Shown here: piece by piece, positions 1 to 64,000 of the stretch
Numbering within the stretch: position 1 is the first letter of the stretch
Layout of the letters: each line of letters starts with the position of its first letter
Assembly: GCA_045046875.1 (NCBI GenBank)
Contig: JASFYY010000078.1
Coordinates: 14,383-78,382, forward strand
Direction of reading: 5' to 3'
Source: Verrucomicrobiota bacterium
GTDB lineage: Bacteria > Verrucomicrobiota > Verrucomicrobiia > Verrucomicrobiales > DEV007
Length of the DNA stretch: 64,000 nucleotides
Notes under the pieces: generated by a model
The model's input: only the letters and a program-made list of their open reading frames with translations
The model's database searches: none
Told to the model about the DNA's origin: nothing
Program-made: the position numbers and the translations under genes

Positions 1-2
1 TG

Positions 3-557
3 GCGACGGTGATATTCAATGACCCTCCCGAACCTCCTCCTGCGGATGTGCCGCCACTAGCTGAGAAAGCTCCTGCCGAAGAAGCCAATCTGACCCTACG
101 TGAGAGGCTATCTGCGCACCGTGAGCGTGCGGATTGTGCTGGGTGTCATGAGCAGATCGATCCGCTGGGTTTTGCTCTGGAAAACTACGGCCCCACTGGA
201 AAATGGCGTGAGGTTTATGAAAACGACCGCAAAGTTGACATGAACGGAACACTTTTCAGAAAGCATGAGTTCAATGATATTGTGGAATTCAAAGATGCGG
301 TGCTGGCAGAGAAAGATCGTTTTGTCCGTGGATTTGCCGAGCACCTGCTTTCATTTGCGCTTGCCCGGGAGGTGGGGGTTGCCGACGGGCCTGCTCTCGA
401 AAAAATCGCCAAAGCAACGGCTGCGGATGATTACCGGATCAAATCCATGATAAAACATGTTGTGCAGAGCGAGTCTTTTCTGCAAAAATCAAACCCCAAG
501 GTCATGGCGTCAGCAGTGACCGGGGCAAAAGGCAAAAAATCACCAGCCAACGAATGA
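3..557 (+). CDS. C-terminal part of DUF1592/DUF1588/DUF1585 PVC-type cytochrome c-containing protein (5' truncated by window)
   Basis: PPEPPP...RERLSAHR...CAGCH..IDPLGFALENY..G.WR motif (DUF1588, heme-binding CxxCH), then DUF1585-like FAEHLLSFALAR; overlaps downstream DUF1552 gene. Confidence 0.9.
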   Translation, partial: ATVIFNDPPEPPPADVPPLAEKAPAEEANLTLRERLSAHRERADCAGCHEQIDPLGFALENYGPTGKWREVYENDRKVDMNGTLFRKHEFNDIVEFKDAVLAEKDRFVRGFAEHLLSFALAREVGVADGPALEKIAKATAADDYRIKSMIKHVVQSESFLQKSNPKVMASAVTGAKGKKSPANE

Positions 558-1900
558 TGAAAAAATTCTCAAGACGATCCTTTCTTCGTGGTGCCGGCGG
601 CGCGGCGCTTTTTTTGCCATGGATGGAGAGTCTTGGTCTGGCCGCAAGCGGGAAAGCAGTGGCTCAGCGCATGGTCTTTTTCTATGTGCCGATCGGAGTG
701 GTGAGACGCGGTTTTTTTCCAGGTGAGTCCAACGCCATCATTCCGAAATTCTCAAGTAACCAGAAAGAAATCGAGAAGGGGGTCAAACTTGGTGTGGGGC
801 TGCATCCTTTGAGCCTGACTCCGACCATGGGGCCCCTGGAAGCTTTGAAGGAGAAGGTTTCCCTGATCACAGGAATGGATCGCACTTTCCAACAAGGAAC
901 GGATGTGCACGCTCAGTGTGCTTCGTGTTATCTGAGCAGTGCCGAGCCATTCAGCGTTAAAGAATCAGCCTGGCCACTGAATCGCACGCTGGATCATCTG
1001 GTGGCGGATCAAGTGGGGGAGGCAACTCCGTTTCGGACTTTGGAGTTCAGTTGCAACAGTCACAAGGACAACAAGGAGTCGATCTACTTTGATAATATTT
1101 CATGGTATGGGACCGGTTACGTCGCGCCGTCCATTCGCGATCCACGTAAGGCCTACCGCCGACTTTTCAGCACCAAAGATATCGAAAATTATCGCAACAT
1201 CACGGATCTTGTTCTGGAGGATGCCCATTCGATGGGAAAAAATCTTGGTTATACTGACAAGCAAAAGTTCAGTGAATTTTTCGATTCCGTTCGAACCATC
1301 GAGCAGCAAATGGACAAGCTTGAGAAGATGAAAGGGGAGCTTGCCAAGGTTTCAATGGAGGAGCCGCCCGAAGCCCTGCTGCCTCGTGGTGAGTATATCC
1401 GGTTGATGGGCGATTTGATGGTTGTTGCGCTTCAAGTCGGGCTTACTAATGTCGCTACCTTCATGGTCGGTCCCGAGCGGTGGGATACTCCATATATGTT
1501 CGAGAGCTTGTTTGATAAACCAATGAGTCATCACCAGATGTCGCACAACCAAGGCAAGTTCATGGAAGAACTGCTTCGGGTGGATCGATTTCATATGGAA
1601 CAGTTTGTTTATCTTGCGGAGAAGATGGACGGCATTGAGGAAGCGAACGGAATGAGCCTACTCGACAATACACTGTTCACTTACGGATCCGGCCTGGGCG
1701 ATGGAGCGACGCATCAATACAGTGATCTTCCGATCATTGTGGCTGGTTCCGGTGGAGGAAAATTCACCAGCGGTCAGCATTTAAATCTGGCCGAGGGAAC
1801 CCCGCTGTCGAATCTCTGGCTCACCCAGGCTCAGGCGATGGGGCTGAAGGTGGACCGTTTTGCGGACAGCACCGGGACGGTGTCGCAATTGGTGGTTTGA
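554..1900 (+). CDS. DUF1552 domain protein (Tat signal)
   Basis: SRRSFLRGAG..LFLPWMESL N-terminus; SHHQMSH; LLDNTLFTYGSGLGDG..H...LP; PLSNLWL; FADSTG end. Confidence 0.9.
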   Translation: MMKKFSRRSFLRGAGGAALFLPWMESLGLAASGKAVAQRMVFFYVPIGVVRRGFFPGESNAIIPKFSSNQKEIEKGVKLGVGLHPLSLTPTMGPLEALKEKVSLITGMDRTFQQGTDVHAQCASCYLSSAEPFSVKESAWPLNRTLDHLVADQVGEATPFRTLEFSCNSHKDNKESIYFDNISWYGTGYVAPSIRDPRKAYRRLFSTKDIENYRNITDLVLEDAHSMGKNLGYTDKQKFSEFFDSVRTIEQQMDKLEKMKGELAKVSMEEPPEALLPRGEYIRLMGDLMVVALQVGLTNVATFMVGPERWDTPYMFESLFDKPMSHHQMSHNQGKFMEELLRVDRFHMEQFVYLAEKMDGIEEANGMSLLDNTLFTYGSGLGDGATHQYSDLPIIVAGSGGGKFTSGQHLNLAEGTPLSNLWLTQAQAMGLKVDRFADSTGTVSQLVV

Positions 1901-1913
1901 TTGAGATTGGGCC

Positions 1914-2894
1914 TTACTTGCGCCGCATTTGCTGAAATTCATTGTAAGCGTCCCAGGCAATTTTTTGCAACTGAGCGGCATCCTTGTCGGAAAAAATGCG
2001 TTTGATCGGCTGCCCGTCCCGGTCTTTACTTTTGTCGAAAGTCTTCGGTGGGTTTTCAAAATAGCGGATATCGGTGATGGACTTGATTGGCAGGCCCTCC
2101 GGACTTTGCTTGAACAGGGTCGCGTAAAAAGTGCAGGCTGTCAGATAGGCCATGGTGTGGTTGAGGTGGGCATCGTTGATGAAGCGCAGGGTGCGGTCGG
2201 GGCGCTCGGTTTGGCAGCGTAGGGCGACGAGAGCCATCGGAACCACGTCAGCTCCAATGCGATCAGCGAGAGCGGCGATCGCTTTTTCCTTTTTCAAAGT
2301 CACGGTGGGATCGGGAGCTGTTTTGAGCGGCTTCGCGTTCTGGGTGGTGGGCGATGTTTCGTAAAGAATGGCCCGTGCTCCCTGATTTTTGATGATCTCG
2401 ACAAATTTGGGCGCGTACTGCGCGTAAAGGGTGGGGCTTTTTCCGATATCATCCCGATAGGATTGCAGCACGACGATGTCCCATTTTTTGTGTGGTTGAT
2501 CGAGGGTGCGCAGCAGTCCGCGATGACGGTTCAAGGCGCTTTTGGCGTGGTTGTCTTTAGGGTTATCTGCGATTGTTTCTTCCAAAGAATCGATGGTGGC
2601 CTGTTCTTCTTCTGCGGTGAGAGCGGATAGGCGCAGGTAGTTCTGGCTTCCCAGGCGCCAGTGATCGGCAAGGGTTCGGCCTCCGTAAATGATCGTAGTG
2701 ACATTCATTGTCAGTCCGGGTTGCCCGGCTTCCGCCATCGCCTTGACGACCTGGGAGAGTTTGTGACGGGTGGTGTAGCTGTTGCCGATGAAGAGCACAT
2801 TGAGCGTGTCCTTTTTTGAATCGGCGCTGAAAGCTGGATTCGGGATGAATACGATCAGTGCGAGCAGGATAGGTAAAAAAGAGTAGCGGTTCAT
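1914..2894 (-). CDS. secreted SGNH/GDSL-like (DUF4886-like) protein
   Basis: signal peptide; VLFIGNSYT, WDIVVLQS, D.AHLN...YLTACTFY motifs. Confidence 0.7.
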   Translation of the reverse strand: MNRYSFLPILLALIVFIPNPAFSADSKKDTLNVLFIGNSYTTRHKLSQVVKAMAEAGQPGLTMNVTTIIYGGRTLADHWRLGSQNYLRLSALTAEEEQATIDSLEETIADNPKDNHAKSALNRHRGLLRTLDQPHKKWDIVVLQSYRDDIGKSPTLYAQYAPKFVEIIKNQGARAILYETSPTTQNAKPLKTAPDPTVTLKKEKAIAALADRIGADVVPMALVALRCQTERPDRTLRFINDAHLNHTMAYLTACTFYATLFKQSPEGLPIKSITDIRYFENPPKTFDKSKDRDGQPIKRIFSDKDAAQLQKIAWDAYNEFQQMRRK

Positions 2895-2957
2895 GGGGTG
2901 ACGGGTGTTTTTTTGATATACGGAGGAATCGGCACAAGGTGGAGATAAATGCAGTCA

Positions 2958-2995
2958 ATTGCAATCAGCTGATATGCGGTTCAACTGATTGCAAT
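2958..2995. promoter_or_regulatory. 11-bp inverted repeat, candidate operator in divergent intergenic region
   Basis: ATTGCAATCAG (2958-2968)-N16-CTGATTGCAAT (2985-2995). Confidence 0.35.
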
Positions 2996-3118
2996 AGAGC
3001 GGTGTCATTGGGAATGGGAAGAGATATTCATGGCGCAATCAGGGGATCTATCGTTAATGGAAATGTGAGCGTAAACGCATTAGCTTTACAAGGCAGAGAG
3101 GGGCAGGGAATATTTGAT

Positions 3119-5527
3119 ATGAAGGAACAAGGACAAGCAATCAAGCGGGCGGGCATGGGGCTAGTCATTTATTTTGCCGTGCTGTTGGTATCTGAATCTG
3201 CCGCCCAGGAGGTGCAGCCCAAGGCATTGACGAATTTTTTGTCCGAGCACTGTTTTGATTGTCATGATGATATATTGCAAAAGGGCAAACTGAATTTGCT
3301 CGATCTCGCTTTTGAGCCAGGAAAGTCTGCGAACTTCAAAATGTGGCAACGCATTCACGACCGGGTTCAATCGGGTGAAATGCCGCCAAAGAAAAAGGAT
3401 CGTCCCGCTAAAGAACTTCAGCGTGCCTTTTTGAAAAATTTGAAGGAGCCTCTGATGGTCGCGGATCGCCGTGATAAAAAGGAAAGAGGCCGGGTGCAGC
3501 TGCGCCGTCTTACCCGCCGGGAATATGAAAACACCGTTCGCGATTTATTGGGAGTGGGCCTGCCGTTGCAGGATTTATTGCCGGAGGATACACTGTCGCA
3601 TGGTTTTGAAACCGTGGCGGAAGGCCAGCAACTGTCCCACTACAATTTGGCCAGTTATCTGCAAGCGGCGGATCTGGCACTTAATCAGGCTTTTGACCGG
3701 GTCAGCAAAGGGGATCAAAAATTCATCGTAAATTTGACCCCCAAACAATTGTCCAAACATTCGGGAGGCAACTATCGTGGGCCTGAGGCGCGCGGAGATC
3801 TGAGTATTTCCTGGCCGATCAGGCTTCAATTTTATGGCAGGTTGCCAGCTACCCGGGTCAAAAAAGACGGTTGGTACCGGATCACCCTGAAACAGGTTCA
3901 TGCCATCAACGCCAAATACCCTTCGACCTGGGGAACGCTCCGTTCGGGGGCTTGCAATTCCAGTGCACCGATCTTACATCCGATCGCCAGCATTGAAGCG
4001 ACTGCAAAAAAGCGCGACATGACTTTTGATGCTTGGATTCGTGCTGATGATATGCTCGAGCTGAAACCGAACGATTCCGGCTTGAAGGCCGCACCGTCAG
4101 GAGCCAAGGGCGGGAACGTTTCTTATCAAGGTCGCGACATGGTGAAACTGGGTTTCCAGGGCATTGCGATTTCAGGTATCAAAATTGAGCGTATCTATCC
4201 ACAGTCGAAACGTTGGGAAATGCGGCAGCACCTTTTTGCCGGGATCTCAAAGAAGGAACTTGTCAAGTTGGATCAAAACAAGGGGAGGGAGGTGATATTA
4301 AAAAAAGTGATTGGCCGGTTTGCCAGTCGTGCTTTCAGGCGTCCGCTGAGTGATGAACAAGTAAAACCCTACCTGGATCTGGCACTTTCTTATTTGGCAG
4401 AACCTGGTCATCAGGGCTTGGAGGCTTTGCGAGTCGCTTACAGGGGGATACTTTGTTCACCTAGATTTTTGACCCTGGTGGAGAAGCCCGGGCATTTGGA
4501 TGATCACGCGTTGGCCTCACGGCTCAGTTATGCGCTGTGGGTGTCGATGCCGGATGCGACTTTGCGCAAATTGGCCGATGCGGGAAAATTACACCAGCCC
4601 AAGGTGTGGCATGCGCAGATCGATCGGATGTTGGATGACCCCAAAGCGCAGCGTTTCATCAATAGCTTTACCGATCAATGGCTTAACTTGAAAGAAATCG
4701 ATTTCACCTCCCCCGATCGCCGGCTTTACCGCACCTTTGATAGTGTGGTGCAGGATTCCATGTTACGGGAAACCCGGGCTTTTTTCCAAGAGTTGGTTTT
4801 AAAAAATTACCCGATCAAAAATCTAATTCAATCTGATTTTGTTATGTTGAATGAGCGTTTGGCGCGGTTTTACCGGTTGAAAGAAGACCTGCCTTTGGTG
4901 GCAGGTGGAGGCTTGCAAAAAATAAGCCTGAGCAATCCTGCCAAGGGCGTGCGCAGTGGTCTGGTGACACAGGGTGCCGTATTGAAGGTCAGTGCCAACG
5001 GCACGACCACCTCGCCGGTGATCCGGGGTTTGTGGGTGGGTGAGCGCATACTGGGTCTGAAAGTTCCGCCTCCGCCAGCCGATACTCCGGCGATCGAGCC
5101 GGATATCCGTGGGGCGGTTAGTATTCGCGATCAGCTTGAAAAACATCGCAGCAATGAATCCTGCGCGACCTGTCACCGCAGTATAGATCCGGCTGGATTC
5201 GCTCTGGAGAATTTCGATCCGGTCGGACTGTGGCGGAAACAATACGGCAAGCAAAAAAATGCGGCCAAGGTGGATTCTTCCGGAGTGACGCCCGAGGGCA
5301 AAACCTTTGCGGATATCAATGGCTGGAAAAGGATCTATTTGAAAAAAGAAAAGCTGCTTACGGAGAATTTCACCCGCCAGTTTTTAACCTACGCAACGGG
5401 TGCGGCACCACGTTTCAGTGACCGTGATGAGTTGGCGACGGTGGTCAAACAATCTGCAGACAAAAACTACCGGATGCGGGATATGATTCACGCGATTCTC
5501 GGCAGTGAGTTGTTTCAAAGCAAATAA
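3119..5527 (+). CDS. DUF1592-family PVC-type cytochrome c protein (PSCyt, DUF1587, DUF1595, DUF1592, DUF1588, DUF1585)
   Basis: CFDCH...EMPP; LRRLTRREYENTVRDLLG; FASRAFRRP; LASRLSYALW.SMPD; TSPVIRG; CATCH..IDP.GFALENFD. ATG 3119 chosen because a signal peptide follows; ORF is open from 2939. Confidence 0.9.
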   Translation: MKEQGQAIKRAGMGLVIYFAVLLVSESAAQEVQPKALTNFLSEHCFDCHDDILQKGKLNLLDLAFEPGKSANFKMWQRIHDRVQSGEMPPKKKDRPAKELQRAFLKNLKEPLMVADRRDKKERGRVQLRRLTRREYENTVRDLLGVGLPLQDLLPEDTLSHGFETVAEGQQLSHYNLASYLQAADLALNQAFDRVSKGDQKFIVNLTPKQLSKHSGGNYRGPEARGDLSISWPIRLQFYGRLPATRVKKDGWYRITLKQVHAINAKYPSTWGTLRSGACNSSAPILHPIASIEATAKKRDMTFDAWIRADDMLELKPNDSGLKAAPSGAKGGNVSYQGRDMVKLGFQGIAISGIKIERIYPQSKRWEMRQHLFAGISKKELVKLDQNKGREVILKKVIGRFASRAFRRPLSDEQVKPYLDLALSYLAEPGHQGLEALRVAYRGILCSPRFLTLVEKPGHLDDHALASRLSYALWVSMPDATLRKLADAGKLHQPKVWHAQIDRMLDDPKAQRFINSFTDQWLNLKEIDFTSPDRRLYRTFDSVVQDSMLRETRAFFQELVLKNYPIKNLIQSDFVMLNERLARFYRLKEDLPLVAGGGLQKISLSNPAKGVRSGLVTQGAVLKVSANGTTTSPVIRGLWVGERILGLKVPPPPADTPAIEPDIRGAVSIRDQLEKHRSNESCATCHRSIDPAGFALENFDPVGLWRKQYGKQKNAAKVDSSGVTPEGKTFADINGWKRIYLKKEKLLTENFTRQFLTYATGAAPRFSDRDELATVVKQSADKNYRMRDMIHAILGSELFQSK

Positions 5528-5546
5528 ACACCAGGGCATTCACCTT

Positions 5547-6824
5547 ATGAAAAATGTAAACTTCAATTTCGGCAAAAAACTCTCGCGGCGAAAGGTTCTG
5601 AAAGCTGCGGGTATTTCTTTGGGTTTGCCGATGCTCGATGCGATGATGCCGGCTTTTGCTGCCAAATCATCAGAGCCTAAAACCAAGCGTTTTGTCGGGC
5701 TTAGTTTGTCGCTGGGTTTGCATGGGCCTAATCTGGTTCCTGAGCAGGTGGGAGAAGATTACCAGGCTTCAAGATACCTGAAATCCTTGCAGGATGTTCG
5801 CAATGATTTCACGATTGTATCCGGAACCTCGCATCCCGGGGTCACCGGGGGGCACACGGCGGAGGGTAGTATTTTTTCAGCTTGCCCGAATCAACGTGGT
5901 GCGACATCGCGCAATACTATTTCTCTTGATCAGTTGATGGCCAAAAACTTTGGCCATGAGACGCGCTTTCCTTCGTTGGTATTGAATGCCGGAGGCAGTA
6001 CCAGCCCATCTTATACCGAAAACGGGGCAATGATCCCGGCGGAAAAAAGTGCGATGAAGGTCTTCACCAAACTGTTTGTCGATGACTCTCCCAAAGAACA
6101 GCGGCGGCAGGCGGAATTGATTCGTCAGGGACACAGTGTGATGGATGTGGTGGGAGCCGAGGCCAAAAAACTGCAAGGCGAACTGGGCAAGGCGGACGGT
6201 GAAAAGCTCGATGCTTGGTACACCAGTGTGAGAGAACTCGAAAAGCGACTTGAAGCTAACGAAGCGTGGGTCAGCCGTCCCAAACCCAAAGTTGATAAAC
6301 GCCTGTCCAAAATTGACCGCAATAATATCATCACGGTTGAAAAGGCGATGTTCGAAGTGATTTTTCTCGCTTTGCAAACGGACTCAACACGTTTTGTCAC
6401 GCTGCATATTCCGGGCAATGCACGGGCGACCAGTCTTGAGGGGGTCGAAGAGGGGTATCACAGTCTTAGCCATCATGGCCTGGACGAAGAAAAACTCGAG
6501 CAACTGGCCATTGTGGAGCAGGCGGTGATTGACGAATGGGGTGATTTTTTGCGTAAACTTAAAGCGGCAGAACTGGCGGAAAATACTTTGCTGGACGAAA
6601 CGATGACCTTGTTAACTTCTAATTTAGGCAACGCATCCAGTCACAATAACAAAAACATGCCGGTGTTGTTTGGGGGAGGTGGGTTCAAACATGGACGGCA
6701 TCTGGCCTTTGATCAGAAAAAAAACTACGCTCTGCCCAACCTCTATTTGAGCGCGCTGCATCAGTTGGGACTGCAGGAAGAGAACTTTGCTACCAGCACG
6801 GGCGAGATGGAGGGGTTGCTGTGA
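5547..6824 (+). CDS. DUF1552 domain protein
   Basis: LSRRKVLKAAGISLGLPMLDAM; ISLDQLMA; TDSTR; YHSLSHH; SNLGNASSH; FATSTG. Confidence 0.9.
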   Translation: MKNVNFNFGKKLSRRKVLKAAGISLGLPMLDAMMPAFAAKSSEPKTKRFVGLSLSLGLHGPNLVPEQVGEDYQASRYLKSLQDVRNDFTIVSGTSHPGVTGGHTAEGSIFSACPNQRGATSRNTISLDQLMAKNFGHETRFPSLVLNAGGSTSPSYTENGAMIPAEKSAMKVFTKLFVDDSPKEQRRQAELIRQGHSVMDVVGAEAKKLQGELGKADGEKLDAWYTSVRELEKRLEANEAWVSRPKPKVDKRLSKIDRNNIITVEKAMFEVIFLALQTDSTRFVTLHIPGNARATSLEGVEEGYHSLSHHGLDEEKLEQLAIVEQAVIDEWGDFLRKLKAAELAENTLLDETMTLLTSNLGNASSHNNKNMPVLFGGGGFKHGRHLAFDQKKNYALPNLYLSALHQLGLQEENFATSTGEMEGLL

Positions 6825-6850
6825 CGGCGTAGGTGTGGGAATAGAAGAGG

Positions 6851-7097
6851 GTAGACCGCGGATGGACACGGATAAGAGGGGATGATTTCAGGCAAAGGAA
6901 TGGGTGATTCGTTTATCTATCGAAACGTTCATCACCACGCAATGCCATTGCGTTCCACAGTGTGGAGCGGATTGGCAATCCGCTCTATTGGGTGATTGTT
7001 CATTTGCCTTTGGGTATTTTCCTCCCTCTTATCCGTGTTTATCGGTGTGATCCGTGGTTAAAATTCTTTCCGAAAAAACGCGGATGTCGCGGTTAGA
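6851..7097. repeat. composite intergenic palindromic element: CACGGAT-type inverted repeat enclosing a REP-like doublet
   Basis: CACGGATAAGAGGG (6867-6880) and CCCTCTTATCCGTG (7024-7037) form a perfect IR; internal ACGCAATGCCATTGCGTTCCAC and GTGGAGCGGATTGGCAATCCGCTCTA hairpins (about 6930-6988) recur at 10521-10600. Confidence 0.75.
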
Positions 7098-7115
7098 GGG
7101 GGCTTGACCAGGCGG

Positions 7116-8156
7116 TTATTTTTTCTTTAGTCCAGCCGCTGCGTGAGCGGGGATCGGGCTTTCGAAACCTTCGTAGGCTGAGGGTTTGATGCCTTTGGCG
7201 TAGCTCTTGCCGCTGAATGTATTCGGTTGGTAGGGGCCGACAAAAGCAATGTTGGAATCGGCTTTGATCTGATCTTCGAGGCTCAGTGACCAATAAACAG
7301 CATTCAGGATCATGCGTCGGTAACCGTCGTTGAGAATATCTTCCGAAGCTCCGTAGAGGGAAGTGAAGGCGCGGCCTTTGGCTCCGTTTTCTCCTTTGTA
7401 TTCGCGGGTCCATTCACTGGCCATCGGAGGTTTGCTTTCATCGGGTTTGCCGTCGATTTGCATGGACATCAGGGGCTGGGCCATGGTGAGGATGTTCCAG
7501 TCGTCGGCAGGTTCGGCATTGTAACCTCCGGCTTGAACATGAATGTTTTTGACCCCACGTAAAATAGGATGTTTGGCATTTTTCGGGATGATGGTGATAC
7601 GGGTGCTTTGCTGGTGATTTTTCCCGTAGTGTCCGACCCAGCTTTGACCGAGAACCTGATGGCCAAAACCTGCTTTGTAATCATCTCCGTCATAGCGGAA
7701 GTGGTATTTGTAATAAGGATCGTTTTTGTCCTTGTAGTTGAAAGCGTGGGTTGAAGTGCGCAAGCCGACCACCGGACCGCCGCGTTTGATATAAGCATCG
7801 AAGTGTTTCATCTGCTCGGGTGGCAGGGCGAGGAAACGGGCAAAAAGCACCAGGCCATCTGCGTTATCGAGGGCTTCGATGCCGGGAATGTTGGATTTGC
7901 CAGCTTCGATTTCACCTTTGTCGTCGATACCGAATAATACCGTGCAGTCGAAACCATGATGTTTGGCGAGGATTCGTGCCAGCGCGGGAATGGTTTCTTC
8001 GGAACGGTATTCGTGGTCGTCGCCGATGAGAACCAGCTTGATTCCCTTGGCCGGTTCCGAGGCAGCATAGTGTAAGGGTTTGGCGTTAAGAGCGTTTGCC
8101 GAACAGAGCAGGGTGGCAAAGAGGGCGAAAATTTTGATGGTGCGTGAGAGTTTCAT
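7116..8156 (-). CDS. ThuA-like (trehalose utilization / class I GATase-like) secreted protein
   Basis: signal peptide; GDDHEYRSEE..PALARILA..HGF; GLRTSTHAF; WVGHYG; RRMILNAVYW. Confidence 0.75.
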   Translation of the reverse strand: MKLSRTIKIFALFATLLCSANALNAKPLHYAASEPAKGIKLVLIGDDHEYRSEETIPALARILAKHHGFDCTVLFGIDDKGEIEAGKSNIPGIEALDNADGLVLFARFLALPPEQMKHFDAYIKRGGPVVGLRTSTHAFNYKDKNDPYYKYHFRYDGDDYKAGFGHQVLGQSWVGHYGKNHQQSTRITIIPKNAKHPILRGVKNIHVQAGGYNAEPADDWNILTMAQPLMSMQIDGKPDESKPPMASEWTREYKGENGAKGRAFTSLYGASEDILNDGYRRMILNAVYWSLSLEDQIKADSNIAFVGPYQPNTFSGKSYAKGIKPSAYEGFESPIPAHAAAGLKKK

Positions 8157-8344
8157 GTTATGGAAATTTGTCAGGTTCTATTCTAGCGTAACACGGTGAA
8201 GTTACGATTGCCATATCTATCCCCAAGGTACGTGATCACGGCTGATTTTGATGTAACAGGTTTTGGGAAGGATAAACCTGTTTGTGGTTGATACCCTCTT
8301 ATGAAAATTGAACGCTGGGGGGATTTGCCCTACTTATAAGGACA

Positions 8345-9283
8345 ATGAAGAAAATAATTTTAATCATCGCCTTGAATTTGTCAGCATGGGTTTCAGGTTT
8401 CGCAGCAGAGGGTTTTTCTATTTCGGCTGTAAAAGGAGAGAATGTGACCGTTGAGTATAATGGTAAGCCGGTGGTAAAATTAATGACCGCAAATGACAAG
8501 TCGTCGGAACAAAAGGCTCACGAAACGTATAAGGTCTATCTCCACGTGATGGATCCCACCGATGCGAAGGGGGAAAAGACTATAACTAAAGGAGTGGGCG
8601 ATCCTTATACCCATCATCGCGGCATTTACATTGGCTGGTCAAAAACGAAAATTGACGGCAAGAGCTATGACACCTGGCATATGAAAAACGGGGTGCGTCA
8701 GGAGTTCGCCAAGATCATCAGTCAGAAAGCGACGGCTGGATCGGCAACTTTCACTGCGGCGATTAATTGGATAGTAGGAGAGGAACTCTTACTTTCCGAG
8801 CAGCGAACGTTTGAGGTGCGTAAGTTGGATGAAGATGGTGCGTTTATTCTGGATACGACCTCTCAAATCACTGCGGTGAAAGCGGATGCGGAGCTCAACG
8901 GTGATCCGGAACATGCGGGTTGTCAGTTCAGGGCTTCTGCCGAGGTGGCAAAAAACAAATCAGCGAAGTATCTATTTCCGACTGGAAAAATGAGTGCCAA
9001 GGAAGTCACGGAATCCCGGGATATGCCGTGGGCGGCGATGACATTTGAGACCGGCGGCAAGAGTTATCACGTCCAGCACATGAGCCATCCCTCATTGCCA
9101 AAACCGCTTCGCTACAGCGCCTATCGTGATTATGGGCGTTTTGGCTCGTTTTTTGTGACGACGATCAAGAAGGGCGAAAGCGAGACGTTCAAAGTTCGAT
9201 TTTTCATCAGTCCAGGTGCGTTTCCGGATTCGATGTTGGAGGATTCGAAGCGCCGTTCTGAGTTTTATGACAAAATGAAATAG
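8345..9283 (+). CDS. DUF6807 family secreted protein (often labelled PmoA-like)
   Basis: signal peptide; KVYLHV..P; YTHHRGIYIGW; DPEHAG.QFRA; R.YGRFG. Confidence 0.65.
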   Translation: MKKIILIIALNLSAWVSGFAAEGFSISAVKGENVTVEYNGKPVVKLMTANDKSSEQKAHETYKVYLHVMDPTDAKGEKTITKGVGDPYTHHRGIYIGWSKTKIDGKSYDTWHMKNGVRQEFAKIISQKATAGSATFTAAINWIVGEELLLSEQRTFEVRKLDEDGAFILDTTSQITAVKADAELNGDPEHAGCQFRASAEVAKNKSAKYLFPTGKMSAKEVTESRDMPWAAMTFETGGKSYHVQHMSHPSLPKPLRYSAYRDYGRFGSFFVTTIKKGESETFKVRFFISPGAFPDSMLEDSKRRSEFYDKMK

Positions 9284-9318
9284 AGGCGCTCGGTTCTGCC
9301 ATCCGGAACCATATTGCC

Positions 9319-10371
9319 TCAAGCCTTTATTTCCTCACTGGGGTAAGGTCTCAGACCGAGAAGAATCTCAGCTCTCTCGGTGAGTGGTTTGGCGGCGAAT
9401 TCTTTCCCAGTGTGTCCAGCGAGGCTACTGCTGACGAGAGCATAAACGGCCTGACGGTCTTGACTGGTATCGAGTTCAACACACAGGTTTTTACTCTTGA
9501 AGAGCTCGACGGTGGGCAGGGTCTCAGCCTTGAAGGTATCGAATCTCAGCTTCACGCTGGCAAGATTATCGTCACTTCTGCCTGAATACTTGGCGCGGCC
9601 CAGGATACGTTTTTCGAGAACCGCATAGGGGCATTCAAAATACAGCATTTTAGGGAGCTCTTCCTCTCTGCCGAAGATATCATACCATCCTTCCAAATTA
9701 TCTAAGGAGCGGGGGAATCCATCGAGAAGAAAGTTGTTCCTTCCTGTCATTCTAGTGACATTCTCCATTGCGTTTTTGAGCAATTTCATAACGATTTCAT
9801 TGGGCACCAACTTGCCCGCTGTGATGAACTCTTCGATGGTGTGCGCAGTTGGGCCGCCAGCCTCACGCTCAGCGCGCAGTAGATCCCCGGTGGACAAATG
9901 AGTCCAGCCGAGTTGAGACTCGGCAAGTTCACACATCGTTCCTTTCCCAGTGCCAGGCCCTCCGAGAACAAAGACCACGTTGGGCTTGGGGCAGGGCTGT
10001 CGCGGGTCGTAGTGGTGGAGCACGACCTTGGGAGCCGGCGCGACGCCCTTATGGTAGACGTGCCATTCACTGTCAGTAGGCGGCATCGCAGCTTCGCTGG
10101 TGATATCGTAGGCTAGATGACCATCGAGACGTGAGATTCTCCAGGATGTGTAGCTGTTCGAGTACGAGAGAGCAGGGCTTCGGGCAGCTTTTCCATCGGC
10201 TCGATCCCATGCCATCTTGCCGTTCCAATAACCCAGGCTTGATACGGTTCCCGATTCAGATTTGGCGGGAGGTGCCGTGGAAGGAACGAAGAGGCCGTCT
10301 ACTTCAGGCAGGCCGCATCCGGAGACTTCGAGAAAGAAGGTATTGGGTTTAAGTTCGTTAGTTTCTGACAT
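9319..10371 (-). CDS. UMP-CMP kinase-like nucleoside monophosphate kinase (adenylate kinase family) with ~125-aa N-terminal extra domain
   Basis: VVFVLGGPGTGKGT P-loop; HLSTGDLLRAE; GKLVP; FLLDGFPRS; short-lid SGRSDDN..SVK.RF. Confidence 0.9.
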   Translation of the reverse strand: MSETNELKPNTFFLEVSGCGLPEVDGLFVPSTAPPAKSESGTVSSLGYWNGKMAWDRADGKAARSPALSYSNSYTSWRISRLDGHLAYDITSEAAMPPTDSEWHVYHKGVAPAPKVVLHHYDPRQPCPKPNVVFVLGGPGTGKGTMCELAESQLGWTHLSTGDLLRAEREAGGPTAHTIEEFITAGKLVPNEIVMKLLKNAMENVTRMTGRNNFLLDGFPRSLDNLEGWYDIFGREEELPKMLYFECPYAVLEKRILGRAKYSGRSDDNLASVKLRFDTFKAETLPTVELFKSKNLCVELDTSQDRQAVYALVSSSLAGHTGKEFAAKPLTERAEILLGLRPYPSEEIKA

Positions 10372-10520
10372 GATGTTTTTTAGCTGTGGTGGGGGGTGGT
10401 TGAGTGGTGATGCAACGTGCCTCGGGTCGTTTGTATCACGGGTAGCCTTTGCGAGTCAATCTTTGCCGCTATCACGTTTGTTTTGCATTGTTTGTTTCGA
10501 TTTTAACCGTCATAGTAATT

Positions 10521-10600
10521 TCACCACGCAATGCCATTGCGTTCCACATTCATCACTGCGCGTGTTTTTTCACACCGTGGAATGGATTGGCAATCCGTTT
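10521..10600. repeat. REP-like palindrome doublet
   Basis: TCACCACGCAATGCCATTGCGTTCCACA identical to the stretch near 6932-6959; GTGGAATGGATTGGCAATCCGTTT related to 6962-6987 and 41331-41353. Confidence 0.75.
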
Positions 10601-10611
10601 TTGCCTTTCAT

Positions 10612-11886
10612 TCAGCTGGAGACTTTTTTTGCTGGATTGACAAAAGCAAAGCTCAAGCCTCCGGCGAAATAGACCAGGGCAAAAAGAACCAGCACTAGAT
10701 TCCAATTGGCAGTCCATTTAAAGAGGTAGCCGATGATCACCGGACAGGCGGCTGCGGCAAAGTTGCCGCTCATGTTCATCACTCCAAATACCTGGGGGAT
10801 ATGTTTGCCGCCGATATCGATGGTCGATGAAAAAGCACAGGGGCCGGCGATGGCGGCGGAGAAAGCGCCGGCGGTCAGTAGGGTGATCGCAAAGCTGATG
10901 TTGTGGATGAAATAAGCGCTCAGAATCAGGGCTCCACAGAGGAACATAAAGGTCGCGCCCACTCCGCCACGGCTCAAGCGCAGACTGCCGGTCTTTTTCC
11001 AGATCCAGTCGACCAGCAGGCCACCGAGCAGACTGCCGCCGAAGGTCGCGGCAAAGACCAATGCCTGGAGATAACCTGAATCAGCGACGGAAATATTGCG
11101 GGTTTCTTGAAGAAAGGTCGGGAACCAGCTGGCGAAAAACATGTAGCCGGAGGCTCTGAAAACTTGCTGCCCGCACAGCGCCCACATCGAGGGGTTGGAA
11201 AAAACAGCTGCCCAGGGAGTCGGCTCGTGACTTTGATCTTCGCTATCGGCTACGGCTTCATCACGTCCGGCTGCGATCAATTTCAGTTCAGCGGTATTCA
11301 CTGAAGGATCCTGTTTGGGATCGTTCCAAAATCTGAGATAAAATACAATGGCCCAGAGAATGCTAGGGATGGCAAAAACGATGAAGACCCAACGCCAGCC
11401 GATTTGTGTTAGCAATACCCCGGCAAGCACCGAAGAGACGATCGCGCCGACTTGCATGCCTGAAGCCAGCACCCCACAGGAAAAAGACTGGCGGGCCAGT
11501 GGTATCCAGTGAGAGATCGAGTTGCAGGAAGCTGGAAAGATGCCGGCCTGGGCAATGCCCATCACCAGTTGGCCGAGTATCAACATCCATAATACCGGGG
11601 CTAAACCCAGAAGGATGCCGGCGACTGCCCAGCCGAGTGAAAAAACGGTCAGCGCAATTTTTGATCCCCAGCGATGCGCCATCCATCCGCCGGGAACCTG
11701 GAAGAGGGCATAAGTCCAGAAAAATGCTCCCATGAACCATCCGGATTCGGTTAAGGTCAAGCCGAGGTCTTCACGGATCGTGGACTCGGCGACACCTACG
11801 GAATTCCTGCAAAGATAAGCTAAGGCTGCGGCAAGTGTCAGCCAGGTGAGCACTCGAATACGAACCCATGTGGGGCGGCCGTTCAT
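10612..11886 (-). CDS. MFS transporter, anion:cation symporter (sugar-acid DgoT/GudP-like)
   Basis: about 12 TM; YLCRNS; FFWTYALFQVPGGW; GWRWVF; FFASWFPTFL; GVMNMSGN. Confidence 0.85.
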   Translation of the reverse strand: MNGRPTWVRIRVLTWLTLAAALAYLCRNSVGVAESTIREDLGLTLTESGWFMGAFFWTYALFQVPGGWMAHRWGSKIALTVFSLGWAVAGILLGLAPVLWMLILGQLVMGIAQAGIFPASCNSISHWIPLARQSFSCGVLASGMQVGAIVSSVLAGVLLTQIGWRWVFIVFAIPSILWAIVFYLRFWNDPKQDPSVNTAELKLIAAGRDEAVADSEDQSHEPTPWAAVFSNPSMWALCGQQVFRASGYMFFASWFPTFLQETRNISVADSGYLQALVFAATFGGSLLGGLLVDWIWKKTGSLRLSRGGVGATFMFLCGALILSAYFIHNISFAITLLTAGAFSAAIAGPCAFSSTIDIGGKHIPQVFGVMNMSGNFAAAACPVIIGYLFKWTANWNLVLVLFALVYFAGGLSFAFVNPAKKVSS

Positions 11887-13310
11887 AGATCCTGGAGTTC
11901 TTGACAGATCCCCGCTTTTAATTTTTCAAGACTGCCCGCCGCAAAAGGAGTCTGCCAAACTTGATAAACATCTTCATCATACAGTTCAGCCAGTGGTAGG
12001 TAACCCATCGAACCGTTGGCGAGATTGAGGTAAATCACCGGAGAGTCTGGAAACTCTTTGCGCAGTTCCTGTTGAATCCACGAATAGCTTTCGAGCATGT
12101 TGGCAATCAGGAAAGCGTCGCCGATTTTCCAGATCCATATGGGTAGGCTGTAAGTATCGCCATCACCAAGACTGCGACGGATATCGCGTTTTCGTCGCAA
12201 GCGCTCCTGTGTTTGCCGCTCCGTTGCAGCGAGCATTTGTCGCTCCAGTTCTTCGGCGGAAGGCCAGTTTTTCAGTGGCAGGTCGACTGTTGTCTGGAGC
12301 GATTTTAATTCAGTGGATGGTGAGCCGCTCTCTCTTTTCCAAATAGCCAGCGGTGCTCCGGATTCGCAAACGCCAGCAAAGGTCAATTGCTGGCCAGCGG
12401 GTTCCATGCCGCTTAAGGTGGACAGGATCGCGTAGCCGAGTTCTTTGCCGTGACCATCGGCAACTGCCGGGTCACCGACGTATTGATAGCGAGGAGACAG
12501 TTCGCCGGAGGCTCCTTGGAGAAAAAAAGCGAGGGTATCGGTTTGTTCTTTTTCAATCGTCTCGCGCATCGCTCCGATGAAATCCGGCGAGATCAATCGA
12601 TTGTCCCAGGCGAGGGTGGTGGGGTGACAGGCGTAATTGGCAATGATGGCGAGTGTTTTGCCGTCGTCGTTAGAGACACGGCCAACCAGCAGGGTGTCGT
12701 CGGCTTCGGCGTCAGGATCGAATCCGCAGATTCGGCGGTTGTCACGAGAAGGATCCGGGTCGCACAAATCCCGGGCAGTAGCCAGTTGGCATTTTCCGGC
12801 GCGCCATTCGATGGTCACCGTTTGCACGGATTGCATGGCGAGTTGGACCACCTCGATGGCGCGGTTGCGGACTTGGTCGAGGAAAGGCAAAAGCAGATCC
12901 CCGCCTTGCCACTCCTCATCGACTTGATCGGTTAAAGGAGGAGAGGCATGGGTGTGGGTCAGGGCGAATATGAATCGTGACTCATCCAGGTTGCATGCTT
13001 TTAGAATAGTATCACGGAAGCTGCGCTCCAGTTCCAAACTTCGCCACCAGCCTAGGTCGGCGTCGACGATGACCAGTGGTTTGCCCTCTTTCGAGTCCTG
13101 GATCACCAGCGCGCTGATAAAAAGCGGGCGATGGATTCCTTCGGCGGTATCATGCGCCGCGGCCCCCCAGTTGCGGGCATAGATGCCCACTGCGGGAGTG
13201 ATGTCCGCACGTGCCATGCCGGCTCGGCCGGAGAATCCTGGGGGTTTAAATTGCAAATTCACGCAGAACAGCTTTAGCATGTTGAGCAGCGGATGCAATA
13301 CCATGATCAC
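11883..13310 (-). CDS. neutral/alkaline ceramidase N-terminal domain-like hydrolase (true start may be ~15 codons downstream)
   Basis: G.ARADITP; ALTHTHASP; NYACHPT; ISPDFIG; FLQGASGE. Confidence 0.75.
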   Translation of the reverse strand: MIMVLHPLLNMLKLFCVNLQFKPPGFSGRAGMARADITPAVGIYARNWGAAAHDTAEGIHRPLFISALVIQDSKEGKPLVIVDADLGWWRSLELERSFRDTILKACNLDESRFIFALTHTHASPPLTDQVDEEWQGGDLLLPFLDQVRNRAIEVVQLAMQSVQTVTIEWRAGKCQLATARDLCDPDPSRDNRRICGFDPDAEADDTLLVGRVSNDDGKTLAIIANYACHPTTLAWDNRLISPDFIGAMRETIEKEQTDTLAFFLQGASGELSPRYQYVGDPAVADGHGKELGYAILSTLSGMEPAGQQLTFAGVCESGAPLAIWKRESGSPSTELKSLQTTVDLPLKNWPSAEELERQMLAATERQTQERLRRKRDIRRSLGDGDTYSLPIWIWKIGDAFLIANMLESYSWIQQELRKEFPDSPVIYLNLANGSMGYLPLAELYDEDVYQVWQTPFAAGSLEKLKAGICQELQDL

Positions 13311-13344
13311 ATATCATGAAGATCTCCTGCTATGAATTTTTTTT

Positions 13345-13545
13345 AACCACGGATGGCACGGATGACACGGATAAGATAAATGCATGGGAATAAAGGGGAA
13401 GATTCCTATCATGAAATTGAGATTGGGAAGGTATTGTGTATTTTTCTCCAGTTGCTTCGACTTCGTCTCATCAGTGTTCATTTGCCTTCGGTCAATTTCC
13501 TCCGGCTATCTCCGCTTCGCTCCGGTTGTGCAAATCAGGGGTTAA
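13345..13545. repeat. CACGGAT-type inverted-repeat element with a nested insertion in its right arm
   Basis: left arm AACCACGGATGGCACGGATGACACGGAT (13345-13372); degenerate right arm ATCAGTGTTCATTTG[insert ~13485-13528]TGCAAATCAGGGGTTAA. Confidence 0.65.
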
Positions 13546-13596
13546 TTTTTTTTGTCGTGTGGTATTAAATAGGATTATCGCGTAGCCTGCAAAAAT

Positions 13597-14775
13597 ATGA
13601 AAATCACCTCCATCGAAACTCACGTTTGTCACGCGCGCATGCGGAACTGGATTTTTGTCAAAGTGTTGACTGATCAACCGGGTCTTTATGGCTGGGGGGA
13701 AGCGACGCTTGAGTGGCATACCAAGGGAGTGTTGGGTTCGATTGAGGATCTGGCAGAGCTGGTGGTGGGGGAAGATCCTCGGCGAGTCGAACATCTGTGG
13801 CAGATGATGCATCGCCAGCATTTTTGGCATGGGCACGGTGCGGTGCGGGCTACGGCCATTGCGGGTATCGATCTTGCGTTGTGGGATATCCTCGGCAAAG
13901 TCGCTAATCTTCCCTGCGCGCAATTGTGGGGCGGGCCGGTGCGTGATTATGTGCGCACCTACTGTCATCTTGGCGGTGGCAACATGGAGGATTTTTATGG
14001 AACAGCTGCCGACGATGCCAAGAAGTTTGGTGAATTGGCACAGGCGGCGGTTGAAGACGGTTACACCGCTTTCAAGTCGATGGCGGTTCCTCCGACGATG
14101 CCGATCGAGGGATTAAAACCGATCCGCGCCGCGGAAGCGGCAGTGGCGGCGATGCGGGAAGCGGTGGGTGATGACATCGACATCATGGTGGATTGCCATG
14201 CGCGTCCTTCACCGGCGATGGGTCTGCAGTTTGCCAAAGCGCTTGAACCTTACGGTTTGTATTTTTTCGAAGAGCCCTGTTGGCCGGAAAGCATCGATGG
14301 TCTGGCGATGATCAATGCGGCGGTGACCACACCGATTGCCACCGGTGAACGAGTGACCAATCTGGCGGCCTTCCGCGATTTGTTCAACGCAAGGGCGTGT
14401 GAAATCTGTCAGCTCGACATCACTCATTGCGGAGGATTGAGCGAGGCGCGTCGGATCGCGGCTTTGGCGGAGGCGCATCGTATCGCACTCGCACCGCATA
14501 ATCCCCAGGGTCCGGTCAGCACCGCAGCTTCCTTGGAGTTTGGTTTTTCCCAACCGAGTTACATCATCTGCGAAACGGTGCACAACGATGTGCCCTGGCG
14601 TGATGACATCATCGATGACGGCTGGACGATGGAAAAAGAGGGGCGCATTGTGCGGCCTAATCAACGGCCCGGACTCGGCATCGAATTAAACGAAGATGAA
14701 ATCAAAAAACATCCGCCCGAGAAAGAAGTGATCCAGCGGGTTTTTTATAAAGATGGCAGTGTGGGGGATTGGTGA
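13597..14775 (+). CDS. dgoD: D-galactonate dehydratase-like (mandelate racemase/enolase superfamily)
   Basis: [66 protein letters not shown] end. Confidence 0.85.
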
Positions 14776-14876
14776 AGGTTTGAGCAATCGTATTTCTGTT
14801 TTTCAAAGCTAAAAGCATGGGGTATCTATTGATTGCCGTGCCCATAAGTTCTAGTAATCGATAATTTGCTTCTAAA

Positions 14877-15476
14877 ATGAAATCATTAATCACCTTAATT
14901 CTAATTGCAGTCCTGCCGCTTGCTCTGTCAGCTAAAGATGAGAACCGGAATGACTGGCTGATCGACCCTGCCGCCAAGGTAGGAAAAATAAACAAAAGCA
15001 CTTCGGAAGAAGATTTGATCAAAATTTACGGGAAAGAAAATGTGAAGCGGCAGAAGCTCCCGGTTGGGGAGGGCATGTTTGTTGAAGGGGCGGTTCTGTT
15101 TCCAGGGACAAAAAATGAATTGTTGATTGAGTGGAAGGGTGAGCTGAAAAACCCGGAAAGGATTACGATCAGTTCGCCGAAAGGTTCATGGCGGTTTTCC
15201 AATGGGCTGAAAATAGGAGACTCTTTGGAGGAAGTTGAAAAATATAATGCAGCGGTTTTCAGGCTTAGCGGATTTGAATGGGATTACCCGGGTAGAACCA
15301 CCTCATGGGAAAAAGGAAAGCTTTCTAAAAATTTGCAATTGGACTTCGCGACGGACAAAGAGCTTGCGGAGAGTGATGCGCAAAAAATTGCGGGAGATGG
15401 GACCTTCAAGAGTTCAAACAAAGTCATGAAAAAAATGAAACTTAAGGTGAAAACCATTTTTATCAGGTGGGACTGA
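14877..15476 (+). CDS. secreted hypothetical protein
   Basis: 199-aa ORF with signal peptide; GLKIG.SL.E...N...F.LSGFEWDY motif. Confidence 0.75.
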   Translation: MKSLITLILIAVLPLALSAKDENRNDWLIDPAAKVGKINKSTSEEDLIKIYGKENVKRQKLPVGEGMFVEGAVLFPGTKNELLIEWKGELKNPERITISSPKGSWRFSNGLKIGDSLEEVEKYNAAVFRLSGFEWDYPGRTTSWEKGKLSKNLQLDFATDKELAESDAQKIAGDGTFKSSNKVMKKMKLKVKTIFIRWD

Positions 15477-15634
15477 GAAAAGTGGGGGTCGGGTTGACGT
15501 AAATCCCGATGGGAAGACCGCTGCCGCATCAAAACTGGGAACTGCCTATTTGTTAAGGTAGCAGGCACACGAACCCGCTGGCCCTGGTTTACGAATAATC
15601 TCGATTAGTCTGTAGCGGGCCAAGAGGTCGTCTG

Positions 15635-15917
15635 GGGTGTAAGATAAAAAAGTTAAGCTGCGGATCGCTACGCATTTCACCCTTGCAGGGCTGGGAGAAT
15701 TGGATTTTTTACCCAGCGCTTCGCACTGGGCTATATCATTGAGCACCGTTGGTGCAAGAGATGAAAGTAAATTGTCCTGTAAGGACAAAATGTGATAGCC
15801 CGGTGCGAAGCGCCGGGTTAAATAGGTTTTATTACCAGCCCTAAAAGGGTGAAATGATGTTGATGGTTGATAAGGTAGTTTTTAAAAAACAATGGCTAAC
15901 TTTTTTGTCCTGCACCC
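15635..15917 (+). mobile_element. MITE copy 1 (283 bp, imperfect ~23-bp TIRs, 9-bp imperfect target duplication, internal REP-like palindromes)
   Basis: left GGGTGTAAGATAAAAAAGTTAAGC, right GCTAACTTTTTTGTCCTGCACCC; flanks GGTCGTCTG (15626-15634) and GGTCGTCAG (15918-15926); homologous to 26881-27229 and 29398-29670. Confidence 0.85.
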
Positions 15918-15981
15918 GGTCGTCAGGATGGCTGAACATTGCGCTTTACCTGAGATAAAGCGAGGCATACCATTTGTGCCT

Positions 15982-16944
15982 ATGGTGACAGGATCGTTTC
16001 AGAATTACATTCTAGTTTTCATCGTTCTGGCGCTAAGCGGTTGTGGCAGCCGTTTGCAGCGTCATCGTGATTTGTTGATAGGGCGTCCGGCGCTTTCAGT
16101 GCGATCGCCTGCAGGCGATGAGGTTCAGATCACTTATCTGGGAACCAATGGTTATTTGATACGTTCCCGGGAGACGAGTATTGTGGTTGATCCGTTTTTC
16201 TCCAGGATCAGTCTGGGCAAAGTTATAGTGAACGGAAGGTGTTCGTCGTCGCCTGATTCGGTTTCGAAATATACGGAAGTGGCAGCCTTTCCGAATAAGG
16301 TTGATGCCTGGTTGGTCACTCACAGTCACTATGATCATTTGATGGACGTGCCGTCATTGCAGCGAAAATACGGCGGTAAAATAATAAGCTCAGCAACAGG
16401 CAGCTTTTTGTCTCAAGCGGTTGATCCCGATATTAAATCGAGCGATTTGATAGCAGCGGTGCCGGGAAAATCGTATATGGTGGGTAAAACAAAGATCCGG
16501 GTGATGACTTCAAAACACGACCGGGTTGCGGGTTTTATTCCTATCCCAGGATTGATTTCGGAACCATTGTCAAATGCTCCCAACCGCCCCAATGATTGGA
16601 AAGTCGGTGCTCCCTTAGCCTTTCTCATCGAAATCGCTGGGAAGAGGATTTACGTTGATTCTGGAGGCTTGCCGGGTCATCTGCCTCCGGTGAGTGATGT
16701 GGACCTCGCTATACTCGGTGTTGCAGTGGGTGATGGGCAGAGACGTTTTGTCGAAACGGTGCAGGCTTTGAAACCGCGATACATCCTGCCCAGTCATCAG
16801 GACAATTTTTTCATCCCTTTGGATAAAGGCTTTCGTTTTTCTGCGATTTCAAAGTTCCCGAAATTGAAGAGAGAATTCGAAGAGGGGGATTTTTCGGGGG
16901 AGTTAATATTGATGGATTACTTTCAAACCTGGGTGTTGGAATAG
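15982..16944 (+). CDS. MBL-fold metallo-hydrolase, probable lipoprotein
   Basis: LALSGC lipobox; TYLGTNG; VDPFFSR; THSHYDH; PSHQDNFF. The upstream ATG at 15892 lies inside the MITE. Confidence 0.85.
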   Translation: MVTGSFQNYILVFIVLALSGCGSRLQRHRDLLIGRPALSVRSPAGDEVQITYLGTNGYLIRSRETSIVVDPFFSRISLGKVIVNGRCSSSPDSVSKYTEVAAFPNKVDAWLVTHSHYDHLMDVPSLQRKYGGKIISSATGSFLSQAVDPDIKSSDLIAAVPGKSYMVGKTKIRVMTSKHDRVAGFIPIPGLISEPLSNAPNRPNDWKVGAPLAFLIEIAGKRIYVDSGGLPGHLPPVSDVDLAILGVAVGDGQRRFVETVQALKPRYILPSHQDNFFIPLDKGFRFSAISKFPKLKREFEEGDFSGELILMDYFQTWVLE

Positions 16945-16977
16945 TCTGATGCCGAGATCTAGGCTTTGCCTGAAATA

Positions 16978-18267
16978 TCACAAGCGGTCTTTATTCTTAG
17001 TAAAATAAGCATCTACCTGTTGTTGCAGGTCGGCTGAAAGCTTTTGTTCTTTCAGATAAACGTAAGTGCGGCGGGAGATAAAAAATTTCGGGTGTTTTAA
17101 CAGCTCGGCGGCTTTTTTAGTCACTTTGGTGGATGAGCTGTTTTTCTTATCCATCAAATTGAGAAAAAGATGGACTTCGTAATAGCTTTGCAGGTCGGGT
17201 AAATAGTCACACAGCTGATCATAAAACCCCTGATGGGGTGGCTGGGTGGATGACAGTAAATACTCTAGGATGAGCAGGCGTTTTTTGCTATCGGTCACAG
17301 AAAAAATACTCACTATCGCGTCATCATAGGCTTTTTGCGAGGCGGCGACTTGTTTGAGGTAGGCCAGGGTTGGTGGAATCAGAGTAGGTGATCCTTTTTG
17401 TGCTCGTGAAATGGCGCTGGAGATGAATGCCGTAGCAGTGATGTTACGGATGCGGGCATATTTCAAAGCGAAGCGGGTGCTGTCGGTGTCCTCACTTGCC
17501 AGGTAGCTTAGCAGCTGTTGTTGGCTGCAATCCTTGCCGCTGAAGTTTCTGATGTGCTCGGTGAGCAGACCATTGGACCAGTGCCAGAGGTCGTAACAGG
17601 TGTATCCGGCTCCAAGGATGACGGCGGTTTTGAGATTGAGGATGGTGGGTTGGGATACGGCGGCGACTTTGGGATCAGTGGTATCGTCTGCGGCTTGTTT
17701 GGCAGGGGCCTTGGCGGTCATGGATTCTTTTTCGACTTCCTTGAGCGGTGAGTCGGAATCCTTGAGGATGCCCTGTAGCTTCATCAGATCCTGCTGGGTG
17801 AAAAGCACGTGGTCGAGCTTGGTGAGTTGTGAACCAATGGCAAGGTTGAAACGTTGATAGTGTCCGAGGGCATCCCAGTGGAGCTGCACTTGCACCACAT
17901 CACAGGTTTTGTCGCGACAGATGACCGAGTCCACCCACATCGAATAAGCGGCGGGTTCCCCCTTGGAATTAAAACTTTGAATCAGGGTGTGCGGCAGGGC
18001 CTTGCCCTCGTCGTCACCAGGATGAATGATGATCAGGCTGTGCTTCTGCGTTGTTGTTGGTCGAGCGGGTTGTGCTTCGGCGGCGGATAGGCTGCCTGTG
18101 ATAGTGATCGCAAATATAAACATTGGCAGGCGGAGCGCCCGCTCTACAATTTTGCTTAGGCTGCGGGTATTGCGTTGCAGGGCGAGCGCTCCGCTTGCCG
18201 AGGGTGGCCTCGTCCGTGTCGCATCCGCCTGGCGATGGGATTCGGTTCTCATGCTAATAGGCGGCAA
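16978..18267 (-). CDS. secreted hypothetical protein (start 18267 or 18123)
   Basis: 429-aa ORF 10 bp downstream of the FAD oxidoreductase; CRDKTC, LTKLDH, GAGYTCYDLWHW motifs; helical-repeat-like C-terminus. Confidence 0.7.
   Translation of the reverse strand: MPPISMRTESHRQADATRTRPPSASGALALQRNTRSLSKIVERALRLPMFIFAITITGSLSAAEAQPARPTTTQKHSLIIIHPGDDEGKALPHTLIQSFNSKGEPAAYSMWVDSVICRDKTCDVVQVQLHWDALGHYQRFNLAIGSQLTKLDHVLFTQQDLMKLQGILKDSDSPLKEVEKESMTAKAPAKQAADDTTDPKVAAVSQPTILNLKTAVILGAGYTCYDLWHWSNGLLTEHIRNFSGKDCSQQQLLSYLASEDTDSTRFALKYARIRNITATAFISSAISRAQKGSPTLIPPTLAYLKQVAASQKAYDDAIVSIFSVTDSKKRLLILEYLLSSTQPPHQGFYDQLCDYLPDLQSYYEVHLFLNLMDKKNSSSTKVTKKAAELLKHPKFFISRRTYVYLKEQKLSADLQQQVDAYFTKNKDRL
18125..18199. 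repeat. GTAG-type REP inverted doublet
   Basis: GGCAGGCGGAGCGCCCGCTCTACAA-N25-TTGCAGGGCGAGCGCTCCGCTTGCC; near-identical doublet at 39605-39678. Confidence 0.8.
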
Positions 18268-18277
18268 TGAATTCGAA

Positions 18278-21200
18278 TCATTTTTTCGCGGTCAAATCCT
18301 CTGCCAGAATGGATTTGGCATGGCTGGCAAAATGTCCACGCAGATCGGAAGCGTAGGCGGTGAGGATTTTTCTGGCTAGTCCGTCGTGATCTCCGCAACG
18401 GTACAAAGCCCGTGCAAGGATCAGTTCGCGCAGGGAGTTGTTGCGGGTCGAGTTGTCCACCGTGCTCAGTGGAGAACGCTCGATGATGTTATTGATTTCA
18501 ACAAAACTGTGCCCACTGATGCCGGGTTGGGTCAGCAGGGCAGCCAACGGGGCAGCGGCTTTGGGATCGCGGTAGTTTTCCAGTGCGATGGCAATCGCGC
18601 GGGTGTGGGAAAATTCGCTTTCCGGGGTGAGTAGTTCGAGCTTGCTGAGAATGACGGGTAAACCTTGAGCAGCTTTGGTTCGTCCCAGGGCGATGATCAG
18701 GTTGTCCAGCGGGCTGGTCGATGCTCCGAACTGACCCATGCCGCGGAAATTCCATCCTTCGTCCCAATCGGATTTTTTGATGGCGGCGATCAGTGAGTCG
18801 GCACCGGTGCTGTCGTAGAGCATGCCCAGCACATGAGCGTAACGAAGTTTTTCATCTTCTTCAGTGTTGTCATTAAAAGCCTCACGTAGCAAAGGTAGTG
18901 AGAATTTTGTATCGGTCAGTACCTGGGCAATTCCGCTGTAGTCCTTGCCGATTGCCTTGACCGCTTCCTGCATGATGGCCGGGCTGATCGGGTAGCTGTC
19001 TCCGATCGTGAGCATTTTTTCAGGGATGATGTCCTGTTCGATCAGATGTTTCTGTAGTGCTTTGATATCGATCTTGCGAATGGTCGTTCCATTTTCGGCA
19101 GCCATCGCCGAAGCTTTGCCTGCGGCATAACCCTGATTTTGGACATCAGCTTGCATGCGCATCACCGGCATCGCATCACCGTGGGCGCTCATGCCGAGGC
19201 CGGTGACGAGCAGGCCGTCTTTGCCTTTGGGCATCAGGGCGCGATAAGGGACGTTGCCGGTCAGTCCTTTTTTATCCGGCGGAGTGACCATGAACAATGA
19301 GTGGCTGGAAAAACCGTGGTTGTCGAAGTTGCTTTTGGATACAGTGATGATGTCGGGGTAGGTCCGGTCGTTGATGATATCCATCGGCGAGATAACGATG
19401 TCACCGACGATGCGGCGGCGGGCGCGGGTATCGATGAGCTGACCGAGGTCAAAGGCGTCGGCGTATTTGCGTTTGCCTACAACATGGATGCGCCACATGT
19501 CGAGCACGTCGTCATCATCGACAAAAGTCCAGTCGGTATTGAGGTAGCTTTCGCCCGGGGTCATCGGCGGTAGCCCGGTTCCTTGCACGGAAATATGTTC
19601 GCCTTTGATGGACTGGGTTTCCATCCCAGCGCAGGCAGGGATCACCGCATTGCCAGTGGCGTCGATGACGGTATTGGCGAGCACCACTCCACGTCCGTGT
19701 GGGGTGGCAACGATCACTCCGATGCAACGGTCACCGTCCATGATGGCTCCCGCTCCGAGGGTGCGGAACCAGACGTCGCCGCCGGCCTTGACGATTTCAC
19801 TGCGCAGCCATTCCATTTTGTGTTCGATGTTCCAGCCCTTGTTGCTTTTGACTCCGGGGGTATAACTGGCGACGCCTTTGTCGATCTCTGCGGTGAAACC
19901 GACCCGGTTGCCGTGGTAGTATTTTGAAATTCGACCAATGGTTCCAACCCCGCCGAGTCCGTAGAGGTATTCAAGCACCAGGGTTTTTGCTCCGCCACGT
20001 GCCGCACCGACACCGGCTGGGGCGCCTCCGGTGCCACCGCCGACGATCACGGTGTCGTAGCGGGCGATGACGGGAAGACCGCGCGCGGGGTTTTGGATTG
20101 GGCTGGCCTGGTCGAGGTCGGCTAAGGAACGCAAGCCTTGCAACATTTCTCCAATCTGGGCTTTTTTAGCTCCCTCGAGTGGCAATCCACTGACGGTGAT
20201 TTCAGTGACACCCCCGATTTTGATCTTCTTGGCGTCGACTGCGGCGGCCTTCCCGACCCGGCTGCCGAGATCAATGCCGGGCAGTGGACGCATCAGAGTG
20301 GCAGCCGCTTCACGTGAAAGGGCGGCGCAAGCTCCGAGCACGTAGACCGCGTCCTTATCATCAGGCCGTAAGGTATCGAGGTTGACCTTTGCCGCTCCAG
20401 GCCAAGCTCCGTTTTGCCGGGAGCGTGCCTTGAGTTCATCGGGAGGCACTTGATAGAGGACTTCGGAGGCGGCGACTTGATTGTCTTGCCAGCTTTGGTT
20501 GCGGGCTTCTTGATCCGCTCGCGCAAACGAGGCCCAAGTGCTGTCGGGCATGGGTAATTGCAGATCGTACTGGTAGGCTTTGACGATTTTTCCTCCTACA
20601 GAAAAACGCAGGTTGAGCTCTTTGGCCTTTTTGCCCGGATCTCCGCCGAGAACGATGCGTTGGAAAGACTGCTCGCCCACTGGGTAGTCGGTGAATTCAG
20701 CGCCGCTGAGACGGGCGGCGATGCCGCGGTCGGTGGCGTCGATCAGGACCTTGGCGCGCACCGCCTGGCGACCGGAGCGATTGACGATCGTGATGCCGGC
20801 GAATTGGCCTTGTTGATCGCGCAGGATGTCACCGAGGTAACAACCGTAAAGGAAATCCACTTTGGCTTCGAGCAGCGCCGTATCGAGGCTTTTTTTGACC
20901 TGCATCGGGGTGGTGACCGCCAGCAGTTTTTGATTTTTTGTGACCGGCAGTGCTGCCGAGCCGTCTTCGATATGAAGTTCGGCGAGCAGCATGCGATTGC
21001 AGCCCTCCGCTTTGTTTAGCGACAGTTGGATGTAGCGGGTGGTGATATCAAAAGTTGTTTTAAGGTCAACGGTTGCCTTCTCGGCTAATTCCAGTCCGGT
21101 GTTTTTGATCACGGCGATTTCCTTCCATTGTTTGTTGTCATCACTGGTCGAGATCCGCAACTCGCCGACGGCAAAATCATTGGGGCGTTGGTAGGTCATC

Positions 21201-21745
21201 AGGCTGAGCCCGCCAACTTTGACCGCCTTGCCGAGGTCGGCGACGATGACCATATCATCATCGAATTGCAAACTGGCCGAGGCTGCGGAATCGGCACGTT
21301 TGTCGGTGAGGCGGGAAGGGGGTGAGGTGTCCGGGTGTTTGGGTGATGCGCTATTGCTGGTGATGTAGCTGAAAGGCAAGCCGGGTCTCAGTGGTGGCGC
21401 GGCTTGGGCGGCGGCGGCATTGAGGAAAATTGCCTTGCCTAGTGGAGAGGTGGGGCTTTCGCCTTCTTCCAGCCACAGCCGGTAGGTGGCGCACATGTCT
21501 TGCCCGAGATAGGGGCGGGAGGCGGCGAGAAAGACGCTCGCACCTTGTCCGGCGGCGGCCACGGCAGCGGCAACTCCCCGGGTGGTTCCGCCGACCACCA
21601 CTACATCAACATCGTAGGCGAGCGGGACTTCGCGGGCGGATTCTGCGACGGTGGCTTTTTTTTGTAACTGTGAAAAACTATCGCCAGGCAGCAGCAGCAG
21701 AGTGGCAAGAGCGGTGAATGCGATGGTGGTGAAGCTAGGTTTCAT
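18278..21745 (-). CDS. secreted FAD-dependent oxidoreductase (two FAD_oxidored modules, inserted discoidin F5/8-like domain, C-terminal HEAT-like repeats)
   Basis: DVVVVGGTTRGVAAA and DTVIVGGGTGGAPAG Rossmann motifs; two IDAT(D/G) motifs; VPYRALMP; DLG...ISTSDD..QW...RYIQL...LAEL discoidin signature. Confidence 0.8.
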   Translation of the reverse strand: MKPSFTTIAFTALATLLLLPGDSFSQLQKKATVAESAREVPLAYDVDVVVVGGTTRGVAAAVAAAGQGASVFLAASRPYLGQDMCATYRLWLEEGESPTSPLGKAIFLNAAAAQAAPPLRPGLPFSYITSNSASPKHPDTSPPSRLTDKRADSAASASLQFDDDMVIVADLGKAVKVGGLSLMTYQRPNDFAVGELRISTSDDNKQWKEIAVIKNTGLELAEKATVDLKTTFDITTRYIQLSLNKAEGCNRMLLAELHIEDGSAALPVTKNQKLLAVTTPMQVKKSLDTALLEAKVDFLYGCYLGDILRDQQGQFAGITIVNRSGRQAVRAKVLIDATDRGIAARLSGAEFTDYPVGEQSFQRIVLGGDPGKKAKELNLRFSVGGKIVKAYQYDLQLPMPDSTWASFARADQEARNQSWQDNQVAASEVLYQVPPDELKARSRQNGAWPGAAKVNLDTLRPDDKDAVYVLGACAALSREAAATLMRPLPGIDLGSRVGKAAAVDAKKIKIGGVTEITVSGLPLEGAKKAQIGEMLQGLRSLADLDQASPIQNPARGLPVIARYDTVIVGGGTGGAPAGVGAARGGAKTLVLEYLYGLGGVGTIGRISKYYHGNRVGFTAEIDKGVASYTPGVKSNKGWNIEHKMEWLRSEIVKAGGDVWFRTLGAGAIMDGDRCIGVIVATPHGRGVVLANTVIDATGNAVIPACAGMETQSIKGEHISVQGTGLPPMTPGESYLNTDWTFVDDDDVLDMWRIHVVGKRKYADAFDLGQLIDTRARRRIVGDIVISPMDIINDRTYPDIITVSKSNFDNHGFSSHSLFMVTPPDKKGLTGNVPYRALMPKGKDGLLVTGLGMSAHGDAMPVMRMQADVQNQGYAAGKASAMAAENGTTIRKIDIKALQKHLIEQDIIPEKMLTIGDSYPISPAIMQEAVKAIGKDYSGIAQVLTDTKFSLPLLREAFNDNTEEDEKLRYAHVLGMLYDSTGADSLIAAIKKSDWDEGWNFRGMGQFGASTSPLDNLIIALGRTKAAQGLPVILSKLELLTPESEFSHTRAIAIALENYRDPKAAAPLAALLTQPGISGHSFVEINNIIERSPLSTVDNSTRNNSLRELILARALYRCGDHDGLARKILTAYASDLRGHFASHAKSILAEDLTAKK

Positions 21746-21913
21746 GGATAAAAAATGTTCGGATTAAAAATCGATTTCGGCCCCTTTGGACGATGGGGTG
21801 GGGTTGGTTGCTGGGTTTTGTCACCTAATATAGCCGCAGATTGTGTTTTTGGACGCTTGTGGACAATATATTTTCTTGAAAGAAGTGGCGAGGTGTAACG
21901 TAATATCACTAAG

Positions 21914-22504
21914 ATGTTTATCAGAGCGACCATTTTCTCCTGCGTATTAGTAATTTCCCTGAACCAAGTCGTGGCCGATGAAGCTGATGCCGACAAGGTG
22001 GTGCGCGCGGCCCGGGCACAAATCGGTGTCACCCTGAGTTACGACGGGGGCTATCAAAGTCTGGATTATCCCAACGGAGACGTGCCGATCGAAGTGGGCG
22101 TTTGCACCGATGTGGTGATTCGGGCTTTGCGTTCGAGTTTGACGATTGATTTGCAGAAACAGGTCCATCAGGACATGAAAGCCAACTTTTCCAGTTATCC
22201 GAAAAACTGGGGGCTTAAGCGACCGGATAAAAACATCGATCACCGGCGGGTGCCTAATCTAAAAACCTATTTTAAACGCATGGGTTATCAATTGCCTGTG
22301 ACAAAAGATCCTGGGGATTATCAAGCGGGAGACTTGGTTACTTGCACGGTGCCGCCGCATTTACCGCACATCATGATCGTCAGTGACAAGAAGAGCGAAG
22401 ATGGAACGCCGTGGGTGATCCATAATATAGGTGCAGGGACGCAGGAAGAGAACCGGTTGTTTGAATTTAAGATCACTGGGCACTACCGGTTGAAGAGAAA
22501 ATGA
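21914..22504 (+). CDS. DUF1287 (YijF-like) protein
   Basis: YPNGDVP..GVCTDVVIRA; DKNIDHRRVPNL; GDLVT; HNIGAG; ITGHYR. Confidence 0.9.
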   Translation: MFIRATIFSCVLVISLNQVVADEADADKVVRAARAQIGVTLSYDGGYQSLDYPNGDVPIEVGVCTDVVIRALRSSLTIDLQKQVHQDMKANFSSYPKNWGLKRPDKNIDHRRVPNLKTYFKRMGYQLPVTKDPGDYQAGDLVTCTVPPHLPHIMIVSDKKSEDGTPWVIHNIGAGTQEENRLFEFKITGHYRLKRK

Positions 22505-22580
22505 AGTTTCTTTAATCCTTCTGCAGCGGAGTTGCCAAGCCCATTCATCTGGTTGAAGCTGGCCATAGTATAGATTCACC

Positions 22581-24233
22581 ATGCGCTTGCACACTCGCCA
22601 ACACCTAGCCCGCCTCTCGCGGGACCGTTCGTTTTTGTTGCGCACGGGTTTTGTGATCATGGCGGTGGCTTGTGCGATCGGGTGGTTGGTTTCCATGTTC
22701 ACCTCAGCACAGGGGATGCAGGCGATGCTGGTGTCTGCGGAGGGGGATGCGGGCAGGTTGGGCGAGATGCTTGGTGAGAGCCAGGATCTCAATGCCGAGC
22801 AAGCGGCTGATTGGATTCGCAAGGCTGATCAAGTGATGTTGAAGATGGCTTTGCAGCGATCCCGTAACGCTCCGCTGGATGGGCTGGGCATTGATTCCGG
22901 CGGCGATAAAAAGGCGCTGTCACTGCAGGCGCCTTTGCCGATGTTGGAGAAAATCATTTCCGAAGCGAGCAAAGTGGACGCTTCGGAGCGTATGCTGCTG
23001 TTAAACTTCGCCCGGGCGTTGTATGGCGAAGATGAAGAGAGGAACAGGGCGACGGAAAATCTGCGTCAAGCGACAGCCATGGAGCCGGCGGTTCGTTTTG
23101 CCAATGAATTTTACGCCGATGTGTTGATGAAATCTGAACAGGGTGACCCAGATAAGGCCTTGAGGCATTATTTGCGAGAAGCTGATCTTTTTGAGGAGGC
23201 GGCCTACGCACGGCAACACGTGGTTCGCATATTGCTACTCAATGAAGACCGGCCGGGTTTGGAAAAAATTAGCGCTGACGCTAGATATCAGGCCGATCTA
23301 GATGCTCACAGCCAAATGCGAATCGCCACCGTATTGCGTGATTGGCCGGGTTTGGCTAAAGCGGTGCTGAAGTTTGATTATGATCGTAGCAGCCTTGGGC
23401 GTTATTTGATCAGCTTGTTCGCCGGAGCCATTTGGCTGATTATCATTGGTCAATTTGCCGGCTTCGAGAAACGCCGGCTGATACTCTATGCGCTCGCTTT
23501 AGTGCTGGGGGTGATGAGTGCCAGTGCCACCTTATTCACCGTGGTGATTCAAGAGCAGATTCGGGGATTCACGATGGAGGGGGATCTGATGCATCAACTC
23601 ATTTACTGCGTAGCTGGCATTGGTTTGCGAGAAGAAAGCCTCAAGTTGTTGTTTTTTGTTCCGCTGATCCCTTTGCTCAAAAAACGACCGCAGATTGATG
23701 CTTTGGTGGCGGCGGCTATTGTGGGTTTGGGTTTCGCCATTCAGGAAAACGTAGGCTATTATCAGGGCGGAGGTTTTTCGCCCTGGGCGCGTTTTTTCAC
23801 TGCTAATTTCTTTCACATGGCGGTGACCGGTTTACTGGGGCTGGCTTTGGTGCAGTTTGTGCGTTGGCCACGTACCCGCTGGGAAGAATTGCTGTCGACC
23901 TTTATTGCCGCCGTGGTGCTGCATGGTCTCTATGATGCTTTTTATATGATCCCGCAGTTGCTGGAGTTTTCGTCCTTTGCGCCGCTTTTGATCCTATCGG
24001 TGATCGCTTATCGCTTTTTTGATATAGGCGAGCATTTGGCTTCATCCAGCAGGAGGCGGGATTTGTCGCCTTTGGGGGTTTTTGTAGTGGGTGCGGCTTT
24101 GCTGGCTGGGGTGCTGATGATCGTTTCCTGTTGGGGCATGCCTTTTCGTCTGGCTTTGATGGGCTTTTTGGGATCGGGATTAAGTATTTTTCCGATCATA
24201 TTCATATTCATCAACCGTTTCCGGGACGCGTGA
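22581..24233 (+). CDS. PrsW-family intramembrane protease with periplasmic TPR-like region
   Basis: GLREESLK; GLGFAIQEN; FFH; LHGLYD motifs; multiple TM helices. Confidence 0.85.
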   Translation: MRLHTRQHLARLSRDRSFLLRTGFVIMAVACAIGWLVSMFTSAQGMQAMLVSAEGDAGRLGEMLGESQDLNAEQAADWIRKADQVMLKMALQRSRNAPLDGLGIDSGGDKKALSLQAPLPMLEKIISEASKVDASERMLLLNFARALYGEDEERNRATENLRQATAMEPAVRFANEFYADVLMKSEQGDPDKALRHYLREADLFEEAAYARQHVVRILLLNEDRPGLEKISADARYQADLDAHSQMRIATVLRDWPGLAKAVLKFDYDRSSLGRYLISLFAGAIWLIIIGQFAGFEKRRLILYALALVLGVMSASATLFTVVIQEQIRGFTMEGDLMHQLIYCVAGIGLREESLKLLFFVPLIPLLKKRPQIDALVAAAIVGLGFAIQENVGYYQGGGFSPWARFFTANFFHMAVTGLLGLALVQFVRWPRTRWEELLSTFIAAVVLHGLYDAFYMIPQLLEFSSFAPLLILSVIAYRFFDIGEHLASSSRRRDLSPLGVFVVGAALLAGVLMIVSCWGMPFRLALMGFLGSGLSIFPIIFIFINRFRDA

Positions 24234-24365
24234 TGGTAAGGAAACAAAATTTTCAGACAAAACAAGCTGCTCTACGAAGCTTTCATTCTGGCGCCTTGCC
24301 ATTATAAATTTCCTTTTATTTTCTCATCTGCCCTTTGCTGTTTTTTTGTTTATCTTGTTGTTATC

Positions 24366-25124
24366 ATGAATTCCGAACCAAGCCCCGAATTGCCGCCCCC
24401 CCACCTGGCGACCGATAATGAGACTTCCCACTTGGCAAAGCCGGCAAAAGCCAGGCGCAGTGTGTTTAAAACGATCATGCTGGTATTTCTCGGTCTGTTC
24501 GTGATTGGCGGGATCGCTGCGGGGGGCTGGTACTGGTATTATTTCCATGCCAGCGCGTTTTCGCCAGTGGAGTTGTCGAGCAAGGAGCAATTGATCCTGA
24601 ATGACAAAATCGAGCTGGCTGGCGGGGATGCGGTGTTTGTCGGTGCCGAGGCTCTGGAGCCGAATGATAAACCTATTGTCATTCGTGACAGCAAAGAGCT
24701 GCAGGCTCAGCGCGAAGAAGATCGCCGCACCATCATTTTTAGTGAAAAAGAGATCAACGCGGTGCTGCATCACAACACTGATTTGGCCGATAAATTGTAT
24801 ATTGACCTGAAACGGGATGTGATTGTCGCCAAGGTGGTTTATCCGGTGAAAGAGGATGTGGCGATCGTCGGCGGCAAGACTTTGCGGGCAAATATCACAA
24901 TGCGGATTTTTCTTGATGAAAACCGCCAACTTCAGCTTACTCTTGATGACCTTACCGTTGGCGGCATTCCGCTTCCGAATGCCTGGTTGTTTGATTTGAA
25001 GGATAAAAACTTGATTGAACTGGATGGCGAACCGGAAGGCACGGGATTACTGAAGCGTATCGCTGATGGCATCGCCGATTTTAAGATAGAAAATGGACAG
25101 ATAAAAATCCGTCTAAACGAATAA
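24366..25124 (+). CDS. membrane-anchored hypothetical protein
   Basis: single N-terminal TM; FSEKEINAVL; VGGIPLPNAWL..LK..NL. Confidence 0.75.
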   Translation: MNSEPSPELPPPHLATDNETSHLAKPAKARRSVFKTIMLVFLGLFVIGGIAAGGWYWYYFHASAFSPVELSSKEQLILNDKIELAGGDAVFVGAEALEPNDKPIVIRDSKELQAQREEDRRTIIFSEKEINAVLHHNTDLADKLYIDLKRDVIVAKVVYPVKEDVAIVGGKTLRANITMRIFLDENRQLQLTLDDLTVGGIPLPNAWLFDLKDKNLIELDGEPEGTGLLKRIADGIADFKIENGQIKIRLNE

Positions 25125-25163
25125 TTTCAAACACAGAACAGCTAAAACTAGCTAATTATTTTT

Positions 25164-26060
25164 ATGAGTGACAACAAAGAAGAAACTCCGGAGCCTAAAA
25201 AAGCTGCGGATCTCCCAAAAGAAAAAAGTCCTGCACCAGAATCCAGCGAGGAAAAATCAAAAACGGCATCGAGTTCGGCGAGACCTGTAGCAGGTCAGCG
25301 CAAACGCAGCTCTTCCAGAAGCCGCAAGCCCGCAGCTAGTGCTGATTCGGACTCTGCGGCTCCGGCTACAGCCAAATCAGAGCCTGCCAAAGCCGAATCG
25401 GATTCGTCTGTTAAACAAGAAGGCGAAGCTGCTTCTGAGAATAAAGAATCAAGTGATTCGGATACAGCTAGAACGGAGGGTCGACGCCAATCCGCCCGTC
25501 GCCCGGCCAAGAGAAAATCTGATTCCAATCGTCGCCGTTCGGATCGCAACCGTGAAGACGGTGAAGGTAATGAATCGCCGAATGAGGAAGGCGGAGACTC
25601 GTCGTCATCGTCAGATTCATCCGAGCGCAGGCAGGGGGGGCAACGCTCTGGGCGGAAAAGATCTGATTCCAACCGCCGTCGTTCGAGTTCTTCCTCACGA
25701 TCTTCTTCGTCTTCGCGGGGTGGACGTGCGCCTCGCAACAAACCTTCTTTGCGTCTGCCTCCGGTTAATTTTGAAGAATTACAGACCAAAGCCTGGGAGC
25801 TCTATCGAGCTGATGTCAGCGAGGAAAGCACCGCGATGTTTAATGAAGAGGAAGCGGACGATCTGACCCGCCGCAGCTTCATTCTCGCCGACATTTTCCT
25901 GCGCTATCGTGATGATCTGATTGAGAGCAAGAATGCTGACAAATCAGAGAGCGTGTCCAAGGAGGATGAAGCGCCCAAGGCAGCAGCGGTAGAAGCGGAA
26001 GTGCCTGCGTCCGAGAAAGCTAAAAGTGAAAACAAGGAAGAGGATAAAACCTCTGAGTGA
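25164..26060 (+). CDS. intrinsically disordered Ser/Arg/Glu-rich protein with short C-terminal helical domain
   Basis: 298-aa low-complexity ORF; (R)KSDSNRRRS / RSDSNRRRS repeated; ordered segment LQTKAWELYRADVSEES...RRSFILADIFL. Confidence 0.7.
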   Translation: MSDNKEETPEPKKAADLPKEKSPAPESSEEKSKTASSSARPVAGQRKRSSSRSRKPAASADSDSAAPATAKSEPAKAESDSSVKQEGEAASENKESSDSDTARTEGRRQSARRPAKRKSDSNRRRSDRNREDGEGNESPNEEGGDSSSSSDSSERRQGGQRSGRKRSDSNRRRSSSSSRSSSSSRGGRAPRNKPSLRLPPVNFEELQTKAWELYRADVSEESTAMFNEEEADDLTRRSFILADIFLRYRDDLIESKNADKSESVSKEDEAPKAAAVEAEVPASEKAKSENKEEDKTSE

Positions 26061-26117
26061 ATGGTGTAGCAAACCTAGCGCCGGCTCCCTGCCGGTGCTG
26101 AGTCCGGCACCCTAATT

Positions 26118-26137
26118 CCCCCGCATCTTCGCGGGGG
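26118..26137. terminator. GC-rich hairpin between convergent genes
   Basis: CCCCCGC-ATCTTC-GCGGGGG; no clear U-tract. Confidence 0.3.
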
Positions 26138-26176
26138 GCACTATTCATTTCTATACAGTCCATCTTAAAAGAGTTT

Positions 26177-26207
26177 AACCGCGGATAGCGCGGATGAACG
26201 CGGATAA
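26177..26207 (+). repeat. solo CACGGAT/CGCGGAT-type repeat arm
   Basis: AACCGCGGATAGCGCGGATGAACGCGGATAA, same family as 13345 and 6854. Confidence 0.65.
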
Positions 26208-26290
26208 GAAAGAAATTTAATACAAAATCGCGAAGACCTTTTATTCTAAGGGGCGCGGCAATCAAACAAGTTTTTTATAAGACAGCCGAG

Positions 26291-26815
26291 TTAAGCTGTT
26301 GTAGCTGCACCACCAGCGGTGACCGGTTTGCGCCGCGCGGCTTCTTGATCCAGCTGTAACAAGCCGACGGGGTTATCTCCGATCAGCTCAAGACGGTCGA
26401 TCATGTCGCGGACATTTTTTTCTTCTTCGACTTGTTCATCGAGGAACCAGTTGAGGAAGTTTTTGGTCTCGTGGTCGCGGGTTTCTTCGGCGACAGAATA
26501 CAAGTGGTGAATCTGGACGGTGACCTTCTGTTCTTGCTCAAAGCTGGCTTTGAACACATCGAGAGCACTTGAGTAGCTCGCATCAGGTTGCGCGATAGAC
26601 ATCAGGCTGACCTGGGCATTACGGTCGACGAGGAAGTGGTAAAACTTCATCGCATGGTCGGTCTCCTCCAAGCTCTGGGTGTACATCCATTGGGCAAATC
26701 CTGAATAAGGGGTCTCCTCGAACCATGACGACATCGCCAGGTAAACATAAGATGACGACATTTCGTGATTGATCTGCTCATTGAGCAGGCTTTGCAGTTT
26801 GCTGTCCAAGTCCAT
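26291..26815 (-). CDS. ftnA: non-heme ferritin
   Basis: LNEQINHE..SSYVYLAM; GFAQW...Q..EE..HAMK; E.KVT..I; FLNWFLDEQVEEE ferroxidase motifs. Confidence 0.95.
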   Translation of the reverse strand: MDLDSKLQSLLNEQINHEMSSSYVYLAMSSWFEETPYSGFAQWMYTQSLEETDHAMKFYHFLVDRNAQVSLMSIAQPDASYSSALDVFKASFEQEQKVTVQIHHLYSVAEETRDHETKNFLNWFLDEQVEEEKNVRDMIDRLELIGDNPVGLLQLDQEAARRKPVTAGGAATTA

Positions 26816-26850
26816 GGCGCCATCTTAGGGCAGCAAGGACTTGGTGTCCA
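26816..26850 (-). promoter_or_regulatory. sigma70-like leaderless promoter of ferritin
   Basis: minus strand TGGACA-N17-TAAGAT-N6-ATG; no SD sequence. Confidence 0.55.
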
Positions 26851-26880
26851 GAGCGGGGAAGACGAAAAGGTCTGCGGGAG

Positions 26881-27229
26881 GGGGGCAGGACAAAAAAAAT
26901 AGCCATTGGTTATTGCAGGCTAGTTTATCACACAGCAACATCATTTCGCCCGTTGCCTCCGGCTGTCTTCGCTACGCTGCGACTCAGGGCTGGCAATAAA
27001 ACCAATTTAACCCCAGCGCTTCGCACTGGACTATCACATTTTGTCCTTACAGGACAGTTTGCTTTCATCTCTTTTTGCACCAACGGTGTTCAATGATATA
27101 GCCCAGTGCGAAGCACTGGATGAAGAACCTAACTTTTCCAGCCCTGAGCCGGAGCGTAGCGGAAGACAACCGGAGGCAACGGGCGAAACGCATAGCTGTC
27201 AGGCAGCTTAACTATTCTGTCTTACACCC
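26881..27229 (-). mobile_element. MITE copy 2 (inverted, with two nested ~40-bp inserts)
   Basis: ends GGGGGCAGGACAAAAAAAATAGC and GCTTAACTATTCTGTCTTACACCC; core shared with copy 1; GTCTGCGG occurs in both flanks. Confidence 0.85.
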
Positions 27230-27281
27230 AGTCTGCGGCGAACACAGAAAGAACTTCGGTAGCTCTTAGCGCAATGGCAGC

Positions 27282-28049
27282 TTATCGATTCAAGCTGGAG
27301 GCAGGAGTCGACCAGGATGAACCGCCGTTTTGAGTCAGCACCAAAGTGGGCATGTGGCGTTCTTTCTGCAAGGCAGGATGAGAGGGCACTCGTTCGGCAG
27401 GAGATTGATCTACCGAGGTGCCAATCGCAGCGGCTGCGGCGACGACTGGAGCCAAAGTGGCCTGTAACATTGATCCGGGTAGAGGGCCGCGCACCACTTC
27501 GACTTCGGTTCCGGTGCCGATCTTTCGGTACAAGTTGATCACATCCCGCGAGCGCATCCGGATGCAGCCGTAACTGGCGGTCTGGCCGATTTTTTTCTCT
27601 TCAGCCGTGCCGTGGATGTAGATGAAGCGTTTGTAAGCGTGCCGGTTGCGACTCTCGGTGCCAGTCAGCCAGATGATGCGTGATACAATCGGGTCACGCC
27701 CTGGGGCGTTGGGTTTTAAAATCTCCCCCGTGCGGCGTCGGGATTTAAAAACCGCGCCTCTTGGAGCGGAGCCGCCGATTTTTTCGGCTACTTTCATAGT
27801 GCCCAGTGGGGTGCGGTAACTGCCGGGCTTATCTCCTTCCCCGAATTTTGAAGTGGAAACCGGATACTTGCGCACCAGTTTGCCCTCTTTATAAAGGGCG
27901 AGTTTTTGCTCTTTCACCGAAATCACCACCCGGTTGGAGGATTTGTTTGAAATCGTTGAGCATTGGCAAAAAAGTAGCAGAACGATGCCGCTCATCGAGC
28001 TGATAAAAATACGCTTGAGCCATAACGGCTGGGGTGCTGGTTTTTGCAT
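27282..28049 (-). CDS. L,D-transpeptidase (YkuD family)
   Basis: YPVSTSK; TPLG; IYIHGT...IG..ASYGCIRM. Confidence 0.9.
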   Translation of the reverse strand: MQKPAPQPLWLKRIFISSMSGIVLLLFCQCSTISNKSSNRVVISVKEQKLALYKEGKLVRKYPVSTSKFGEGDKPGSYRTPLGTMKVAEKIGGSAPRGAVFKSRRRTGEILKPNAPGRDPIVSRIIWLTGTESRNRHAYKRFIYIHGTAEEKKIGQTASYGCIRMRSRDVINLYRKIGTGTEVEVVRGPLPGSMLQATLAPVVAAAAAIGTSVDQSPAERVPSHPALQKERHMPTLVLTQNGGSSWSTPASSLNR

Positions 28050-28336
28050 AAGGATTAAGCCGGTTGAACCATCGCCTGTCGTGACTCGATGAAAATGAGG
28101 CGCTTCTGAAGACAGACAAAGCAGGGACTATCCTATAGATTCCATAAAAATCAAGATAGATTAAATTTCACCAATCATCACGGTATTACTTTTGGAATGG
28201 AAGCCTTCATGGGAGGGGGTGGCTGCAAAAACAAGATCAAAACAAAAACTGGCCAATTCAGGATTCAGACTCTATCTTGATCGTTCGAATGGCTATAGAG
28301 TTCGACTCCATATAAGATCAGATCATTTTTGTTTTC

Positions 28337-29227
28337 ATGAGCCCCCTTACCCGCATATTCTTCTCCGCAAAAAACGCAGGGTTTTCAGTTCTGTTGTTGT
28401 TGGCATTTTGCCCCCGTCTGCAAGCCCAGGAAATTCCCGCCGACTTGTTAGAGGACGAGCATGTGCGCGAGGAGTTTGGGGTTAATAAGTTCACAGCTCC
28501 ATCGATTAGGAAGATTTTCGAAGACCTCGATTCACTTGGCGATTTACCTTACGAAAAACTCAAACGTCCGATTCCGGCCACCACACCTTCCGACCGCACC
28601 CGACTCGCTTTGGAGTTGGGTGGGCTGATCGCTGACGGTTTTTTGGTGGTCGAATCTGAAAAATTGCTCGATCTCGAAGCGGTTGGCCGTGCGCTGTGGA
28701 AGCGGGCCAAAATTCTCGGAGCGGGAACCCGCTTGTCGAGCCATACCAAGAGTCTGTTGGAAAACAGCGCGTTGGGTGATTGGAAACAATTGAAAGAGGA
28801 ACTGGCCAAAACCCAGAAAGATGTCGAAGCGGAAATGGTTCTGTTGCGTGATGTGGATGCGGCCCATTTGATCAGCTTGGGCGGCTGGCTGCGTGCTTTT
28901 GAAATTGCCTGTGTGACCGCATTGGATCCTTTTGATGAGAAAAAAGCTAAAATCCTCGGGCGGGTGGATATCGCTGAATATTTTTTGATGTCTTTGCAAA
29001 CGCTCGAACCTAAGATCCAGGAGACCGAGCATATTCAGAAATTAACCGCAGGCATGGAGAAGCTCAAAAACATGCTCGACGTGCCTGAGACTAAAGCCTT
29101 CACCAAGGATGAGGTCGAGGGGATGAATACGTTAATCAATCAACTGATCACCACCGCTGGAGAGACTTTACCCAAGGCAAGCGCCAAAACTGCAAAAAGC
29201 GCCAAAGTTGATAAGGGTAAGAAGTGA
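28337..29227 (+). CDS. secreted hypothetical protein
   Basis: signal peptide; 296-aa helical ORF; HVREEFGVN.FTAPSI; LISLGGWLR. Confidence 0.75.
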   Translation: MSPLTRIFFSAKNAGFSVLLLLAFCPRLQAQEIPADLLEDEHVREEFGVNKFTAPSIRKIFEDLDSLGDLPYEKLKRPIPATTPSDRTRLALELGGLIADGFLVVESEKLLDLEAVGRALWKRAKILGAGTRLSSHTKSLLENSALGDWKQLKEELAKTQKDVEAEMVLLRDVDAAHLISLGGWLRAFEIACVTALDPFDEKKAKILGRVDIAEYFLMSLQTLEPKIQETEHIQKLTAGMEKLKNMLDVPETKAFTKDEVEGMNTLINQLITTAGETLPKASAKTAKSAKVDKGKK

Positions 29228-29289
29228 TGGGTGGATGATGGATGGTGCGTTCGCGGGGCACAGAACGATTGATTGTATGGCAGTTATTA

Positions 29290-29670
29290 CGCCCCAACGG
29301 GGCAGGCCTATAAAAGTCCAGGGCATCGCCCTGGGTATGATCCGATAGACCGCGATTAGCCCTGAATGGGCGGCACTAAGGCGTTGAGGATAAGTGCGCC
29401 CTTGCAGGGCTGGAAGAATTGGGTTTTTTGCCCAGCGCTTCGCATTGGGCTATACCATTGAGCACCGCTGGCGCAAAAGAGAGAGAAAGCAAACTGTCCT
29501 GTAAGGACAAAATGTGATAGCCCGTAGCGAAGCGCTGGGGTTAAATCGGTTTTATTGCCAGCCCTGATTCGCAGCGTAGCGAAGACAGTCGGAGGCAACG
29601 GGTGTAATGATGTTGAGGTGTGATACGGTAGCTTTCAATAATCAATGGCTAACTTTCTTGCCCTGCACCC
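29290..29670 (+). mobile_element. MITE copy 3 (left TIR missing and replaced by a REP-like module at 29290-29372)
   Basis: 29398-29670 colinear with copy 1, ending GCTAACTTTCTTGCCCTGCACCC; upstream palindromes GCCCCAACGGGGC, CCAGGGCATCGCCCTGG, GCCCTGAATGGGC. Confidence 0.8.
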
Positions 29671-29753
29671 TTGTTACGGCCTTTAGTTCGTTTGGTCTTG
29701 ACGGCATATACTGATTGTCAATATCCTGCGCTTAGCTTAGACCGAACTTAGTT

Positions 29754-30728
29754 TTGAAAAAAATGATAACTTACACATTATCACTGATGAGGATCGCATT
29801 ATTATTAGTGGTATTTTCACTATCGGATGCGGCTGCGTGTTTGTGGGACAGGGATACTCTTCGCGATGAAATTACGTCCAAGACTTCGGCTTATGATTTG
29901 ATCGTGGGACAAGTGGCGCATCATGGCGCGGCTTATTATGAAAAGCGGGTAGAATCTCTCGGTCAGAAAGTATCTTTGGATATGGGCGAGAAGCAGGATC
30001 TTGCGGTGGCCTATATCCGATTGGGTGATTTTGTGAAAGGAGAGGAAATTCTGAGGGAGCTCTACCAATCTCATCCCGATGAATATTCAGTGAATTCCAA
30101 TCTAGCGATTCTGTATAAGAAGAAGGGGAATTACGCCACAGCCTATTCTTACATGAAACGCGCATTGGAGATCAAACCCGAAGGGCATATGGGTTTGGGA
30201 GATTGGTATTTGAGAAGGATTGGTTATGACAAGGTTTTATTGGAAAAGCCGATACCTAAGGTGAATTTTCTCGGAGAGAAGTATGAAGACGGTCAGTGGA
30301 ATCGCACCCAAAAGCTGAAGTTTGATGCTGAAAAGCAAAAACGAGCGAGGTATTTGACTCAGTTGATTTTTAATGACAGAGAATTTGCGGATGCTTATCT
30401 GGTGTTGGGAGATTTACTAAAGGAAATAGGCGACAAGAATTTAGCTCTTCGCGCTTACATGCGAGCGAAGCTTCTCAAACACCCCAATCGTAAAGTGGTT
30501 GTTGCGCGGATAGATTCGGTCATTCAGCAATTTAAGCTCACCAAAGGCGCCCGGGGAAAACAAGATTCAGAGATTATAAAATTCAAAAAAGAGCTGGAGG
30601 GTGCGGCAGAGTGGCGGCGTGATTTCGAGAAAGCTGAAAACGAATTGGTGAATTTAACCCATTTTCCATCTTTGGCCGAAACGGAATCAAAGATGAATTC
30701 GAAACGCTTTTATCCAATTGGCAAATAA
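29754..30728 (+). CDS. secreted TPR-repeat protein
   Basis: signal peptide then CLWDRDT; TPR-like DLAVAYIRLG...NLAILY..G.Y..A...KRALEIKP. Confidence 0.8.
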   Translation: MKKMITYTLSLMRIALLLVVFSLSDAAACLWDRDTLRDEITSKTSAYDLIVGQVAHHGAAYYEKRVESLGQKVSLDMGEKQDLAVAYIRLGDFVKGEEILRELYQSHPDEYSVNSNLAILYKKKGNYATAYSYMKRALEIKPEGHMGLGDWYLRRIGYDKVLLEKPIPKVNFLGEKYEDGQWNRTQKLKFDAEKQKRARYLTQLIFNDREFADAYLVLGDLLKEIGDKNLALRAYMRAKLLKHPNRKVVVARIDSVIQQFKLTKGARGKQDSEIIKFKKELEGAAEWRRDFEKAENELVNLTHFPSLAETESKMNSKRFYPIGK

Positions 30729-30836
30729 AAACCAGCTGCCATTGGTTCCTGTGCTCAAACGGGTACAGAATTCAAAAGAAGGGGGGATTATAGCCTTCGT
30801 TACTTCTTTTCTCCTTGCACCGTGATCAACGATTAT

Positions 30837-32795
30837 TCACCACTCGTAGCTCACCTTGGCCGAGGCGTAGTGCTGGGCCACGCTGCTGCGGAAAAAGACA
30901 CCCTCGTAGGAAGTCCGTAGTGCAAAGCCCTTGTCCAGTTCAAAGCGTAGTCCCGCACCTGCCGACAACCAGTCGGTGCCGGGATAGGCTCCATTACTTT
31001 CATCCGAAAATCCTCCGAAGCGTCTCACGCTTCCGCCGGTCACCGCGGCAAAAGGTGAAGTCTGCAAGGCTGCCCCGACGGTGCCGTTTTCTGGTGTGTA
31101 TTCGTGTTCCCATGCCAGGTGCATCTGGGTCACCAGGCGTCCCCAACCCGTCGGGCGGATGTGCGAGGCTTGCCAACCGATCCGGCTGATCATCGATTCA
31201 AATCCTGTGCCGTTGTAATCCAGATTAGCGTTTCCCCCGCCGCTTTCGCTGTAGGGATCCACGTCACCATTGCTGTAGCGCAGTCCGGCAATCGGACCGT
31301 GGATGATGTTTTTACCGACCTGAATGTTGTGGCCTATGTTCATCCTGATGTTGTGACTCTGGCTCTCGGTGTCTCCGCGGGAGCTACTGCCGAGCCCGGT
31401 GTTGCGGTTGATGTCGCTGTTGAACGAGCCATAACTGTAAAGCAGGTCAACCCAGTTTTGCTTCCAGAACACGGTCGCGTAAGTAGAGATCAAATTTCCC
31501 TCAAGGTCGATGTTGCCAAGATTGCCTGCCACGTCGGTGTCGCTTTGCAGATAGCTCCAGGCCAGGCCAAGGTTCAACCACTGCTTGGCACGGTATTCAA
31601 GACCCACGCTGCCAGCGTAAGAGGTCGTATTAAAACCCTGCATCATATTGCTCAGTTGATTCTGAGCGTAGTTGCTGAAATCACCGGCAGCGAAGATTTC
31701 CCAGCGTTTCCAGGGCTCGGTTTCGATCACGGCCTTGCTGTCATCGATGACGGTCTTGCCGGACGGTGCGGCTTCGACAATGTGGACGGTGGCTGCTCCA
31801 CCGGCCATCGGCATCAGTGGCACGCCCATCATGGCGTAGGGCAAGCCGCCGCCCATTGTCTGGCCGTTGAAATTGGTGCCGGCTTGGGCGCTGAGGGTAT
31901 CGACCATGTTGACCTCGATGGTGCGTTCTTCAGGGTCTGCGAGGCCAAGGGCCACTTTGTAGGAGGTGTTTTCCCCACTCATAAAGGTGAGGTAACGAAG
32001 CAGGCTCGAACTTCTCCCAGTGCTCACCTCGTTGCCCTGGCTAAGGTCAGTTGCTGTCGCTCGACCTAGGCGGTCGTTGAGGTTGCGCAGTGCGGTGTCG
32101 GCAGCGCCGCGGGATACGTCGCGCAGGGCAAGTCCCATGGGCAGTCCACTGTTTGTTAGGGAATTCATCGCAGCGGTGTCGATGAATAAAACTGTTTGAA
32201 CCCGTCGACGACCTGTCCCTGTCCCGGTAGCTGGAGCAACAGCAACAGGACCAACACCGATGATGAAATGAAGAACATTTGGAATAATCACCAGCACTGT
32301 GCCAGGTGCGTAAGTAGCAAACATGGCAGCATATGGATCGGGAAATGTTGCAAGGCCGGATCCTGTGACAAGCGTATTCGCAGGTACAACTCCGGTTCCT
32401 GATGATTCAAATAAAAAGGCTTGGATAGCAGAACCCGCTCCTCCTTCATACCACAAATCATCCCAAACGCCGCCAGCACCCGATACCGTTAGATCCGTCG
32501 AGGTGGCTGTCACAGCTATAGACACATTTGCCCCAGGAAGAATCCAACCCGCGGGTGTTACGTTAGGAGTAAAGAGAGGCCCCACACCTGGAAATTGAGT
32601 AGGGTTCGTAAATCCTATACCGTTATCAGCTGTACCGGAAGGCCCCGTAGTGGCGGAACCACCACCTGTCACTACCGTATTTCCTAGACCATCTTGGGTG
32701 AATTGGAAAAACACCTGAGCATGAACTGGAGTAGTATAGATGGCGACGATGGCCAAAGCAGCCCACAGGTAATTTTTTTTGATATTAGTGTTCAT
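30837..32795 (-). CDS. autotransporter beta-barrel domain protein
   Basis: signal peptide; Gly/Thr-rich passenger; C-terminal amphipathic beta-strands with YSESG and AWEHEY, ending KVSYEW. Confidence 0.85.
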   Translation of the reverse strand: MNTNIKKNYLWAALAIVAIYTTPVHAQVFFQFTQDGLGNTVVTGGGSATTGPSGTADNGIGFTNPTQFPGVGPLFTPNVTPAGWILPGANVSIAVTATSTDLTVSGAGGVWDDLWYEGGAGSAIQAFLFESSGTGVVPANTLVTGSGLATFPDPYAAMFATYAPGTVLVIIPNVLHFIIGVGPVAVAPATGTGTGRRRVQTVLFIDTAAMNSLTNSGLPMGLALRDVSRGAADTALRNLNDRLGRATATDLSQGNEVSTGRSSSLLRYLTFMSGENTSYKVALGLADPEERTIEVNMVDTLSAQAGTNFNGQTMGGGLPYAMMGVPLMPMAGGAATVHIVEAAPSGKTVIDDSKAVIETEPWKRWEIFAAGDFSNYAQNQLSNMMQGFNTTSYAGSVGLEYRAKQWLNLGLAWSYLQSDTDVAGNLGNIDLEGNLISTYATVFWKQNWVDLLYSYGSFNSDINRNTGLGSSSRGDTESQSHNIRMNIGHNIQVGKNIIHGPIAGLRYSNGDVDPYSESGGGNANLDYNGTGFESMISRIGWQASHIRPTGWGRLVTQMHLAWEHEYTPENGTVGAALQTSPFAAVTGGSVRRFGGFSDESNGAYPGTDWLSAGAGLRFELDKGFALRTSYEGVFFRSSVAQHYASAKVSYEW

Positions 32796-32950
32796 CTATG
32801 GAAATAGTTGATAAATGGGGAGATGTAAAACCTCCTAAAAGCTTACATTAAAGAGGAAGCGGCCCTCTAAGTCAACCAAGTGATCCTCCATTCTAGCTCC
32901 ATGACAAAATATGCACAGTGTAGTAGGTGTTCGTTCGTCAGGAAGAGGTT

Positions 32951-33081
32951 AACCACGAAAGGGAATCAAGGTTAAGAAAAGAAAAATTTAAAGTCATATC
33001 AGACAGGAATTCCTCGACTTCTTAAAATGTTACCCCCAATTTTCTCCTCCCCTTTGCGTGATTTTAGTGTCTTTCGTGGTA
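32951..33081. repeat. degenerate AACCACGAA-type inverted-repeat element
   Basis: ACCACGAAAG (32952-32961) and CTTTCGTGGT (33071-33080). Confidence 0.5.
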
Positions 33082-33094
33082 GTGAAAATTTGAT

Positions 33095-34648
33095 TTATTT
33101 CGCTGCCGGTGCCCAGCGTTGCATCTGGATGGTATCGAAGCGCACGTCCGTATCATTGGCGCTATTCAAACCAGTTCGGCTGGCGCCACGTGCAATCACT
33201 TCGCTTAGTTGTGCGGTCATGCGTTTGACGACATCCGGATGTTTGTCGGACAAGTTGTTGCTCTCCGCAACATCGTCATCAAGATTGTACAACTCCACGA
33301 TGGTCGGCTTTCCGCGTGACTGCGCATATCTCGGCGCGCTTTCTTTGAATACCAGTTTCCATGGGCCGTCGCGCCAGGCGAACTCGCCATGATTGGAGTG
33401 ATTGACCAAACTTGTTCGTGGCTGGGTATTTTTTTTCCCGAGTGCTGCGGATAAAAAACTGATGCTGTCCTCGGCTCCGTCTTTCGGAAGCTCGGCACCG
33501 GTGATTTCCGCACAAGTTGCGAATAGATCCGTCAGGCTGATCATTTGTTGACTGCTCGATCCTGCGGTGATGTGTTTGGGCCAGCGCAAGATGAGCGGCA
33601 CCCGGTGTCCGCCCTCCCACACGTCGCCTTTGTGTCCGCGGTAGGGTCCGCTAGGCATGTGGCCTGCTTTGATCAGATCCGGCCAACCAGTGTAATGCGA
33701 GTGACCGTTATCGGCGGTGAAAATGACAAGGGTGTTATCAGCGATGCCGGCATCATCAATCGCCTGGATGACTTGTCCGGCGGACCAGTCGGTTTCCATC
33801 ACAAAATCCGCTACCGGATTGATTCCGCTTTTGCCGACGAAGTCCTTGGAGGGGGAGACGGGTTCATGAGGAGAGGTTTGGGTGAAATAAAGGAAGAAGG
33901 GTTGGTCTTTTTTTGCTTGTTCGTGAATGTGTTTCACCGCGCGTCGGGTGAGCTCAGGCAGGACTCCTTGTAGCTTCCAACCGGGAGCCATCGGGGCGCC
34001 GACAAATCCCCGGGGGAGATTCACCCCTTCACTGTTATCAAGTTTGTATTGGGCCGTAGGTTGTACCAGTAGGCGGTCATTTTCGATGAAGGCAAAGGGA
34101 GGTAGGTTGGGTAAATCGACGCCGAAAAAATAATCAAAGCCGCGATGAATCGGGCCGCCAAGCACTGGTTTGGTGAAATCCCAAGTGAGATCTTTCTGGC
34201 CGTTGGGTTTTTCAGTCATGCGACCCTTTTGCGGTCCTGCCCAATCCCAACCGAGGTGCCATTTGCCAATGCAAGCGGTATGGTAACCTTGCTGTTTGAG
34301 CATCGCAGGTAAGGTGGGTCGCCCAGAGGTGATCAATGGTGGTTCGTAAACGGCAACCACCCATTCCTGCATCCGGGTGCGCCAGGAGTAGCGTCCGGTG
34401 ATCAGTCCGTAACGAGTAGGCGAACAAACCGCCGAGGGGCTGTGCGCGTCGGTGAAGCTCATGCCTTGCTGGACCAAGCGATCCAGATGAGGCGTGGCGA
34501 TTTTGTTATCGGGGTAGTGCGCCTGGATGTCACCGACTCCGAAGTCGTCGGCGAGGATGATGACGATGTTGGGGGTATCGTTAGCGGCGGCAGCCGGGTT
34601 GGCGATCAGTGTCAGCAGAGTGATAAGGAGAATGGGTAATCGAGACAT
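33095..34648 (-). CDS. sulfatase (S1, Cys-type arylsulfatase)
   Basis: PNIVIILADDFG; CSPTRYGLITGR; GKWHLG; DNG; KGDVWEGGHRVP. Confidence 0.95.
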   Translation of the reverse strand: MSRLPILLITLLTLIANPAAAANDTPNIVIILADDFGVGDIQAHYPDNKIATPHLDRLVQQGMSFTDAHSPSAVCSPTRYGLITGRYSWRTRMQEWVVAVYEPPLITSGRPTLPAMLKQQGYHTACIGKWHLGWDWAGPQKGRMTEKPNGQKDLTWDFTKPVLGGPIHRGFDYFFGVDLPNLPPFAFIENDRLLVQPTAQYKLDNSEGVNLPRGFVGAPMAPGWKLQGVLPELTRRAVKHIHEQAKKDQPFFLYFTQTSPHEPVSPSKDFVGKSGINPVADFVMETDWSAGQVIQAIDDAGIADNTLVIFTADNGHSHYTGWPDLIKAGHMPSGPYRGHKGDVWEGGHRVPLILRWPKHITAGSSSQQMISLTDLFATCAEITGAELPKDGAEDSISFLSAALGKKNTQPRTSLVNHSNHGEFAWRDGPWKLVFKESAPRYAQSRGKPTIVELYNLDDDVAESNNLSDKHPDVVKRMTAQLSEVIARGASRTGLNSANDTDVRFDTIQMQRWAPAAK

Positions 34649-34742
34649 GGTTGTTGGAGTGGGGTCGAAAAGAATTTACCACAGAGCACAGAGGAATAAA
34701 ACGAGAATGAGGGAAAGGCTGTTTTGCATCAGTGAATGTTTC

Positions 34743-34823
34743 GCGGTGATAAGGGATCGCGTATCACCGCTTGATAAAGAGGTAATGTATAACAGATGTA
34801 TAATTATTGTATAGTTGTGTATA
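34743..34823. promoter_or_regulatory. inverted repeat plus four helically phased TGTATA direct repeats in divergent promoter
   Basis: GCGGTGATA-N10-TATCACCGC (34743-34770); TGTATA at 34786, 34797, 34808, 34818. Confidence 0.45.
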
Positions 34824-34850
34824 AGGATGAATGGTGTTAGTTTTTTATCC

Positions 34851-36002
34851 ATGTATAATCAAAATTGGGCAAAACGGGTGATCAAGAGTGTGATTCTGAT
34901 CTTATTTTTGGAAGTGACGGGTTTCAGTTATGGAGAACAGGCGTTTACTTTGGTGGGATTGATACGTGACGACGAGGCGTTGAATCGGGCGCATGACGTG
35001 GAATTACAGGGCAACATTGCCTACGTGCCGGGCAAGGGAGGTTCGCTGGCGATCATCGATGTGAGTGATGTGACCAAGCCGGAGCTGTTGTCTTCGCTGT
35101 TTGGAATGGAAGGGATGGAGGATGCGGAAACGGTTTTGCCGATGGGGGATATTCTACTCGTTGGCACGCGGGATTTTCTGGCGGTGGATGTCAGTGATCC
35201 GCGTGCGCCGAAGATTGTGAAACGAATTTCTGATCGTCCACGGATTGACTATATCAATGGCATGGCCCGGCGTGGGCAGGTGGTTTTTACGGCTAACAAA
35301 AGTGGTTATGTGGGGGTGTTTGATGTGAGTGATCCGCGGGATCCGAAATTGAAAGAGGTGCTCGATACGAAAAAATACGGAGATATGAGTAAACCGCATG
35401 ATGTGGCGACTTTCGGGGATCATATCATTGTGGTGAATGCCGGTCATGAGGATGTGAATCATGCGCAGATTTATCGAGTGGCGGATGGGAAGACGCACAA
35501 GTTATTGCCTGTGACTGAGTGGAAAATCGAAAGCACGATCACGGGCAATGGCAAACTCAGTGAGCACTTGGGCGGAGCTAACCGCGTAGCGGTTACCGGG
35601 TCGTATGCAGGCATTGGAGCTTTCATTGCTAGCCGGGTGGGAGTGGTGGATCTGAGTAATCCTAAAAAAGCGAAGCAGATTGCTAATTTGCCTGCGGCGG
35701 ATGTGGCAGCTACGGGCATGACAGCGGTTGGGCAGATTTTGTTTGTGGCCGGCGGCGAAGGGGTGGAGGCGATTGATATTTCGAATCCAGCGCGGCCGGT
35801 ATCGATTGCGCAGTATCGTGCTGGTAAATTATTCCCCACTCGCCGTCTGATGTTGGGGAAAACGCCACGTTTTGATAACGCGCATGACTTGGTCTATCGC
35901 GATGGCTACTTATACGTGACCGCCCAGAATGACAATCAGTTGGGGATTCTGAAAGTGAACGATGTCCGGGTATTGGAACTGGTGGCGAAAAAGATGGAGT
36001 GA
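34851..36002 (+). CDS. LVIVD-repeat beta-propeller protein (ORF open from 34815)
   Basis: repeated LAIIDVSD.TKP / LAVDVSDP.AP / VFDVSDP.DP / VVDLSNP / AIDISNP.RP. Confidence 0.85.
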   Translation: MYNQNWAKRVIKSVILILFLEVTGFSYGEQAFTLVGLIRDDEALNRAHDVELQGNIAYVPGKGGSLAIIDVSDVTKPELLSSLFGMEGMEDAETVLPMGDILLVGTRDFLAVDVSDPRAPKIVKRISDRPRIDYINGMARRGQVVFTANKSGYVGVFDVSDPRDPKLKEVLDTKKYGDMSKPHDVATFGDHIIVVNAGHEDVNHAQIYRVADGKTHKLLPVTEWKIESTITGNGKLSEHLGGANRVAVTGSYAGIGAFIASRVGVVDLSNPKKAKQIANLPAADVAATGMTAVGQILFVAGGEGVEAIDISNPARPVSIAQYRAGKLFPTRRLMLGKTPRFDNAHDLVYRDGYLYVTAQNDNQLGILKVNDVRVLELVAKKME

Positions 36003-37612
36003 ACTATGCTTCATCAATGAGAAGCGGTGTGTTTATTTTGGTCATGGTCTGGGCTGTTCTGCATAGAGTCAGCGCGGCTGAGGAAGTAGCGAGCGAGTGG
36101 AATCAAGGTGGTGGGCCGGAGGCTAATTTTGTAGTGACGGGTGGCCGGGCGCCATTGAGCTGGAGTGTGGTTCGTGATGAAAACATTGCCTGGAAGTTGA
36201 CTTTGCCGGAGACGGGTCAAAGCACGGTGGTGGTGGCCAAAGGAAAAGCATTTTTCAGCATCATGAAACCGGTCGAGGAAGATTCGACATTGGGGCAAAA
36301 CATCATTGCCTATTGCTGCGATGCAGAGACGGGCAAGGTGTTGTGGAGACGGGAAATTGTGGGTAAACACCCACTGCGACTTTCCGGTTGTTTCAGCGAT
36401 AGTTCTTCGCCGCCTCCTGTGACGGATGGGAAGCGTATTTGTTTTTTTAACGCCTCAGGCACGATTGCCTGTTTTGACTTGGATGGTAAAAAGTTGTGGT
36501 CAGTGGAACGACTGGTGGTGGGGCGCACCCAGCCTTTTTTGCGAGGGGGCCTGGTGCATTACATTCGGCAGATCTATCCTCCGGATGGGGAAGGGCATTT
36601 TACTCATGAGCATAAGGATGCACCGTTGAATCAATGGACACAATTGCAGGCGGCTGACCTCAAGACGGGCAGGGTGATGTGGACGACAAATTGTGGGGTC
36701 AACATGGGCTCGATTCCCTTACCGCAGAAACTCAGTGATGGACGCGAAGTGGTTTTTGTGGGCCGTGGGGGTGGCCATTCTCCACCAGAAAAACCGGAGG
36801 GAGTTTCGATGGTGGATTTGAAAGACGGCAAGACTATTTGGACGCTATCGCTTGCAGGATTCATGGCAACGCAAAGCATCACGGTGCATGGGGGGCTTGC
36901 GTTGATTTATCACGGCAGTGATCTGTTGAAAGTGGATGTGGCTACAGGCAAGACCACCAAACGCATTTCGATCGTGCAGAACATTTCAGCACGTCTGTAT
37001 CGTGGGGGGGGATGGGCGTCGGAAAGGGTGTCGATGAAAGCGAGTGAAAAGGGCCGAATGATCACTCAGCAGTCGAATTTGCTGGTGGGGGATTACAGTT
37101 ATTTTCGTAATTACCTGTTCAATTATCTAGGGCGGGTAAATCTGCTTACGAATGAGGTGGAATATTTGCAATTGCCGGTGCAACTCGTGCGGCGGCAGGC
37201 GGAAGGTAAAGGGGACATAGATTTGCTTCTTTGGGGGTCGAAGGGATCCATTGCCCCGTGGGGAAAGAAAAAGAAAAAGGGGCAGCTCAAGCAAAACTAT
37301 TGGTCACTGGTTCACAATGAGATGAAAAACTCGCGTGGATTCGAAGTGATGGGGGATGAACGTTCACGCGGCAATGGTTGGGGGCATGTGGCAAGCCAGA
37401 TACCGACGGTGATCGGTGATTATCTGTATGTGCCGGTGATGAATGGCACCGTGTATGTGATAAAATGGAAGGTGGATAAGCTCGATGAAAGAGCCTTGGT
37501 ATCGATCAATGATCTGGGGCCAGCTGGTCAGGCCTGGACTCGAGCCAGTTTGAGTTTTGCCAACGGCCGGATCTACGCCCACACCATCAAAGAGGTGATT
37601 TGCATCAAGTAG
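35999..37612 (+). CDS. PQQ-like (BamB-type) beta-propeller protein
   Basis: WNQ..GP; NIAWK..LP..GQS; PVTDG; CFDLDGKKLW; overlaps upstream stop codon. Confidence 0.85.
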   Translation: MNYASSMRSGVFILVMVWAVLHRVSAAEEVASEWNQGGGPEANFVVTGGRAPLSWSVVRDENIAWKLTLPETGQSTVVVAKGKAFFSIMKPVEEDSTLGQNIIAYCCDAETGKVLWRREIVGKHPLRLSGCFSDSSSPPPVTDGKRICFFNASGTIACFDLDGKKLWSVERLVVGRTQPFLRGGLVHYIRQIYPPDGEGHFTHEHKDAPLNQWTQLQAADLKTGRVMWTTNCGVNMGSIPLPQKLSDGREVVFVGRGGGHSPPEKPEGVSMVDLKDGKTIWTLSLAGFMATQSITVHGGLALIYHGSDLLKVDVATGKTTKRISIVQNISARLYRGGGWASERVSMKASEKGRMITQQSNLLVGDYSYFRNYLFNYLGRVNLLTNEVEYLQLPVQLVRRQAEGKGDIDLLLWGSKGSIAPWGKKKKKGQLKQNYWSLVHNEMKNSRGFEVMGDERSRGNGWGHVASQIPTVIGDYLYVPVMNGTVYVIKWKVDKLDERALVSINDLGPAGQAWTRASLSFANGRIYAHTIKEVICIK

Positions 37613-37614
37613 CC

Positions 37615-39699
37615 TCACTTTTCAATCACCAGTCCTTTATCAGGATCTGGTCTGGCGATCATCACGCTACCACCCCTTTTATCTCCTTTACCCGATCCAC
37701 GGGCGATCAGAAATCGGCCCTTCGAAATTCCGACAATTCCCATCCCGCAATCAAAATCGTAACGACCCTCGAGTTGAAAATTCTTGTCGGTTTTGAGCAA
37801 TTGTTTTCCATAACAACCAAACCACCAATGTCCGTCGTGGTAGGCCAGGGTCTGCACTCCGAGTTGGGTGTAACCACTTTTGATCACATGTTGCTCGATG
37901 AACTTGAAGTCGGGGGTGTAGCTGTAGGCGTAATTTTCCGTAATTCCTTCGGGCAATCCTCCAATCACAACAAAAATGCCGTCATGGTAAGCCATGCCGC
38001 CCGCGCCGTGAACCACTTCGGGAACGGGATGTTTCGAGATTAGAGAAAGATCATTCGCATTGTAAACATAAACCCAGGAATCCGCCCTGCCTGCAGGTTT
38101 GTTGAAGCTGCCCAGATTGACTGCCACATAAATTTTGCCGTCGTGATAACACAGATCGCCGTGATGTATAGGCACTTCGATTTTTTTGAGGACATGTCCT
38201 TTTGCGTCCGTCTTGACCAGAGTCGAGGTGAAGGGCCAATAGATCGCGCCGTTTTCATCCGTGCAGATACCTTGCAGGTGATGGCGATAGATTCCTTCGC
38301 ACTGGATGTTGTCGGGACTGTTCGTTTTCTCATAGGCACCGATGTCGTATGCTTTTCCCTGGGGTCGCGTGTTTCCATCAAAATCAGAGTTGGGAGCTTT
38401 TTCGGAGGAGCCTCTGTCGATGGCGGGAGAATCTTTTTGCAGGCGAAAATCCGCCAAGGCGGCATTGACGAATTTGGGATCACCTTTCACCGCATTTCTA
38501 CCGCGAATCCGGATCTCGGGTGCAGGGCCAAACAGGTTGTGATCCATGGTCAGGTCTGCATCTTTTAAACTGCCAAGATTGATCGCCGCTCGGCCTTTGC
38601 TGGAGAAAATGTTGTTGCGGATAGTCAAGTTCTTGAAATTTTCTTTAACTTCCGTCATGCGCACTGCCAGTTCGTTGTTGTGAAAGGTGTTGTTGATCAA
38701 GCTGATATCTTTTTTCAAATGAGTTCCCGGCTTTTCGTAATGATGAATCGAAAACCCGTGGCGGTTGTCATAGATCAGGTTGTTGTAGATTTTGATATTT
38801 GTCAGGCTGCCGCCGAGTTCGGTTGCCAGACTGATGCCACTCTTGGCGTCGTGAATGGTATTCTGGTAAATCTCGATATTTTTTCCTTCAGTGCGGCTGG
38901 AGTCGATATAAATACCCACTGCAAATTTGGTGTAAAAATCATGTACGTGGTTGTGATGGATTTTCCCATTTGTGCTACCCTCTTTGGCATCGATGCCTTC
39001 TTTGTGGATGTGATGAACGTGGTTGTTCATGATTTCGAAGCCGTTTACACCACAAAGCGAGATCGCTTCCTGACTGCCACTCATATTGGTCTCAGTGATC
39101 TCGTTACCGTCAATGACGATGTCAGAAATGCTCCAGCGAGCTTTATTGAACCAGGCATGGACGGCGCTGGAATGGCATTTTTTAAAATGATTTTTTTCAA
39201 TCGAGATGTGATTGACATTGCCTCTGATCTCGATGCCAAAATAGGCAGAGTTGGTGAAGTTCAGTTCAGAAATTTTTATATAGCTGGTGCCATTGATATG
39301 AAATAGCCCTGCCCAATTATAGGCAATGCCCGCCCCATCGATGGTGGCACGTTCGCCAGGGTAGGAGGTGTAAGTGATATAGGCTCCCGGCTTGCCGGGG
39401 TTCTTCGGGAGCACTCGTTCATTGTAGGAACCTTCTCTGATGAAAACGGTGTCGCCGGCGATCAGGGTGTCGGCGGCGTGCTGGATGCTTTTCCACGGTT
39501 TAACTTCTGAACCGGAGGCGTTGTCATTCCCCTGCGGAGAGACATAATAATCAGCGGCATTTACAAAGCCGATGCTGGTGCTTAGGAAAAGAAGAAGAGT
39601 GCAGGGCAGGCGGAGCGCCCGCCCTACAAAGGCTGTCCATGAGGCAGGGAGGATTGTAGCGCGAGCGCTTCGCTTGCCTCGATTGGGAGTGGGCATCAT
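37615..39699 (-). CDS. secreted right-handed beta-helix protein (DUF1565-like start, choice-of-anchor Q-like region) fused to a C-terminal beta-propeller-like domain
   Basis: YYVSPQGND..SGS..KPWKSIQHA; Asn-rich PbH1 repeats; DFRLQ.DSPAID.G...YDIGAYE; then HLQGI, HHGDL, HGAGG, LGVQT. Confidence 0.8.
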   Translation of the reverse strand: MMPTPNRGKRSARATILPASWTAFVGRALRLPCTLLLFLSTSIGFVNAADYYVSPQGNDNASGSEVKPWKSIQHAADTLIAGDTVFIREGSYNERVLPKNPGKPGAYITYTSYPGERATIDGAGIAYNWAGLFHINGTSYIKISELNFTNSAYFGIEIRGNVNHISIEKNHFKKCHSSAVHAWFNKARWSISDIVIDGNEITETNMSGSQEAISLCGVNGFEIMNNHVHHIHKEGIDAKEGSTNGKIHHNHVHDFYTKFAVGIYIDSSRTEGKNIEIYQNTIHDAKSGISLATELGGSLTNIKIYNNLIYDNRHGFSIHHYEKPGTHLKKDISLINNTFHNNELAVRMTEVKENFKNLTIRNNIFSSKGRAAINLGSLKDADLTMDHNLFGPAPEIRIRGRNAVKGDPKFVNAALADFRLQKDSPAIDRGSSEKAPNSDFDGNTRPQGKAYDIGAYEKTNSPDNIQCEGIYRHHLQGICTDENGAIYWPFTSTLVKTDAKGHVLKKIEVPIHHGDLCYHDGKIYVAVNLGSFNKPAGRADSWVYVYNANDLSLISKHPVPEVVHGAGGMAYHDGIFVVIGGLPEGITENYAYSYTPDFKFIEQHVIKSGYTQLGVQTLAYHDGHWWFGCYGKQLLKTDKNFQLEGRYDFDCGMGIVGISKGRFLIARGSGKGDKRGGSVMIARPDPDKGLVIEK
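39605..39678. repeat. GTAG-type REP inverted doublet inside the 5' end of a CDS
   Basis: GGCAGGCGGAGCGCCCGCCCTACAA-N24-TTGTAGCGCGAGCGCTTCGCTTGCC. Confidence 0.8.
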
Positions 39700-41255
39700 T
39701 TGGATTTTTTCTTTTTTTTGCGTGGTTTTGATTTAGGAATCACCGGTGGAGTTAGCCCGTCATCAGGCTGATTCCACAAACGATAAGGATCGTTCAAGCG
39801 GCGTTGTTCGCTGAGCAGCAGGGCTTCCATTTCGGCGAGTTTGTCAGCGTAGGCGGGATCTTCGGCGAGGTCGCGTTGGTTCTTTTTGGGAGTGTTGCCA
39901 GTGAGTTTGATGGTCGCGGGATCGTGGTGTTCGGTGAGCAATTCGTTGGGGTTCTCTGCCAGGTTGAAGAGTTGGGTCTCCCGGACGGAACCATCCATGA
40001 CGTCATATTTGATGAGTTTCCAATCGCCCTTTTTGACACTGCGCATTCCCGGCTTGGTGCCGCCGCAGTAAACGCCGTAGAGCACGTCGCGAACGATGTC
40101 TTTTTTGCCTTCGAGCACCGGTTTGAAACTGAGGCCTTCGCTGCTATCAGGTTTGCTCACTCCGGCGAGGTCACAGATCGTGCTGAGCACATCAAGCAGG
40201 TAGATGTTGCCTTTGGCGCGTGATCCCGGAGCGATGCCAGGGCCTTTGACGATGAAAGGGACACGCCAGGTGTGTTCGTAGAGGTTTTGTTTGCCTTGCA
40301 AACCGTGACGTCCGATGGCGATGCCGTGGTCGGAGGTGTAGAAGATGTATGTATTGTCGAGCTCGCCCATTTTTTTGAGTTGCTTGAGAACTCGTCCGAT
40401 CTGGTTGTCGATGTTTTCGGCGCAGGCGTACTCGCGACCGAGTTCATTGCGGATGGTGCGTTCGTCGCGATTTTTCCAGACGCCACTGACCGCTACTTCG
40501 TCGCGCAGTCCGGGGTGGCCGTGATGGAAGGGGTGTCCGGGCAGGTAGTTGACTTGCAGGGCGGGCTGTTTGGGGTTGGCGGCTGGCAGCACGTTTTTGT
40601 CGGTGTGATTGCTGGCACCGTATTTTGCCAGCAACTCGGGTGTGCCGTCGCGGGTGTCGTGCGGGTGGGAGAAGCCGTAGTAGATCAGGAAAGGTTTGCG
40701 GTCTTTTTGTTGGGCGCGATCACCGAGGTAGTCGATGATTTGTTCGCCGTGCCAGGCGCTGCCGCTTTCCGTGGTGCCGCCACGTTTGGTGGAGTCATTG
40801 CGGATGGTGAATTGTTGGTTGGCGTCTTCGTAAGAGTTGCCGTTTTTGCATGTGCGTACGGTGTCGTATCCAGCACGGTTGAAGACCGCTGCCATGGTAT
40901 GGTTGGCGAGGTCGGTGGGAACCAGTTTGGGTTTTTTGACATTCGGGTTGCTGGTGCGGCCGCGTTTGTCGGGGATGTGCCAGACGGATCGACCGGACAT
41001 GATCATGTGGCGTGACGCGGTGCAGACAGCGCCCACCCAGGAACCCATTTGATGCGCGCCATCAAAGGTCATGCCTTGTGCGGAGAGCTGGTCGAGGTTG
41101 GGGGTGTCGAGCGGAGATTTGGGGTCGTAGGCTTTTAGGTCATAGGGGGATTGATCATCGACGAGGATGAACAGAATGTTGGGGCGCTCTGCGGATAGCA
41201 GGGTGGAGAGGGATAGTTGAATTAGAAGGGCGGTGAGCAGTGTGAGGTGTTTCAT
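39696..41255 (-). CDS. sulfatase (S1 family)
   Basis: RPNILFILVDDQ; CTASRHMIMSGR; HPHD; SDHG; GKQNLYE..RVP. Confidence 0.95.
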   Translation of the reverse strand: MKHLTLLTALLIQLSLSTLLSAERPNILFILVDDQSPYDLKAYDPKSPLDTPNLDQLSAQGMTFDGAHQMGSWVGAVCTASRHMIMSGRSVWHIPDKRGRTSNPNVKKPKLVPTDLANHTMAAVFNRAGYDTVRTCKNGNSYEDANQQFTIRNDSTKRGGTTESGSAWHGEQIIDYLGDRAQQKDRKPFLIYYGFSHPHDTRDGTPELLAKYGASNHTDKNVLPAANPKQPALQVNYLPGHPFHHGHPGLRDEVAVSGVWKNRDERTIRNELGREYACAENIDNQIGRVLKQLKKMGELDNTYIFYTSDHGIAIGRHGLQGKQNLYEHTWRVPFIVKGPGIAPGSRAKGNIYLLDVLSTICDLAGVSKPDSSEGLSFKPVLEGKKDIVRDVLYGVYCGGTKPGMRSVKKGDWKLIKYDVMDGSVRETQLFNLAENPNELLTEHHDPATIKLTGNTPKKNQRDLAEDPAYADKLAEMEALLLSEQRRLNDPYRLWNQPDDGLTPPVIPKSKPRKKKKKSK

Positions 41256-41330
41256 GGTTATAATTGTTATTAAATTGGTGGGTGTGGGGGGTAATGGTTT
41301 GGCGCGGGTTGGAGGGTGGTTCGGGGGATA

Positions 41331-41353
41331 CACGGATTGCCAATCCGTGCTAC
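41331..41353. repeat. GTAG-type REP palindrome
   Basis: CACGGATTGCCAATCCGTGCTAC, related to 6962-6987 and 10577-10600. Confidence 0.65.
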
Positions 41354-41360
41354 GTGGATT

Positions 41361-42890
41361 TTAGTGACTGCGGCCGTTTTCGATCAAACTGGCGAGTTGT
41401 TTTTTTAGGCGTTGTGCAACATCCGGGTGCTGCTTGATGACGTTGTGTTTTTCCGCCGGGTCTTTTGATAAATCATAGAGTTGAAATTTTGGCACCGGCG
41501 TGTTTTCGAGTTGTTTGGCGACTTCCAGATTGCGGGTGCGTTTTTTGTCGTGACGTTGTAATTTCCAATTTCCGACAAGGAAGCCGTAATTGCCGGCGTT
41601 GCCGTTGTCTTGTTGAATGAGCGACTCACGTCCTTTGGCGTCGGCTTGTCCAAGTAAGGCGGGTAATACGTTGAAACTGTCGAGGTAGGCATTGTTAGGT
41701 ATGGGGGTTTGGGTCAGTTCAGCGAAGCTGGCAGCGAGATCGATGGTGCAGACCATTTTGTCTGATACTCCGGGTTGGATTTTGCCTTTCCAGCGAGTGA
41801 TGAAGGGGGTGCGGGTGCCGCCTTCATAAACACTGTATTTGCCGCCGGAGTAAGGACCGGATGCGCGGTGATCTCCGAGTTTTTCAATCGCAAAATCCTT
41901 GTAGCCGTCATCCATCACCGGGCCGTTGTCGGAGCAGAAAATCACCAGGGTGTTTTCTGCCAGATTGAGGCGGTCGAGGGTTTTCATCAGCTCGCCGACC
42001 CCCCAGTCGAGTTCGACGATGGCATCCCCGCGGAAGCCGAGCGGGGTTTTGCCCTGGAACCGTTCGTGCGGCATGCGCGGCACATGCAGGTCGTGTGAGG
42101 CGAAGAAGAGGAAGAAGGGTTGGTTTTTATTGGCTTCGATCCGCTCGACTGATTTCTCGACCCACTTGTCGGTGAGGTCTTCATCGCGGAAACGCGCGGC
42201 GTGACCACCGGTGTAAAACCCGATGCGGCTGATGCCGTTGTGAATGGTTGAGTTGTGTCCGTGCGACCAGTCCATTTTCAGGGTGTCGCGATGGCTGATA
42301 CCGGTCGGGTGATCCGGGCTGGGTTTTTTCTTACCGACCCACAGCGGGTCCTTGGGATCGAGATTGAGAACCCGGTGGTTCTCGACATAAACCTGGGGCA
42401 CGCGATCGTTGGTGGTGGGTAGGAGGAAGTTGTAGTCGAAGCCGATTTCGCGTGGTCCGGGTTTGAGCTCACCGTTCCAGTCAGGACCTGCTTTGCCGCC
42501 GAGTCCAAGGTGCCATTTGCCGATCACCGCGGTTTGGTAGCCTGCCTTTTTGAGCAGATCTGGCAAGGTGAAGGTGTCGGGAGGAATGATCAGCGGGCTG
42601 TTGGGGGCGGCGATGCCCTTGCCTTTTTCGCGGAAAGCGTAGGTGCCGGTGAGGAAGGAGAAGCGGGTAGGGGTGCAGGTCGAGGCCGAGCAGTAACCGC
42701 TGGTGAAGCGTTGGCCCTCGGCGGCGAGCCGGTCGATGTTGGGGGTTTTGAGCGCGGTGGCACCGTAGCAGGAAATGTCGCCGTAACCGAGGTCATCGGC
42801 CATGATGACGATGATATTGGGTTTGTCCTGGGCGGAGAGAAAATGGGTGGCAGCAAGAATCAGGCCGCAGATAGTGAGGGATAAACGCAT
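41361..42890 (-). CDS. arylsulfatase (S1, Cys-type)
   Basis: PNIIVIMADDLGYGD; CTPTRFSFLTG; GKWHLG; SDNGP; GKYSVYEGGTR. Confidence 0.95.
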   Translation of the reverse strand: MRLSLTICGLILAATHFLSAQDKPNIIVIMADDLGYGDISCYGATALKTPNIDRLAAEGQRFTSGYCSASTCTPTRFSFLTGTYAFREKGKGIAAPNSPLIIPPDTFTLPDLLKKAGYQTAVIGKWHLGLGGKAGPDWNGELKPGPREIGFDYNFLLPTTNDRVPQVYVENHRVLNLDPKDPLWVGKKKPSPDHPTGISHRDTLKMDWSHGHNSTIHNGISRIGFYTGGHAARFRDEDLTDKWVEKSVERIEANKNQPFFLFFASHDLHVPRMPHERFQGKTPLGFRGDAIVELDWGVGELMKTLDRLNLAENTLVIFCSDNGPVMDDGYKDFAIEKLGDHRASGPYSGGKYSVYEGGTRTPFITRWKGKIQPGVSDKMVCTIDLAASFAELTQTPIPNNAYLDSFNVLPALLGQADAKGRESLIQQDNGNAGNYGFLVGNWKLQRHDKKRTRNLEVAKQLENTPVPKFQLYDLSKDPAEKHNVIKQHPDVAQRLKKQLASLIENGRSH

Positions 42891-42925
42891 GGTCGCAAAG
42901 CTAGCGAAAGGTGAGGGGAATGCAA

Positions 42926-43654
42926 TTAACGTGATTGCGGAGTGGGGTTTATGTCCCGGCGGCGGCGGAGGAAACCGATGGCTCCGAGCACGGTTACGGC
43001 GAGGGCGAGAAAATGGTAGCCGCTGAAGGGGCCGAGAATACGCGGGGTGGAGCGGATGAATTCGTGGCCGAAGCGGAACAGGCCGTAAGAGATGAGGTAA
43101 AGATGGAAGTGTTGGCCGGGCAGGAGTTGTCGTCGGCGCATGAAGAAGAATATGGCGGCGGCGGTGAGATTGAAAACTAATTCAGCGAGCGGGGCGGGCC
43201 AGCGGGGGATTCCAGATTGGTCGTTTAGAGTGAACCAGGCTGGGCTGCATTTTATCCCCAGGCAGCAGCCGTGTACGAGGCAGCCGATGCGACCGGCGGC
43301 GATGCCGAGCGGCACGGCGCTGGCAAACCAGTCGCCGGTGGGTTTGGCATAACCAGTGATCCATTTGCCGAACTCAACTCCGGCGTATCCGCCGAGCAAA
43401 GCGCCGAGGACGGTTTTGCCGCTGGCGAGGTAAATGAGGAAGTGAGGGTCGCTGCGGTAGAGCCAGCTTTCGGCTGCAAGGTAGCCGATTTTTGCTCCGG
43501 CAAAAGCAGCGACGATGCCGAAGGCGTAGATTTGCATCAGGCGATGGTCATCGCGGAATTTTTTCGACCACCACAGCGCGCCGAGCAGGATGCCGCCGAG
43601 CATGATGATGAGGTAAACCGGGCTGCCGTTGCTGAGAATCTGGTGCCGGGTCAT
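42926..43654 (-). CDS. divergent prolipoprotein diacylglyceryl transferase (Lgt family paralog)
   Basis: multi-TM; GAKI; GKTVLGALLGG; GRIGCLVHGCCLG; WPAPLAE; YG.FRF..EFIR. Starts 2 bp after the rSAM stop. Confidence 0.85.
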   Translation of the reverse strand: MTRHQILSNGSPVYLIIMLGGILLGALWWSKKFRDDHRLMQIYAFGIVAAFAGAKIGYLAAESWLYRSDPHFLIYLASGKTVLGALLGGYAGVEFGKWITGYAKPTGDWFASAVPLGIAAGRIGCLVHGCCLGIKCSPAWFTLNDQSGIPRWPAPLAELVFNLTAAAIFFFMRRRQLLPGQHFHLYLISYGLFRFGHEFIRSTPRILGPFSGYHFLALAVTVLGAIGFLRRRRDINPTPQSR

Positions 43655-43656
43655 TT

Positions 43657-45000
43657 TTAAGCAGAGCTGCAGTCGGAAAATCCAGAATAATAACGGCAGA
43701 AGGAATCGAGCTTGCCATCCGGCCGGATGACATGAGTGCAGCAGCGGTCGATACGGTCGTCGTCCCAGCTTTGCGCGTCCATGAAGGGTTTGATCAGCAG
43801 GCGGAAGGTGTGCGATGCGGCGAGCTCGAATTGTTTGAGCAGCGCGCCGAGTGGTTCGGAATCGCAGCCGCAATTTTCTAGATCTTCGAGTCGGTAGCGT
43901 AGGCGGTCTGAGAGGAATCCCTGCACTTCGCTGAAATCAACGAAGTCGCTGATCGAACGGATTTGGCCGTTGATTTTGAGTAAATAACCGATGGTCGCGC
44001 AGTTGGGATCACCGCAGGGCAGGGGAGTGAAGTCGGCGCTTTTGAGTTGTCCTTGCGATTGTTCGATCGCAGAGAGGATAATGTCAGCGACGTTGAGATG
44101 AGGCGCTGGCTCTGCGTTTTCATTGGCAATGCGGCCGCTGCCAAACATGGGTTGAAAGCTGATGCCGCGCACATGAGGGTATTGCAGGCCAAATGAAATG
44201 CTGTCCCAGATTTGGTTAAGGTTATCAGGGATGACCGTCATGGCTAGAGTGACGGGTAGCTTGATTTGCTCGCAGCGCTCGATGGCGAGTTGTTTGATTT
44301 TGCGTAAGTCGGCTCCGCGCAGGGTGTGGTGACCGGTTTCTCCCGGACCGTCGTATTGTAAATAAATCTGCATGTGTCCGCGTTTCACCGCGGTGCCAAG
44401 TTGTTGTAAAAAATGGTCGTCTTTGGCGATTAAGAGGCCGTTGGTATTGATCAGGATGTAATCGATCTTGTCATGAGCGTTAGCCCATTCGAGCAATTCG
44501 AAGAACTGCGGGTGTAGAGTGGGTTCACCGCCGGACAGTTGCAGGATTTCGATGCCGCCTTTGCGTGCGATGACTCCTGAGATGCGGGTTTTGATCTCAT
44601 CGAGGGGAACGGCATCGACCGGACCGGTGAGGGAATCGGCAAAACAAGTGGGGCATTTGAGATTGCATGAATTGACGATTTCGATCAGGGCGACACAGGT
44701 GGAGAGGCGTTCGAAGGCGGCGGTTCCGGCGGAGGAAGGACTGTTGGTTGCGCAGCAGGAGCCGCTGTCGCAGCACTCATCTTTCGTGGCTGGCGAGCCG
44801 TGTGATTCCCAATAGAATTGGGAATCGGAGCTGAGCAGAGTCCATTGATCACCGTGATCGGGGCAGCTTCGTTTCATGAAAACCTGTGAGGGGGCTGCGC
44901 CGGACAACCAGACTTCGGCTGCGCATGAATCGTGGCATTCGAGGCAACGACTGCGGGTGGATTTGAGTTGCCGGGTGAGCTTGGGTGGGGTGGGTTCCAT
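43657..45000 (-). CDS. radical SAM protein, Tes/GDGT-MAS (MJ0619)-like
   Basis: N-terminal CLEC...CPDHG; CNLKCPTC; QLSGGEPTLHP; NTNG; YLQYDG; PLPCGDPNC; FMD...D..R..RCCTH......G.L.SFCRY. Confidence 0.85.
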   Translation of the reverse strand: MEPTPPKLTRQLKSTRSRCLECHDSCAAEVWLSGAAPSQVFMKRSCPDHGDQWTLLSSDSQFYWESHGSPATKDECCDSGSCCATNSPSSAGTAAFERLSTCVALIEIVNSCNLKCPTCFADSLTGPVDAVPLDEIKTRISGVIARKGGIEILQLSGGEPTLHPQFFELLEWANAHDKIDYILINTNGLLIAKDDHFLQQLGTAVKRGHMQIYLQYDGPGETGHHTLRGADLRKIKQLAIERCEQIKLPVTLAMTVIPDNLNQIWDSISFGLQYPHVRGISFQPMFGSGRIANENAEPAPHLNVADIILSAIEQSQGQLKSADFTPLPCGDPNCATIGYLLKINGQIRSISDFVDFSEVQGFLSDRLRYRLEDLENCGCDSEPLGALLKQFELAASHTFRLLIKPFMDAQSWDDDRIDRCCTHVIRPDGKLDSFCRYYSGFSDCSSA

Positions 45001-45013
45001 GTGATAAGGGCAA

Positions 45014-45358
45014 TTAAAAACTACCGATAAGGCATCCGCCTATTCCCAGAGCGAATGCTGTAATAGAGCATAGAATGAAATACGTGAGGCTTCCAGAAAC
45101 GGCCAATGCCAGAGATGTCGATGGGTTTATTCGTGAGAGGTGCCAAGAGCATATAGCACCTGCAAACAGTGGGACGAAATATAAGAGTGCATTCATTTTA
45201 GTAGAAAATTCTGAATCCCAGTCCAGCGGTGACAACCATCCTGGCATAAAAAACATCATTAATAGGGCAGGCGTGAATAAACTGCCAAAAAAAATCCAGT
45301 AGTTGAAACTCGGTGAGGATTTTTTAGTTGGCGGGGGAAGAGGCTGTTCTGAATTCAT
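45014..45358 (-). CDS. small 3-TM membrane protein with C-terminal GGC-x5 (candidate substrate B)
   Basis: 114 aa; Pro-rich N-terminus; ends ALGIGGCLIGSF; paralog of 45441-45779. Confidence 0.75.
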   Translation of the reverse strand: MNSEQPLPPPTKKSSPSFNYWIFFGSLFTPALLMMFFMPGWLSPLDWDSEFSTKMNALLYFVPLFAGAICSWHLSRINPSTSLALAVSGSLTYFILCSITAFALGIGGCLIGSF

Positions 45359-45440
45359 GATGGTAGGAGGTCACTTATACGATAGAGACTATCAAACAAA
45401 CCACTTCAAGGGCAAACGCAACGGTGTGACATAGCAGGAT

Positions 45441-45779
45441 CTAACTAATAGCTATGATACATCCACCGAAACTGAGAGCCCCTGCTCCTAACGTTGATGC
45501 AACAAAAAGTCCAAGTCCGGTGAAAAATTTCTTTGTGGGAGAAAGGGATTGACGGGAACGCATTAGGATTTCGCAGCAGAAAGCGCCCGCTACTATCGAC
45601 ATCAGAAAGCATAGAAGCATTAAATTGAGAGCGACGGTGAGTTGATCGCCTTTCATGAAGAGTTTGAGAATTAAGGTTATTACTCCAGGTGCGAGCATAA
45701 ACATGAAAAACAGTCGAGGGCTGTATGGCGGGTTGTTTGGGTTTTTATCAGGTGGCTGAGTAGGGATGTTTGTATCCAT
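45441..45779 (-). CDS. small 3-TM membrane protein with C-terminal GGC-x5 (candidate substrate A)
   Basis: 112 aa; Pro-rich N-terminus; ends ALSFGGCIIAIS; leaderless promoter TTGCCC-N18-TAGCAT-N6-ATG. Confidence 0.75.
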   Translation of the reverse strand: MDTNIPTQPPDKNPNNPPYSPRLFFMFMLAPGVITLILKLFMKGDQLTVALNLMLLCFLMSIVAGAFCCEILMRSRQSLSPTKKFFTGLGLFVASTLGAGALSFGGCIIAIS

Positions 45780-45969
45780 GCAGGGATGCTAACAAAGCGA
45801 GGGTGAAAGGGGCAATCGTTTATCTCGATGGTTTTATCGCTTAGAGTGATGGCCTTGTTTTCTTAATCCGAGAAGAGTTGTTTTTCCTCTTTTCATCTGG
45901 AAAAACCCGATTACATATATCGCGCGGCGTAAAAAACAGGCGCGGCGACCATTTTTATCTGTAAATATT

Positions 45970-46395
45970 ATGTCTTTAGAAACCACACTTATCCTTCTCA
46001 AACCTGACTGCGTGACCAAATCTTTGTGCGGAGAGGTGATCAAGCGTTTTGAAGCCGAGGGTTTCAAAATTCGCGGAACGAAGATGATCAAGATGTCCGA
46101 TGCGTTGTTGAATGAACATTACGCGCATATTTCCGACAAACCGTTTTTCCCCAGTGTGGTTGAGTTCATGACTTCGTCGCCAATCATCGCCATGGCTTTG
46201 GACGGTGAGGATGTGATCGGTCGCGTGCGTGATTTGCTCGGGCCGACGGATTCGACCAAAGCGGATGCGGGAACGATTCGCGGTGATCTCGGTGTTGATA
46301 CCCAGAACAATGTTTGTCACGCTTCTGATTCTCAGGAATCGGCTGAAGTTGAGCTGAAGCGCTTTTTTAACGAAGGCGAGCTTTTTTCATACTAA
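45970..46395 (+). CDS. ndk: nucleoside diphosphate kinase
   Basis: TLILLKPD; HYAH...KPFF; GTIRGD; NVCHASDS. Confidence 0.97.
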   Translation: MSLETTLILLKPDCVTKSLCGEVIKRFEAEGFKIRGTKMIKMSDALLNEHYAHISDKPFFPSVVEFMTSSPIIAMALDGEDVIGRVRDLLGPTDSTKADAGTIRGDLGVDTQNNVCHASDSQESAEVELKRFFNEGELFSY

Positions 46396-46453
46396 GTAAT
46401 AAGGACCAGCAGGGTTAAAAGAAGAGCGGGTAATAGGTCCAATAGTGGGAACT

Positions 46454-47077
46454 TTAGCCGCGAACAATCGTGATCAGGAACGGAGCCTTGGCATTATCCG
46501 AGGCGGACCGGTGCTGCGTGACCGTGAACTGATCGCTTTTGAGGGTCTGGCAGAATGTTAGAATCGCGTCAGCTTCCTCAGAGCCTCCGGCATGTCCGAT
46601 GTAGGCGACGATGGTAACGATGCCGTTGGGCAAGAGCAGATCGAGGGCAGATCGCAGGGCTTGGAGGGTGGTTTGGGCTTGAGTGATCACTTGTTTGTCG
46701 CCGCCGGGCAGGTAGCCCAGGTTGAACATCACTGCTTGAATGGGCGTTTGGACCTGGTCAGATATTTTTTCGTGACCGACATGGTGCAAGTGAACCCGAT
46801 CGAAGTCACGGTCGTGGAGTTTTTGTTGTGCGGATTGAATGGCTGCGCCTTGAATATCAAAACCATCAACACGGCCTTTTTTACCCACTAATTCGGCGAG
46901 GAAAAGGGTGTCATGGCCATTGCCCAGCGTCGCGTCCACCACATGGTCGCCTGCCTCTACGTGTTGGCGGATCAGCTGATGCGCCCGCTCTGTGGGGCGC
47001 GCAACAAGTTTAATCATAGGAGGTCTGACCCCATATGATGAGTCGGCTGGCTGGGGATTGGAGTGGGATTCGGGCAT
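46454..47077 (-). CDS. mnmM: tRNA mnm5(s2)U34 methyltransferase MnmM/YtqB-like (start possibly 47017)
   Basis: VDATLGNGHDTLFLA; FDIQ; FNLGYLPGGDK; Y.GH.GG.EE; PF, matching the B. subtilis YtqB motifs. Confidence 0.8.
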   Translation of the reverse strand: MPESHSNPQPADSSYGVRPPMIKLVARPTERAHQLIRQHVEAGDHVVDATLGNGHDTLFLAELVGKKGRVDGFDIQGAAIQSAQQKLHDRDFDRVHLHHVGHEKISDQVQTPIQAVMFNLGYLPGGDKQVITQAQTTLQALRSALDLLLPNGIVTIVAYIGHAGGSEEADAILTFCQTLKSDQFTVTQHRSASDNAKAPFLITIVRG

Positions 47078-47089
47078 GGTTTGAGGGGC

Positions 47090-48157
47090 TTAGAAGTTTT
47101 TTTGTAGATCGACGGATTCTTCGATGGGGTGACCGTGGACGAGATGGTTGGCGAGCATGGCGGAGAGAAAGGGGCCGTTGAGTACGCCTTTTGAGCCGAG
47201 TCCGTTGAAAAAGGCGAGGTCTTTTTTGCTTTTGTCGGGATGGCAGCCGAGCAGGGCTTTGCTGTTCTCGATGATGGGGCGCACGGCGGCTTGGTGGTCG
47301 GTGATCTTAAAAGGCAAGTCAGTCATGGCGCGGATTTTGGCGCTGATCTCCTGGCGTCCGGCATCGGTGGCACGATGGTCGAGTTGTTGCCATTCGTAAG
47401 TCGAGCCGGAGCGGAATTTGCCGTTCCCTAGAGGGGCGATGAAGCCTGAGCGGTTGATGATGTGTTTTTCGCTCAGACCCGGGCAGCTGATTTCGAGCAC
47501 TTCGCCTTTGGCGGGCTTGAATGGCACCCAGTCAAAGAGCGGGTTGCTCTTTTTGTTCCAGCCTTGGCAGAATACGACTTGTTGGTAGACTCGTTTCTGT
47601 TGATCCTGATGCCAGTGCCAACCGTCGGGGCGCAGTTCGAGGTCTTTGCTATTTAAATCGCCGGATTGGTAATATCCGCGTTCGGTGAATATGCGCCGAG
47701 ATGCTTGCAGGAATTGGCTGACGTCGAGGTAGCCACCTTTCATCACAAAACCTCCGAAGCTGGCTTTGAGTTGGGAGGGATCAGCGAGGCTGGTTTGCAA
47801 AACATAATCAGCGAAGTCGGGTTCGCTCATGCGGTGGTTAAATTCGTCCTGCTCTTGTTTGTTTTTGAATAAACGTTGGATGGGCTTTTCGAAAAACAGA
47901 GAGCTAGAGGTTTTATTTTCAATCCAGCGATAGAGTTCTAGTGCGGCAGGAAAAAAGTCGTCCAAGCGCCAGGTTTTGACCATGCGCATACCGGTGATTG
48001 GGGTGACGATGCCGCCGGCGACTTTTGAAGAGGTCAGTCTTTCTTCGCGGTCGACGATTTGCATACTTTGACCGAGGCGGTCCAGTTGCCATGCCAGCAG
48101 GGTGCCCGCCAGTCCCTGGCCGACGATTAAAATGGGCGCTGGTTTGGACGAGGTCAT
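47090..48157 (-). CDS. FAD-dependent oxidoreductase (DAO family, MnmC-oxidase/ThiO-like)
   Basis: IVGQGLAG; SSKVAGG; KGE; GSTY; AAVRP; NGLGSKG. Confidence 0.8.
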   Translation of the reverse strand: MTSSKPAPILIVGQGLAGTLLAWQLDRLGQSMQIVDREERLTSSKVAGGIVTPITGMRMVKTWRLDDFFPAALELYRWIENKTSSSLFFEKPIQRLFKNKQEQDEFNHRMSEPDFADYVLQTSLADPSQLKASFGGFVMKGGYLDVSQFLQASRRIFTERGYYQSGDLNSKDLELRPDGWHWHQDQQKRVYQQVVFCQGWNKKSNPLFDWVPFKPAKGEVLEISCPGLSEKHIINRSGFIAPLGNGKFRSGSTYEWQQLDHRATDAGRQEISAKIRAMTDLPFKITDHQAAVRPIIENSKALLGCHPDKSKKDLAFFNGLGSKGVLNGPFLSAMLANHLVHGHPIEESVDLQKNF

Positions 48158-48999
48158 CGCAGTCGGACTTGATCAGCGCTGTGGATGATCTTTTGTTGGA
48201 TGCCGTGAGCAGAGGAAGTTTCGAGGACCATTTCGCCATTGTCAGCAAAACCGATGACTTTACCGGTGATTTTTTCGGCTTCAAGAGTGGCGGTTATTTC
48301 ATGTCCGATGAGCAAGCTTCGTTGCTGCAGTTCTTTGGAAACTGTTGAAAAATCCTGCAAAGCCCGGGGGTAGAGTTGATCAAAATTGGCGAGAAAGGCG
48401 GCGGCGATCTGGTGACGGTTCACCGAGTGGCGGCATTCTTCGTGCAGGGAGCTGGCGGTAGATTGCAGTTCGGCGGGGCGCTCGCTGCTGAGGGAGTTCA
48501 CATTGATGCCCACACCGACGATGTAATGAGCGCGGCCGGAAATGCTAGAGCTTTCGATGAGGATACCGGCGACTTTTTTGCCATTAACATAGATGTCATT
48601 GGGCCACTTGAGTTGGCTTACTATTTCCGGCAGTATTTGATCAAAGGTTCGAGCAATAGCGACGGCGACCAGGTGAGGCAATCGCATGCTGCGTTGGGCG
48701 AGGTTCGATTCGGTGAGATCGGGGTAGAGCAGCAGGGAGAACAAAAGATCCCGGCCGGGGGGGGCACTCCATTGGTTGCCGCGTCGTCCACGTCCGGCGC
48801 TTTGGTTTTCGGCAAAAACGATGCTTTTATTTTTGGCCATCGAGCGAGCTAAGAGTGAGGCTTCGTCGTTGGTGGAGGAGGTGGTGGAAAGAACATGGAC
48901 TTCGCCCACCGCTGATTCAGCTTTGAGATCAAGAAGGGCACGACGAAGCTGGCTGGCGTCGAAAGCAGTGAGGTTGGGGTCGACGTTGGAGTCAGGCAT
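48154..48999 (-). CDS. birA: biotin--[acetyl-CoA carboxylase] ligase (no HTH)
   Basis: STNDE; AENQSAGRGRRGNQW; LKWPND; KVAGILIE; GVGINV. Confidence 0.95.
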   Translation of the reverse strand: MPDSNVDPNLTAFDASQLRRALLDLKAESAVGEVHVLSTTSSTNDEASLLARSMAKNKSIVFAENQSAGRGRRGNQWSAPPGRDLLFSLLLYPDLTESNLAQRSMRLPHLVAVAIARTFDQILPEIVSQLKWPNDIYVNGKKVAGILIESSSISGRAHYIVGVGINVNSLSSERPAELQSTASSLHEECRHSVNRHQIAAAFLANFDQLYPRALQDFSTVSKELQQRSLLIGHEITATLEAEKITGKVIGFADNGEMVLETSSAHGIQQKIIHSADQVRLR

Positions 49000-49867
49000 G
49001 GCTTTGCAGTTCTAGCGAAAGATCCACTGACCGCACGGAGTGGGTCAGTGCGCCGACGGAGATGAAATCTACATTGCTGGCGGCAACGGCACTGATGGTA
49101 TCAAGGGTGATGCCGCCGCTGGCTTCGAGTTTGATCGTGGGTGCAACTTGGTCGCGCAGAGTTACTGCCTGGCTTAGCATATCTGGATTCATGTTGTCGA
49201 GTAGGATCACATCAATGCCGGGGATCTTGAGGTAGGTATCAAGCTGTTCAAGAGTGTCCACTTCGAGTTCGATGGTGATGCTTGAGAATTGCTGGCGGGC
49301 TTGTTTGACTGCAGCGGTGATGTCCTCGGGTTCTCCGCCGGCGACGAGGTGGTTGTCTTTCACCATGATGGCGTCGTAGAGTCCGATGCGGTGATTGCGT
49401 CCACCGCCGGCTACGACGGCGGATTTTTCGAGAGCTCGCCAGCCCGGTGTGGTTTTACGCGTATCGAGCACTTGTGCTTTGCTGTTGGCGACCGCTTTGA
49501 CGTAGTCCGCGGTAATAGTGGCGATACCGGATAGACGCTGGAGGAAATTAAGTGCGGTGCGTTCGGCGGTGAGGATCGATCGGGTTGATCCGCTGATGCT
49601 CATGAGCGAGAGGCCTGATGCCAGGTGCTCGCCGTCGTGATGCAAAATTTCGATGTCGAGATCGGCATCGACGGTGCGAAATACGGCAAGTGCGGTTTCC
49701 GTGCCGGCGACACAAATGGCTTCGCGGGTGACGATGTTGGCTGTGGAGTGGTGCGCGCAGGGAATGAAGAGCTGCGAGGTCACATCTCCGCGATCCGCGA
49801 GGTCTTCTTCCAAGGCGAGAGCGATGAGTTGGTGAGCTGGATCTGGGGTGGAGTCTATGGGCGGCAT
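48992..49867 (-). CDS. nadC: nicotinate-nucleotide diphosphorylase (quinolinate phosphoribosyltransferase)
   Basis: ALEED..GDVTS; ERTALNFLQRLSGIAT; DTRKTTPG; NHR.GL.D; KDNH; EASGGI; SVGALTHS. Confidence 0.97.
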   Translation of the reverse strand: MPPIDSTPDPAHQLIALALEEDLADRGDVTSQLFIPCAHHSTANIVTREAICVAGTETALAVFRTVDADLDIEILHHDGEHLASGLSLMSISGSTRSILTAERTALNFLQRLSGIATITADYVKAVANSKAQVLDTRKTTPGWRALEKSAVVAGGGRNHRIGLYDAIMVKDNHLVAGGEPEDITAAVKQARQQFSSITIELEVDTLEQLDTYLKIPGIDVILLDNMNPDMLSQAVTLRDQVAPTIKLEASGGITLDTISAVAASNVDFISVGALTHSVRSVDLSLELQSHA

Positions 49868-50010
49868 GATGTTTGATTCGCTGGTATCAACCGTGGCATT
49901 ATGGCACTGGAAGAGTGGAGTAAGTGGGTGTATGCTTAAGGTTTCTTTATTAATTTTTGCTACCAGTGTTATTTATAAACTGGGGCAAAGTGACTGTCTG
50001 ACTATTTTTA

Positions 50011-52431
50011 ATGTTTTTTTTCCAAAAAAGAAAGTCCAAGCCTGGGGACGATGCAAATCAGGAGATTGAAGAAGAAGACTTCTATCTATTGGCGCGTACC
50101 CGTGCGACCGTGGAAAAAAAATCTCCGAAGAGGAAAAGCACCGCTAAAAAGAAAAGTGCTGCACGCAAAAAAGCCCCGGCAAAAAAGAAAAAAGCAGGTG
50201 CCGCGAAGCGCCCTAGGTCTAAAACCAAGCGCAAAACAAAAAGTAAAAACAAACGTGGTTGCCTTGGACGACTGGTGCGCCTGTTGATAATGGCGGGCAT
50301 GCTGGCGGGTGCGAGTGGGACTTTATTACTCTTATTGGGGGCTTGGTATTTTGATCATCAGGCAGCTGATTTTGATATGAGCAAGGTCGGCAGTATGCCG
50401 CGCGAATCGATTATTTATGATCGGCGTGGTGAGGAAATCGGGCGTTTGCAGGCTGATGACCGCATTGTGGTGCCTTTGAAACGGGTATCACCCTATTTTC
50501 TGGATGCGTTGTTAGCGCGTGAAGATAAACGTTTTTACGAACATGGAGGGATTGACTACCGAGGGGTGGCGAGGGCTTTTGTGCGCAATGTGAAGGATCG
50601 AGGAGTGGTGCAGGGCGCCAGCACTTTGACGATGCAATTGGCGCGTAACAGTTTTGAACTGCGGGAGCGTAGTCTGAAGCGAAAATTTCTCGAGATGGCG
50701 CTTGCCCGGAGGATCGAAGCTACTTATTCGAAGGATGAGATTCTGGCTTTTTATGTGAACCGGATTTTTCTCGGGTCAGGATTGTTCGGGGTCGAAAGAG
50801 CCGCGCAGGCTTATTTTGGCAAACCTGCCGCTGAGATGACTTTGGGGGAAGCTGCGATGTTGGCGGGTATCATCAGAGCTCCCAATCGCTTTTCTCCTTT
50901 TCGTCATTACAAGTCAGCTTTGGGTGAACGGGATATGGTTTTGCAGCGGTTGTTGATTGAGGGGATGATCACGGAGCAAGAAAAAAAACAGGCCGAGCGG
51001 CAGGGGGTGCGGGTTAAAAAACAAAACCGGAAATCTTTATTTTCGTGGTTTAAAAAATCGACCAAAAAAGCCCCGTCGACCACGGTGGCGGTGATGGGAT
51101 CGGTGCGTAGGGAGCTGCGGGCGATCATGGAAAAGAGTGAGTTGGAAAGTGGAGGTCTGGAGATTCATACCACTTTCGATTTGCGCTTGCAGGCGGTGGC
51201 GGAGCGAGCGGTGGAGGCTCGCTTGCAGGCGATTGAGCATAGTCGGGCTTATCCGCATCGGACGATGAAGGAGTTTGAGCGTCGTTGGTTTAAGAAGAAG
51301 GATGAAAAGCCGGATTACCTGCAAGCGTCGCTGGTGATGATCGATAATGAGAATGGTGCGGTGCGGGCGATGGTTGGAGGGCGTAACTATCAACATAGCC
51401 AATACAACCGGGCTTTGGTGGGAAAGCGCACGGTGGGTTCGGTGTTTAAGGCTTTGGTGTACGCAGCGGCTTTTGAGTCGGGCACTTTTCCCGGCACGTT
51501 GATCAATGATAATCCGATTCGTGCGGGTGAGATCAAATGGCACCCGGGTAACTGGAGTCCGCGTAACTCGGATGGCAAATACCTGGGTTTGCAGAAAGCG
51601 GAGCTGGGATTGATCCGATCTAGAAATACCATGAGCGTCCGGGTGGGGGAACGTGCAGGCATTGATGTGGTGAAGGAAATGGCGGTGCATGCGGGCTTGG
51701 CGGGCAGTGGGGGAAAGATCGAGAAGTCACCACAGCTTTATATTGGAAATATGACGGCTACGCTGGAGTCAATCACCAGTGCGTATTCGGTTTTCCCTAA
51801 CCAGGGTTATCGCTTACGCCCCTATTTAATAGAGAGCATTAAGGATCGCCGGAATGACATGGTTTATGAAAACCGGCAGGTGGGCTATCGAGTATTGACT
51901 GCCGAAGCGGCGTGGATCACTTCGCGGATATTGGAGAAGGTGATGGGTGAGGGAGGTACGGGATCATCGGCGCGCAAGTTGGGATTTAGTGCGCCTAGTG
52001 GAGGCAAGACCGGCACCACCAACGACTATCAGGATGCGTGGTTTTTGGGTTACAGCAATCGTCTGACTGGTGGGGTATGGGTGGGCTTGGATCAACCGCA
52101 GAAGATCATCGATCATGGATATGGCAGTCGTCTCGCTTTGCCAATATGGGTGGATGTGATGAAAGCAGCCGCTGCGATGAAGGAGTATCAACCTGGCCCG
52201 CTGCCACAGGCGATGGATGTGATTGAGGTGGAATTATGCCGCATTTCGGGAAAATTGGTGAATCAGGCTTGCCGTCAAAAAGGGAGGGCTTATCGCAGCA
52301 AGGTGCCGGATGCCTTGATCCCCAGAGCTGTCTGTGGAGTTCACCGAGGGGGGGCAGCTCCGCAAAAAAAGGCAAACTCATCTGATCCGGGTTTTTTCAC
52401 CAAGCTGAAGAAAATTTTTAAAAAGAAGTGA
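50011..52431 (+). CDS. class A penicillin-binding protein (PBP1A family)
   Basis: EDKRFYEH; QGASTLTMQLARN; RK..E; SVFK; SRN; KTGTT; Lys-rich cytoplasmic N-terminus. Confidence 0.95.
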   Translation: MFFFQKRKSKPGDDANQEIEEEDFYLLARTRATVEKKSPKRKSTAKKKSAARKKAPAKKKKAGAAKRPRSKTKRKTKSKNKRGCLGRLVRLLIMAGMLAGASGTLLLLLGAWYFDHQAADFDMSKVGSMPRESIIYDRRGEEIGRLQADDRIVVPLKRVSPYFLDALLAREDKRFYEHGGIDYRGVARAFVRNVKDRGVVQGASTLTMQLARNSFELRERSLKRKFLEMALARRIEATYSKDEILAFYVNRIFLGSGLFGVERAAQAYFGKPAAEMTLGEAAMLAGIIRAPNRFSPFRHYKSALGERDMVLQRLLIEGMITEQEKKQAERQGVRVKKQNRKSLFSWFKKSTKKAPSTTVAVMGSVRRELRAIMEKSELESGGLEIHTTFDLRLQAVAERAVEARLQAIEHSRAYPHRTMKEFERRWFKKKDEKPDYLQASLVMIDNENGAVRAMVGGRNYQHSQYNRALVGKRTVGSVFKALVYAAAFESGTFPGTLINDNPIRAGEIKWHPGNWSPRNSDGKYLGLQKAELGLIRSRNTMSVRVGERAGIDVVKEMAVHAGLAGSGGKIEKSPQLYIGNMTATLESITSAYSVFPNQGYRLRPYLIESIKDRRNDMVYENRQVGYRVLTAEAAWITSRILEKVMGEGGTGSSARKLGFSAPSGGKTGTTNDYQDAWFLGYSNRLTGGVWVGLDQPQKIIDHGYGSRLALPIWVDVMKAAAAMKEYQPGPLPQAMDVIEVELCRISGKLVNQACRQKGRAYRSKVPDALIPRAVCGVHRGGAAPQKKANSSDPGFFTKLKKIFKKK

Positions 52432-52506
52432 GGGGCACGCTGTTATTGATGAGAGGGGGAAGTAAAGGCTTTGACCGTGGGAGCTTTGGCGCTAAGATTT
52501 GTAAAT

Positions 52507-53016
52507 ATGAAAGCAGACTCCTCGATGAACTACACAATGTTGAAATTTCCTTGCCTCGCCACCCTTGCGCTTTTCATGGTTGCCTGTGGTGGAGATGATC
52601 CGGCGGCTAAGTCAGGACATCAGGAGGAAGCAAAAAAGGAAGAGCATGGACATGGTGAGCATGGTCATTCACAAGCGTCTGCAGACTTGGCTCTAAAATT
52701 GGATGGTGATAAAAAATGGCAGATGGATGAACACACCCGCACGATGTTTAAAAAGATGGAGACATCCTTTGCTGCATCGGATCACAGCAGCGTGGATGGT
52801 TTGCACCAAGCGGGAGCAAAACTGCAGGGGCAGGTCAATGAGTTGATCAAAGGTTGCACTATGAATGGTGCCGCCCATGATCAATTGCACCAGTTTTTAA
52901 CGGGTTACATTCCAGCGGTGGAATCTCTTGCGGGTGCCAAGGATCTTGAATCCGGCAGAGAGCAAGCGATGAAAGTCAAAGCGGCGCTGGATGGATACGG
53001 TAATTATTTTGAGTAA
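52507..53016 (+). CDS. His-rich lipoprotein, hypothetical
   Basis: MVAC lipobox; EEHGHGEHGH; L.LDG.KKW; C.M.G.AH..LH; promoter TTGACC-N16-TAAGAT-N8-ATG. Confidence 0.75.
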   Translation: MKADSSMNYTMLKFPCLATLALFMVACGGDDPAAKSGHQEEAKKEEHGHGEHGHSQASADLALKLDGDKKWQMDEHTRTMFKKMETSFAASDHSSVDGLHQAGAKLQGQVNELIKGCTMNGAAHDQLHQFLTGYIPAVESLAGAKDLESGREQAMKVKAALDGYGNYFE

Positions 53017-53074
53017 GGGCCACGTGCCTCGGGGCTGCCGTTGTGCGGGGGAGTGAGCCTGTTAGGTTTCAGAC

Positions 53075-55504
53075 TCAGCGTGGGATTGCTTGCAGTTGGG
53101 CTTTTAACTGTTGGTAGGAGCGTGATTGTGGGTCGAGGGCGATCAGTTGCTCAACGTAGCCGAGGGCGAGTTCGATTTGTCCGGCATCGCGGCAGATGGT
53201 GGTGAGTCCGATCAGATATTCGGGATTGCTGGTTTCCAGTTGATGGGCTTTTTGTAGTGCGGGCAAGGCTTCGTCGAAGCGTCCCATTGAGTTGAGGGCT
53301 ACGCCGAGGAAATATTGGGTGGCGGCGTGTTCAGGCACCAGTTGAGCGGATTTTTTCAGCTCGGCCAGACCTTTGTCATACTGTTTTCTGCGGATGAAAT
53401 AACGTGCCAGAGCTTCGTGCGCCATACCGTTGGCGGGGTCGGCGTCGACGGCGGCTTGGAACACCTTGCCGGATTCTTCCAGACGCCCTTGTTGATAGAG
53501 GGTTTCGGCCAAATTGATGCGCGGAGGGATCGCTTCGGGTTCGATGCGGATAGCATCGTGGTAAGCAGATTCAGCTTTCTGGGGCTCCCCGAGATCGGTG
53601 TAAAACAGAGCAAGGCGCATGTGACCGGCGGCGCGGTCAGACATCGCCATTTGCGCGGCGATGAATTCCGCAGCGGCGTGATCCCAGGCGGGTTTTTCAG
53701 CTTCGTTGAGTTGTTGATGAGTGGCGGCGAGTAAGCGGGCGGTTTCTACCCGCACGGCTCTGACCGGATCATTCAGCATACTGCGGATCAGGTCTAAGCG
53801 TTGTGGTGCCGGAGTGGATTCCAAAGCAAAAACGGCTTGCTCGCGAACCAGCGGATTGGGGTCTTTTAACTGTCCGGCGATGACCCCCAGCGTATCGGCG
53901 GAGGAGGGTTGGCGGGAAAACTCAGCTAATGCGGTGGCGCGGATGACGTCCGGATAGCTTTTGTCGGTGGCCAGGGCCATCAGTTTTTTCATGCCTTCGT
54001 TTCCGCCTTGGCGACCGGCGGCCATCAGTTCGCCGTAGTGGGCATTGCGTAGCCCCGTTTTCCCCCAGCGCTCTTCAAAGGCGGCGATGGTCCAATCGAT
54101 ATCCTTATCGGCGTGGTCGTGACATTGGTTACAGGCATTGGGTGAGCCCAGTTTTTTTGTTAGGTCGGGTCGAGGGATGCGGATGCTGTGGTCGCGACGT
54201 GCGTCGACCCCCATGTAAGTTTTGCTAGGCATGTGGCACTCGACACAGCGGGCACCGGCACTGTCGAGTTGGTGAAAGTGGTGCTTGGGGCTGTTGTATT
54301 TATCAGCGAGGTGACAGCGCACGCAGAGTGCGTTGCCCTGGGCTTGCAGTTTCATGGTGTGCGGGTTGTGGCAATCGCTGCAGCGCACTCCGGCGTGGTA
54401 CATTTTGCTCTGGGTGAAGGAGCCATAGACGTAAACCTCTTCATTGATCTGTCCGTCGGGGTGGTAGAGTTGCTCGCGCATAACCGATGGGCTGTGGCTG
54501 TCGAGGAAGGATTGCCCGGCGATAAACTCGCCTTGCAGTGGGCGGCGGTGGGCGTGGCATCGGGCGCAGGTTTCGACTTGCACGTTGGACCCCAGCGCGG
54601 GTGTGCGCTGGGGTTGTCCACTTTCGGCATTGATCGACCAGATGCCTTCTTGTGGTTCTTGCAGGCTGACGACCAGGCCTTTGCTTTTGAGGTAGTTTTT
54701 GACTTCGTCGTCATTGAGCGATGCGCTTGGGGCATCTGTGCCTGAGCTGTTTGTTTGCTGGTGAGCCGCCCATTTGAGGTGTTCGGATGCGGGGCCGTGA
54801 CAAGCTTCGCAACTGACATTCATTTCCGACCAGCGGGTGTCGTAGCTGTCGCTGGCGACGTCGAAGTTTTTTCTCAGGTTGGTCGAGTGGCAGTCGGCGC
54901 ACATGAAATTCCAGTTAAAGTGACGTCGGGTCCAGTGCAGGATGTCGGAGGGCGGGACTTCTTCGTCGGGGTAGAGGTGGTACCAGCGTTGCCCGCCTTC
55001 TTCCTTGGGGCGTGAATCCCAACAGACTTGCAGGGCTTGGTAGCGGCCGCCGGGGAAGGGAATCAGATATTGCTGCAGCGGGTAAAAACCAAAGGTGTAA
55101 TCGATTTTATAGTCCTGACGCTGGCCGTTTTCATCCTCGGCGTTGACCCAGAACTGCTCGCCTTTTTTGAAAAAACGCCAGCGGTGTTTGAAGTGCTCGA
55201 ATTCGACGTTGTTAAAATCACCGAGCACCGTGTCAGCGGTGGCGGGTTCCATGGCTTTGTGGTGATCGGATTGTTTCCACTCTGCAAATTCTTTTTCATG
55301 GCAGGTTTTGCAATCTTTGGCACCGACGTATTTGGCATCTTTGATGAGGTGATAAGGGGAGGTGGTGCTAGCGGCAGCTGGTGGATCTTGTTGTGATGCT
55401 GGAGAGGAATCAGAGGATACGCTGTTTTTTTGGTCACAGCTAGCTAGGCCGACAGCAAGGGCGGCGATGCTCAGAATGGTTCGGATGCGGTTGGGCAAGC
55501 TCAT
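53075..55504 (-). CDS. multiheme c-type cytochrome lipoprotein (8 CxxCH) with HEAT and TPR repeats
   Basis: LASC lipobox; CKTCH, CADCH, CEACH, CARCH, CSDCH, CVRCH, CVECH, CNQCH; C-terminal TPRs. Confidence 0.9.
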   Translation of the reverse strand: MSLPNRIRTILSIAALAVGLASCDQKNSVSSDSSPASQQDPPAAASTTSPYHLIKDAKYVGAKDCKTCHEKEFAEWKQSDHHKAMEPATADTVLGDFNNVEFEHFKHRWRFFKKGEQFWVNAEDENGQRQDYKIDYTFGFYPLQQYLIPFPGGRYQALQVCWDSRPKEEGGQRWYHLYPDEEVPPSDILHWTRRHFNWNFMCADCHSTNLRKNFDVASDSYDTRWSEMNVSCEACHGPASEHLKWAAHQQTNSSGTDAPSASLNDDEVKNYLKSKGLVVSLQEPQEGIWSINAESGQPQRTPALGSNVQVETCARCHAHRRPLQGEFIAGQSFLDSHSPSVMREQLYHPDGQINEEVYVYGSFTQSKMYHAGVRCSDCHNPHTMKLQAQGNALCVRCHLADKYNSPKHHFHQLDSAGARCVECHMPSKTYMGVDARRDHSIRIPRPDLTKKLGSPNACNQCHDHADKDIDWTIAAFEERWGKTGLRNAHYGELMAAGRQGGNEGMKKLMALATDKSYPDVIRATALAEFSRQPSSADTLGVIAGQLKDPNPLVREQAVFALESTPAPQRLDLIRSMLNDPVRAVRVETARLLAATHQQLNEAEKPAWDHAAAEFIAAQMAMSDRAAGHMRLALFYTDLGEPQKAESAYHDAIRIEPEAIPPRINLAETLYQQGRLEESGKVFQAAVDADPANGMAHEALARYFIRRKQYDKGLAELKKSAQLVPEHAATQYFLGVALNSMGRFDEALPALQKAHQLETSNPEYLIGLTTICRDAGQIELALGYVEQLIALDPQSRSYQQLKAQLQAIPR

Positions 55505-55511
55505 GTGGGTT

Positions 55512-56192
55512 TTAGCTCAGAAAAGGGTTCGACTGTTTTTCCTGGGCGACAGTGGTATCGGGGCCGTGGCCGGGGAAGACCATGGTTTCATCGGGTAAGG
55601 TGAGCACTTTTTCGTGAATGCCGCTGAGCAGTAATTCAGTGCCGCCGTTGGGAAAGTCGGTGCGTCCAATGCCTCCGTTAAAAAGCACGTCGCCGCCAAA
55701 CAGCAGCGAAGATCCGCAGCCGCCGTCACTTTCGCCGGCTAGATAAAAACACAAGCTGTCGGGTGAGTGTCCGGGCACGTGTTTAAGCGAAAAATCAAGC
55801 CCCACGATTTTGAGGTTTTCTTGCCCCGCAAGCAATTCGTCCACTTCGAAGTCCTGCAGGTTGGCTGGCCAGCCGATGGATTGGCTCAAGAAAGTGGCCA
55901 GAGTCAAATCGTCGTCGTAGGCGGAGTGGGCGAGGATGCGGCACTTGGGCTGTTCGCTTTTTAGCAGAGCGGCATCGATGACGTGATCGTAGTGCAGATG
56001 GGTCAGCAAGAGAGCGTCGATGGCGACGTTTTTTTCCTGCAACCAGGCGGCTACTCCCTCTGGGGCATCAATCAGGATATGGCCTTGAGGGCAGCGCAGC
56101 AGGTAGCCGTTGGTTTGGAAGTATCCTCCGGTGTAACATTCGATTTCCATGGTGGGCGCGGTGGCAGACTCGTTGTTTGTCATTCTATTCAC
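55512..56192 (-). CDS. MBL-fold metallo-hydrolase (glyoxalase II/YcbL-like)
   Basis: THLHYDH; PGHSP; GDVLF..GIGRTD; PGHGP.TT...EK..NPF. Confidence 0.9.
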   Translation of the reverse strand: MNRMTNNESATAPTMEIECYTGGYFQTNGYLLRCPQGHILIDAPEGVAAWLQEKNVAIDALLLTHLHYDHVIDAALLKSEQPKCRILAHSAYDDDLTLATFLSQSIGWPANLQDFEVDELLAGQENLKIVGLDFSLKHVPGHSPDSLCFYLAGESDGGCGSSLLFGGDVLFNGGIGRTDFPNGGTELLLSGIHEKVLTLPDETMVFPGHGPDTTVAQEKQSNPFLS

Positions 56193-56360
56193 AAGCTCCT
56201 ATCATTCCTCCAATCCGAGCCAATGACAAATATCTTTAATCTCGTCTTTATTTGGTATATGTTGGCGGCGAACGAATTCCCCCTTGTTCTTTCACTAGAA
56301 TGGGGAGAAATTCGCTTTTGTGGTCATCAGGGCCGCCGAAATTAAAAAACCTTTTCTGAT

Positions 56361-58766
56361 ATGTTTACCGAATCCAAGTCCAGTCAACCGGTCGCCAAAC
56401 GTTATTTGGCCTTTTTTGTCCCCTGTTTCGCTTGTTTGATCGCGCTTTTTGTTTCGAGTTTTACGATTAAAGCGGACGCGGCCGAGGCTAATCTCAACGA
56501 GATTGGCATGCGGGTGGCCAAAATGCTTGCGGAGGAGCACTACAGCCAGCACCCCTACGACGATGCGATGTCGGAGCGCACGCTTGATAATTACCTTCGT
56601 TTTCTGGATTACGGACGGCAGTATTTCACCCAAAAGGACATCGACGGTTTTTATGAGAAGTACCGCCACAGTATTGATGACGAGGTCAAAGCAAAAAATC
56701 TGACCGCGGCGGATGAAATCTATAAGATTTATCTCGAACGGGTGAGCTCGCGGATTGAGAAGGTGAAAGAGATTCTGGAAAAAGATGAACTCGATTTCAA
56801 TTCGGATAAAACGATTCATATCAGTCGTAAAAAGGAAAAATGGCCGGTGGATGCGGCCGCCGCCGATGAGCTCTGGCATCGTTTGATCGAGGGTGAAATG
56901 CTGCAAGCCACTTTGCGCAAGGAAATGGCTGATAAGGAAAAAGCTGAGAAAGCGGCTAAAAAGGCGGCAAAAGAAGCTGAAGCTAAAAAAGGGGCAAACA
57001 CGAATTCAGGTGAGGGCAAGGAGCAGGTCAGCACCAAAATCGCCATTAAAGAAACTTCAGGACATAAGGATTCAGACAAAAAAGATTTGTCGCCCAAGGA
57101 GAAAATTCTCAAGCGCTACGATCGTATTCTCAAGAATGTCACTGAAAATGATGCCGAGGACGTTGCGGTGATGTTCATCAAGGCGATCACGCGTAGTTAC
57201 GACCCGCACTCCGAGTATTTTTCCCAGTCCCAGTATGACAACTTCCGCATCAGCATGAGCAAATCGCTGAAGGGGATCGGAGCGATGCTCAGTTTGGATG
57301 AAGAAAGCGGTGCTGCTGAAATCCAGGGTTTGGTGGTTGGTGGACCGGCTGCTAAACAGGGAGATCTTAAAATCAAGGACCGCATCGTCAAAGTGGGGCA
57401 GGGCAAAAAGGGTGAAATGGTGGATATTGTCGGTGAAAAACTCAGTGATATTGTGGATCAGATTCGGGGGGAGAAAGATTCTTACGTGCGGCTGGAGGTG
57501 ATTCCTGCTGATGCCGCAGATTCTTCCCAGACCAAGATCATTATGATTTTGCGTGATAAAGTGGATTTGAAAGAGAGTCTCGCCAGTGCGGATCTTATCA
57601 TCACCAAGGATGCGAATGGCAAGGAGCAGAAGATTGGCTGGATCTATTTGGCTTCTTTTTACAGTTCGATGGGCGATGGCCAGACCAGCACCACGGTGGA
57701 TGTGCAGCGACTGGTTAACCGTCTGAAAAAAGAAGGCGTCGATGGCATGGTGCTCGACCTCAGGGATAATGGAGGGGGTTCTTTGGAGGAGGCGATAAAT
57801 TTGACCGGATTGTTCATTCCTCGCGGGCCGGTGGTGCAGTCGAAAAACTGGCGTGGTGACATGGATGAAAAGTTTTCCCGCAACCGTTACGCTTTGTATG
57901 ATGGGCCGCTGTTGGTTTTGACCAATCGTGCCAGTGCGTCGGCCAGTGAAATTCTCGCGGCGGCTTTGCAGGATTATCACCGCAGCCTGATCATCGGTGA
58001 CAAGTCTACCTTTGGTAAAGGCACGGTGCAGCAGTTGCGTCCGGTGCGCACCAACCGCATCCCTTTGCCGTTCCGTTCACAAGAGGTCACCAATGGGGCT
58101 TTGAAGTTGACAATCCAGACTTTTTTCCGGATTTCCGGCGGGTCAACGCAATTGAAAGGGGTGATTCCCGATATCCATCTACCGTCTTCCAACGATGTGT
58201 TGGATTTTGGTGAAGGTTCGCTCGAATGGCCTTTGGAGTGGGAGAAGGTTAATCCGGAGAAGTATTCGATCGTCAGTTCCAGTCCGCTGCCGACGGATAT
58301 TTTGAGCAAGGCTTCGGCTGAACGGATAGGGGAAGAGCAGGATTTTGTTTATATTCTTGAGGACATTGAGCGCACTCAGAAACGCATCAAGGATAATTTA
58401 ATTTCGCTGAACCGGAAAAAACGTGAGGTGGAAGTGGAGACTCTTGAAAAGCGTAGGGAGCAGCAGATCGAAGAGCGCAAAGCGCGTTATACCCAGATTA
58501 AAGATAAAGAAAAGGGGCTTTATACCATCTATGGGTTGACCCAGACCAATGTTGATGACGAAAAGTTGATACTGAAATCAGAACTCAGTACCGAGGACAC
58601 TACTGGTATGAAGACCGCAGTAGAAGAGGAGGAAGATCCAGAGGTCAAAGCTTTGCAGTATCCACATGGTTTTGATCCTTATAAACGTGAAACCCTGCAC
58701 ATCCTGCAGGACTACATTGCGATTGAGAAGTCAGCCAAGCCGGTGGGCATTTCGGCTAACAAATAA
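56361..58766 (+). CDS. prc: carboxy-terminal processing (tail-specific) protease, S41
   Basis: DPHSEY; GIGA.L PDZ; DLRDNGGGSL.EA; SASASEI; TFGKGTVQ; GSTQ.KGV.PDI. Confidence 0.93.
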   Translation: MFTESKSSQPVAKRYLAFFVPCFACLIALFVSSFTIKADAAEANLNEIGMRVAKMLAEEHYSQHPYDDAMSERTLDNYLRFLDYGRQYFTQKDIDGFYEKYRHSIDDEVKAKNLTAADEIYKIYLERVSSRIEKVKEILEKDELDFNSDKTIHISRKKEKWPVDAAAADELWHRLIEGEMLQATLRKEMADKEKAEKAAKKAAKEAEAKKGANTNSGEGKEQVSTKIAIKETSGHKDSDKKDLSPKEKILKRYDRILKNVTENDAEDVAVMFIKAITRSYDPHSEYFSQSQYDNFRISMSKSLKGIGAMLSLDEESGAAEIQGLVVGGPAAKQGDLKIKDRIVKVGQGKKGEMVDIVGEKLSDIVDQIRGEKDSYVRLEVIPADAADSSQTKIIMILRDKVDLKESLASADLIITKDANGKEQKIGWIYLASFYSSMGDGQTSTTVDVQRLVNRLKKEGVDGMVLDLRDNGGGSLEEAINLTGLFIPRGPVVQSKNWRGDMDEKFSRNRYALYDGPLLVLTNRASASASEILAAALQDYHRSLIIGDKSTFGKGTVQQLRPVRTNRIPLPFRSQEVTNGALKLTIQTFFRISGGSTQLKGVIPDIHLPSSNDVLDFGEGSLEWPLEWEKVNPEKYSIVSSSPLPTDILSKASAERIGEEQDFVYILEDIERTQKRIKDNLISLNRKKREVEVETLEKRREQQIEERKARYTQIKDKEKGLYTIYGLTQTNVDDEKLILKSELSTEDTTGMKTAVEEEEDPEVKALQYPHGFDPYKRETLHILQDYIAIEKSAKPVGISANK

Positions 58767-58768
58767 GA

Positions 58769-60265
58769 TTATTCGCTGACGCTTTTGCGCAGCTGTGGAA
58801 ACAGCACGATGTCGCGGATGGATTCGGCTCCGGTGAGCATCATGACCAGACGGTCGATACCGATGCCGATGCCGCCGGCGGGCGGCATGCCGTGTTCAAG
58901 TGCGAGCAGGAAGTCTTCGTCGAGCTTCTGGGTCTCTTCTCCGGCCTGGTCTTCGAGGCGGGCGCGCTGGCTGTCCGGGTCGTTGAGCTCGGAGTAGCCG
59001 GGGGAAATTTCCTGGCCGTTGATGATCAGTTCGTAAACATCGACCACAGAGTCATCGTCGGTGTTTTGCTTGGCCAGAGGAACCAGCTCGCGTGGCACGT
59101 GAGTGACGTAACAGGGGTCGAAAGTTTTTTCCTCGACCAGTTTTTCGAACACTTGTTGGCTGACTTCGTAGTCTTCCATTTGCTCGGAGAGTTCGACTTT
59201 GAGCTCATTGGCACAGCGCTCGCGGCGTTGTTCGCTGGTGATGTCGAACCAGTCATCTCCGGCAGCCTGTTTGACCAGGTTGTGAAAGGTTTCGCGTTTC
59301 CATGGACGGCTGAGGTCGATGGTGCGGATCGGTTCGTCGTTGGCGTCTTTGTGCTCGATTTGCAAACCCCCGCAGAATTTTTCCGCCAGATGACAGACCA
59401 TTTCTTCGACCAGGTCGGCCATCTGTTCGAAGTCGGCAAAAGCCCAGTAGGCTTCTAGCATGGTGAACTCGGGATTGTGCCGGCGGCTGATGCCTTCGTT
59501 GCGGAAGTTGCGATTGAGTTCGAACACTTTGGTGAAACCACCGACCAGCAGGCGCTTGAGGTAGAGCTCGGGCGCGATGCGCATGTAGAGATCCATGCCG
59601 AGGGCGTTGTGATGGGTTTTGAACGGTTCGGCGGCAGCGCCTCCGGGTACGTCCTGCAGCATGGGGGTTTCGACTTCGATGAATTCCCGTTGACCGAGGA
59701 AGGCGCGGATTTCGGCGACCATGGCGCTGCGTTTGAGGAAGGCATCGCGGGCGCGTTCGTTGGCGATGAGGTCGAGATACCGTTGACGGTATTTGATTTG
59801 GGGATCGACCACACCATGCCATTTGTCAGGCAATGGGCGTAGCGACTTGGACAAAACAGTGATAGCCGAAGCTTTCACCGTGGGCTCTCCCATGCGGGTG
59901 GTGAAAGTTGTGCCTTCGATGCCAATCCAGTCACCGATGTCGAGTTGTTGGAAGATTTCAAAAGCTTCGTCACCGATGGATTTGGGATTGAGGAAACACT
60001 GCAATCGTCCGTGAATGTCAGCGATGTCAAAAAACTGGCTTTTGCCCATGTCGCGATGCGCTACGATGCGTCCAGCGACTTTGACTACAATTTCTTCTTC
60101 GAAATTGGCTCGCAAAGCAGCGGGTTGGTGCGTGGTTTCAAATTTGCCACCAAAAGGATCCACGCCGAGTTCGCGCAGCTTGTCGAGTTTTTGACGACGA
60201 AACTGGATCAGTTGGTGTTCGCTGATTTCTTCTTCGCCCGTGGTTTCCTGTTTTTCTTGTGACAT
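58769..60265 (-). CDS. lysS: lysine--tRNA ligase (class II)
   Basis: YRQRYLDLI; EVETPML; YMRIAPELYLKRL; FRNEG; HNPEFT; GMPPAGG.GIGIDRL. Confidence 0.97.
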   Translation of the reverse strand: MSQEKQETTGEEEISEHQLIQFRRQKLDKLRELGVDPFGGKFETTHQPAALRANFEEEIVVKVAGRIVAHRDMGKSQFFDIADIHGRLQCFLNPKSIGDEAFEIFQQLDIGDWIGIEGTTFTTRMGEPTVKASAITVLSKSLRPLPDKWHGVVDPQIKYRQRYLDLIANERARDAFLKRSAMVAEIRAFLGQREFIEVETPMLQDVPGGAAAEPFKTHHNALGMDLYMRIAPELYLKRLLVGGFTKVFELNRNFRNEGISRRHNPEFTMLEAYWAFADFEQMADLVEEMVCHLAEKFCGGLQIEHKDANDEPIRTIDLSRPWKRETFHNLVKQAAGDDWFDITSEQRRERCANELKVELSEQMEDYEVSQQVFEKLVEEKTFDPCYVTHVPRELVPLAKQNTDDDSVVDVYELIINGQEISPGYSELNDPDSQRARLEDQAGEETQKLDEDFLLALEHGMPPAGGIGIGIDRLVMMLTGAESIRDIVLFPQLRKSVSE

Positions 60266-60639
60266 GGATTTTAGATAATAAAAACTGTAAATGAATATCG
60301 TGCTTGCCCCCTGCACCCTACGGCCGCGGAAGGTAGGGTGAAATACTCCACCATGCACGCAAATTTTTACAGATCAAGCTGTGGCGGGTTTGTTGAAGCA
60401 TAGGGTAAGACCGCTGATGAATATTCTTCAAAAATAGAGACGTCAAAACTTATAGCCCGTATGCCGCCAGGATGCGCAAGTATATTAGTGAACATGCATC
60501 TGATGAGGAGATTTTCATTCATCAAACATGGGCAATCGAGCGGACGATAACGGGCATCACAGGTGTCATGCGATTTAGTCGTGGTTTTATCTCTGCCGAG
60601 AATTTTTGAATTGTAGCATGGAAGCCTCTATCTATAGTA

Positions 60640-61872
60640 ATGGCTAAGCTATTGTTTCTTTTTTTTCTTTCAGTGTCGTCAACCATGGCGGCGGAGTTTG
60701 CTGTTGCCGATCAGGAACAATTCGACGCTGCGGTAAAAAAGATCAATCCCGGTGAAACGATCATTTTACAGAATGGAATATGGGAGGATGCACGGCTGAA
60801 AGTGAATGCTTCCGGGAGCAAAGGGCAGCCGATTATCATAAAGGCAGAAACTCCGGGGAAAGTGGTTTTCACTGGTGATTCACGTATCTCACTAGGGGGC
60901 AGGTATCTAGTCGTTGACGGTTTGTGGTTTCAAAACCCTTGCGGTTCCGAATCCATTGAATTGCGAACCAGTTCAAAAAAACTCGCCTCGGATTGTCGGA
61001 TCACAAATTGTGGGGTGACCAACGACCATAGCTCACCCGATAACAAACGATCCTCACGGTTTGTTTCAATTTATGGAGCTCGGCATCGTATGGATCACTG
61101 CTATTTTTCAGGAAAAACCACTGTGGGACCAACTCTTGTTGTTTGGTTGGTAAAGGGCAAAGAGGCCAAACATCGAATTGATCACAATCATTTTGGTCCA
61201 CGACCACGATTGGGGGAAAACGGAGGGGAGACGATCCGAGTGGGTGATAGTAAGACTTCGATGCAAAATGCAGCCTGCATCATCGAGCATAATTTTTTTG
61301 AGAAGTGCGATGGCGAAGTTGAGTGCATTTCCAATAAATCCTGTGGTAATATATATAGGAGGAATCGATTTGAAGCCGTTTCGGGCACCCTCACCTTACG
61401 CCATGGGAATAACTGCCTGGTCGAAGATAATTATTTTCAGGGATTGGGGGCAAAAGGAAGCGGAGGTGTTCGAATTATCGGCGAGGGCCACACTGTTACA
61501 GGTAACCGTTTTGAAAACTTGATGGGGGACGACGCTCGAAGTGCGGTTTGTTATATGTTGGGAATCCCGGATTCACCATTGCATGGATATTTCCAAGTGA
61601 AAAAATCGAAACTCAGCAACAACATTTTTCTAAACTGTAAACATAACATTGTGATTGGAATGGCATGGGATTCCAAATCAAAATTGGCTCCCCTCGAATC
61701 CATCATTACTGGCAATATCATTCAAAATAATAAAGGCGCAGCTTTTGATATTCGCTGTGATCTCACCGGCGTTAAGCTGCAAAATAACACCATGGTCAAA
61801 AAGCGCCCATTGGATCTTCCTGACCTGCCAACAGCAGAACCTACGGGGCCAGATTGGGGAGATTTTCGCTAG
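60640..61872 (+). CDS. polysaccharide lyase family 6 (alginate lyase/chondroitinase B-like)
   Basis: PG.TI.L.NG.W; AETPGKV; DHNHF; NGGETIRVGDS; GEVE.ISNKS; LTLRHG; GGVRI. Confidence 0.92.
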   Translation: MAKLLFLFFLSVSSTMAAEFAVADQEQFDAAVKKINPGETIILQNGIWEDARLKVNASGSKGQPIIIKAETPGKVVFTGDSRISLGGRYLVVDGLWFQNPCGSESIELRTSSKKLASDCRITNCGVTNDHSSPDNKRSSRFVSIYGARHRMDHCYFSGKTTVGPTLVVWLVKGKEAKHRIDHNHFGPRPRLGENGGETIRVGDSKTSMQNAACIIEHNFFEKCDGEVECISNKSCGNIYRRNRFEAVSGTLTLRHGNNCLVEDNYFQGLGAKGSGGVRIIGEGHTVTGNRFENLMGDDARSAVCYMLGIPDSPLHGYFQVKKSKLSNNIFLNCKHNIVIGMAWDSKSKLAPLESIITGNIIQNNKGAAFDIRCDLTGVKLQNNTMVKKRPLDLPDLPTAEPTGPDWGDFR

Positions 61873-61885
61873 TCGGAAAATAATC

Positions 61886-61946
61886 TAAAAAGGGTCAGAC
61901 CCATTAAAAAGGGTCAGACCCATAGCGATTTGACCCATAGCGATTT
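61886..61946 (+). repeat. overlapping short tandem duplications
   Basis: TAAAAAGGGTCAGACCCAT x2 (61886-61923) and GACCCATAGCGATTT x2 (61917-61946). Confidence 0.85.
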
Positions 61947-61976
61947 CGTTGTTGTGTGAGCTCTAGCTGATGTCTT

Positions 61977-62003
61977 TGCCGCCTCCGGGGAAGGGAGGCG
62001 GCA
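61977..62003. terminator. GC-rich hairpin between convergent PL6 and tatC genes
   Basis: TGCCGCCTCC-N7-GGAGGCGGCA. Confidence 0.45.
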
Positions 62004-62031
62004 CTCGAGCTCTGTTTCGAGGGGGGGGCGA

Positions 62032-63648
62032 TCACTCGATGATCAGGCGGTCGATCATGCGGTTGAGCTTGTCTTCGCTGATGCCAGGCACGCTGAGCAC
62101 ATCATCGAAGGTGCCAAAAGGCCGGTGATTGATGAGACGTTGGGCCAGTGCAGGGCCGACTCCGGGCAGGCTTTGCAGCTCTGCCAAGTTGGCACTGTTC
62201 AAGTTGATGATTTCTCCGGCGGGTTCGCACTCACCGTGTTCGCCGTCGTTGTGATCCTGGTCGGTCCAGGCTTCGCTTGGGCTGTCGGCGCCGTAGTGAT
62301 GCTGGTTGTAGTGATCTTCATCTTCGTGGTATTCGTTCTGATCCTGGTGCCAGCTCTCATCGTGATCGCCGGATTTATTCTCTTCAGCGTCATCGTAACC
62401 GGCATGGCCGTGATCTTCTTCTTCCTGATCCGGGTGTTCGGCTTCGTACTGGGCGACTTCGTGGGCGTGCAGTTCGGCTTTTTCTTCTTCGCTGAGGTCT
62501 TCAGGAGATTTGGCGTAAAGTTCGCCGAGACGCAGTTGGCGTTCGTCTTCTTCAGTGCGGGCGGCTTTTTCACGCTGGTTCTCGATCGACCAGGCGATCC
62601 AGATGCAGATTTCGTATAATACGATGAGCGGTCCGGCGAGCAAACCGAGCGTCATGATGTCGGGCGGGGTGAAAATCGCCGACAGGATGAGCATGACGAT
62701 CCACGCCATCGGGCGCGTGGTGCGCATGACACGAGCAGTGAGTAGCTGGAGTTTGACCAGAATGGTGACCACCACGGGCAACTGGAAGGCGAGTCCGAAG
62801 ACTAATACCAAGCGGGTGACAAAGTTGATATATTTGCCGTATTGGTAAGTGGTCCTATGAATAGGTGAGGTCGAGAGGATGAGTTTTTTTGATTCCTCAT
62901 CAAATGTGATGTGCAGTTCGGAGTCAGCGCTGATGGCAAGCGAGTCGCGCAATACTTCGAGAACTTCGGCGCGCAGTTTTGGATCGACTTGGGTGGGAGC
63001 AGAGGCGGCAATCGAGGGGTCTGAATCGGGCTTGGGTTTAAGCAAAGCCTCGGTGGTTGAACTTGCAGAGATCAGATCTTCGGCACTGATGCTGCCGTCA
63101 CTGATCATGGTTGTGGGGTTGAGGAATTCAGTTCGGTCTTTCTGGAATTCGAAAAAGAAGTTCAAGGCGATGGGGCAGGCCATGTAAAAAGCAAAAGCGG
63201 CTCCGGTGGTGAAGAGGAAAAATCCCGCTCCAATGCCCGGCAGGACAAAACGTTTTTCCTGTTCGCGCAAGCCTGGCAGGATGAATTCACCGGCAAAAAA
63301 CATTAACAAAGGGAAGGCTCCGAGCAAACCTGCAAAGAAAGAGACTTTGATTGAGAGCATCAAAATTTCCTGCGGGGCGAGGGTCATGAAAGTGACGCTG
63401 TTGCCGAGGCCGGCAAGTTTCATCGGTTGTCCGACAAACTCCATGATTTGCATGTTGAAAGCGAAGGCGATCATGGTCGTCACCAGCAAGGTGATGATGA
63501 TCTTCATCAGCGTCTTTCTCAGATCCTCCAAGTGATCGAGGAAGGGTTTTTCATGAGGATCGCAGCCTTCGTCGGCGCCAGAACGAATGCGTGAAGCATC
63601 TTCACGCATTTTGAAGAGTTTAGATAAAACGGGTTTAAAAAAGGTCAC
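62032..63648 (-). CDS. tatC: twin-arginine translocase subunit TatC with loop insertion, acidic/His-rich tail and C-terminal ComEA-like helix-hairpin-helix domain
   Basis: PFLDHLEDLR; FILPGL...EK; FGLAFQLP; TPPD; P...LYE; then INLNSA...ELQSLPGVGPALAQR...PF....D...VPGI. Confidence 0.9.
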   Translation of the reverse strand: MTFFKPVLSKLFKMREDASRIRSGADEGCDPHEKPFLDHLEDLRKTLMKIIITLLVTTMIAFAFNMQIMEFVGQPMKLAGLGNSVTFMTLAPQEILMLSIKVSFFAGLLGAFPLLMFFAGEFILPGLREQEKRFVLPGIGAGFFLFTTGAAFAFYMACPIALNFFFEFQKDRTEFLNPTTMISDGSISAEDLISASSTTEALLKPKPDSDPSIAASAPTQVDPKLRAEVLEVLRDSLAISADSELHITFDEESKKLILSTSPIHRTTYQYGKYINFVTRLVLVFGLAFQLPVVVTILVKLQLLTARVMRTTRPMAWIVMLILSAIFTPPDIMTLGLLAGPLIVLYEICIWIAWSIENQREKAARTEEDERQLRLGELYAKSPEDLSEEEKAELHAHEVAQYEAEHPDQEEEDHGHAGYDDAEENKSGDHDESWHQDQNEYHEDEDHYNQHHYGADSPSEAWTDQDHNDGEHGECEPAGEIINLNSANLAELQSLPGVGPALAQRLINHRPFGTFDDVLSVPGISEDKLNRMIDRLIIE

Positions 63649-63784
63649 AGTTACAGGTGTTGTGTTTTTTGGGAACAGGATTCATCCAGCTTTCCGCTTT
63701 GCCATTGTAGCCGATGATGAACGCTGCGCAATATGAGAAATGCGGGGTAACAAATATGGAAATTTGTTTTACGGGCGTGGCTGT

Positions 63785-64000
63785 TTAGTTGATGAGCCCT
63801 CTGGCACAAAGGCGGGCGTATAAAGCGAGGGTATTGGCATCGACGATGCGATTATTAGCGATTTCATCACTCAGCTCGTTGGCGCTGACGGCGCGGCAGC
63901 CAAGGATGCTTTCTCCAGCGTCGGGACGTGGTCCTTTACCGGTGGAAATGACATTTTTGGCGAGGAAGAGATAAACGTGTTCGTCGCTGTAGCCTTGTGA
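63785..64000 (-). CDS. C-terminal part of NUDIX hydrolase (ADP-ribose pyrophosphatase-like), 5' end outside window
   Basis: my translation of the minus strand: SQGYSDEHVYLFLA...PDAGESI...I.N.RIVDANTLAL...GLIN*. Confidence 0.75.
   Translation of the reverse strand, partial: SQGYSDEHVYLFLAKNVISTGKGPRPDAGESILGCRAVSANELSDEIANNRIVDANTLALYARLCARGLIN

Follow-up and report, generated by a model that had tools for sequence, protein, structure and literature searches.

Genes of the cassette

The window, a stretch of 64,000 nucleotides of a Verrucomicrobiota contig (JASFYY010000078.1), carries on its minus strand four genes in a row, encoding the small membrane proteins A (112 amino acids; 45441..45779) and B (114 amino acids; 45014..45358), a radical SAM enzyme (rSAM; 447 amino acids; 43657..45000) and a paralog of Lgt (242 amino acids; 42926..43654), with intergenic gaps of 82, 13 and 2 bp. 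All four had been placed at these positions and with this spacing by the first-pass annotation, and all were found as open reading frames with the corresponding translations. A scan for promoters and terminators inside the operon gave nothing above the shuffled expectation, and in the window as a whole ARAGORN detected no tRNA gene and Rfam gave no match.

Small membrane proteins and the tail cysteine

Proteins A and B, which are paralogous to each other at 27% identity (E 6e-6), both end, as initially described, in G-G-C followed by five residues, with the termini SFGGC-IIAIS in A (G105-G106-C107; 45459..45467, minus strand) and GIGGC-LIGSF in B (G-G-C at 45032..45040, minus strand). Three transmembrane (TM) helices are predicted for protein A, and its AF2 model (pLDDT 84) consists of three helices spanning residues 21-41, 46-75 and 81-111, the last of which includes the GGC motif. 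When the profile of the small-protein family was run against the whole genome, only A and B were matched; in the ESM Atlas, the nearest cluster to protein A is an unannotated Verrucomicrobiota family (0.92).

In the small-protein alignment C107, the key residue of the family, is invariant, and G105 and G106 are invariant or nearly so. The earlier expectation that the terminal cysteine is conserved in homologs was borne out on a larger scale: a word-indexed search with the alignment gave 6 matches only, and an exhaustive HMMER search was then used, in which the cysteine is kept in 146 of the 149 family representatives (profile matches from a search of 1.84 billion representatives). The motif at the tail is mostly F-[GAFVL]-G-C, and the stretch beyond the cysteine, five residues in A and B, ranges from 2 to 21 residues across the family and is variable in sequence as well. 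In the close clade, for which 35 small proteins were compared, residue -1 to the cysteine is G in 28, residue -2 is G or A in 28 and residue -3 is F in 23, and the loop ahead of the last TM helix is net positive in all 35; this set was picked by the presence of a Cys-tail and is therefore circular with regard to the cysteine itself, for which the 149 matches provide an independent test. The tails hence display a lipobox-type context, i.e. a positive n-region, a hydrophobic h-region, small residues at -2 and -1 and the cysteine, but neither the N-terminal placement nor the L at -3, the motif being located 2-21 residues from the C-terminus. Based on the positive-inside rule, the small proteins are predicted to adopt an N-in/C-out topology with the cysteine at the periplasmic face of the membrane, and the zinc ribbons that occur at the N-terminus of some homologs fit a cytoplasmic location of this end.

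The NCBIfam model NF058595 ('lipo-invert') was considered as an identity for C-terminal anchoring and was dropped, as its matches are at chance level: P0004 reached 15.1 bits against a cut-off of 37, 14 of 14 control genomes gave matches at E<=1 and none above the cut-off, and 13 small proteins of other loci gave no match. A literature search for 'lipo-invert' returned nothing. For a predicted complex of the Lgt paralog with protein A, the ipSAE values obtained, 0.01 and 0.00, speak neither for nor against an interaction.

The radical SAM enzyme

The rSAM matches Pfam Radical_SAM (PF04055) and, at its N-terminus, Zn_ribbon_HMPTM (PF23545, 39.6 bits); the cysteines of its cluster motif C112-x3-C116-x2-C119 (CNLKCPTC; 44644..44667, minus strand) are invariant in the rSAM alignment. 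No TM segment is predicted, the maximum 19-residue hydropathy being 1.23. The enzyme had previously been assigned to the Tes/MJ0619 family, which holds at the level of the superfamily, as it is homologous to 7tol (Tes/GDGT-MAS) over residues 12-335 (E 1.7e-37), but not for Tes proper: on the NCBIfam model for Tes (NF045702) it scores 168.7 bits, below the equivalog cut-off of 450. The best-scoring model is that of TrsS (NF045646), which aligns along the full length of the protein (residues 14-438) with 234.9 bits and likewise stays below its cut-off of 490. Failing the Tes cut-off and scoring higher on TrsS, rSAM is thus best regarded as a member of a sister clade. Out of 87 related rSAMs scanned, a single one (L026), which has no Lgt neighbour, passes the Tes cut-off, and none passes that of TrsS (best score 405, L086).

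The Lgt paralog

With 88 bits on Pfam LGT (PF01790; gathering cut-off 24.9; residues 14-228), the Lgt paralog is a clear member of this family, and it falls under every NCBIfam lgt cut-off (TIGR00544, 41.1 versus 118.9 bits; NF000778, 73.6 versus 334). The AF2 model (pLDDT 91.2) has the Lgt fold, and the sole match in the PDB at E<=0.001 (Foldseek) was 5azb, with E 7e-7, a probability of 1.00 and a TM score of 0.61. Residue-by-residue alignment to this E. coli structure revealed an altered signature, GRIGCLVHGCCLG (43256..43294, minus strand), in place of the canonical GRLGNFINGELWG (G142 to G154), with the changes N146 to C, N149 to H and E151 to C, so that we refer to the protein as N146C/E151C class. 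The lipobox-binding motif H103GGL is lost and aligns to L-G-A-L. According to the available text of PMC4728403, N146, N149 and E151 belong to the polar network of the signature in E. coli Lgt, and the enzyme's active site faces the periplasm. That the paralog is missing four residues of the canonical polar network and HGGL site, namely N146, N149, E151 and H103, is counted against the reading favored below.

The equivalents of R143 and R239, the two arginines on which transfer depends, and of Y235, G154 and E243 are kept. Across 44 paralogs no variation was seen at R122, R194, Y190 and G133 and hardly any at E198, and G-R-x-G-C, including the cysteine at the N146 position, is invariant together with 12 other columns; of the 56 Lgt-like ORFs in linked loci, 42 have GRxGC. 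As the first-pass annotation had assumed, the genome has a separate canonical lgt (212 bits on Pfam), which is located on another contig, and it has a single lspA away from the cassette.

Conservation and breadth of the cassette

Of 40 relatives, 10 genomes have both the rSAM ortholog and the Lgt paralog and the remaining 30 have neither. In all 10 positive relatives the rSAM (57-83% identity) adjoins the Lgt paralog on the same strand. The small-protein family was detected (E<=1e-5) in six of these and in 0 of the 30 others, with four of the 10 being missed by the profile. It is this set of 40 that is informative on presence and absence, rather than a 300-genome sample across the phylum, which yielded no close ortholog and only five distant rSAMs with 28-35% identity.

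Conserved three-way linkage of rSAM, Lgt paralog and Cys-tailed protein was expected under the first-pass reading, and it is seen in Verrucomicrobiota, Actinomycetota (Hamadaea), Armatimonadota and many metagenome loci; Methylacidiphilum is also among the linked loci. A set of 99 rSAM loci drawn from several phyla contained an Lgt-like gene (same strand, within 3.5 kb of the rSAM) in 55 cases, a Cys-tailed small ORF in 50 and both in 36; where at least 2 kb was available on each side (43 loci), the corresponding numbers were 31, 25 and 23. The same Cys-tail definition selected 7 of 3216 control ORFs. By this definition 19 of the 55 Lgt-linked loci are devoid of an ORF with a C-terminal Cys-tail, and in several of them a cysteine follows the first helix instead; in a distant cassette (L030), the partner is a classical N-terminal lipobox protein.

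A tree of 88 rSAMs contains an Lgt-associated group with 50 linked members, 10 on short contigs and 4 unlinked, the latter having no Lgt-like gene despite flanks of at least 2 kb, while another clade (support 0.988) has 2 linked members out of 22. The subclade of the window's rSAM (support 1.0) contains 18 linked members out of 21, the remaining three being on short contigs, and a Cys-tailed ORF is found in 19. The core cassette is constant between loci and the flanking genes vary. The four-gene arrangement is not due to chance and lies far beyond it.

Accessory genes were encountered near relatives of the paralog. Fusions of close Lgt paralogs were seen with serine hydrolases of PF00144 (11 clusters) and, in one case (P0136), with an Rce1-like CAAX protease domain; in L036 the Lgt paralog is followed by a PF00144 gene. 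Genes for ICMT-family methyltransferases are present in 7 of the 99 rSAM loci, and ICMT/PEMT genes occur in distant cassettes. Given these periplasmic-type hydrolases near close paralogs and the ICMT/PEMT genes of distant cassettes, further processing of a lipidated cysteine would fit; the window cassette has neither a protease nor a methyltransferase gene. P0131 was rejected as an rSAM-Lgt fusion, since its middle part is garbled and the C-terminal rSAM motifs are missing, which makes a gene call spanning a frameshift likely, and P0145 was likewise left out.

Proposed function

We tentatively propose, at a probability of roughly 45%, that the cassette encodes a dedicated lipidation system in which the FxGC cysteine, facing the periplasm, would be alkylated by the Lgt paralog and the lipid tails would be remodeled by the rSAM, the chemistry of both steps being inferred. 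The cassette may accordingly represent a self-contained, horizontally patchy unit for dedicated protein-lipid modification, in which the small proteins would presumably be substrates of the two enzymes. Since the family profile matches nothing else in the genome, A and B are proposed as dedicated substrates. Their last helix, following a positive loop and ending in F-x-G-C, might mimic a lipoprotein signal peptide with its lipobox at the C-terminus. The N146C-class paralog, which keeps the fold and the phosphate-binding arginines, could then move a glycerolipid-type moiety from a phospholipid to this cysteine, forming a thioether, while the housekeeping Lgt would handle ordinary lipoproteins. 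The soluble Tes-like rSAM may act from the cytoplasmic face on unactivated hydrocarbon tails by radical chemistry of the Tes type, either on the donor lipid prior to transfer or on the protein-bound lipid, and the product would be a protein with a cross-linked, macrocyclic or membrane-spanning lipid. The two enzymes cannot both act directly on the cysteine, as the rSAM would work from the cytoplasmic face and the cysteine is predicted to be periplasmic. A more specific version, which we consider doubtful, is that the rSAM reaches the midplane from the cytoplasm and couples the tail ends of a Cys-bound outer-leaflet glycerolipid, mutually or to an inner-leaflet lipid. If true, this would create a macrocyclic or membrane-spanning protein anchor, and the bacterial 'Tes homologs' on the large Lgt-linked branch would gain a first function, one that is distinct from brGDGT synthesis.

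Alternative explanations

It might also be envisaged, although we regard it as unlikely, that rSAM and the Lgt-fold enzyme form a lipid pathway only and make a specialised membrane lipid, such as a glycerolipid that is macrocyclic or coupled at its tails. In this case the paralog would be a headgroup or backbone transferase of glycerolipids acting on a lipid acceptor, as might be suggested by its loss of the HGGL motif, and the small proteins would serve as scaffolds, chaperones or regulators whose cysteine has a role other than that of a substrate, e.g. as a ligand or in a transient covalent intermediate. Tes/GDGT-MAS and Mss of the rSAM superfamily act on bulk lipids, as far as the available text of the sources goes, and phospholipids could be the substrates of the ICMT/PEMT-family methyltransferases encoded in distant cassettes. 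However, Lgt-fold enzymes recognise exactly what is found here, a near-invariant cysteine that follows a signal-like helix and has lipobox-like surroundings; the small proteins co-vary with the enzymes and are absent elsewhere in the genome, and the L030 partner with its classical lipobox speaks against a pure lipid pathway as well.

Quite improbable in our view is a pathway resembling those of RiPPs or CaaX proteins, with the small protein as a precursor composed of a 3-TM 'leader' and a variable 'core' that is cut by a peptidase beside the lipidated cysteine. Cleavage before the cysteine by LspA or a similar enzyme would release a short lipopeptide (here Cys and five residues), cleavage after it would leave a lipidated C-terminal cysteine that is perhaps methylated in relatives, and the rSAM could act on the peptide itself. 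The pairing of a conserved body and a hypervariable tail (2-21 residues) does resemble leader/core logic, the Rce1-like (P0136) and PF00144 fusions, the PF00144 gene in L036 and the ICMT-family genes point in the same direction, and lipobox-bearing RiPPs of the lipoprotein pathway are now known from the available part of PMC13056109. The window cassette, however, has no protease or methyltransferase, the single lspA is located elsewhere, and SAM-dependent methylation must be cytoplasmic whereas the cysteine is predicted to be periplasmic. Moreover, the best family matches listed for the rSAM include no recognisable RRE/SPASM peptide-binding signature, and the tails are short, hydrophobic, modeled as helix and no obvious bioactive peptides. 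The lipo-hexapeptide suggested by the first-pass annotation is weakened accordingly, as the tail varies in length and sequence and is modeled as a continuation of the last helix; its interpretation as a whole is partly supported, and the checks on linkage, terminal cysteine and rSAM family that it had named as possible refutations did not refute it. That the genes are unrelated neighbours, the paralog being a decayed, low-activity lgt duplicate and the rSAM serving e.g. the maturation of downstream sulfatases, is highly improbable. Anaerobic sulfatase maturases are radical SAM enzymes, and downstream on this strand, beginning 35 bp beyond the paralog, come two genes of sulfatase type (the L014 ortholog matches PF00884). 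The accessible preprint text presumes N146C paralogs such as MSMEG_5408 to be low in Lgt activity (10.1101/2025.03.27.645668; 10.1101/2025.01.07.631728), which also weighs against the lipidation system proposed above. Decay is nevertheless at odds with the invariant GRxGC and 12 further columns in 44 paralogs, and no maturase model is among the best 25 NCBIfam matches listed for the rSAM, whose reading as a sulfatase maturase was discarded in view of synteny and family scores. With flanks that change while the core stays and a perfect presence/absence match (10/10 and 0/30), synteny brings this explanation close to refuted.

Significance

Our literature search found no description of, or function for, a cassette of rSAM, Lgt paralog and Cys-tailed proteins. 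In the available text of PMC8941075 and PMC13459092, bacterial Tes homologs are discussed almost only as candidate synthases of brGDGTs or membrane-spanning lipids. Most of those sampled here, 50 of the 64 that form the Lgt-associated group, travel with an Lgt paralog and Cys miniproteins, which would change the reading of Tes homologs as biomarker genes. A dedicated lipidation system would also give a function to the N146C class of 'second Lgt', so far noted but left unexplained in the accessible parts of the literature. The cassette points to a protein-lipid modification that has no described counterpart and, as it is small, with four genes and dedicated substrates, it is directly testable.

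Comparison with known systems

With Tes/GDGT-MAS (MJ0619; 7TOL/7TOM; NF045702), the rSAM shares the Zn ribbon (PF23545), the CX3CX2C motif and a C-terminal CC...C region, but its host is a bacterium with ester lipids. TrsS (NF045646), a radical SAM (seleno)protein whose context is listed as an organometallic/selenoprotein neighbourhood, provides the best NCBIfam model, yet at 235 versus 490 bits. Eukaryotic CaaX processing involves a prenyltransferase, Rce1 and ICMT and results in thioether lipidation of a cysteine near the C-terminus. The cassette is similar in its near-C-terminal cysteine, and Rce1-like (P0136) and ICMT-family genes are found only in its relatives; it differs in having an Lgt-fold membrane protein instead of a soluble prenyltransferase, a predicted periplasmic cysteine site and, rather than a cysteine four residues from the end together with protease and ICMT, a tail of five residues here and 2-21 in the family.

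A lipoprotein signal peptide is N-terminal, and its consensus prefers L at -3. DAG-RiPPs (PNAS 2026) are ribosomally made peptides carrying a lipid on a lipobox cysteine and resemble our proposal in the idea of a lipid-peptide hybrid made by Lgt chemistry; as described in the available text, they differ in using an N-terminal signal peptide, the housekeeping Lgt/Lsp/Lnt and an MNIO enzyme, with no dedicated Lgt paralog, rSAM or C-terminal motif (PMC13056109). Distant Lgts with CD or CC at N146/E151 are reported in the accessible preprint text, as is MSMEG_5408 of M. smegmatis with Y26H and N146C (10.1101/2025.03.27.645668; 10.1101/2025.01.07.631728). The window paralog is of the 'CC' type of these 'second' Lgt homologs, and the word 'radical' occurs 0 times in the preprint on this class. 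E. coli Lgt (5AZB/5AZC, PF01790) has the Pfam family, the fold and R143, G154, Y235, R239 and E243 in common with the window paralog, and the presumed acceptors are alike in that a cysteine with small residues at -1 and -2 follows a hydrophobic helix. Unlike E. coli Lgt, the paralog has a much shorter periplasmic head insertion, its presumed acceptors carry the motif at the C-terminus with F instead of L at -3, and it is paired with a Tes-like rSAM in all 10 positive relatives.

Results

Genes of the cassette

Four genes on the minus strand make up the cassette: ORFs for small membrane protein A (45441-45779, 112 aa), small membrane protein B (45014-45358, 114 aa), a Tes-like radical SAM enzyme (rSAM; 43657-45000, 447 aa) and an Lgt-like protein (42926-43654, 242 aa), separated by 82, 13 and 2 bp. 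This is the layout reported in the first-pass annotation, whose coordinates, gaps and both GGC tails were confirmed. The C-termini read FGGC-IIAIS in A and IGGC-LIGSF in B; the two proteins are paralogs that have diverged to 27% identity (E 6e-6) and are the only matches to the family profile in the source genome. In an AF2 model of A (57-row alignment, pLDDT 84), three long helices span residues 21-41, 46-75 and 81-111, and the GGC falls within the last of them. A match of A to NCBIfam NF058595, 'lipo-invert putative C-terminal anchoring domain', was rejected as weak and at chance level, and a literature search on 'lipo-invert' yielded no paper. Two sulfatase-like genes (41361-42890 and 39696-41333, minus strand) follow the Lgt-like gene after a gap of 35 bp, and the ortholog of the first at locus L014 matches PF00884. 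As they are common to L014 only and not to the other loci, they probably lie outside the cassette. The whole window (1-64000) contains no tRNA gene and no Rfam family above the gathering score.

Conservation of the linkage

Fourteen loci were recovered by a pattern search across GTDB species genomes; one of them (L027) was dropped as a non-relative (25% identity over 154 residues). At eight Verrucomicrobiota loci, with rSAM orthologs of 57-83% identity, the Lgt paralog lies downstream wherever the contig permits, the contig of L017 stopping before that point, and it also adjoins the rSAM in the distant Methylacidiphilum (L021), Hamadaea (L022, L023) and Armatimonadota (L024). All of these loci carry one to three small same-strand ORFs with a Cys-tail, in which a hydrophobic helix is followed by [GA][GAT]C or LxC and 5-14 further residues. 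Scanning metagenomes with an rSAM alignment of 15 rows returned 591 relatives, and a set of 99 loci was used that includes the best 80 of these 591 and five distant rSAM loci from a phylum sample. Within this set, a same-strand Lgt-like gene occurs within 3.5 kb of the rSAM at 55 loci, a Cys-tailed small ORF within 3 kb at 50 and both at 36 of the 99, and the proposed three-way linkage is thus conserved in other genomes. Where both flanks extend over at least 2 kb (43 loci), the Lgt-like gene is present at 31, the Cys-tailed ORF at 25, both at 23 and neither at 10; among control ORFs encoded on the opposite strand or at a distance of more than 3 kb, 7 of 3216 passed the Cys-tail test. The 56 linked Lgt-like ORFs display the motifs GRxGC (42), GRxAC (2) and GRxGN (3), and several of the nine in which no motif was found are split or end at a contig edge.

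In a FastTree phylogeny of 88 complete rSAMs, rooted on L026 and excluding 11 truncated sequences, an Lgt-associated group of 64, for which no node support is given, comprises 50 Lgt-linked loci, 10 on short contigs and 4 unlinked ones. The other clade (n=22, support 0.988) has 2 linked, 14 short-contig and 6 unlinked members. The subclade of the window's rSAM (n=21, support 1.0) consists of 18 linked and 3 short-contig loci with none unlinked, and a Cys-tailed ORF accompanies 19 of its 21 members. Among the genomes of 40 relatives, ten possess an rSAM ortholog and the same ten the paralog, adjacent and co-oriented, and the remaining 30 have neither; no p-value is attached to this distribution, since kin are not independent. 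The spread is patchy (1/5 in the genus, 8/24 in the family). The small-protein profile (E<=1e-5) matches in 6 of the 10 carriers and in 0 of the 30 non-carriers, the matches sitting immediately upstream of the rSAM save for one additional copy in G322 (G322:C38:19749-20066), on a different contig from that relative's cassette. The Lgt paralog of another genome contains an in-frame TAG (G316:C605:598-1275).

The conserved cysteine and its predicted location

Because the preceding locus sets had partly been selected by the Cys, an exhaustive HMMER search was run, with an 11-row alignment of BLAST-defined small-protein homologs as query against 1.84 billion representatives. It produced 149 matches at E<=1e-3, 24 of them at E<=1e-10. 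By script, the C-terminal 26 residues of 143 of the 149 contain a Cys preceded by a hydrophobic helix, and three more have GGC at slightly lower hydropathy, so that the terminal Cys, on which the first-pass annotation had built its proposal, is kept in the homologs. One match has GGA rather than GGC, and two are probably not family members, judging from their tails and domain pattern. FGGC, FAGC, CFGC and FFGC are the most frequent motifs, and the tail is 2-21 residues long with a mode of 9-10.

Throughout the close clade's 35 small proteins, the loop preceding the last helix is net positive, and that between TM1 and TM2 contains 0-1 basic residues, which by the positive-inside rule suggests an N-in/C-out orientation. 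The last helix is accordingly predicted to run from the inward to the outward side, placing the Cys at the periplasmic face; this geometry would be that of a lipoprotein signal peptide with its lipobox, on the side of the membrane to which the Lgt active site is open. Some homologs have N-terminal CxxC...CxxC zinc ribbons. Distant partners place the Cys otherwise: in several cassettes (L051, L052) a lipobox-like Cys stands after the first helix, and the partner at L030 has a classical N-terminal lipoprotein signal with lipobox. The C-terminal position is therefore a trait of the window's clade and not of the whole system.

The Lgt paralog

The Lgt-like protein matches Pfam LGT (88 bits against a cut-off of 24.9) and stays below all NCBIfam lgt equivalog cut-offs; the sole PDB match of its AF2 model (pLDDT 91) is E. 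coli Lgt 5azb (E 7e-7, TMq 0.61). In a residue-by-residue alignment the Lgt signature GRLGNFINGELWG of 5azb corresponds to GRIGCLVHGCCLG in the window's paralog, with the substitutions N146C, N149H and E151C and with R143 and G154 retained. The Y235/R239/E243 block is likewise retained, and HGGL is replaced by LGAL. According to Mao et al. (PMC4728403), these residues belong to the polar network of a periplasm-facing active site, and HGGL is proposed as the lipobox site. G-R-x-G-C, Y190 and R194 do not vary across 44 paralogs. Chthoniobacter flavus Ellin428 also codes for a paralog (P0074), at 55% identity. The protein is an Lgt-fold enzyme in which the arginines are kept and the polar network and peptide site are remodelled. 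A separate canonical lgt, whose presence the first-pass annotation had asked to be confirmed, lies on another contig (212 bits), and the genome also has one lspA. The available portion of a 2025 bioRxiv preprint describes some distant Lgts with 'CD or CC' in place of N146/E151 and makes no mention of radical SAM. The published N146C homolog is M. smegmatis MSMEG_5408. The periplasm-side loop of the paralog is Cys-rich (C125, H128, C130, C131, C136; 43256-43294 and 43241-43255, minus strand), and C130, C131 and C136 are near-invariant in the aligned paralogs and missing from those of Hamadaea and Methylacidiphilum; this loop might hold a metal site or disulfides.

The radical SAM enzyme

The rSAM contains a Radical_SAM domain and an HMPTM-type zinc ribbon and lacks any hydrophobic segment, hydropathy over 19 residues peaking at 1.23. 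It had been described as Tes/MJ0619-like, which holds at the level of the superfamily, as it aligns with GDGT-MAS 7tol (E 1.7e-37), but not for Tes proper: with NCBIfam scores of 169 for Tes (cut-off 450) and 235 for TrsS (cut-off 490), the enzyme belongs to the Tes/TrsS superfamily and to neither named family. The sole rSAM above the Tes cut-off among 87 scanned, that of the Bacteroidota locus L026 (578 bits), has no neighbouring Lgt-like gene.

Accessory genes and fusions

Among longer homologs of the paralog, 11 clusters with lengths near 600 aa carry a fused PF00144 serine-hydrolase domain of the beta-lactamase family, with an additional signal-like hydrophobic segment at the junction. A further homolog has an Rce1-like CAAX-protease domain as its fusion partner, and another has an amidohydrolase. 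The fusion proteins P0132-P0143, P0136 and P0144 share 47-56% identity with the window's paralog, and at L036 a PF00144 gene immediately follows the paralog. A methyltransferase profile built from three ICMT/PEMT-like proteins, which themselves match Pfam ICMT and/or PEMT, has matches at 7 of the 99 loci (including the best 80 of 591), the lowest score being 27 bits for a match at the edge of a contig. Genes for such membrane methyltransferases adjoin the Tes-like rSAM at the distant loci L028, L030, L032, L057, L074 and L104; a DUF4395 gene does so at L030 (Pfam), with a similar putative ORF at L057. The window has no gene of the ICMT/PEMT family or DUF4395.

Discussion

Our analysis identifies a three-component cassette that is inherited as a unit, which leaves a chance assembly of unrelated neighbours highly improbable. 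Its partners are dedicated and carry a near-invariant lipobox-like Cys. We consider it the best reading, at a probability of roughly 45%, that the paralog forms a thioether between this Cys and a glycerolipid and that the rSAM performs Tes-type tail chemistry. The paralog would link the small-protein Cys to the glycerolipid moiety, and the rSAM, from the cytoplasmic face, would act on the hydrocarbon tails before or after the transfer. The main difficulties are that the paralog is without N146, E151 and H103 and that the rSAM and the Cys are predicted to lie on opposite faces of the membrane. Alternatively, the same enzymes might constitute a lipid-only pathway in which the small proteins are helpers, which we regard as unlikely given partners so uniformly equipped with the Cys; slightly less probable still is processing of a RiPP-like or CaaX-like kind, in which the protein is cut next to the Cys. 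Thioether formation coupled to tail chemistry is close to what the first-pass annotation had proposed, namely lipidation of the GGC Cys by the paralog and cross-linking of acyl tails by the rSAM. That interpretation is partly supported: linkage, Cys conservation and the Lgt fold speak for it, and the rSAM falls within the Tes/TrsS superfamily, though outside Tes proper.

The cassette is apparently undescribed in print, as judged from a search of the literature outside subscription journals and bioRxiv supplements. No paper was found that pairs 'tetraether lipid synthase' with 'diacylglyceryl transferase', and among the matches listed for Lgt, radical SAM, C-terminal Cys and lipobox none deals with such a cassette. 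The accessible text of a study on Tes homologs (Zeng 2022, PMC8941075) does not contain 'diacylglyceryl', 'neighbor' or 'gene cluster', and 'Lgt' and 'lipoprotein' are absent from the portion available of a 2026 review of lipid-modifying rSAMs (PMC13459092). The cassette system is widespread and self-contained; the nearest published concept, the DAG-RiPPs (PMC13056109), relies on N-terminal signals and the housekeeping pathway.

Follow-up and report, generated by a model that had tools for sequence, protein, structure and literature searches.

The window analyzed here, a stretch of 64,000 nucleotides from a Verrucomicrobiota bacterium (contig JASFYY010000078.1), carries a cassette of four genes on its minus strand. 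The features of the cassette are as follows:

42926..43654, minus strand: divergent Lgt paralog, 242 aa (PF01790 at 87.5 bits, alignment to 5AZB, structure model)
43657..45000, minus strand: radical SAM enzyme of the Tes/GDGT-MAS/TrsS superfamily, 447 aa (Pfam, NCBIfam, and PDB matches)
45014..45358, minus strand: small membrane protein B, 114 aa, a paralog of A (ORF and BLASTP)
45441..45779, minus strand: small membrane protein A, 112 aa (ORF list; family profile match at E=2.1e-20 or 5.4e-19)
45780..45852, no strand assigned: upstream non-coding stretch, absent along with the four genes from the relative G005

Read in the order A, B, radical SAM enzyme, and Lgt paralog, the genes are separated by gaps of 82, 13, and 2 nt, the 13 nt lying between the B stop codon and the radical SAM start. 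The Lgt paralog begins at the ATG at 43654, directly after the radical SAM stop codon; a 315-aa ORF starting at a TTG (42926-43873) was rejected in favor of this ATG. The promoter of the cassette is presumably located in the stretch 45780..45852, and scans of positions 42700-46100 returned chance levels of both promoters (three found vs 2.7 expected) and terminators (four found vs 3.7 expected). Among sequencing runs, two from one study contain this DNA as contigs, and no RNA run was listed for positions 42926-45900. No hydrolase gene was found in the cassette of the window, based on the ORF list and Pfam. The preliminary description of this DNA had remarked that the small genes look more AT-rich than their neighbors, and this is borne out by a GC content of 0.42-0.46 over 45000-45900 vs 0.51-0.61 in the radical SAM and Lgt paralog genes, and by GC3 values of 0.43 (A) and 0.41 (B) vs 0.63 (radical SAM enzyme) and 0.73 (Lgt paralog).

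Proteins A and B are diverged paralogs with 27% identity (E=3e-9, BLASTP). In A, a proline-rich N-terminal tail is followed by three transmembrane (TM) helices, which an AlphaFold2 model built with 42 homologs places at residues 21-41, 46-75, and 81-111 (mean pLDDT 82.4). The basic patch RSRQSLSPTKK separates helices 2 and 3, and helix 81-111 of the model carries C107. Pairwise MAFFT alignment finds P31, A64-G65-A66, C68, A101-L102, and G105-G106-C107 of A identical in B. The C-terminus of A reads ..ALSFGGC107-IIAIS, with the C107 codon at 45459-45461, and that of B reads ..ALGIGGC109-LIGSF, with the C109 codon at 45032-45034. The paralogy, the three-helix architecture, and the cysteine placed sixth from the C-terminus, all proposed in the preliminary description, therefore stand for this pair.

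The small-protein family has no Pfam or NCBIfam model. A word-indexed search with A as sole query returned no homologs, a result that reflects the limited sensitivity of the method, since 269 representatives were recovered by a profile search at E<=1e-3. Of 192 members aligned to the profile, 191 retain the C-terminal cysteine and 187 have glycine before it, a pattern far beyond chance; [GAS]C was present within the last 26 residues of all 150 database representatives among the matches listed, so that homologs of A and B do keep the motif. Over the 191 cysteine-bearing members, position -1 is Gly in 187, position -2 is Gly in 80, Ala in 62, and Val in 18, and position -3 is Phe in 102 and Val, Leu, Met, or Ile in about 47. 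The segment from -42 to -22 relative to the cysteine carries a net charge averaging +2.4, with positive values in 94% of these members, so the order of a basic segment, a hydrophobic helix, and F-[GA]-G-C, first read in A as an internal signal peptide, holds across the family. Two details proposed from A and B do not extend this far. The fixed spacing of six residues is not kept, as the near-neutral tail following the cysteine ranges from 4 to 21 residues in the family (mostly 5-12), and of the TM2 motif AGA(F/I)C, present in both A and B, the cysteine is kept in only 90/192 members, though [AS]-G precedes that position in 161/192.

The last helix of these proteins resembles the signals of the bacterial lipoprotein pathway (Lgt, LspA, and Lnt) in its basic n-region, hydrophobic helix, and small-small-Cys ending, and the charged n-region and hydrophobic h-region before the cysteine expected of a prolipoprotein are present in the family. 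Unlike in prolipoproteins, where an N-terminal signal is followed by a mature domain, the signal-like element in the A/B family is the last helix of a mini-protein with two or three TM segments and only 4-21 residues follow its cysteine; the Phe found most often at -3 and the Gly found in 98% of members at -1 are further differences. The classical lipobox is given as [LVI][ASTVI][GAS]C over positions -3 to +1 in PMC12462473. Gly at -1 and Ala at -2 agree with this set, and Phe at -3 and Gly at -2 both fall outside it. The residues after the cysteine are also hydrophobic, unlike those of mature lipoproteins.

The variable bodies around this conserved site, another point of the preliminary description, are evident in a sister genome, where the orthologs of the two small proteins are 31% and 43% identical to those of the window vs 83% for the radical SAM enzyme. 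Over eight pairs with unsaturated dS, the dN/dS of the small genes is 0.14-0.34, which indicates real but fast-evolving genes; that of the radical SAM gene, measurable in seven of these pairs, is 0.03-0.11. The dN of the small genes is 3-10 times that of the enzymes.

The radical SAM enzyme has an N-terminal rubredoxin-like Zn ribbon, a CNLKCPTC motif, and a Cys-rich C-terminus, and matches PF23545 (E=3.8e-10) and PF04055 (E=5.6e-15). Its best NCBIfam match, over the full length, is TrsS (NF045646) at 234.9 bits, below the cut-off of 490, and its score of 168.7 bits against Tes (NF045702) is so far below the equivalog cut-off of 450 that the enzyme is not a member of Tes/GDGT-MAS. Its best PDB match is to the GDGT-MAS structures 7TOL/7TOM (E=1.7e-37), a clear but partial homology covering residues 12-335 and 393-438, and the C-terminal segment RCCTHVIRPDGKLDSFCRYY aligns to 7TOL residues 446-493. 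The protein aligns with Tes/GDGT-MAS of Methanocaldococcus jannaschii (MJ0619), the archaeal synthase of tetraether lipids, in the rubredoxin-like ribbon, the radical SAM core, and a C-terminal RCC..H..PD..FC pattern; unlike it, the enzyme is bacterial and is encoded with an Lgt paralog and Cys-bearing mini-proteins. We know of no tetraether lipids from the lineage of the window. In print, we found TrsS only as a table entry (PMC13188914). TrsS is often a selenoprotein, unlike the radical SAM enzyme of the window, whose gene contains no in-frame TGA and thus no selenocysteine. An in-frame TGA in a related radical SAM gene (G036, locus L040) was considered as a selenocysteine codon and rejected, as it occupies a variable non-Cys position in a copy that looks degraded. 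Pedosphaera parvula Ellin514 has a 60%-identical radical SAM enzyme (P0234/WP_007413295.1). No fusions were present among the best 120 radical SAM homologs. Two apparent fusions of radical SAM and Lgt domains were set aside: P0271 (693 aa) arises from a frameshift that continues into the frame shadowing the 3' end of the radical SAM gene, and P0285 joins a different radical SAM protein to only half of an Lgt paralog.

The Lgt paralog scores 87.5 bits against PF01790 (cut-off 24.9) but only 40.9 against the equivalog model TIGR00544 (cut-off 118.9), with other Lgt equivalogs far below as well; by these profile scores it is a member of the Lgt superfamily and not an Lgt equivalog. Its structure model (pLDDT 91.8) has 5AZB as its sole significant PDB match (E=9.5e-7, probability 1.00, TMq 0.61) and predicts the seven-TM Lgt fold, with a periplasmic head domain about half the size of that of E. 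coli Lgt. The hhalign probability of homology to the Lgt encoded by the same genome is 94.4%. That canonical Lgt (212 bits) and LspA are encoded elsewhere in the genome, making the paralog an extra enzyme. The paralog has a basic C-terminal tail in agreement with Lgt topology, and this would put the active site on the outer-leaflet side, the predicted location of the mini-protein cysteine.

In the residues that it keeps the paralog resembles E. coli Lgt (5AZB/5AZC, PF01790), sharing R143, G154, Y235, R239, and E243 together with the fold and the predicted outer-leaflet active site. In the alignment to 5AZB, R143, G154, Y235, and R239 correspond to R122, G133, Y190, and R194 of the paralog, none of which varies among 29 paralogs, and E243 corresponds to E198, which at least 90% of them retain. 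In Lgt, Y235, R239, and E243 belong to a buried hydrogen-bond network, and R143, Y235, R239, and E243 are catalytic. The Lgt signature G142-RLGNFINGELWG-154 is only partly preserved, with R143 and G154 retained and N146 and E151 replaced. Among 35 loci examined, 32 paralogs gave a match, and Cys replaces N146 in all 32 and E151 in 30. The segment GKTVLGALLGGY aligned to the HGGL motif region contains no His, and H103 is replaced by Leu (phmmer) or Gly (hhalign). Unlike E. coli Lgt, this second, shortened paralog of 242 aa thus lacks H103 and carries Cys at N146 and E151. H103 of HGGL is the proposed lipobox or peptide-binding site, and E151 holds the head group of phosphatidylglycerol. E. coli Lgt mutants H103A/N/Q/R/Y and E151A/Q are inactive, and H103 of the HGGL motif is described as essential, in PMC4728403. 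The loss of H103 and E151 indicates that acceptor recognition and the donor lipid probably differ from those of the housekeeping Lgt, and with residues essential in E. coli missing the paralog may not transfer diacylglyceryl to cysteine at all. The substitutions form part of a Cys-rich motif, GRIGC125LVHGC130C131LGIKC135, and the resulting C-x4-CC-x3-C cluster by the active site occurs in all Verrucomicrobial paralogs examined and in the one from Armatimonadota; the paralogs of Methylacidiphilum and Hamadaea have the first Cys of the cluster only, yet are accompanied by a Cys mini-protein.

Some relatives of the paralog carry additional domains. PF00144 is fused to it in 11 of the 16 longer proteins among the matches listed, and in the one such fusion inspected (P0272) an extra hydrophobic segment should place the PF00144 domain in the periplasm. 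At two loci (L081 and L090) the PF00144 fusion is itself part of such a cassette. In one cluster of Lgt paralogs the additional domain is a CPBP/CAAX-type protease (PF02517), and in one it is an amidohydrolase. Complex prediction with the Lgt paralog and A supplied as alignments reached 0.30 and 0.14, the mark being 0.32, and carries no weight for or against binding.

The small genes, the radical SAM gene, and the Lgt paralog gene are consistently linked. At the 30 loci of the window's family, motif-bearing small ORFs, in one to four copies, were found by script directly upstream of the radical SAM gene in 27, and in L044 by eye, and 27 of the loci have the Lgt paralog immediately downstream. 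The same trio is present in Chthoniobacteraceae, Methylacidiphilum, the actinobacterium Hamadaea (radical SAM enzyme 31% identical to that of the window), an Armatimonadota MAG, and the metagenome loci L081, L096, and L098, arranged as small-Lgt-radical SAM in Hamadaea and as Lgt-small-radical SAM in Methylacidiphilum. Linkage thus spans three phyla despite a shuffled gene order. Within the family of the window, the small-protein profile matches 34 of 134 genomes, the radical SAM enzyme is found in 43, and both occur in 31; about 12 of the 43 radical SAM genomes have no small-protein profile match, some of these being contig ends, and at two loci (L051 and L057) a PhoU gene stands upstream of the radical SAM gene in place of the small genes. 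Orphan copies of the small proteins also exist (e.g., G022 C38). The A3 profile, run over a sample of 401 genomes from the phylum (E<=1e-5, 12 candidates scored per genome), gave one match besides the genome of the window, but this says little about distribution, as the profile misses more diverged mini-proteins spotted by eye in other families. A polyprenyl synthetase was considered as a core part of the system and rejected, since it is found upstream in one genus only and other genera differ. Loss is also joint: in the close congener G005, whose flanks are 95% and 90% identical to the window, exactly 42941-45852 is absent (boundaries 42940/42941 and 45852/45853), removing the four genes with only about 15 nt of the 3' end of the Lgt paralog retained. 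The small genes are therefore not unlinked to Lgt and radical SAM genes, as they might have proved to be.

The likeliest reading, at about an even chance (roughly 0.5), makes the mini-proteins dedicated acceptors whose conserved cysteine is S-lipidated by the Lgt paralog, with the radical SAM enzyme remodeling the lipid. A and B would then be the substrates of a three-part membrane system. In their predicted topology the N-terminus is cytoplasmic and the last helix is preceded by a basic loop, so that the Gly-Cys would be positioned at the outer-leaflet end of this helix as in a lipoprotein signal, only at the C-terminus of a polytopic mini-protein; residues 1 and 78 would accordingly be inside and residue 112 outside. 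The Lgt paralog would transfer a glyceryl-lipid or related lipid to the cysteine thiol as a thioether, and the cytoplasmic Tes/GDGT-MAS-like radical SAM enzyme would remodel the lipid before or after transfer, presumably by C-C coupling at the ends of alkyl tails in analogy to its relatives. This last step is the weakest of the scheme and is drawn from homology. Since the radical SAM enzyme needs a cytoplasmic reductant and SAM and the cysteine is predicted to lie outside, a direct reaction between the two is hard to picture. In some lineages, the periplasmic serine hydrolase fused to the Lgt paralog may trim the short tail. The variation in copy number, the orphan copies, and the fast evolution of the small genes are all substrate-like.

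Such a system would share features with several known ones. The pairing of an Lgt paralog with a radical SAM enzyme distinguishes it from canonical Lgt. Thioether lipidation of a near-C-terminal cysteine followed by aliphatic residues would be analogous to eukaryotic CAAX processing, and the CPBP fusion recalls the cleavage step performed there by Rce1/CPBP proteins. This is an analogy only: in the CAAX box the cysteine is four from the C-terminus, whereas five residues follow it in A and B and 4-21 rather than three in the family; here the cysteine is predicted to lie on the outer side, within a TM helix, and the candidate transferase is Lgt-like and not a prenyltransferase. Radical-SAM RiPP systems also place tandem arrays of small, quickly evolving genes that share a single conserved site beside a radical SAM enzyme. 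Unlike RiPP precursors, however, the small proteins are polytopic membrane proteins, the enzyme falls within the Tes clade, which acts on lipids, and not among the SPASM/RRE peptide maturases, and the cassette of the window has no RRE, transporter, or leader peptidase.

A more specific and rather doubtful form of the product is an undescribed conjugate in which a glycerolipid is thioether-linked to the near-C-terminal cysteine, its tail ends are welded by the radical SAM enzyme, and some tails are clipped. Its donor might not be phosphatidylglycerol, given that the E151 head-group filter is replaced, and the weld could join the tails to each other, yielding a macrocycle, or reach a lipid in the opposite leaflet. 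The result would be a covalent, protein-bound anchor that is membrane-spanning or cyclized, with the periplasmic hydrolase of some lineages clipping the tail in a CAAX-like manner. An unlikely alternative has the cassette remodeling the bulk lipids of the membrane, for example by joining tails to each other as proposed for bacterial Tes homologs, with the small proteins serving as membrane subunits or scaffolds whose cysteine pairs, as a disulfide or metal ligand, with the periplasmic C-x4-CC-x3-C loop of the paralog rather than being a substrate. This would account for the absence of the proposed peptide-binding H103 and for the conserved Cys cluster gained beside the active site. The nearest characterized relative of the radical SAM enzyme acts on free lipids, and bacterial Tes homologs have been hypothesized to make membrane-spanning lipids, as described in PMC9433317 and PMC8941075, respectively. 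The behavior of the small genes speaks against this role, as they vary in copy number, occur as orphans, accumulate nonsynonymous changes several times faster than the enzymes, and show conservation only at the G-C site and at a handful of helix positions, and the Methylacidiphilum and Hamadaea paralogs keep a Cys mini-protein with a single Cys of the cluster to pair with. Obligate subunits usually keep their stoichiometry and evolve alongside their partners.

The same variable bodies with a single conserved site, together with the tandem gene arrays, would also suit a ribosomal lipopeptide, in which a cut before the cysteine frees an S-lipidated peptide of 5-20 residues and the body of two or three TM segments is a leader, or in which a CAAX-like clip occurs after the cysteine. 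Candidate peptidases would be LspA, which the genome encodes, or the PF00144, CPBP/CAAX-type, and amidohydrolase domains found fused to Lgt paralogs, and a subset of tails share an end motif ([NS]-x-H in 18/191, His in 27/191). We judge this quite improbable, as TM1 and TM2 have conserved residues of their own (Pro in 177/179, Gly in 141/192 and 161/192), which is unusual for a mere leader, the cassette of the window has no hydrolase gene, the tails vary widely in length and sequence, and their lengths do not match the strict CAAX box, in which exactly three residues follow the cysteine. Finally, A and B could be ordinary membrane proteins with a chance likeness to a lipobox, brought by an accident of operon structure next to a paralog and a radical SAM enzyme of unrelated function and lipidated, if at all, by the housekeeping Lgt. 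The motif is short, hydrophobic proteins readily yield G-C in helices, and complex prediction gave no verdict. This explanation is already disfavored and is very remote, given a cysteine kept in all but one aligned member of a family of at least 269 database clusters, linkage in three phyla with shuffled gene order, and the joint loss of the four genes in G005.

In a literature search conducted mostly outside subscription journals, we found no published account linking an Lgt paralog, a Tes-like radical SAM enzyme, and mini-proteins. Lipoprotein lipidation is taught as one pathway acting on N-terminal signals. If the mini-proteins are indeed dedicated acceptors, this small system of four genes would represent a new branch of bacterial protein lipidation, combining a dedicated Lgt-type enzyme, substrates with C-terminal signals, and a lipid-welding radical SAM enzyme, and it would provide the first functional handle on the bacterial Tes homologs. 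In PMC8941075 and PMC11868695, these homologs are used, untested, as genomic markers of the producers of branched GDGTs, which serve as palaeoclimate proxies; the brGDGT candidates named in PMC8941075 include Acidobacteria. If the conjugate described above is the true product, many of the bacterial "Tes homologs" counted as candidate brGDGT synthases would instead belong to a protein-lipidation system.

The two small membrane proteins A and B of the window, each with a cysteine near its C-terminus, are encoded at the head of a cassette of four tightly packed genes, all on the minus strand, which continues with a radical SAM gene (rSAM) and a divergent second gene of the Lgt family (the Lgt paralog).

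Features of the cassette and its surroundings in the window
Upstream of the cassette, divergent: nucleoside diphosphate kinase (NDK)
45441-45779, minus strand: A, 112 aa
45014-45358, minus strand: B, 114 aa, after an 82-nt gap from A
43657-45000, minus strand: radical SAM gene, 447 aa, after a 13-nt gap from B
42926-43654, minus strand: Lgt paralog, 242 aa, directly after the rSAM stop
39696-42890, immediately after the cassette: two genes for sulfatases bearing signal peptides

The longest Lgt-family ORF, read from a TTG codon at 43873, shares 217 nt with the rSAM gene. This start was rejected, as homologues align only from the ATG at 43654, and the gene was thus taken as 42926-43654; the sequence coding for the conserved C-terminus of rSAM yields the N-terminal 73 residues of the longer ORF (43655-43873, minus strand) as a shadow frame.

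A genome of the same genus, G005, has flanks 95% and 90% identical to those of the window and lacks exactly 42941-45852, a span that takes in the four genes plus the 73 nt preceding A, with about 15 nt of the 3' end of the Lgt paralog retained. This exact absence shows that the four genes behave as one unit, and the two sulfatase genes, being retained in G005, are not part of it. At the cassette site G005 has a 125-aa membrane ORF on the opposite strand, and the sister genome G003 has that ORF plus the cassette. This ORF, of 125/126 aa, lies between NDK and the cassette site in both genomes (loci L073 2726-3156 and L008 944-1324); in the window, where the cassette is present, only its 3' end is left (45853-45890).

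The association of the small genes with Lgt and rSAM genes supposed in the preliminary description was borne out, both within the window's taxonomic family and in other phyla. Among 134 genomes of the family, an rSAM orthologue is found in 43 and a match to the small-protein profile in 34; both occur in 31 genomes, the small protein only in 3 and rSAM only in 12, several of these one-sided genomes being contig-end or low-completeness cases. Of the 30 best rSAM loci, 27 have the Lgt paralog immediately after rSAM, two others are cut by contig ends and one (L051) has none. By script, 27 of the 30 have between one and four small ORFs with the motif immediately upstream of rSAM, and one further locus (L044) was recognized by eye; L051 and L057 have PhoU in this place. 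By named public records, the relatives of the window belong to Verrucomicrobiales, and the same trio occurs in an uncultured Verrucomicrobiae MAG, a Chthoniobacteraceae MAG, an Armatimonadota MAG, Methylacidiphilum sp. (order Lgt-small-rSAM) and the actinobacterium Hamadaea sp. (order small-Lgt-rSAM, with an rSAM identity of only 31%). The order is small-rSAM-small-Lgt in metagenome loci L081, L096 and L098. A Bacteroidetes match at 28% is accompanied by neither partner.

The small genes of one genus are immediately preceded, on their own strand, by a polyprenyl synthetase gene (PF00348, E about 1e-44; L047 3352-4332, minus; L050 18-1208, plus; and other loci of that genus). Neither the window nor the other genera have this neighbor, which might point to an isoprenoid donor or reflect nothing more than synteny. 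In locus L040 (genome G036), the rSAM gene (about 566-1933) contains a single in-frame TGA, which falls in the N-terminal ribbon at a position that is variable and not a Cys. The small ORF upstream is without TM1-2, and for the Lgt paralog no start could be located; this cassette is probably a decaying copy rather than one encoding a selenoprotein.

The rSAM protein carries an N-terminal Zn ribbon of the HMPTM type ahead of its radical SAM core. Its nearest NCBIfam models are TrsS, a radical SAM (seleno)protein family, and Tes, the archaeal tetraether lipid synthase, with scores below both cut-offs, and its nearest PDB entry is the Tes enzyme GDGT-MAS (E=1.7e-37). GDGT-MAS is reported to couple lipid tail ends by C-C bonds via a carbon-sulfur intermediate on an Fe-S cluster (PMC9433317). 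Bacterial Tes homologues are in print, 456 in one study (PMC8941075) and in 281 MAGs in another (PMC11868695), and in both they are treated solely as untested candidates for branched GDGT synthesis; the term "diacylglyceryl" is absent from PMC8941075. A full-text literature search of incomplete coverage found no publication linking Lgt with Tes-like enzymes.

The cassette Lgt gene is an extra paralog: a canonical Lgt is encoded elsewhere in the genome (212 bits, versus 88 bits for the cassette gene), as is LspA. For the paralog model (pLDDT 91.8), structure comparison gave a single significant match, E. coli Lgt (5AZB; E=9.5e-7, TMq 0.61). By E. coli Lgt numbering, R143, G154, Y235 and R239 are invariant in 29 paralogs, and at least 90% of these retain E243. 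Unlike canonical Lgt, the paralog lacks H103 of the HGGL motif, has Cys at N146 and E151, and has a periplasmic head about half as long. The motif GR[IL]GC..[HY]GCC[LP]G..C is present in all Verrucomicrobial paralogs examined and in that of Armatimonadota, while those of Methylacidiphilum and Hamadaea have its first Cys only. In E. coli Lgt, H103 and E151 mutants are reported to be inactive, HGGL is the proposed lipobox-binding site, and E151 binds the phosphatidylglycerol glycerol head group as a proposed substrate filter (PMC4728403). The paralog is thus Lgt-like in fold and catalytic core but probably different in donor lipid and acceptor recognition.

When the paralog was searched against proteins above 424 aa in length, 16 were listed. 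The fusion partner is a serine hydrolase of the beta-lactamase family (PF00144) in 11 (in the range P0272-P0283), a CPBP/CAAX-type protease domain (PF02517) in one (P0276) and an amidohydrolase (PF04909) in one (P0284). The hydrolase of P0272, the one PF00144 fusion examined, follows a further hydrophobic segment and so should be periplasmic. PF00144 fusions, joined through such an extra hydrophobic segment, also occur within cassettes of the same kind (L081 5073-6837; L090 1042-2803). Two apparent Lgt-rSAM fusions were rejected: P0271 (693 aa) is a frameshift read into the rSAM shadow frame, and the other, unconvincing, has only half an Lgt attached to a different rSAM.

A and B have no model match in Pfam or NCBIfam, and a word-indexed homology search with A alone gave none; homologues were found in related genomes by six-frame profile searches. 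The two are paralogs of low identity, as first described (27%, E=3e-9 by BLASTP), and the AlphaFold2 model of A, built with 42 homologues (pLDDT 82.4), agrees with the proposed three-helix architecture (21-41, 46-75 and 81-111). Both proteins end in G-G-C plus five residues, which confirms the cysteine six residues from the C-terminus; in A this is C107, four residues short of the end of the last helix in the model. The basic patch noted before TM3 of A is the loop RSRQSLSPTKK. The small genes are indeed AT-rich, with a GC content of 0.42-0.46 against 0.51-0.61 for the enzyme genes and GC3 of 0.41-0.43 against 0.63 and 0.73; in relatives, GC3 of the small genes is below that of the neighboring rSAM in 34 of 39 cases (mean difference -0.08).

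A profile from a 42-sequence alignment was searched against 1.84 billion representative proteins and yielded 269 matches at E<=1e-3, of which 44 reach E<=1e-10. The matches listed are all small (68-238 aa) and aligned up to their own C-terminus, and all 150 representatives listed have [GAS]C within the last 26 residues. When these 150 were aligned to the profile with the 42 locus sequences, the Cys was present in 191 of 192, the exception being an alignment slip, preceded by Gly at -1 in 187, G/A at -2 in 142 and Phe at -3 in 102, and followed by a tail of 4-21 residues. The segment 22-42 residues before the Cys averages a net charge of +2.4, with a positive value in 94% of members. The G-C site among the shared motifs originally described stands as a family feature, and the TM2 Cys, kept in only 90 of 192, does not; the TM1 Pro is kept in 177 of the 179 members having TM1 and two TM2 Gly in 141 and 161 of 192. 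The bodies vary around this site as anticipated, positional orthologues in the sister genome being 31% (A) and 43% (B) identical versus 83% for rSAM. The dN/dS of the small genes, 0.14-0.34 in eight gene pairs with unsaturated dS (0.03-0.11 for the neighboring rSAM, measurable in seven of these), indicates that they are translated and under purifying selection.

Several variants were seen in the family. Some tails, though not those of A and B, end in aromatic-x-[LMV]-N-[FI]-H ([NS]-x-H in 18 and a terminal His in 27 of 191 among P0001-P0150 and the loci). Some lineages carry an N-terminal CxxC..CxxC zinc-ribbon-like segment ahead of the TM helices (L065 3350-3993; L069 1885-2346; L096 2497-2955), with Pfam matches below threshold in L065. 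An orphan member of 129 aa ending in ..ALSFGGCLLGAGLSDAFRH (L007 1471-1860, G022 contig 38) adjoins a sodium:solute symporter-like gene, the cassette of G022 being distant on contig 15; further orphans occur in G104, G097 and G082.

That these genes stand together by coincidence is highly improbable. The cassette might instead be a machine acting on bulk lipid, with the mini-proteins as its subunits, a reading we regard as unlikely; that the products are a released lipopeptide, or a variant clipped in a CAAX-like manner, seems more doubtful still. The simplest fit to the invariant Cys predicted at the outer face, its signal-peptide-like context, variable copy number, fast-evolving bodies, conserved Lgt core and obligate pairing is a dedicated acceptor system, to which we give a probability of roughly 0.5. 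The mini-proteins would serve as the acceptors, presenting a Cys that the Lgt paralog would lipidate, and the Tes-like radical SAM enzyme would modify the lipid.
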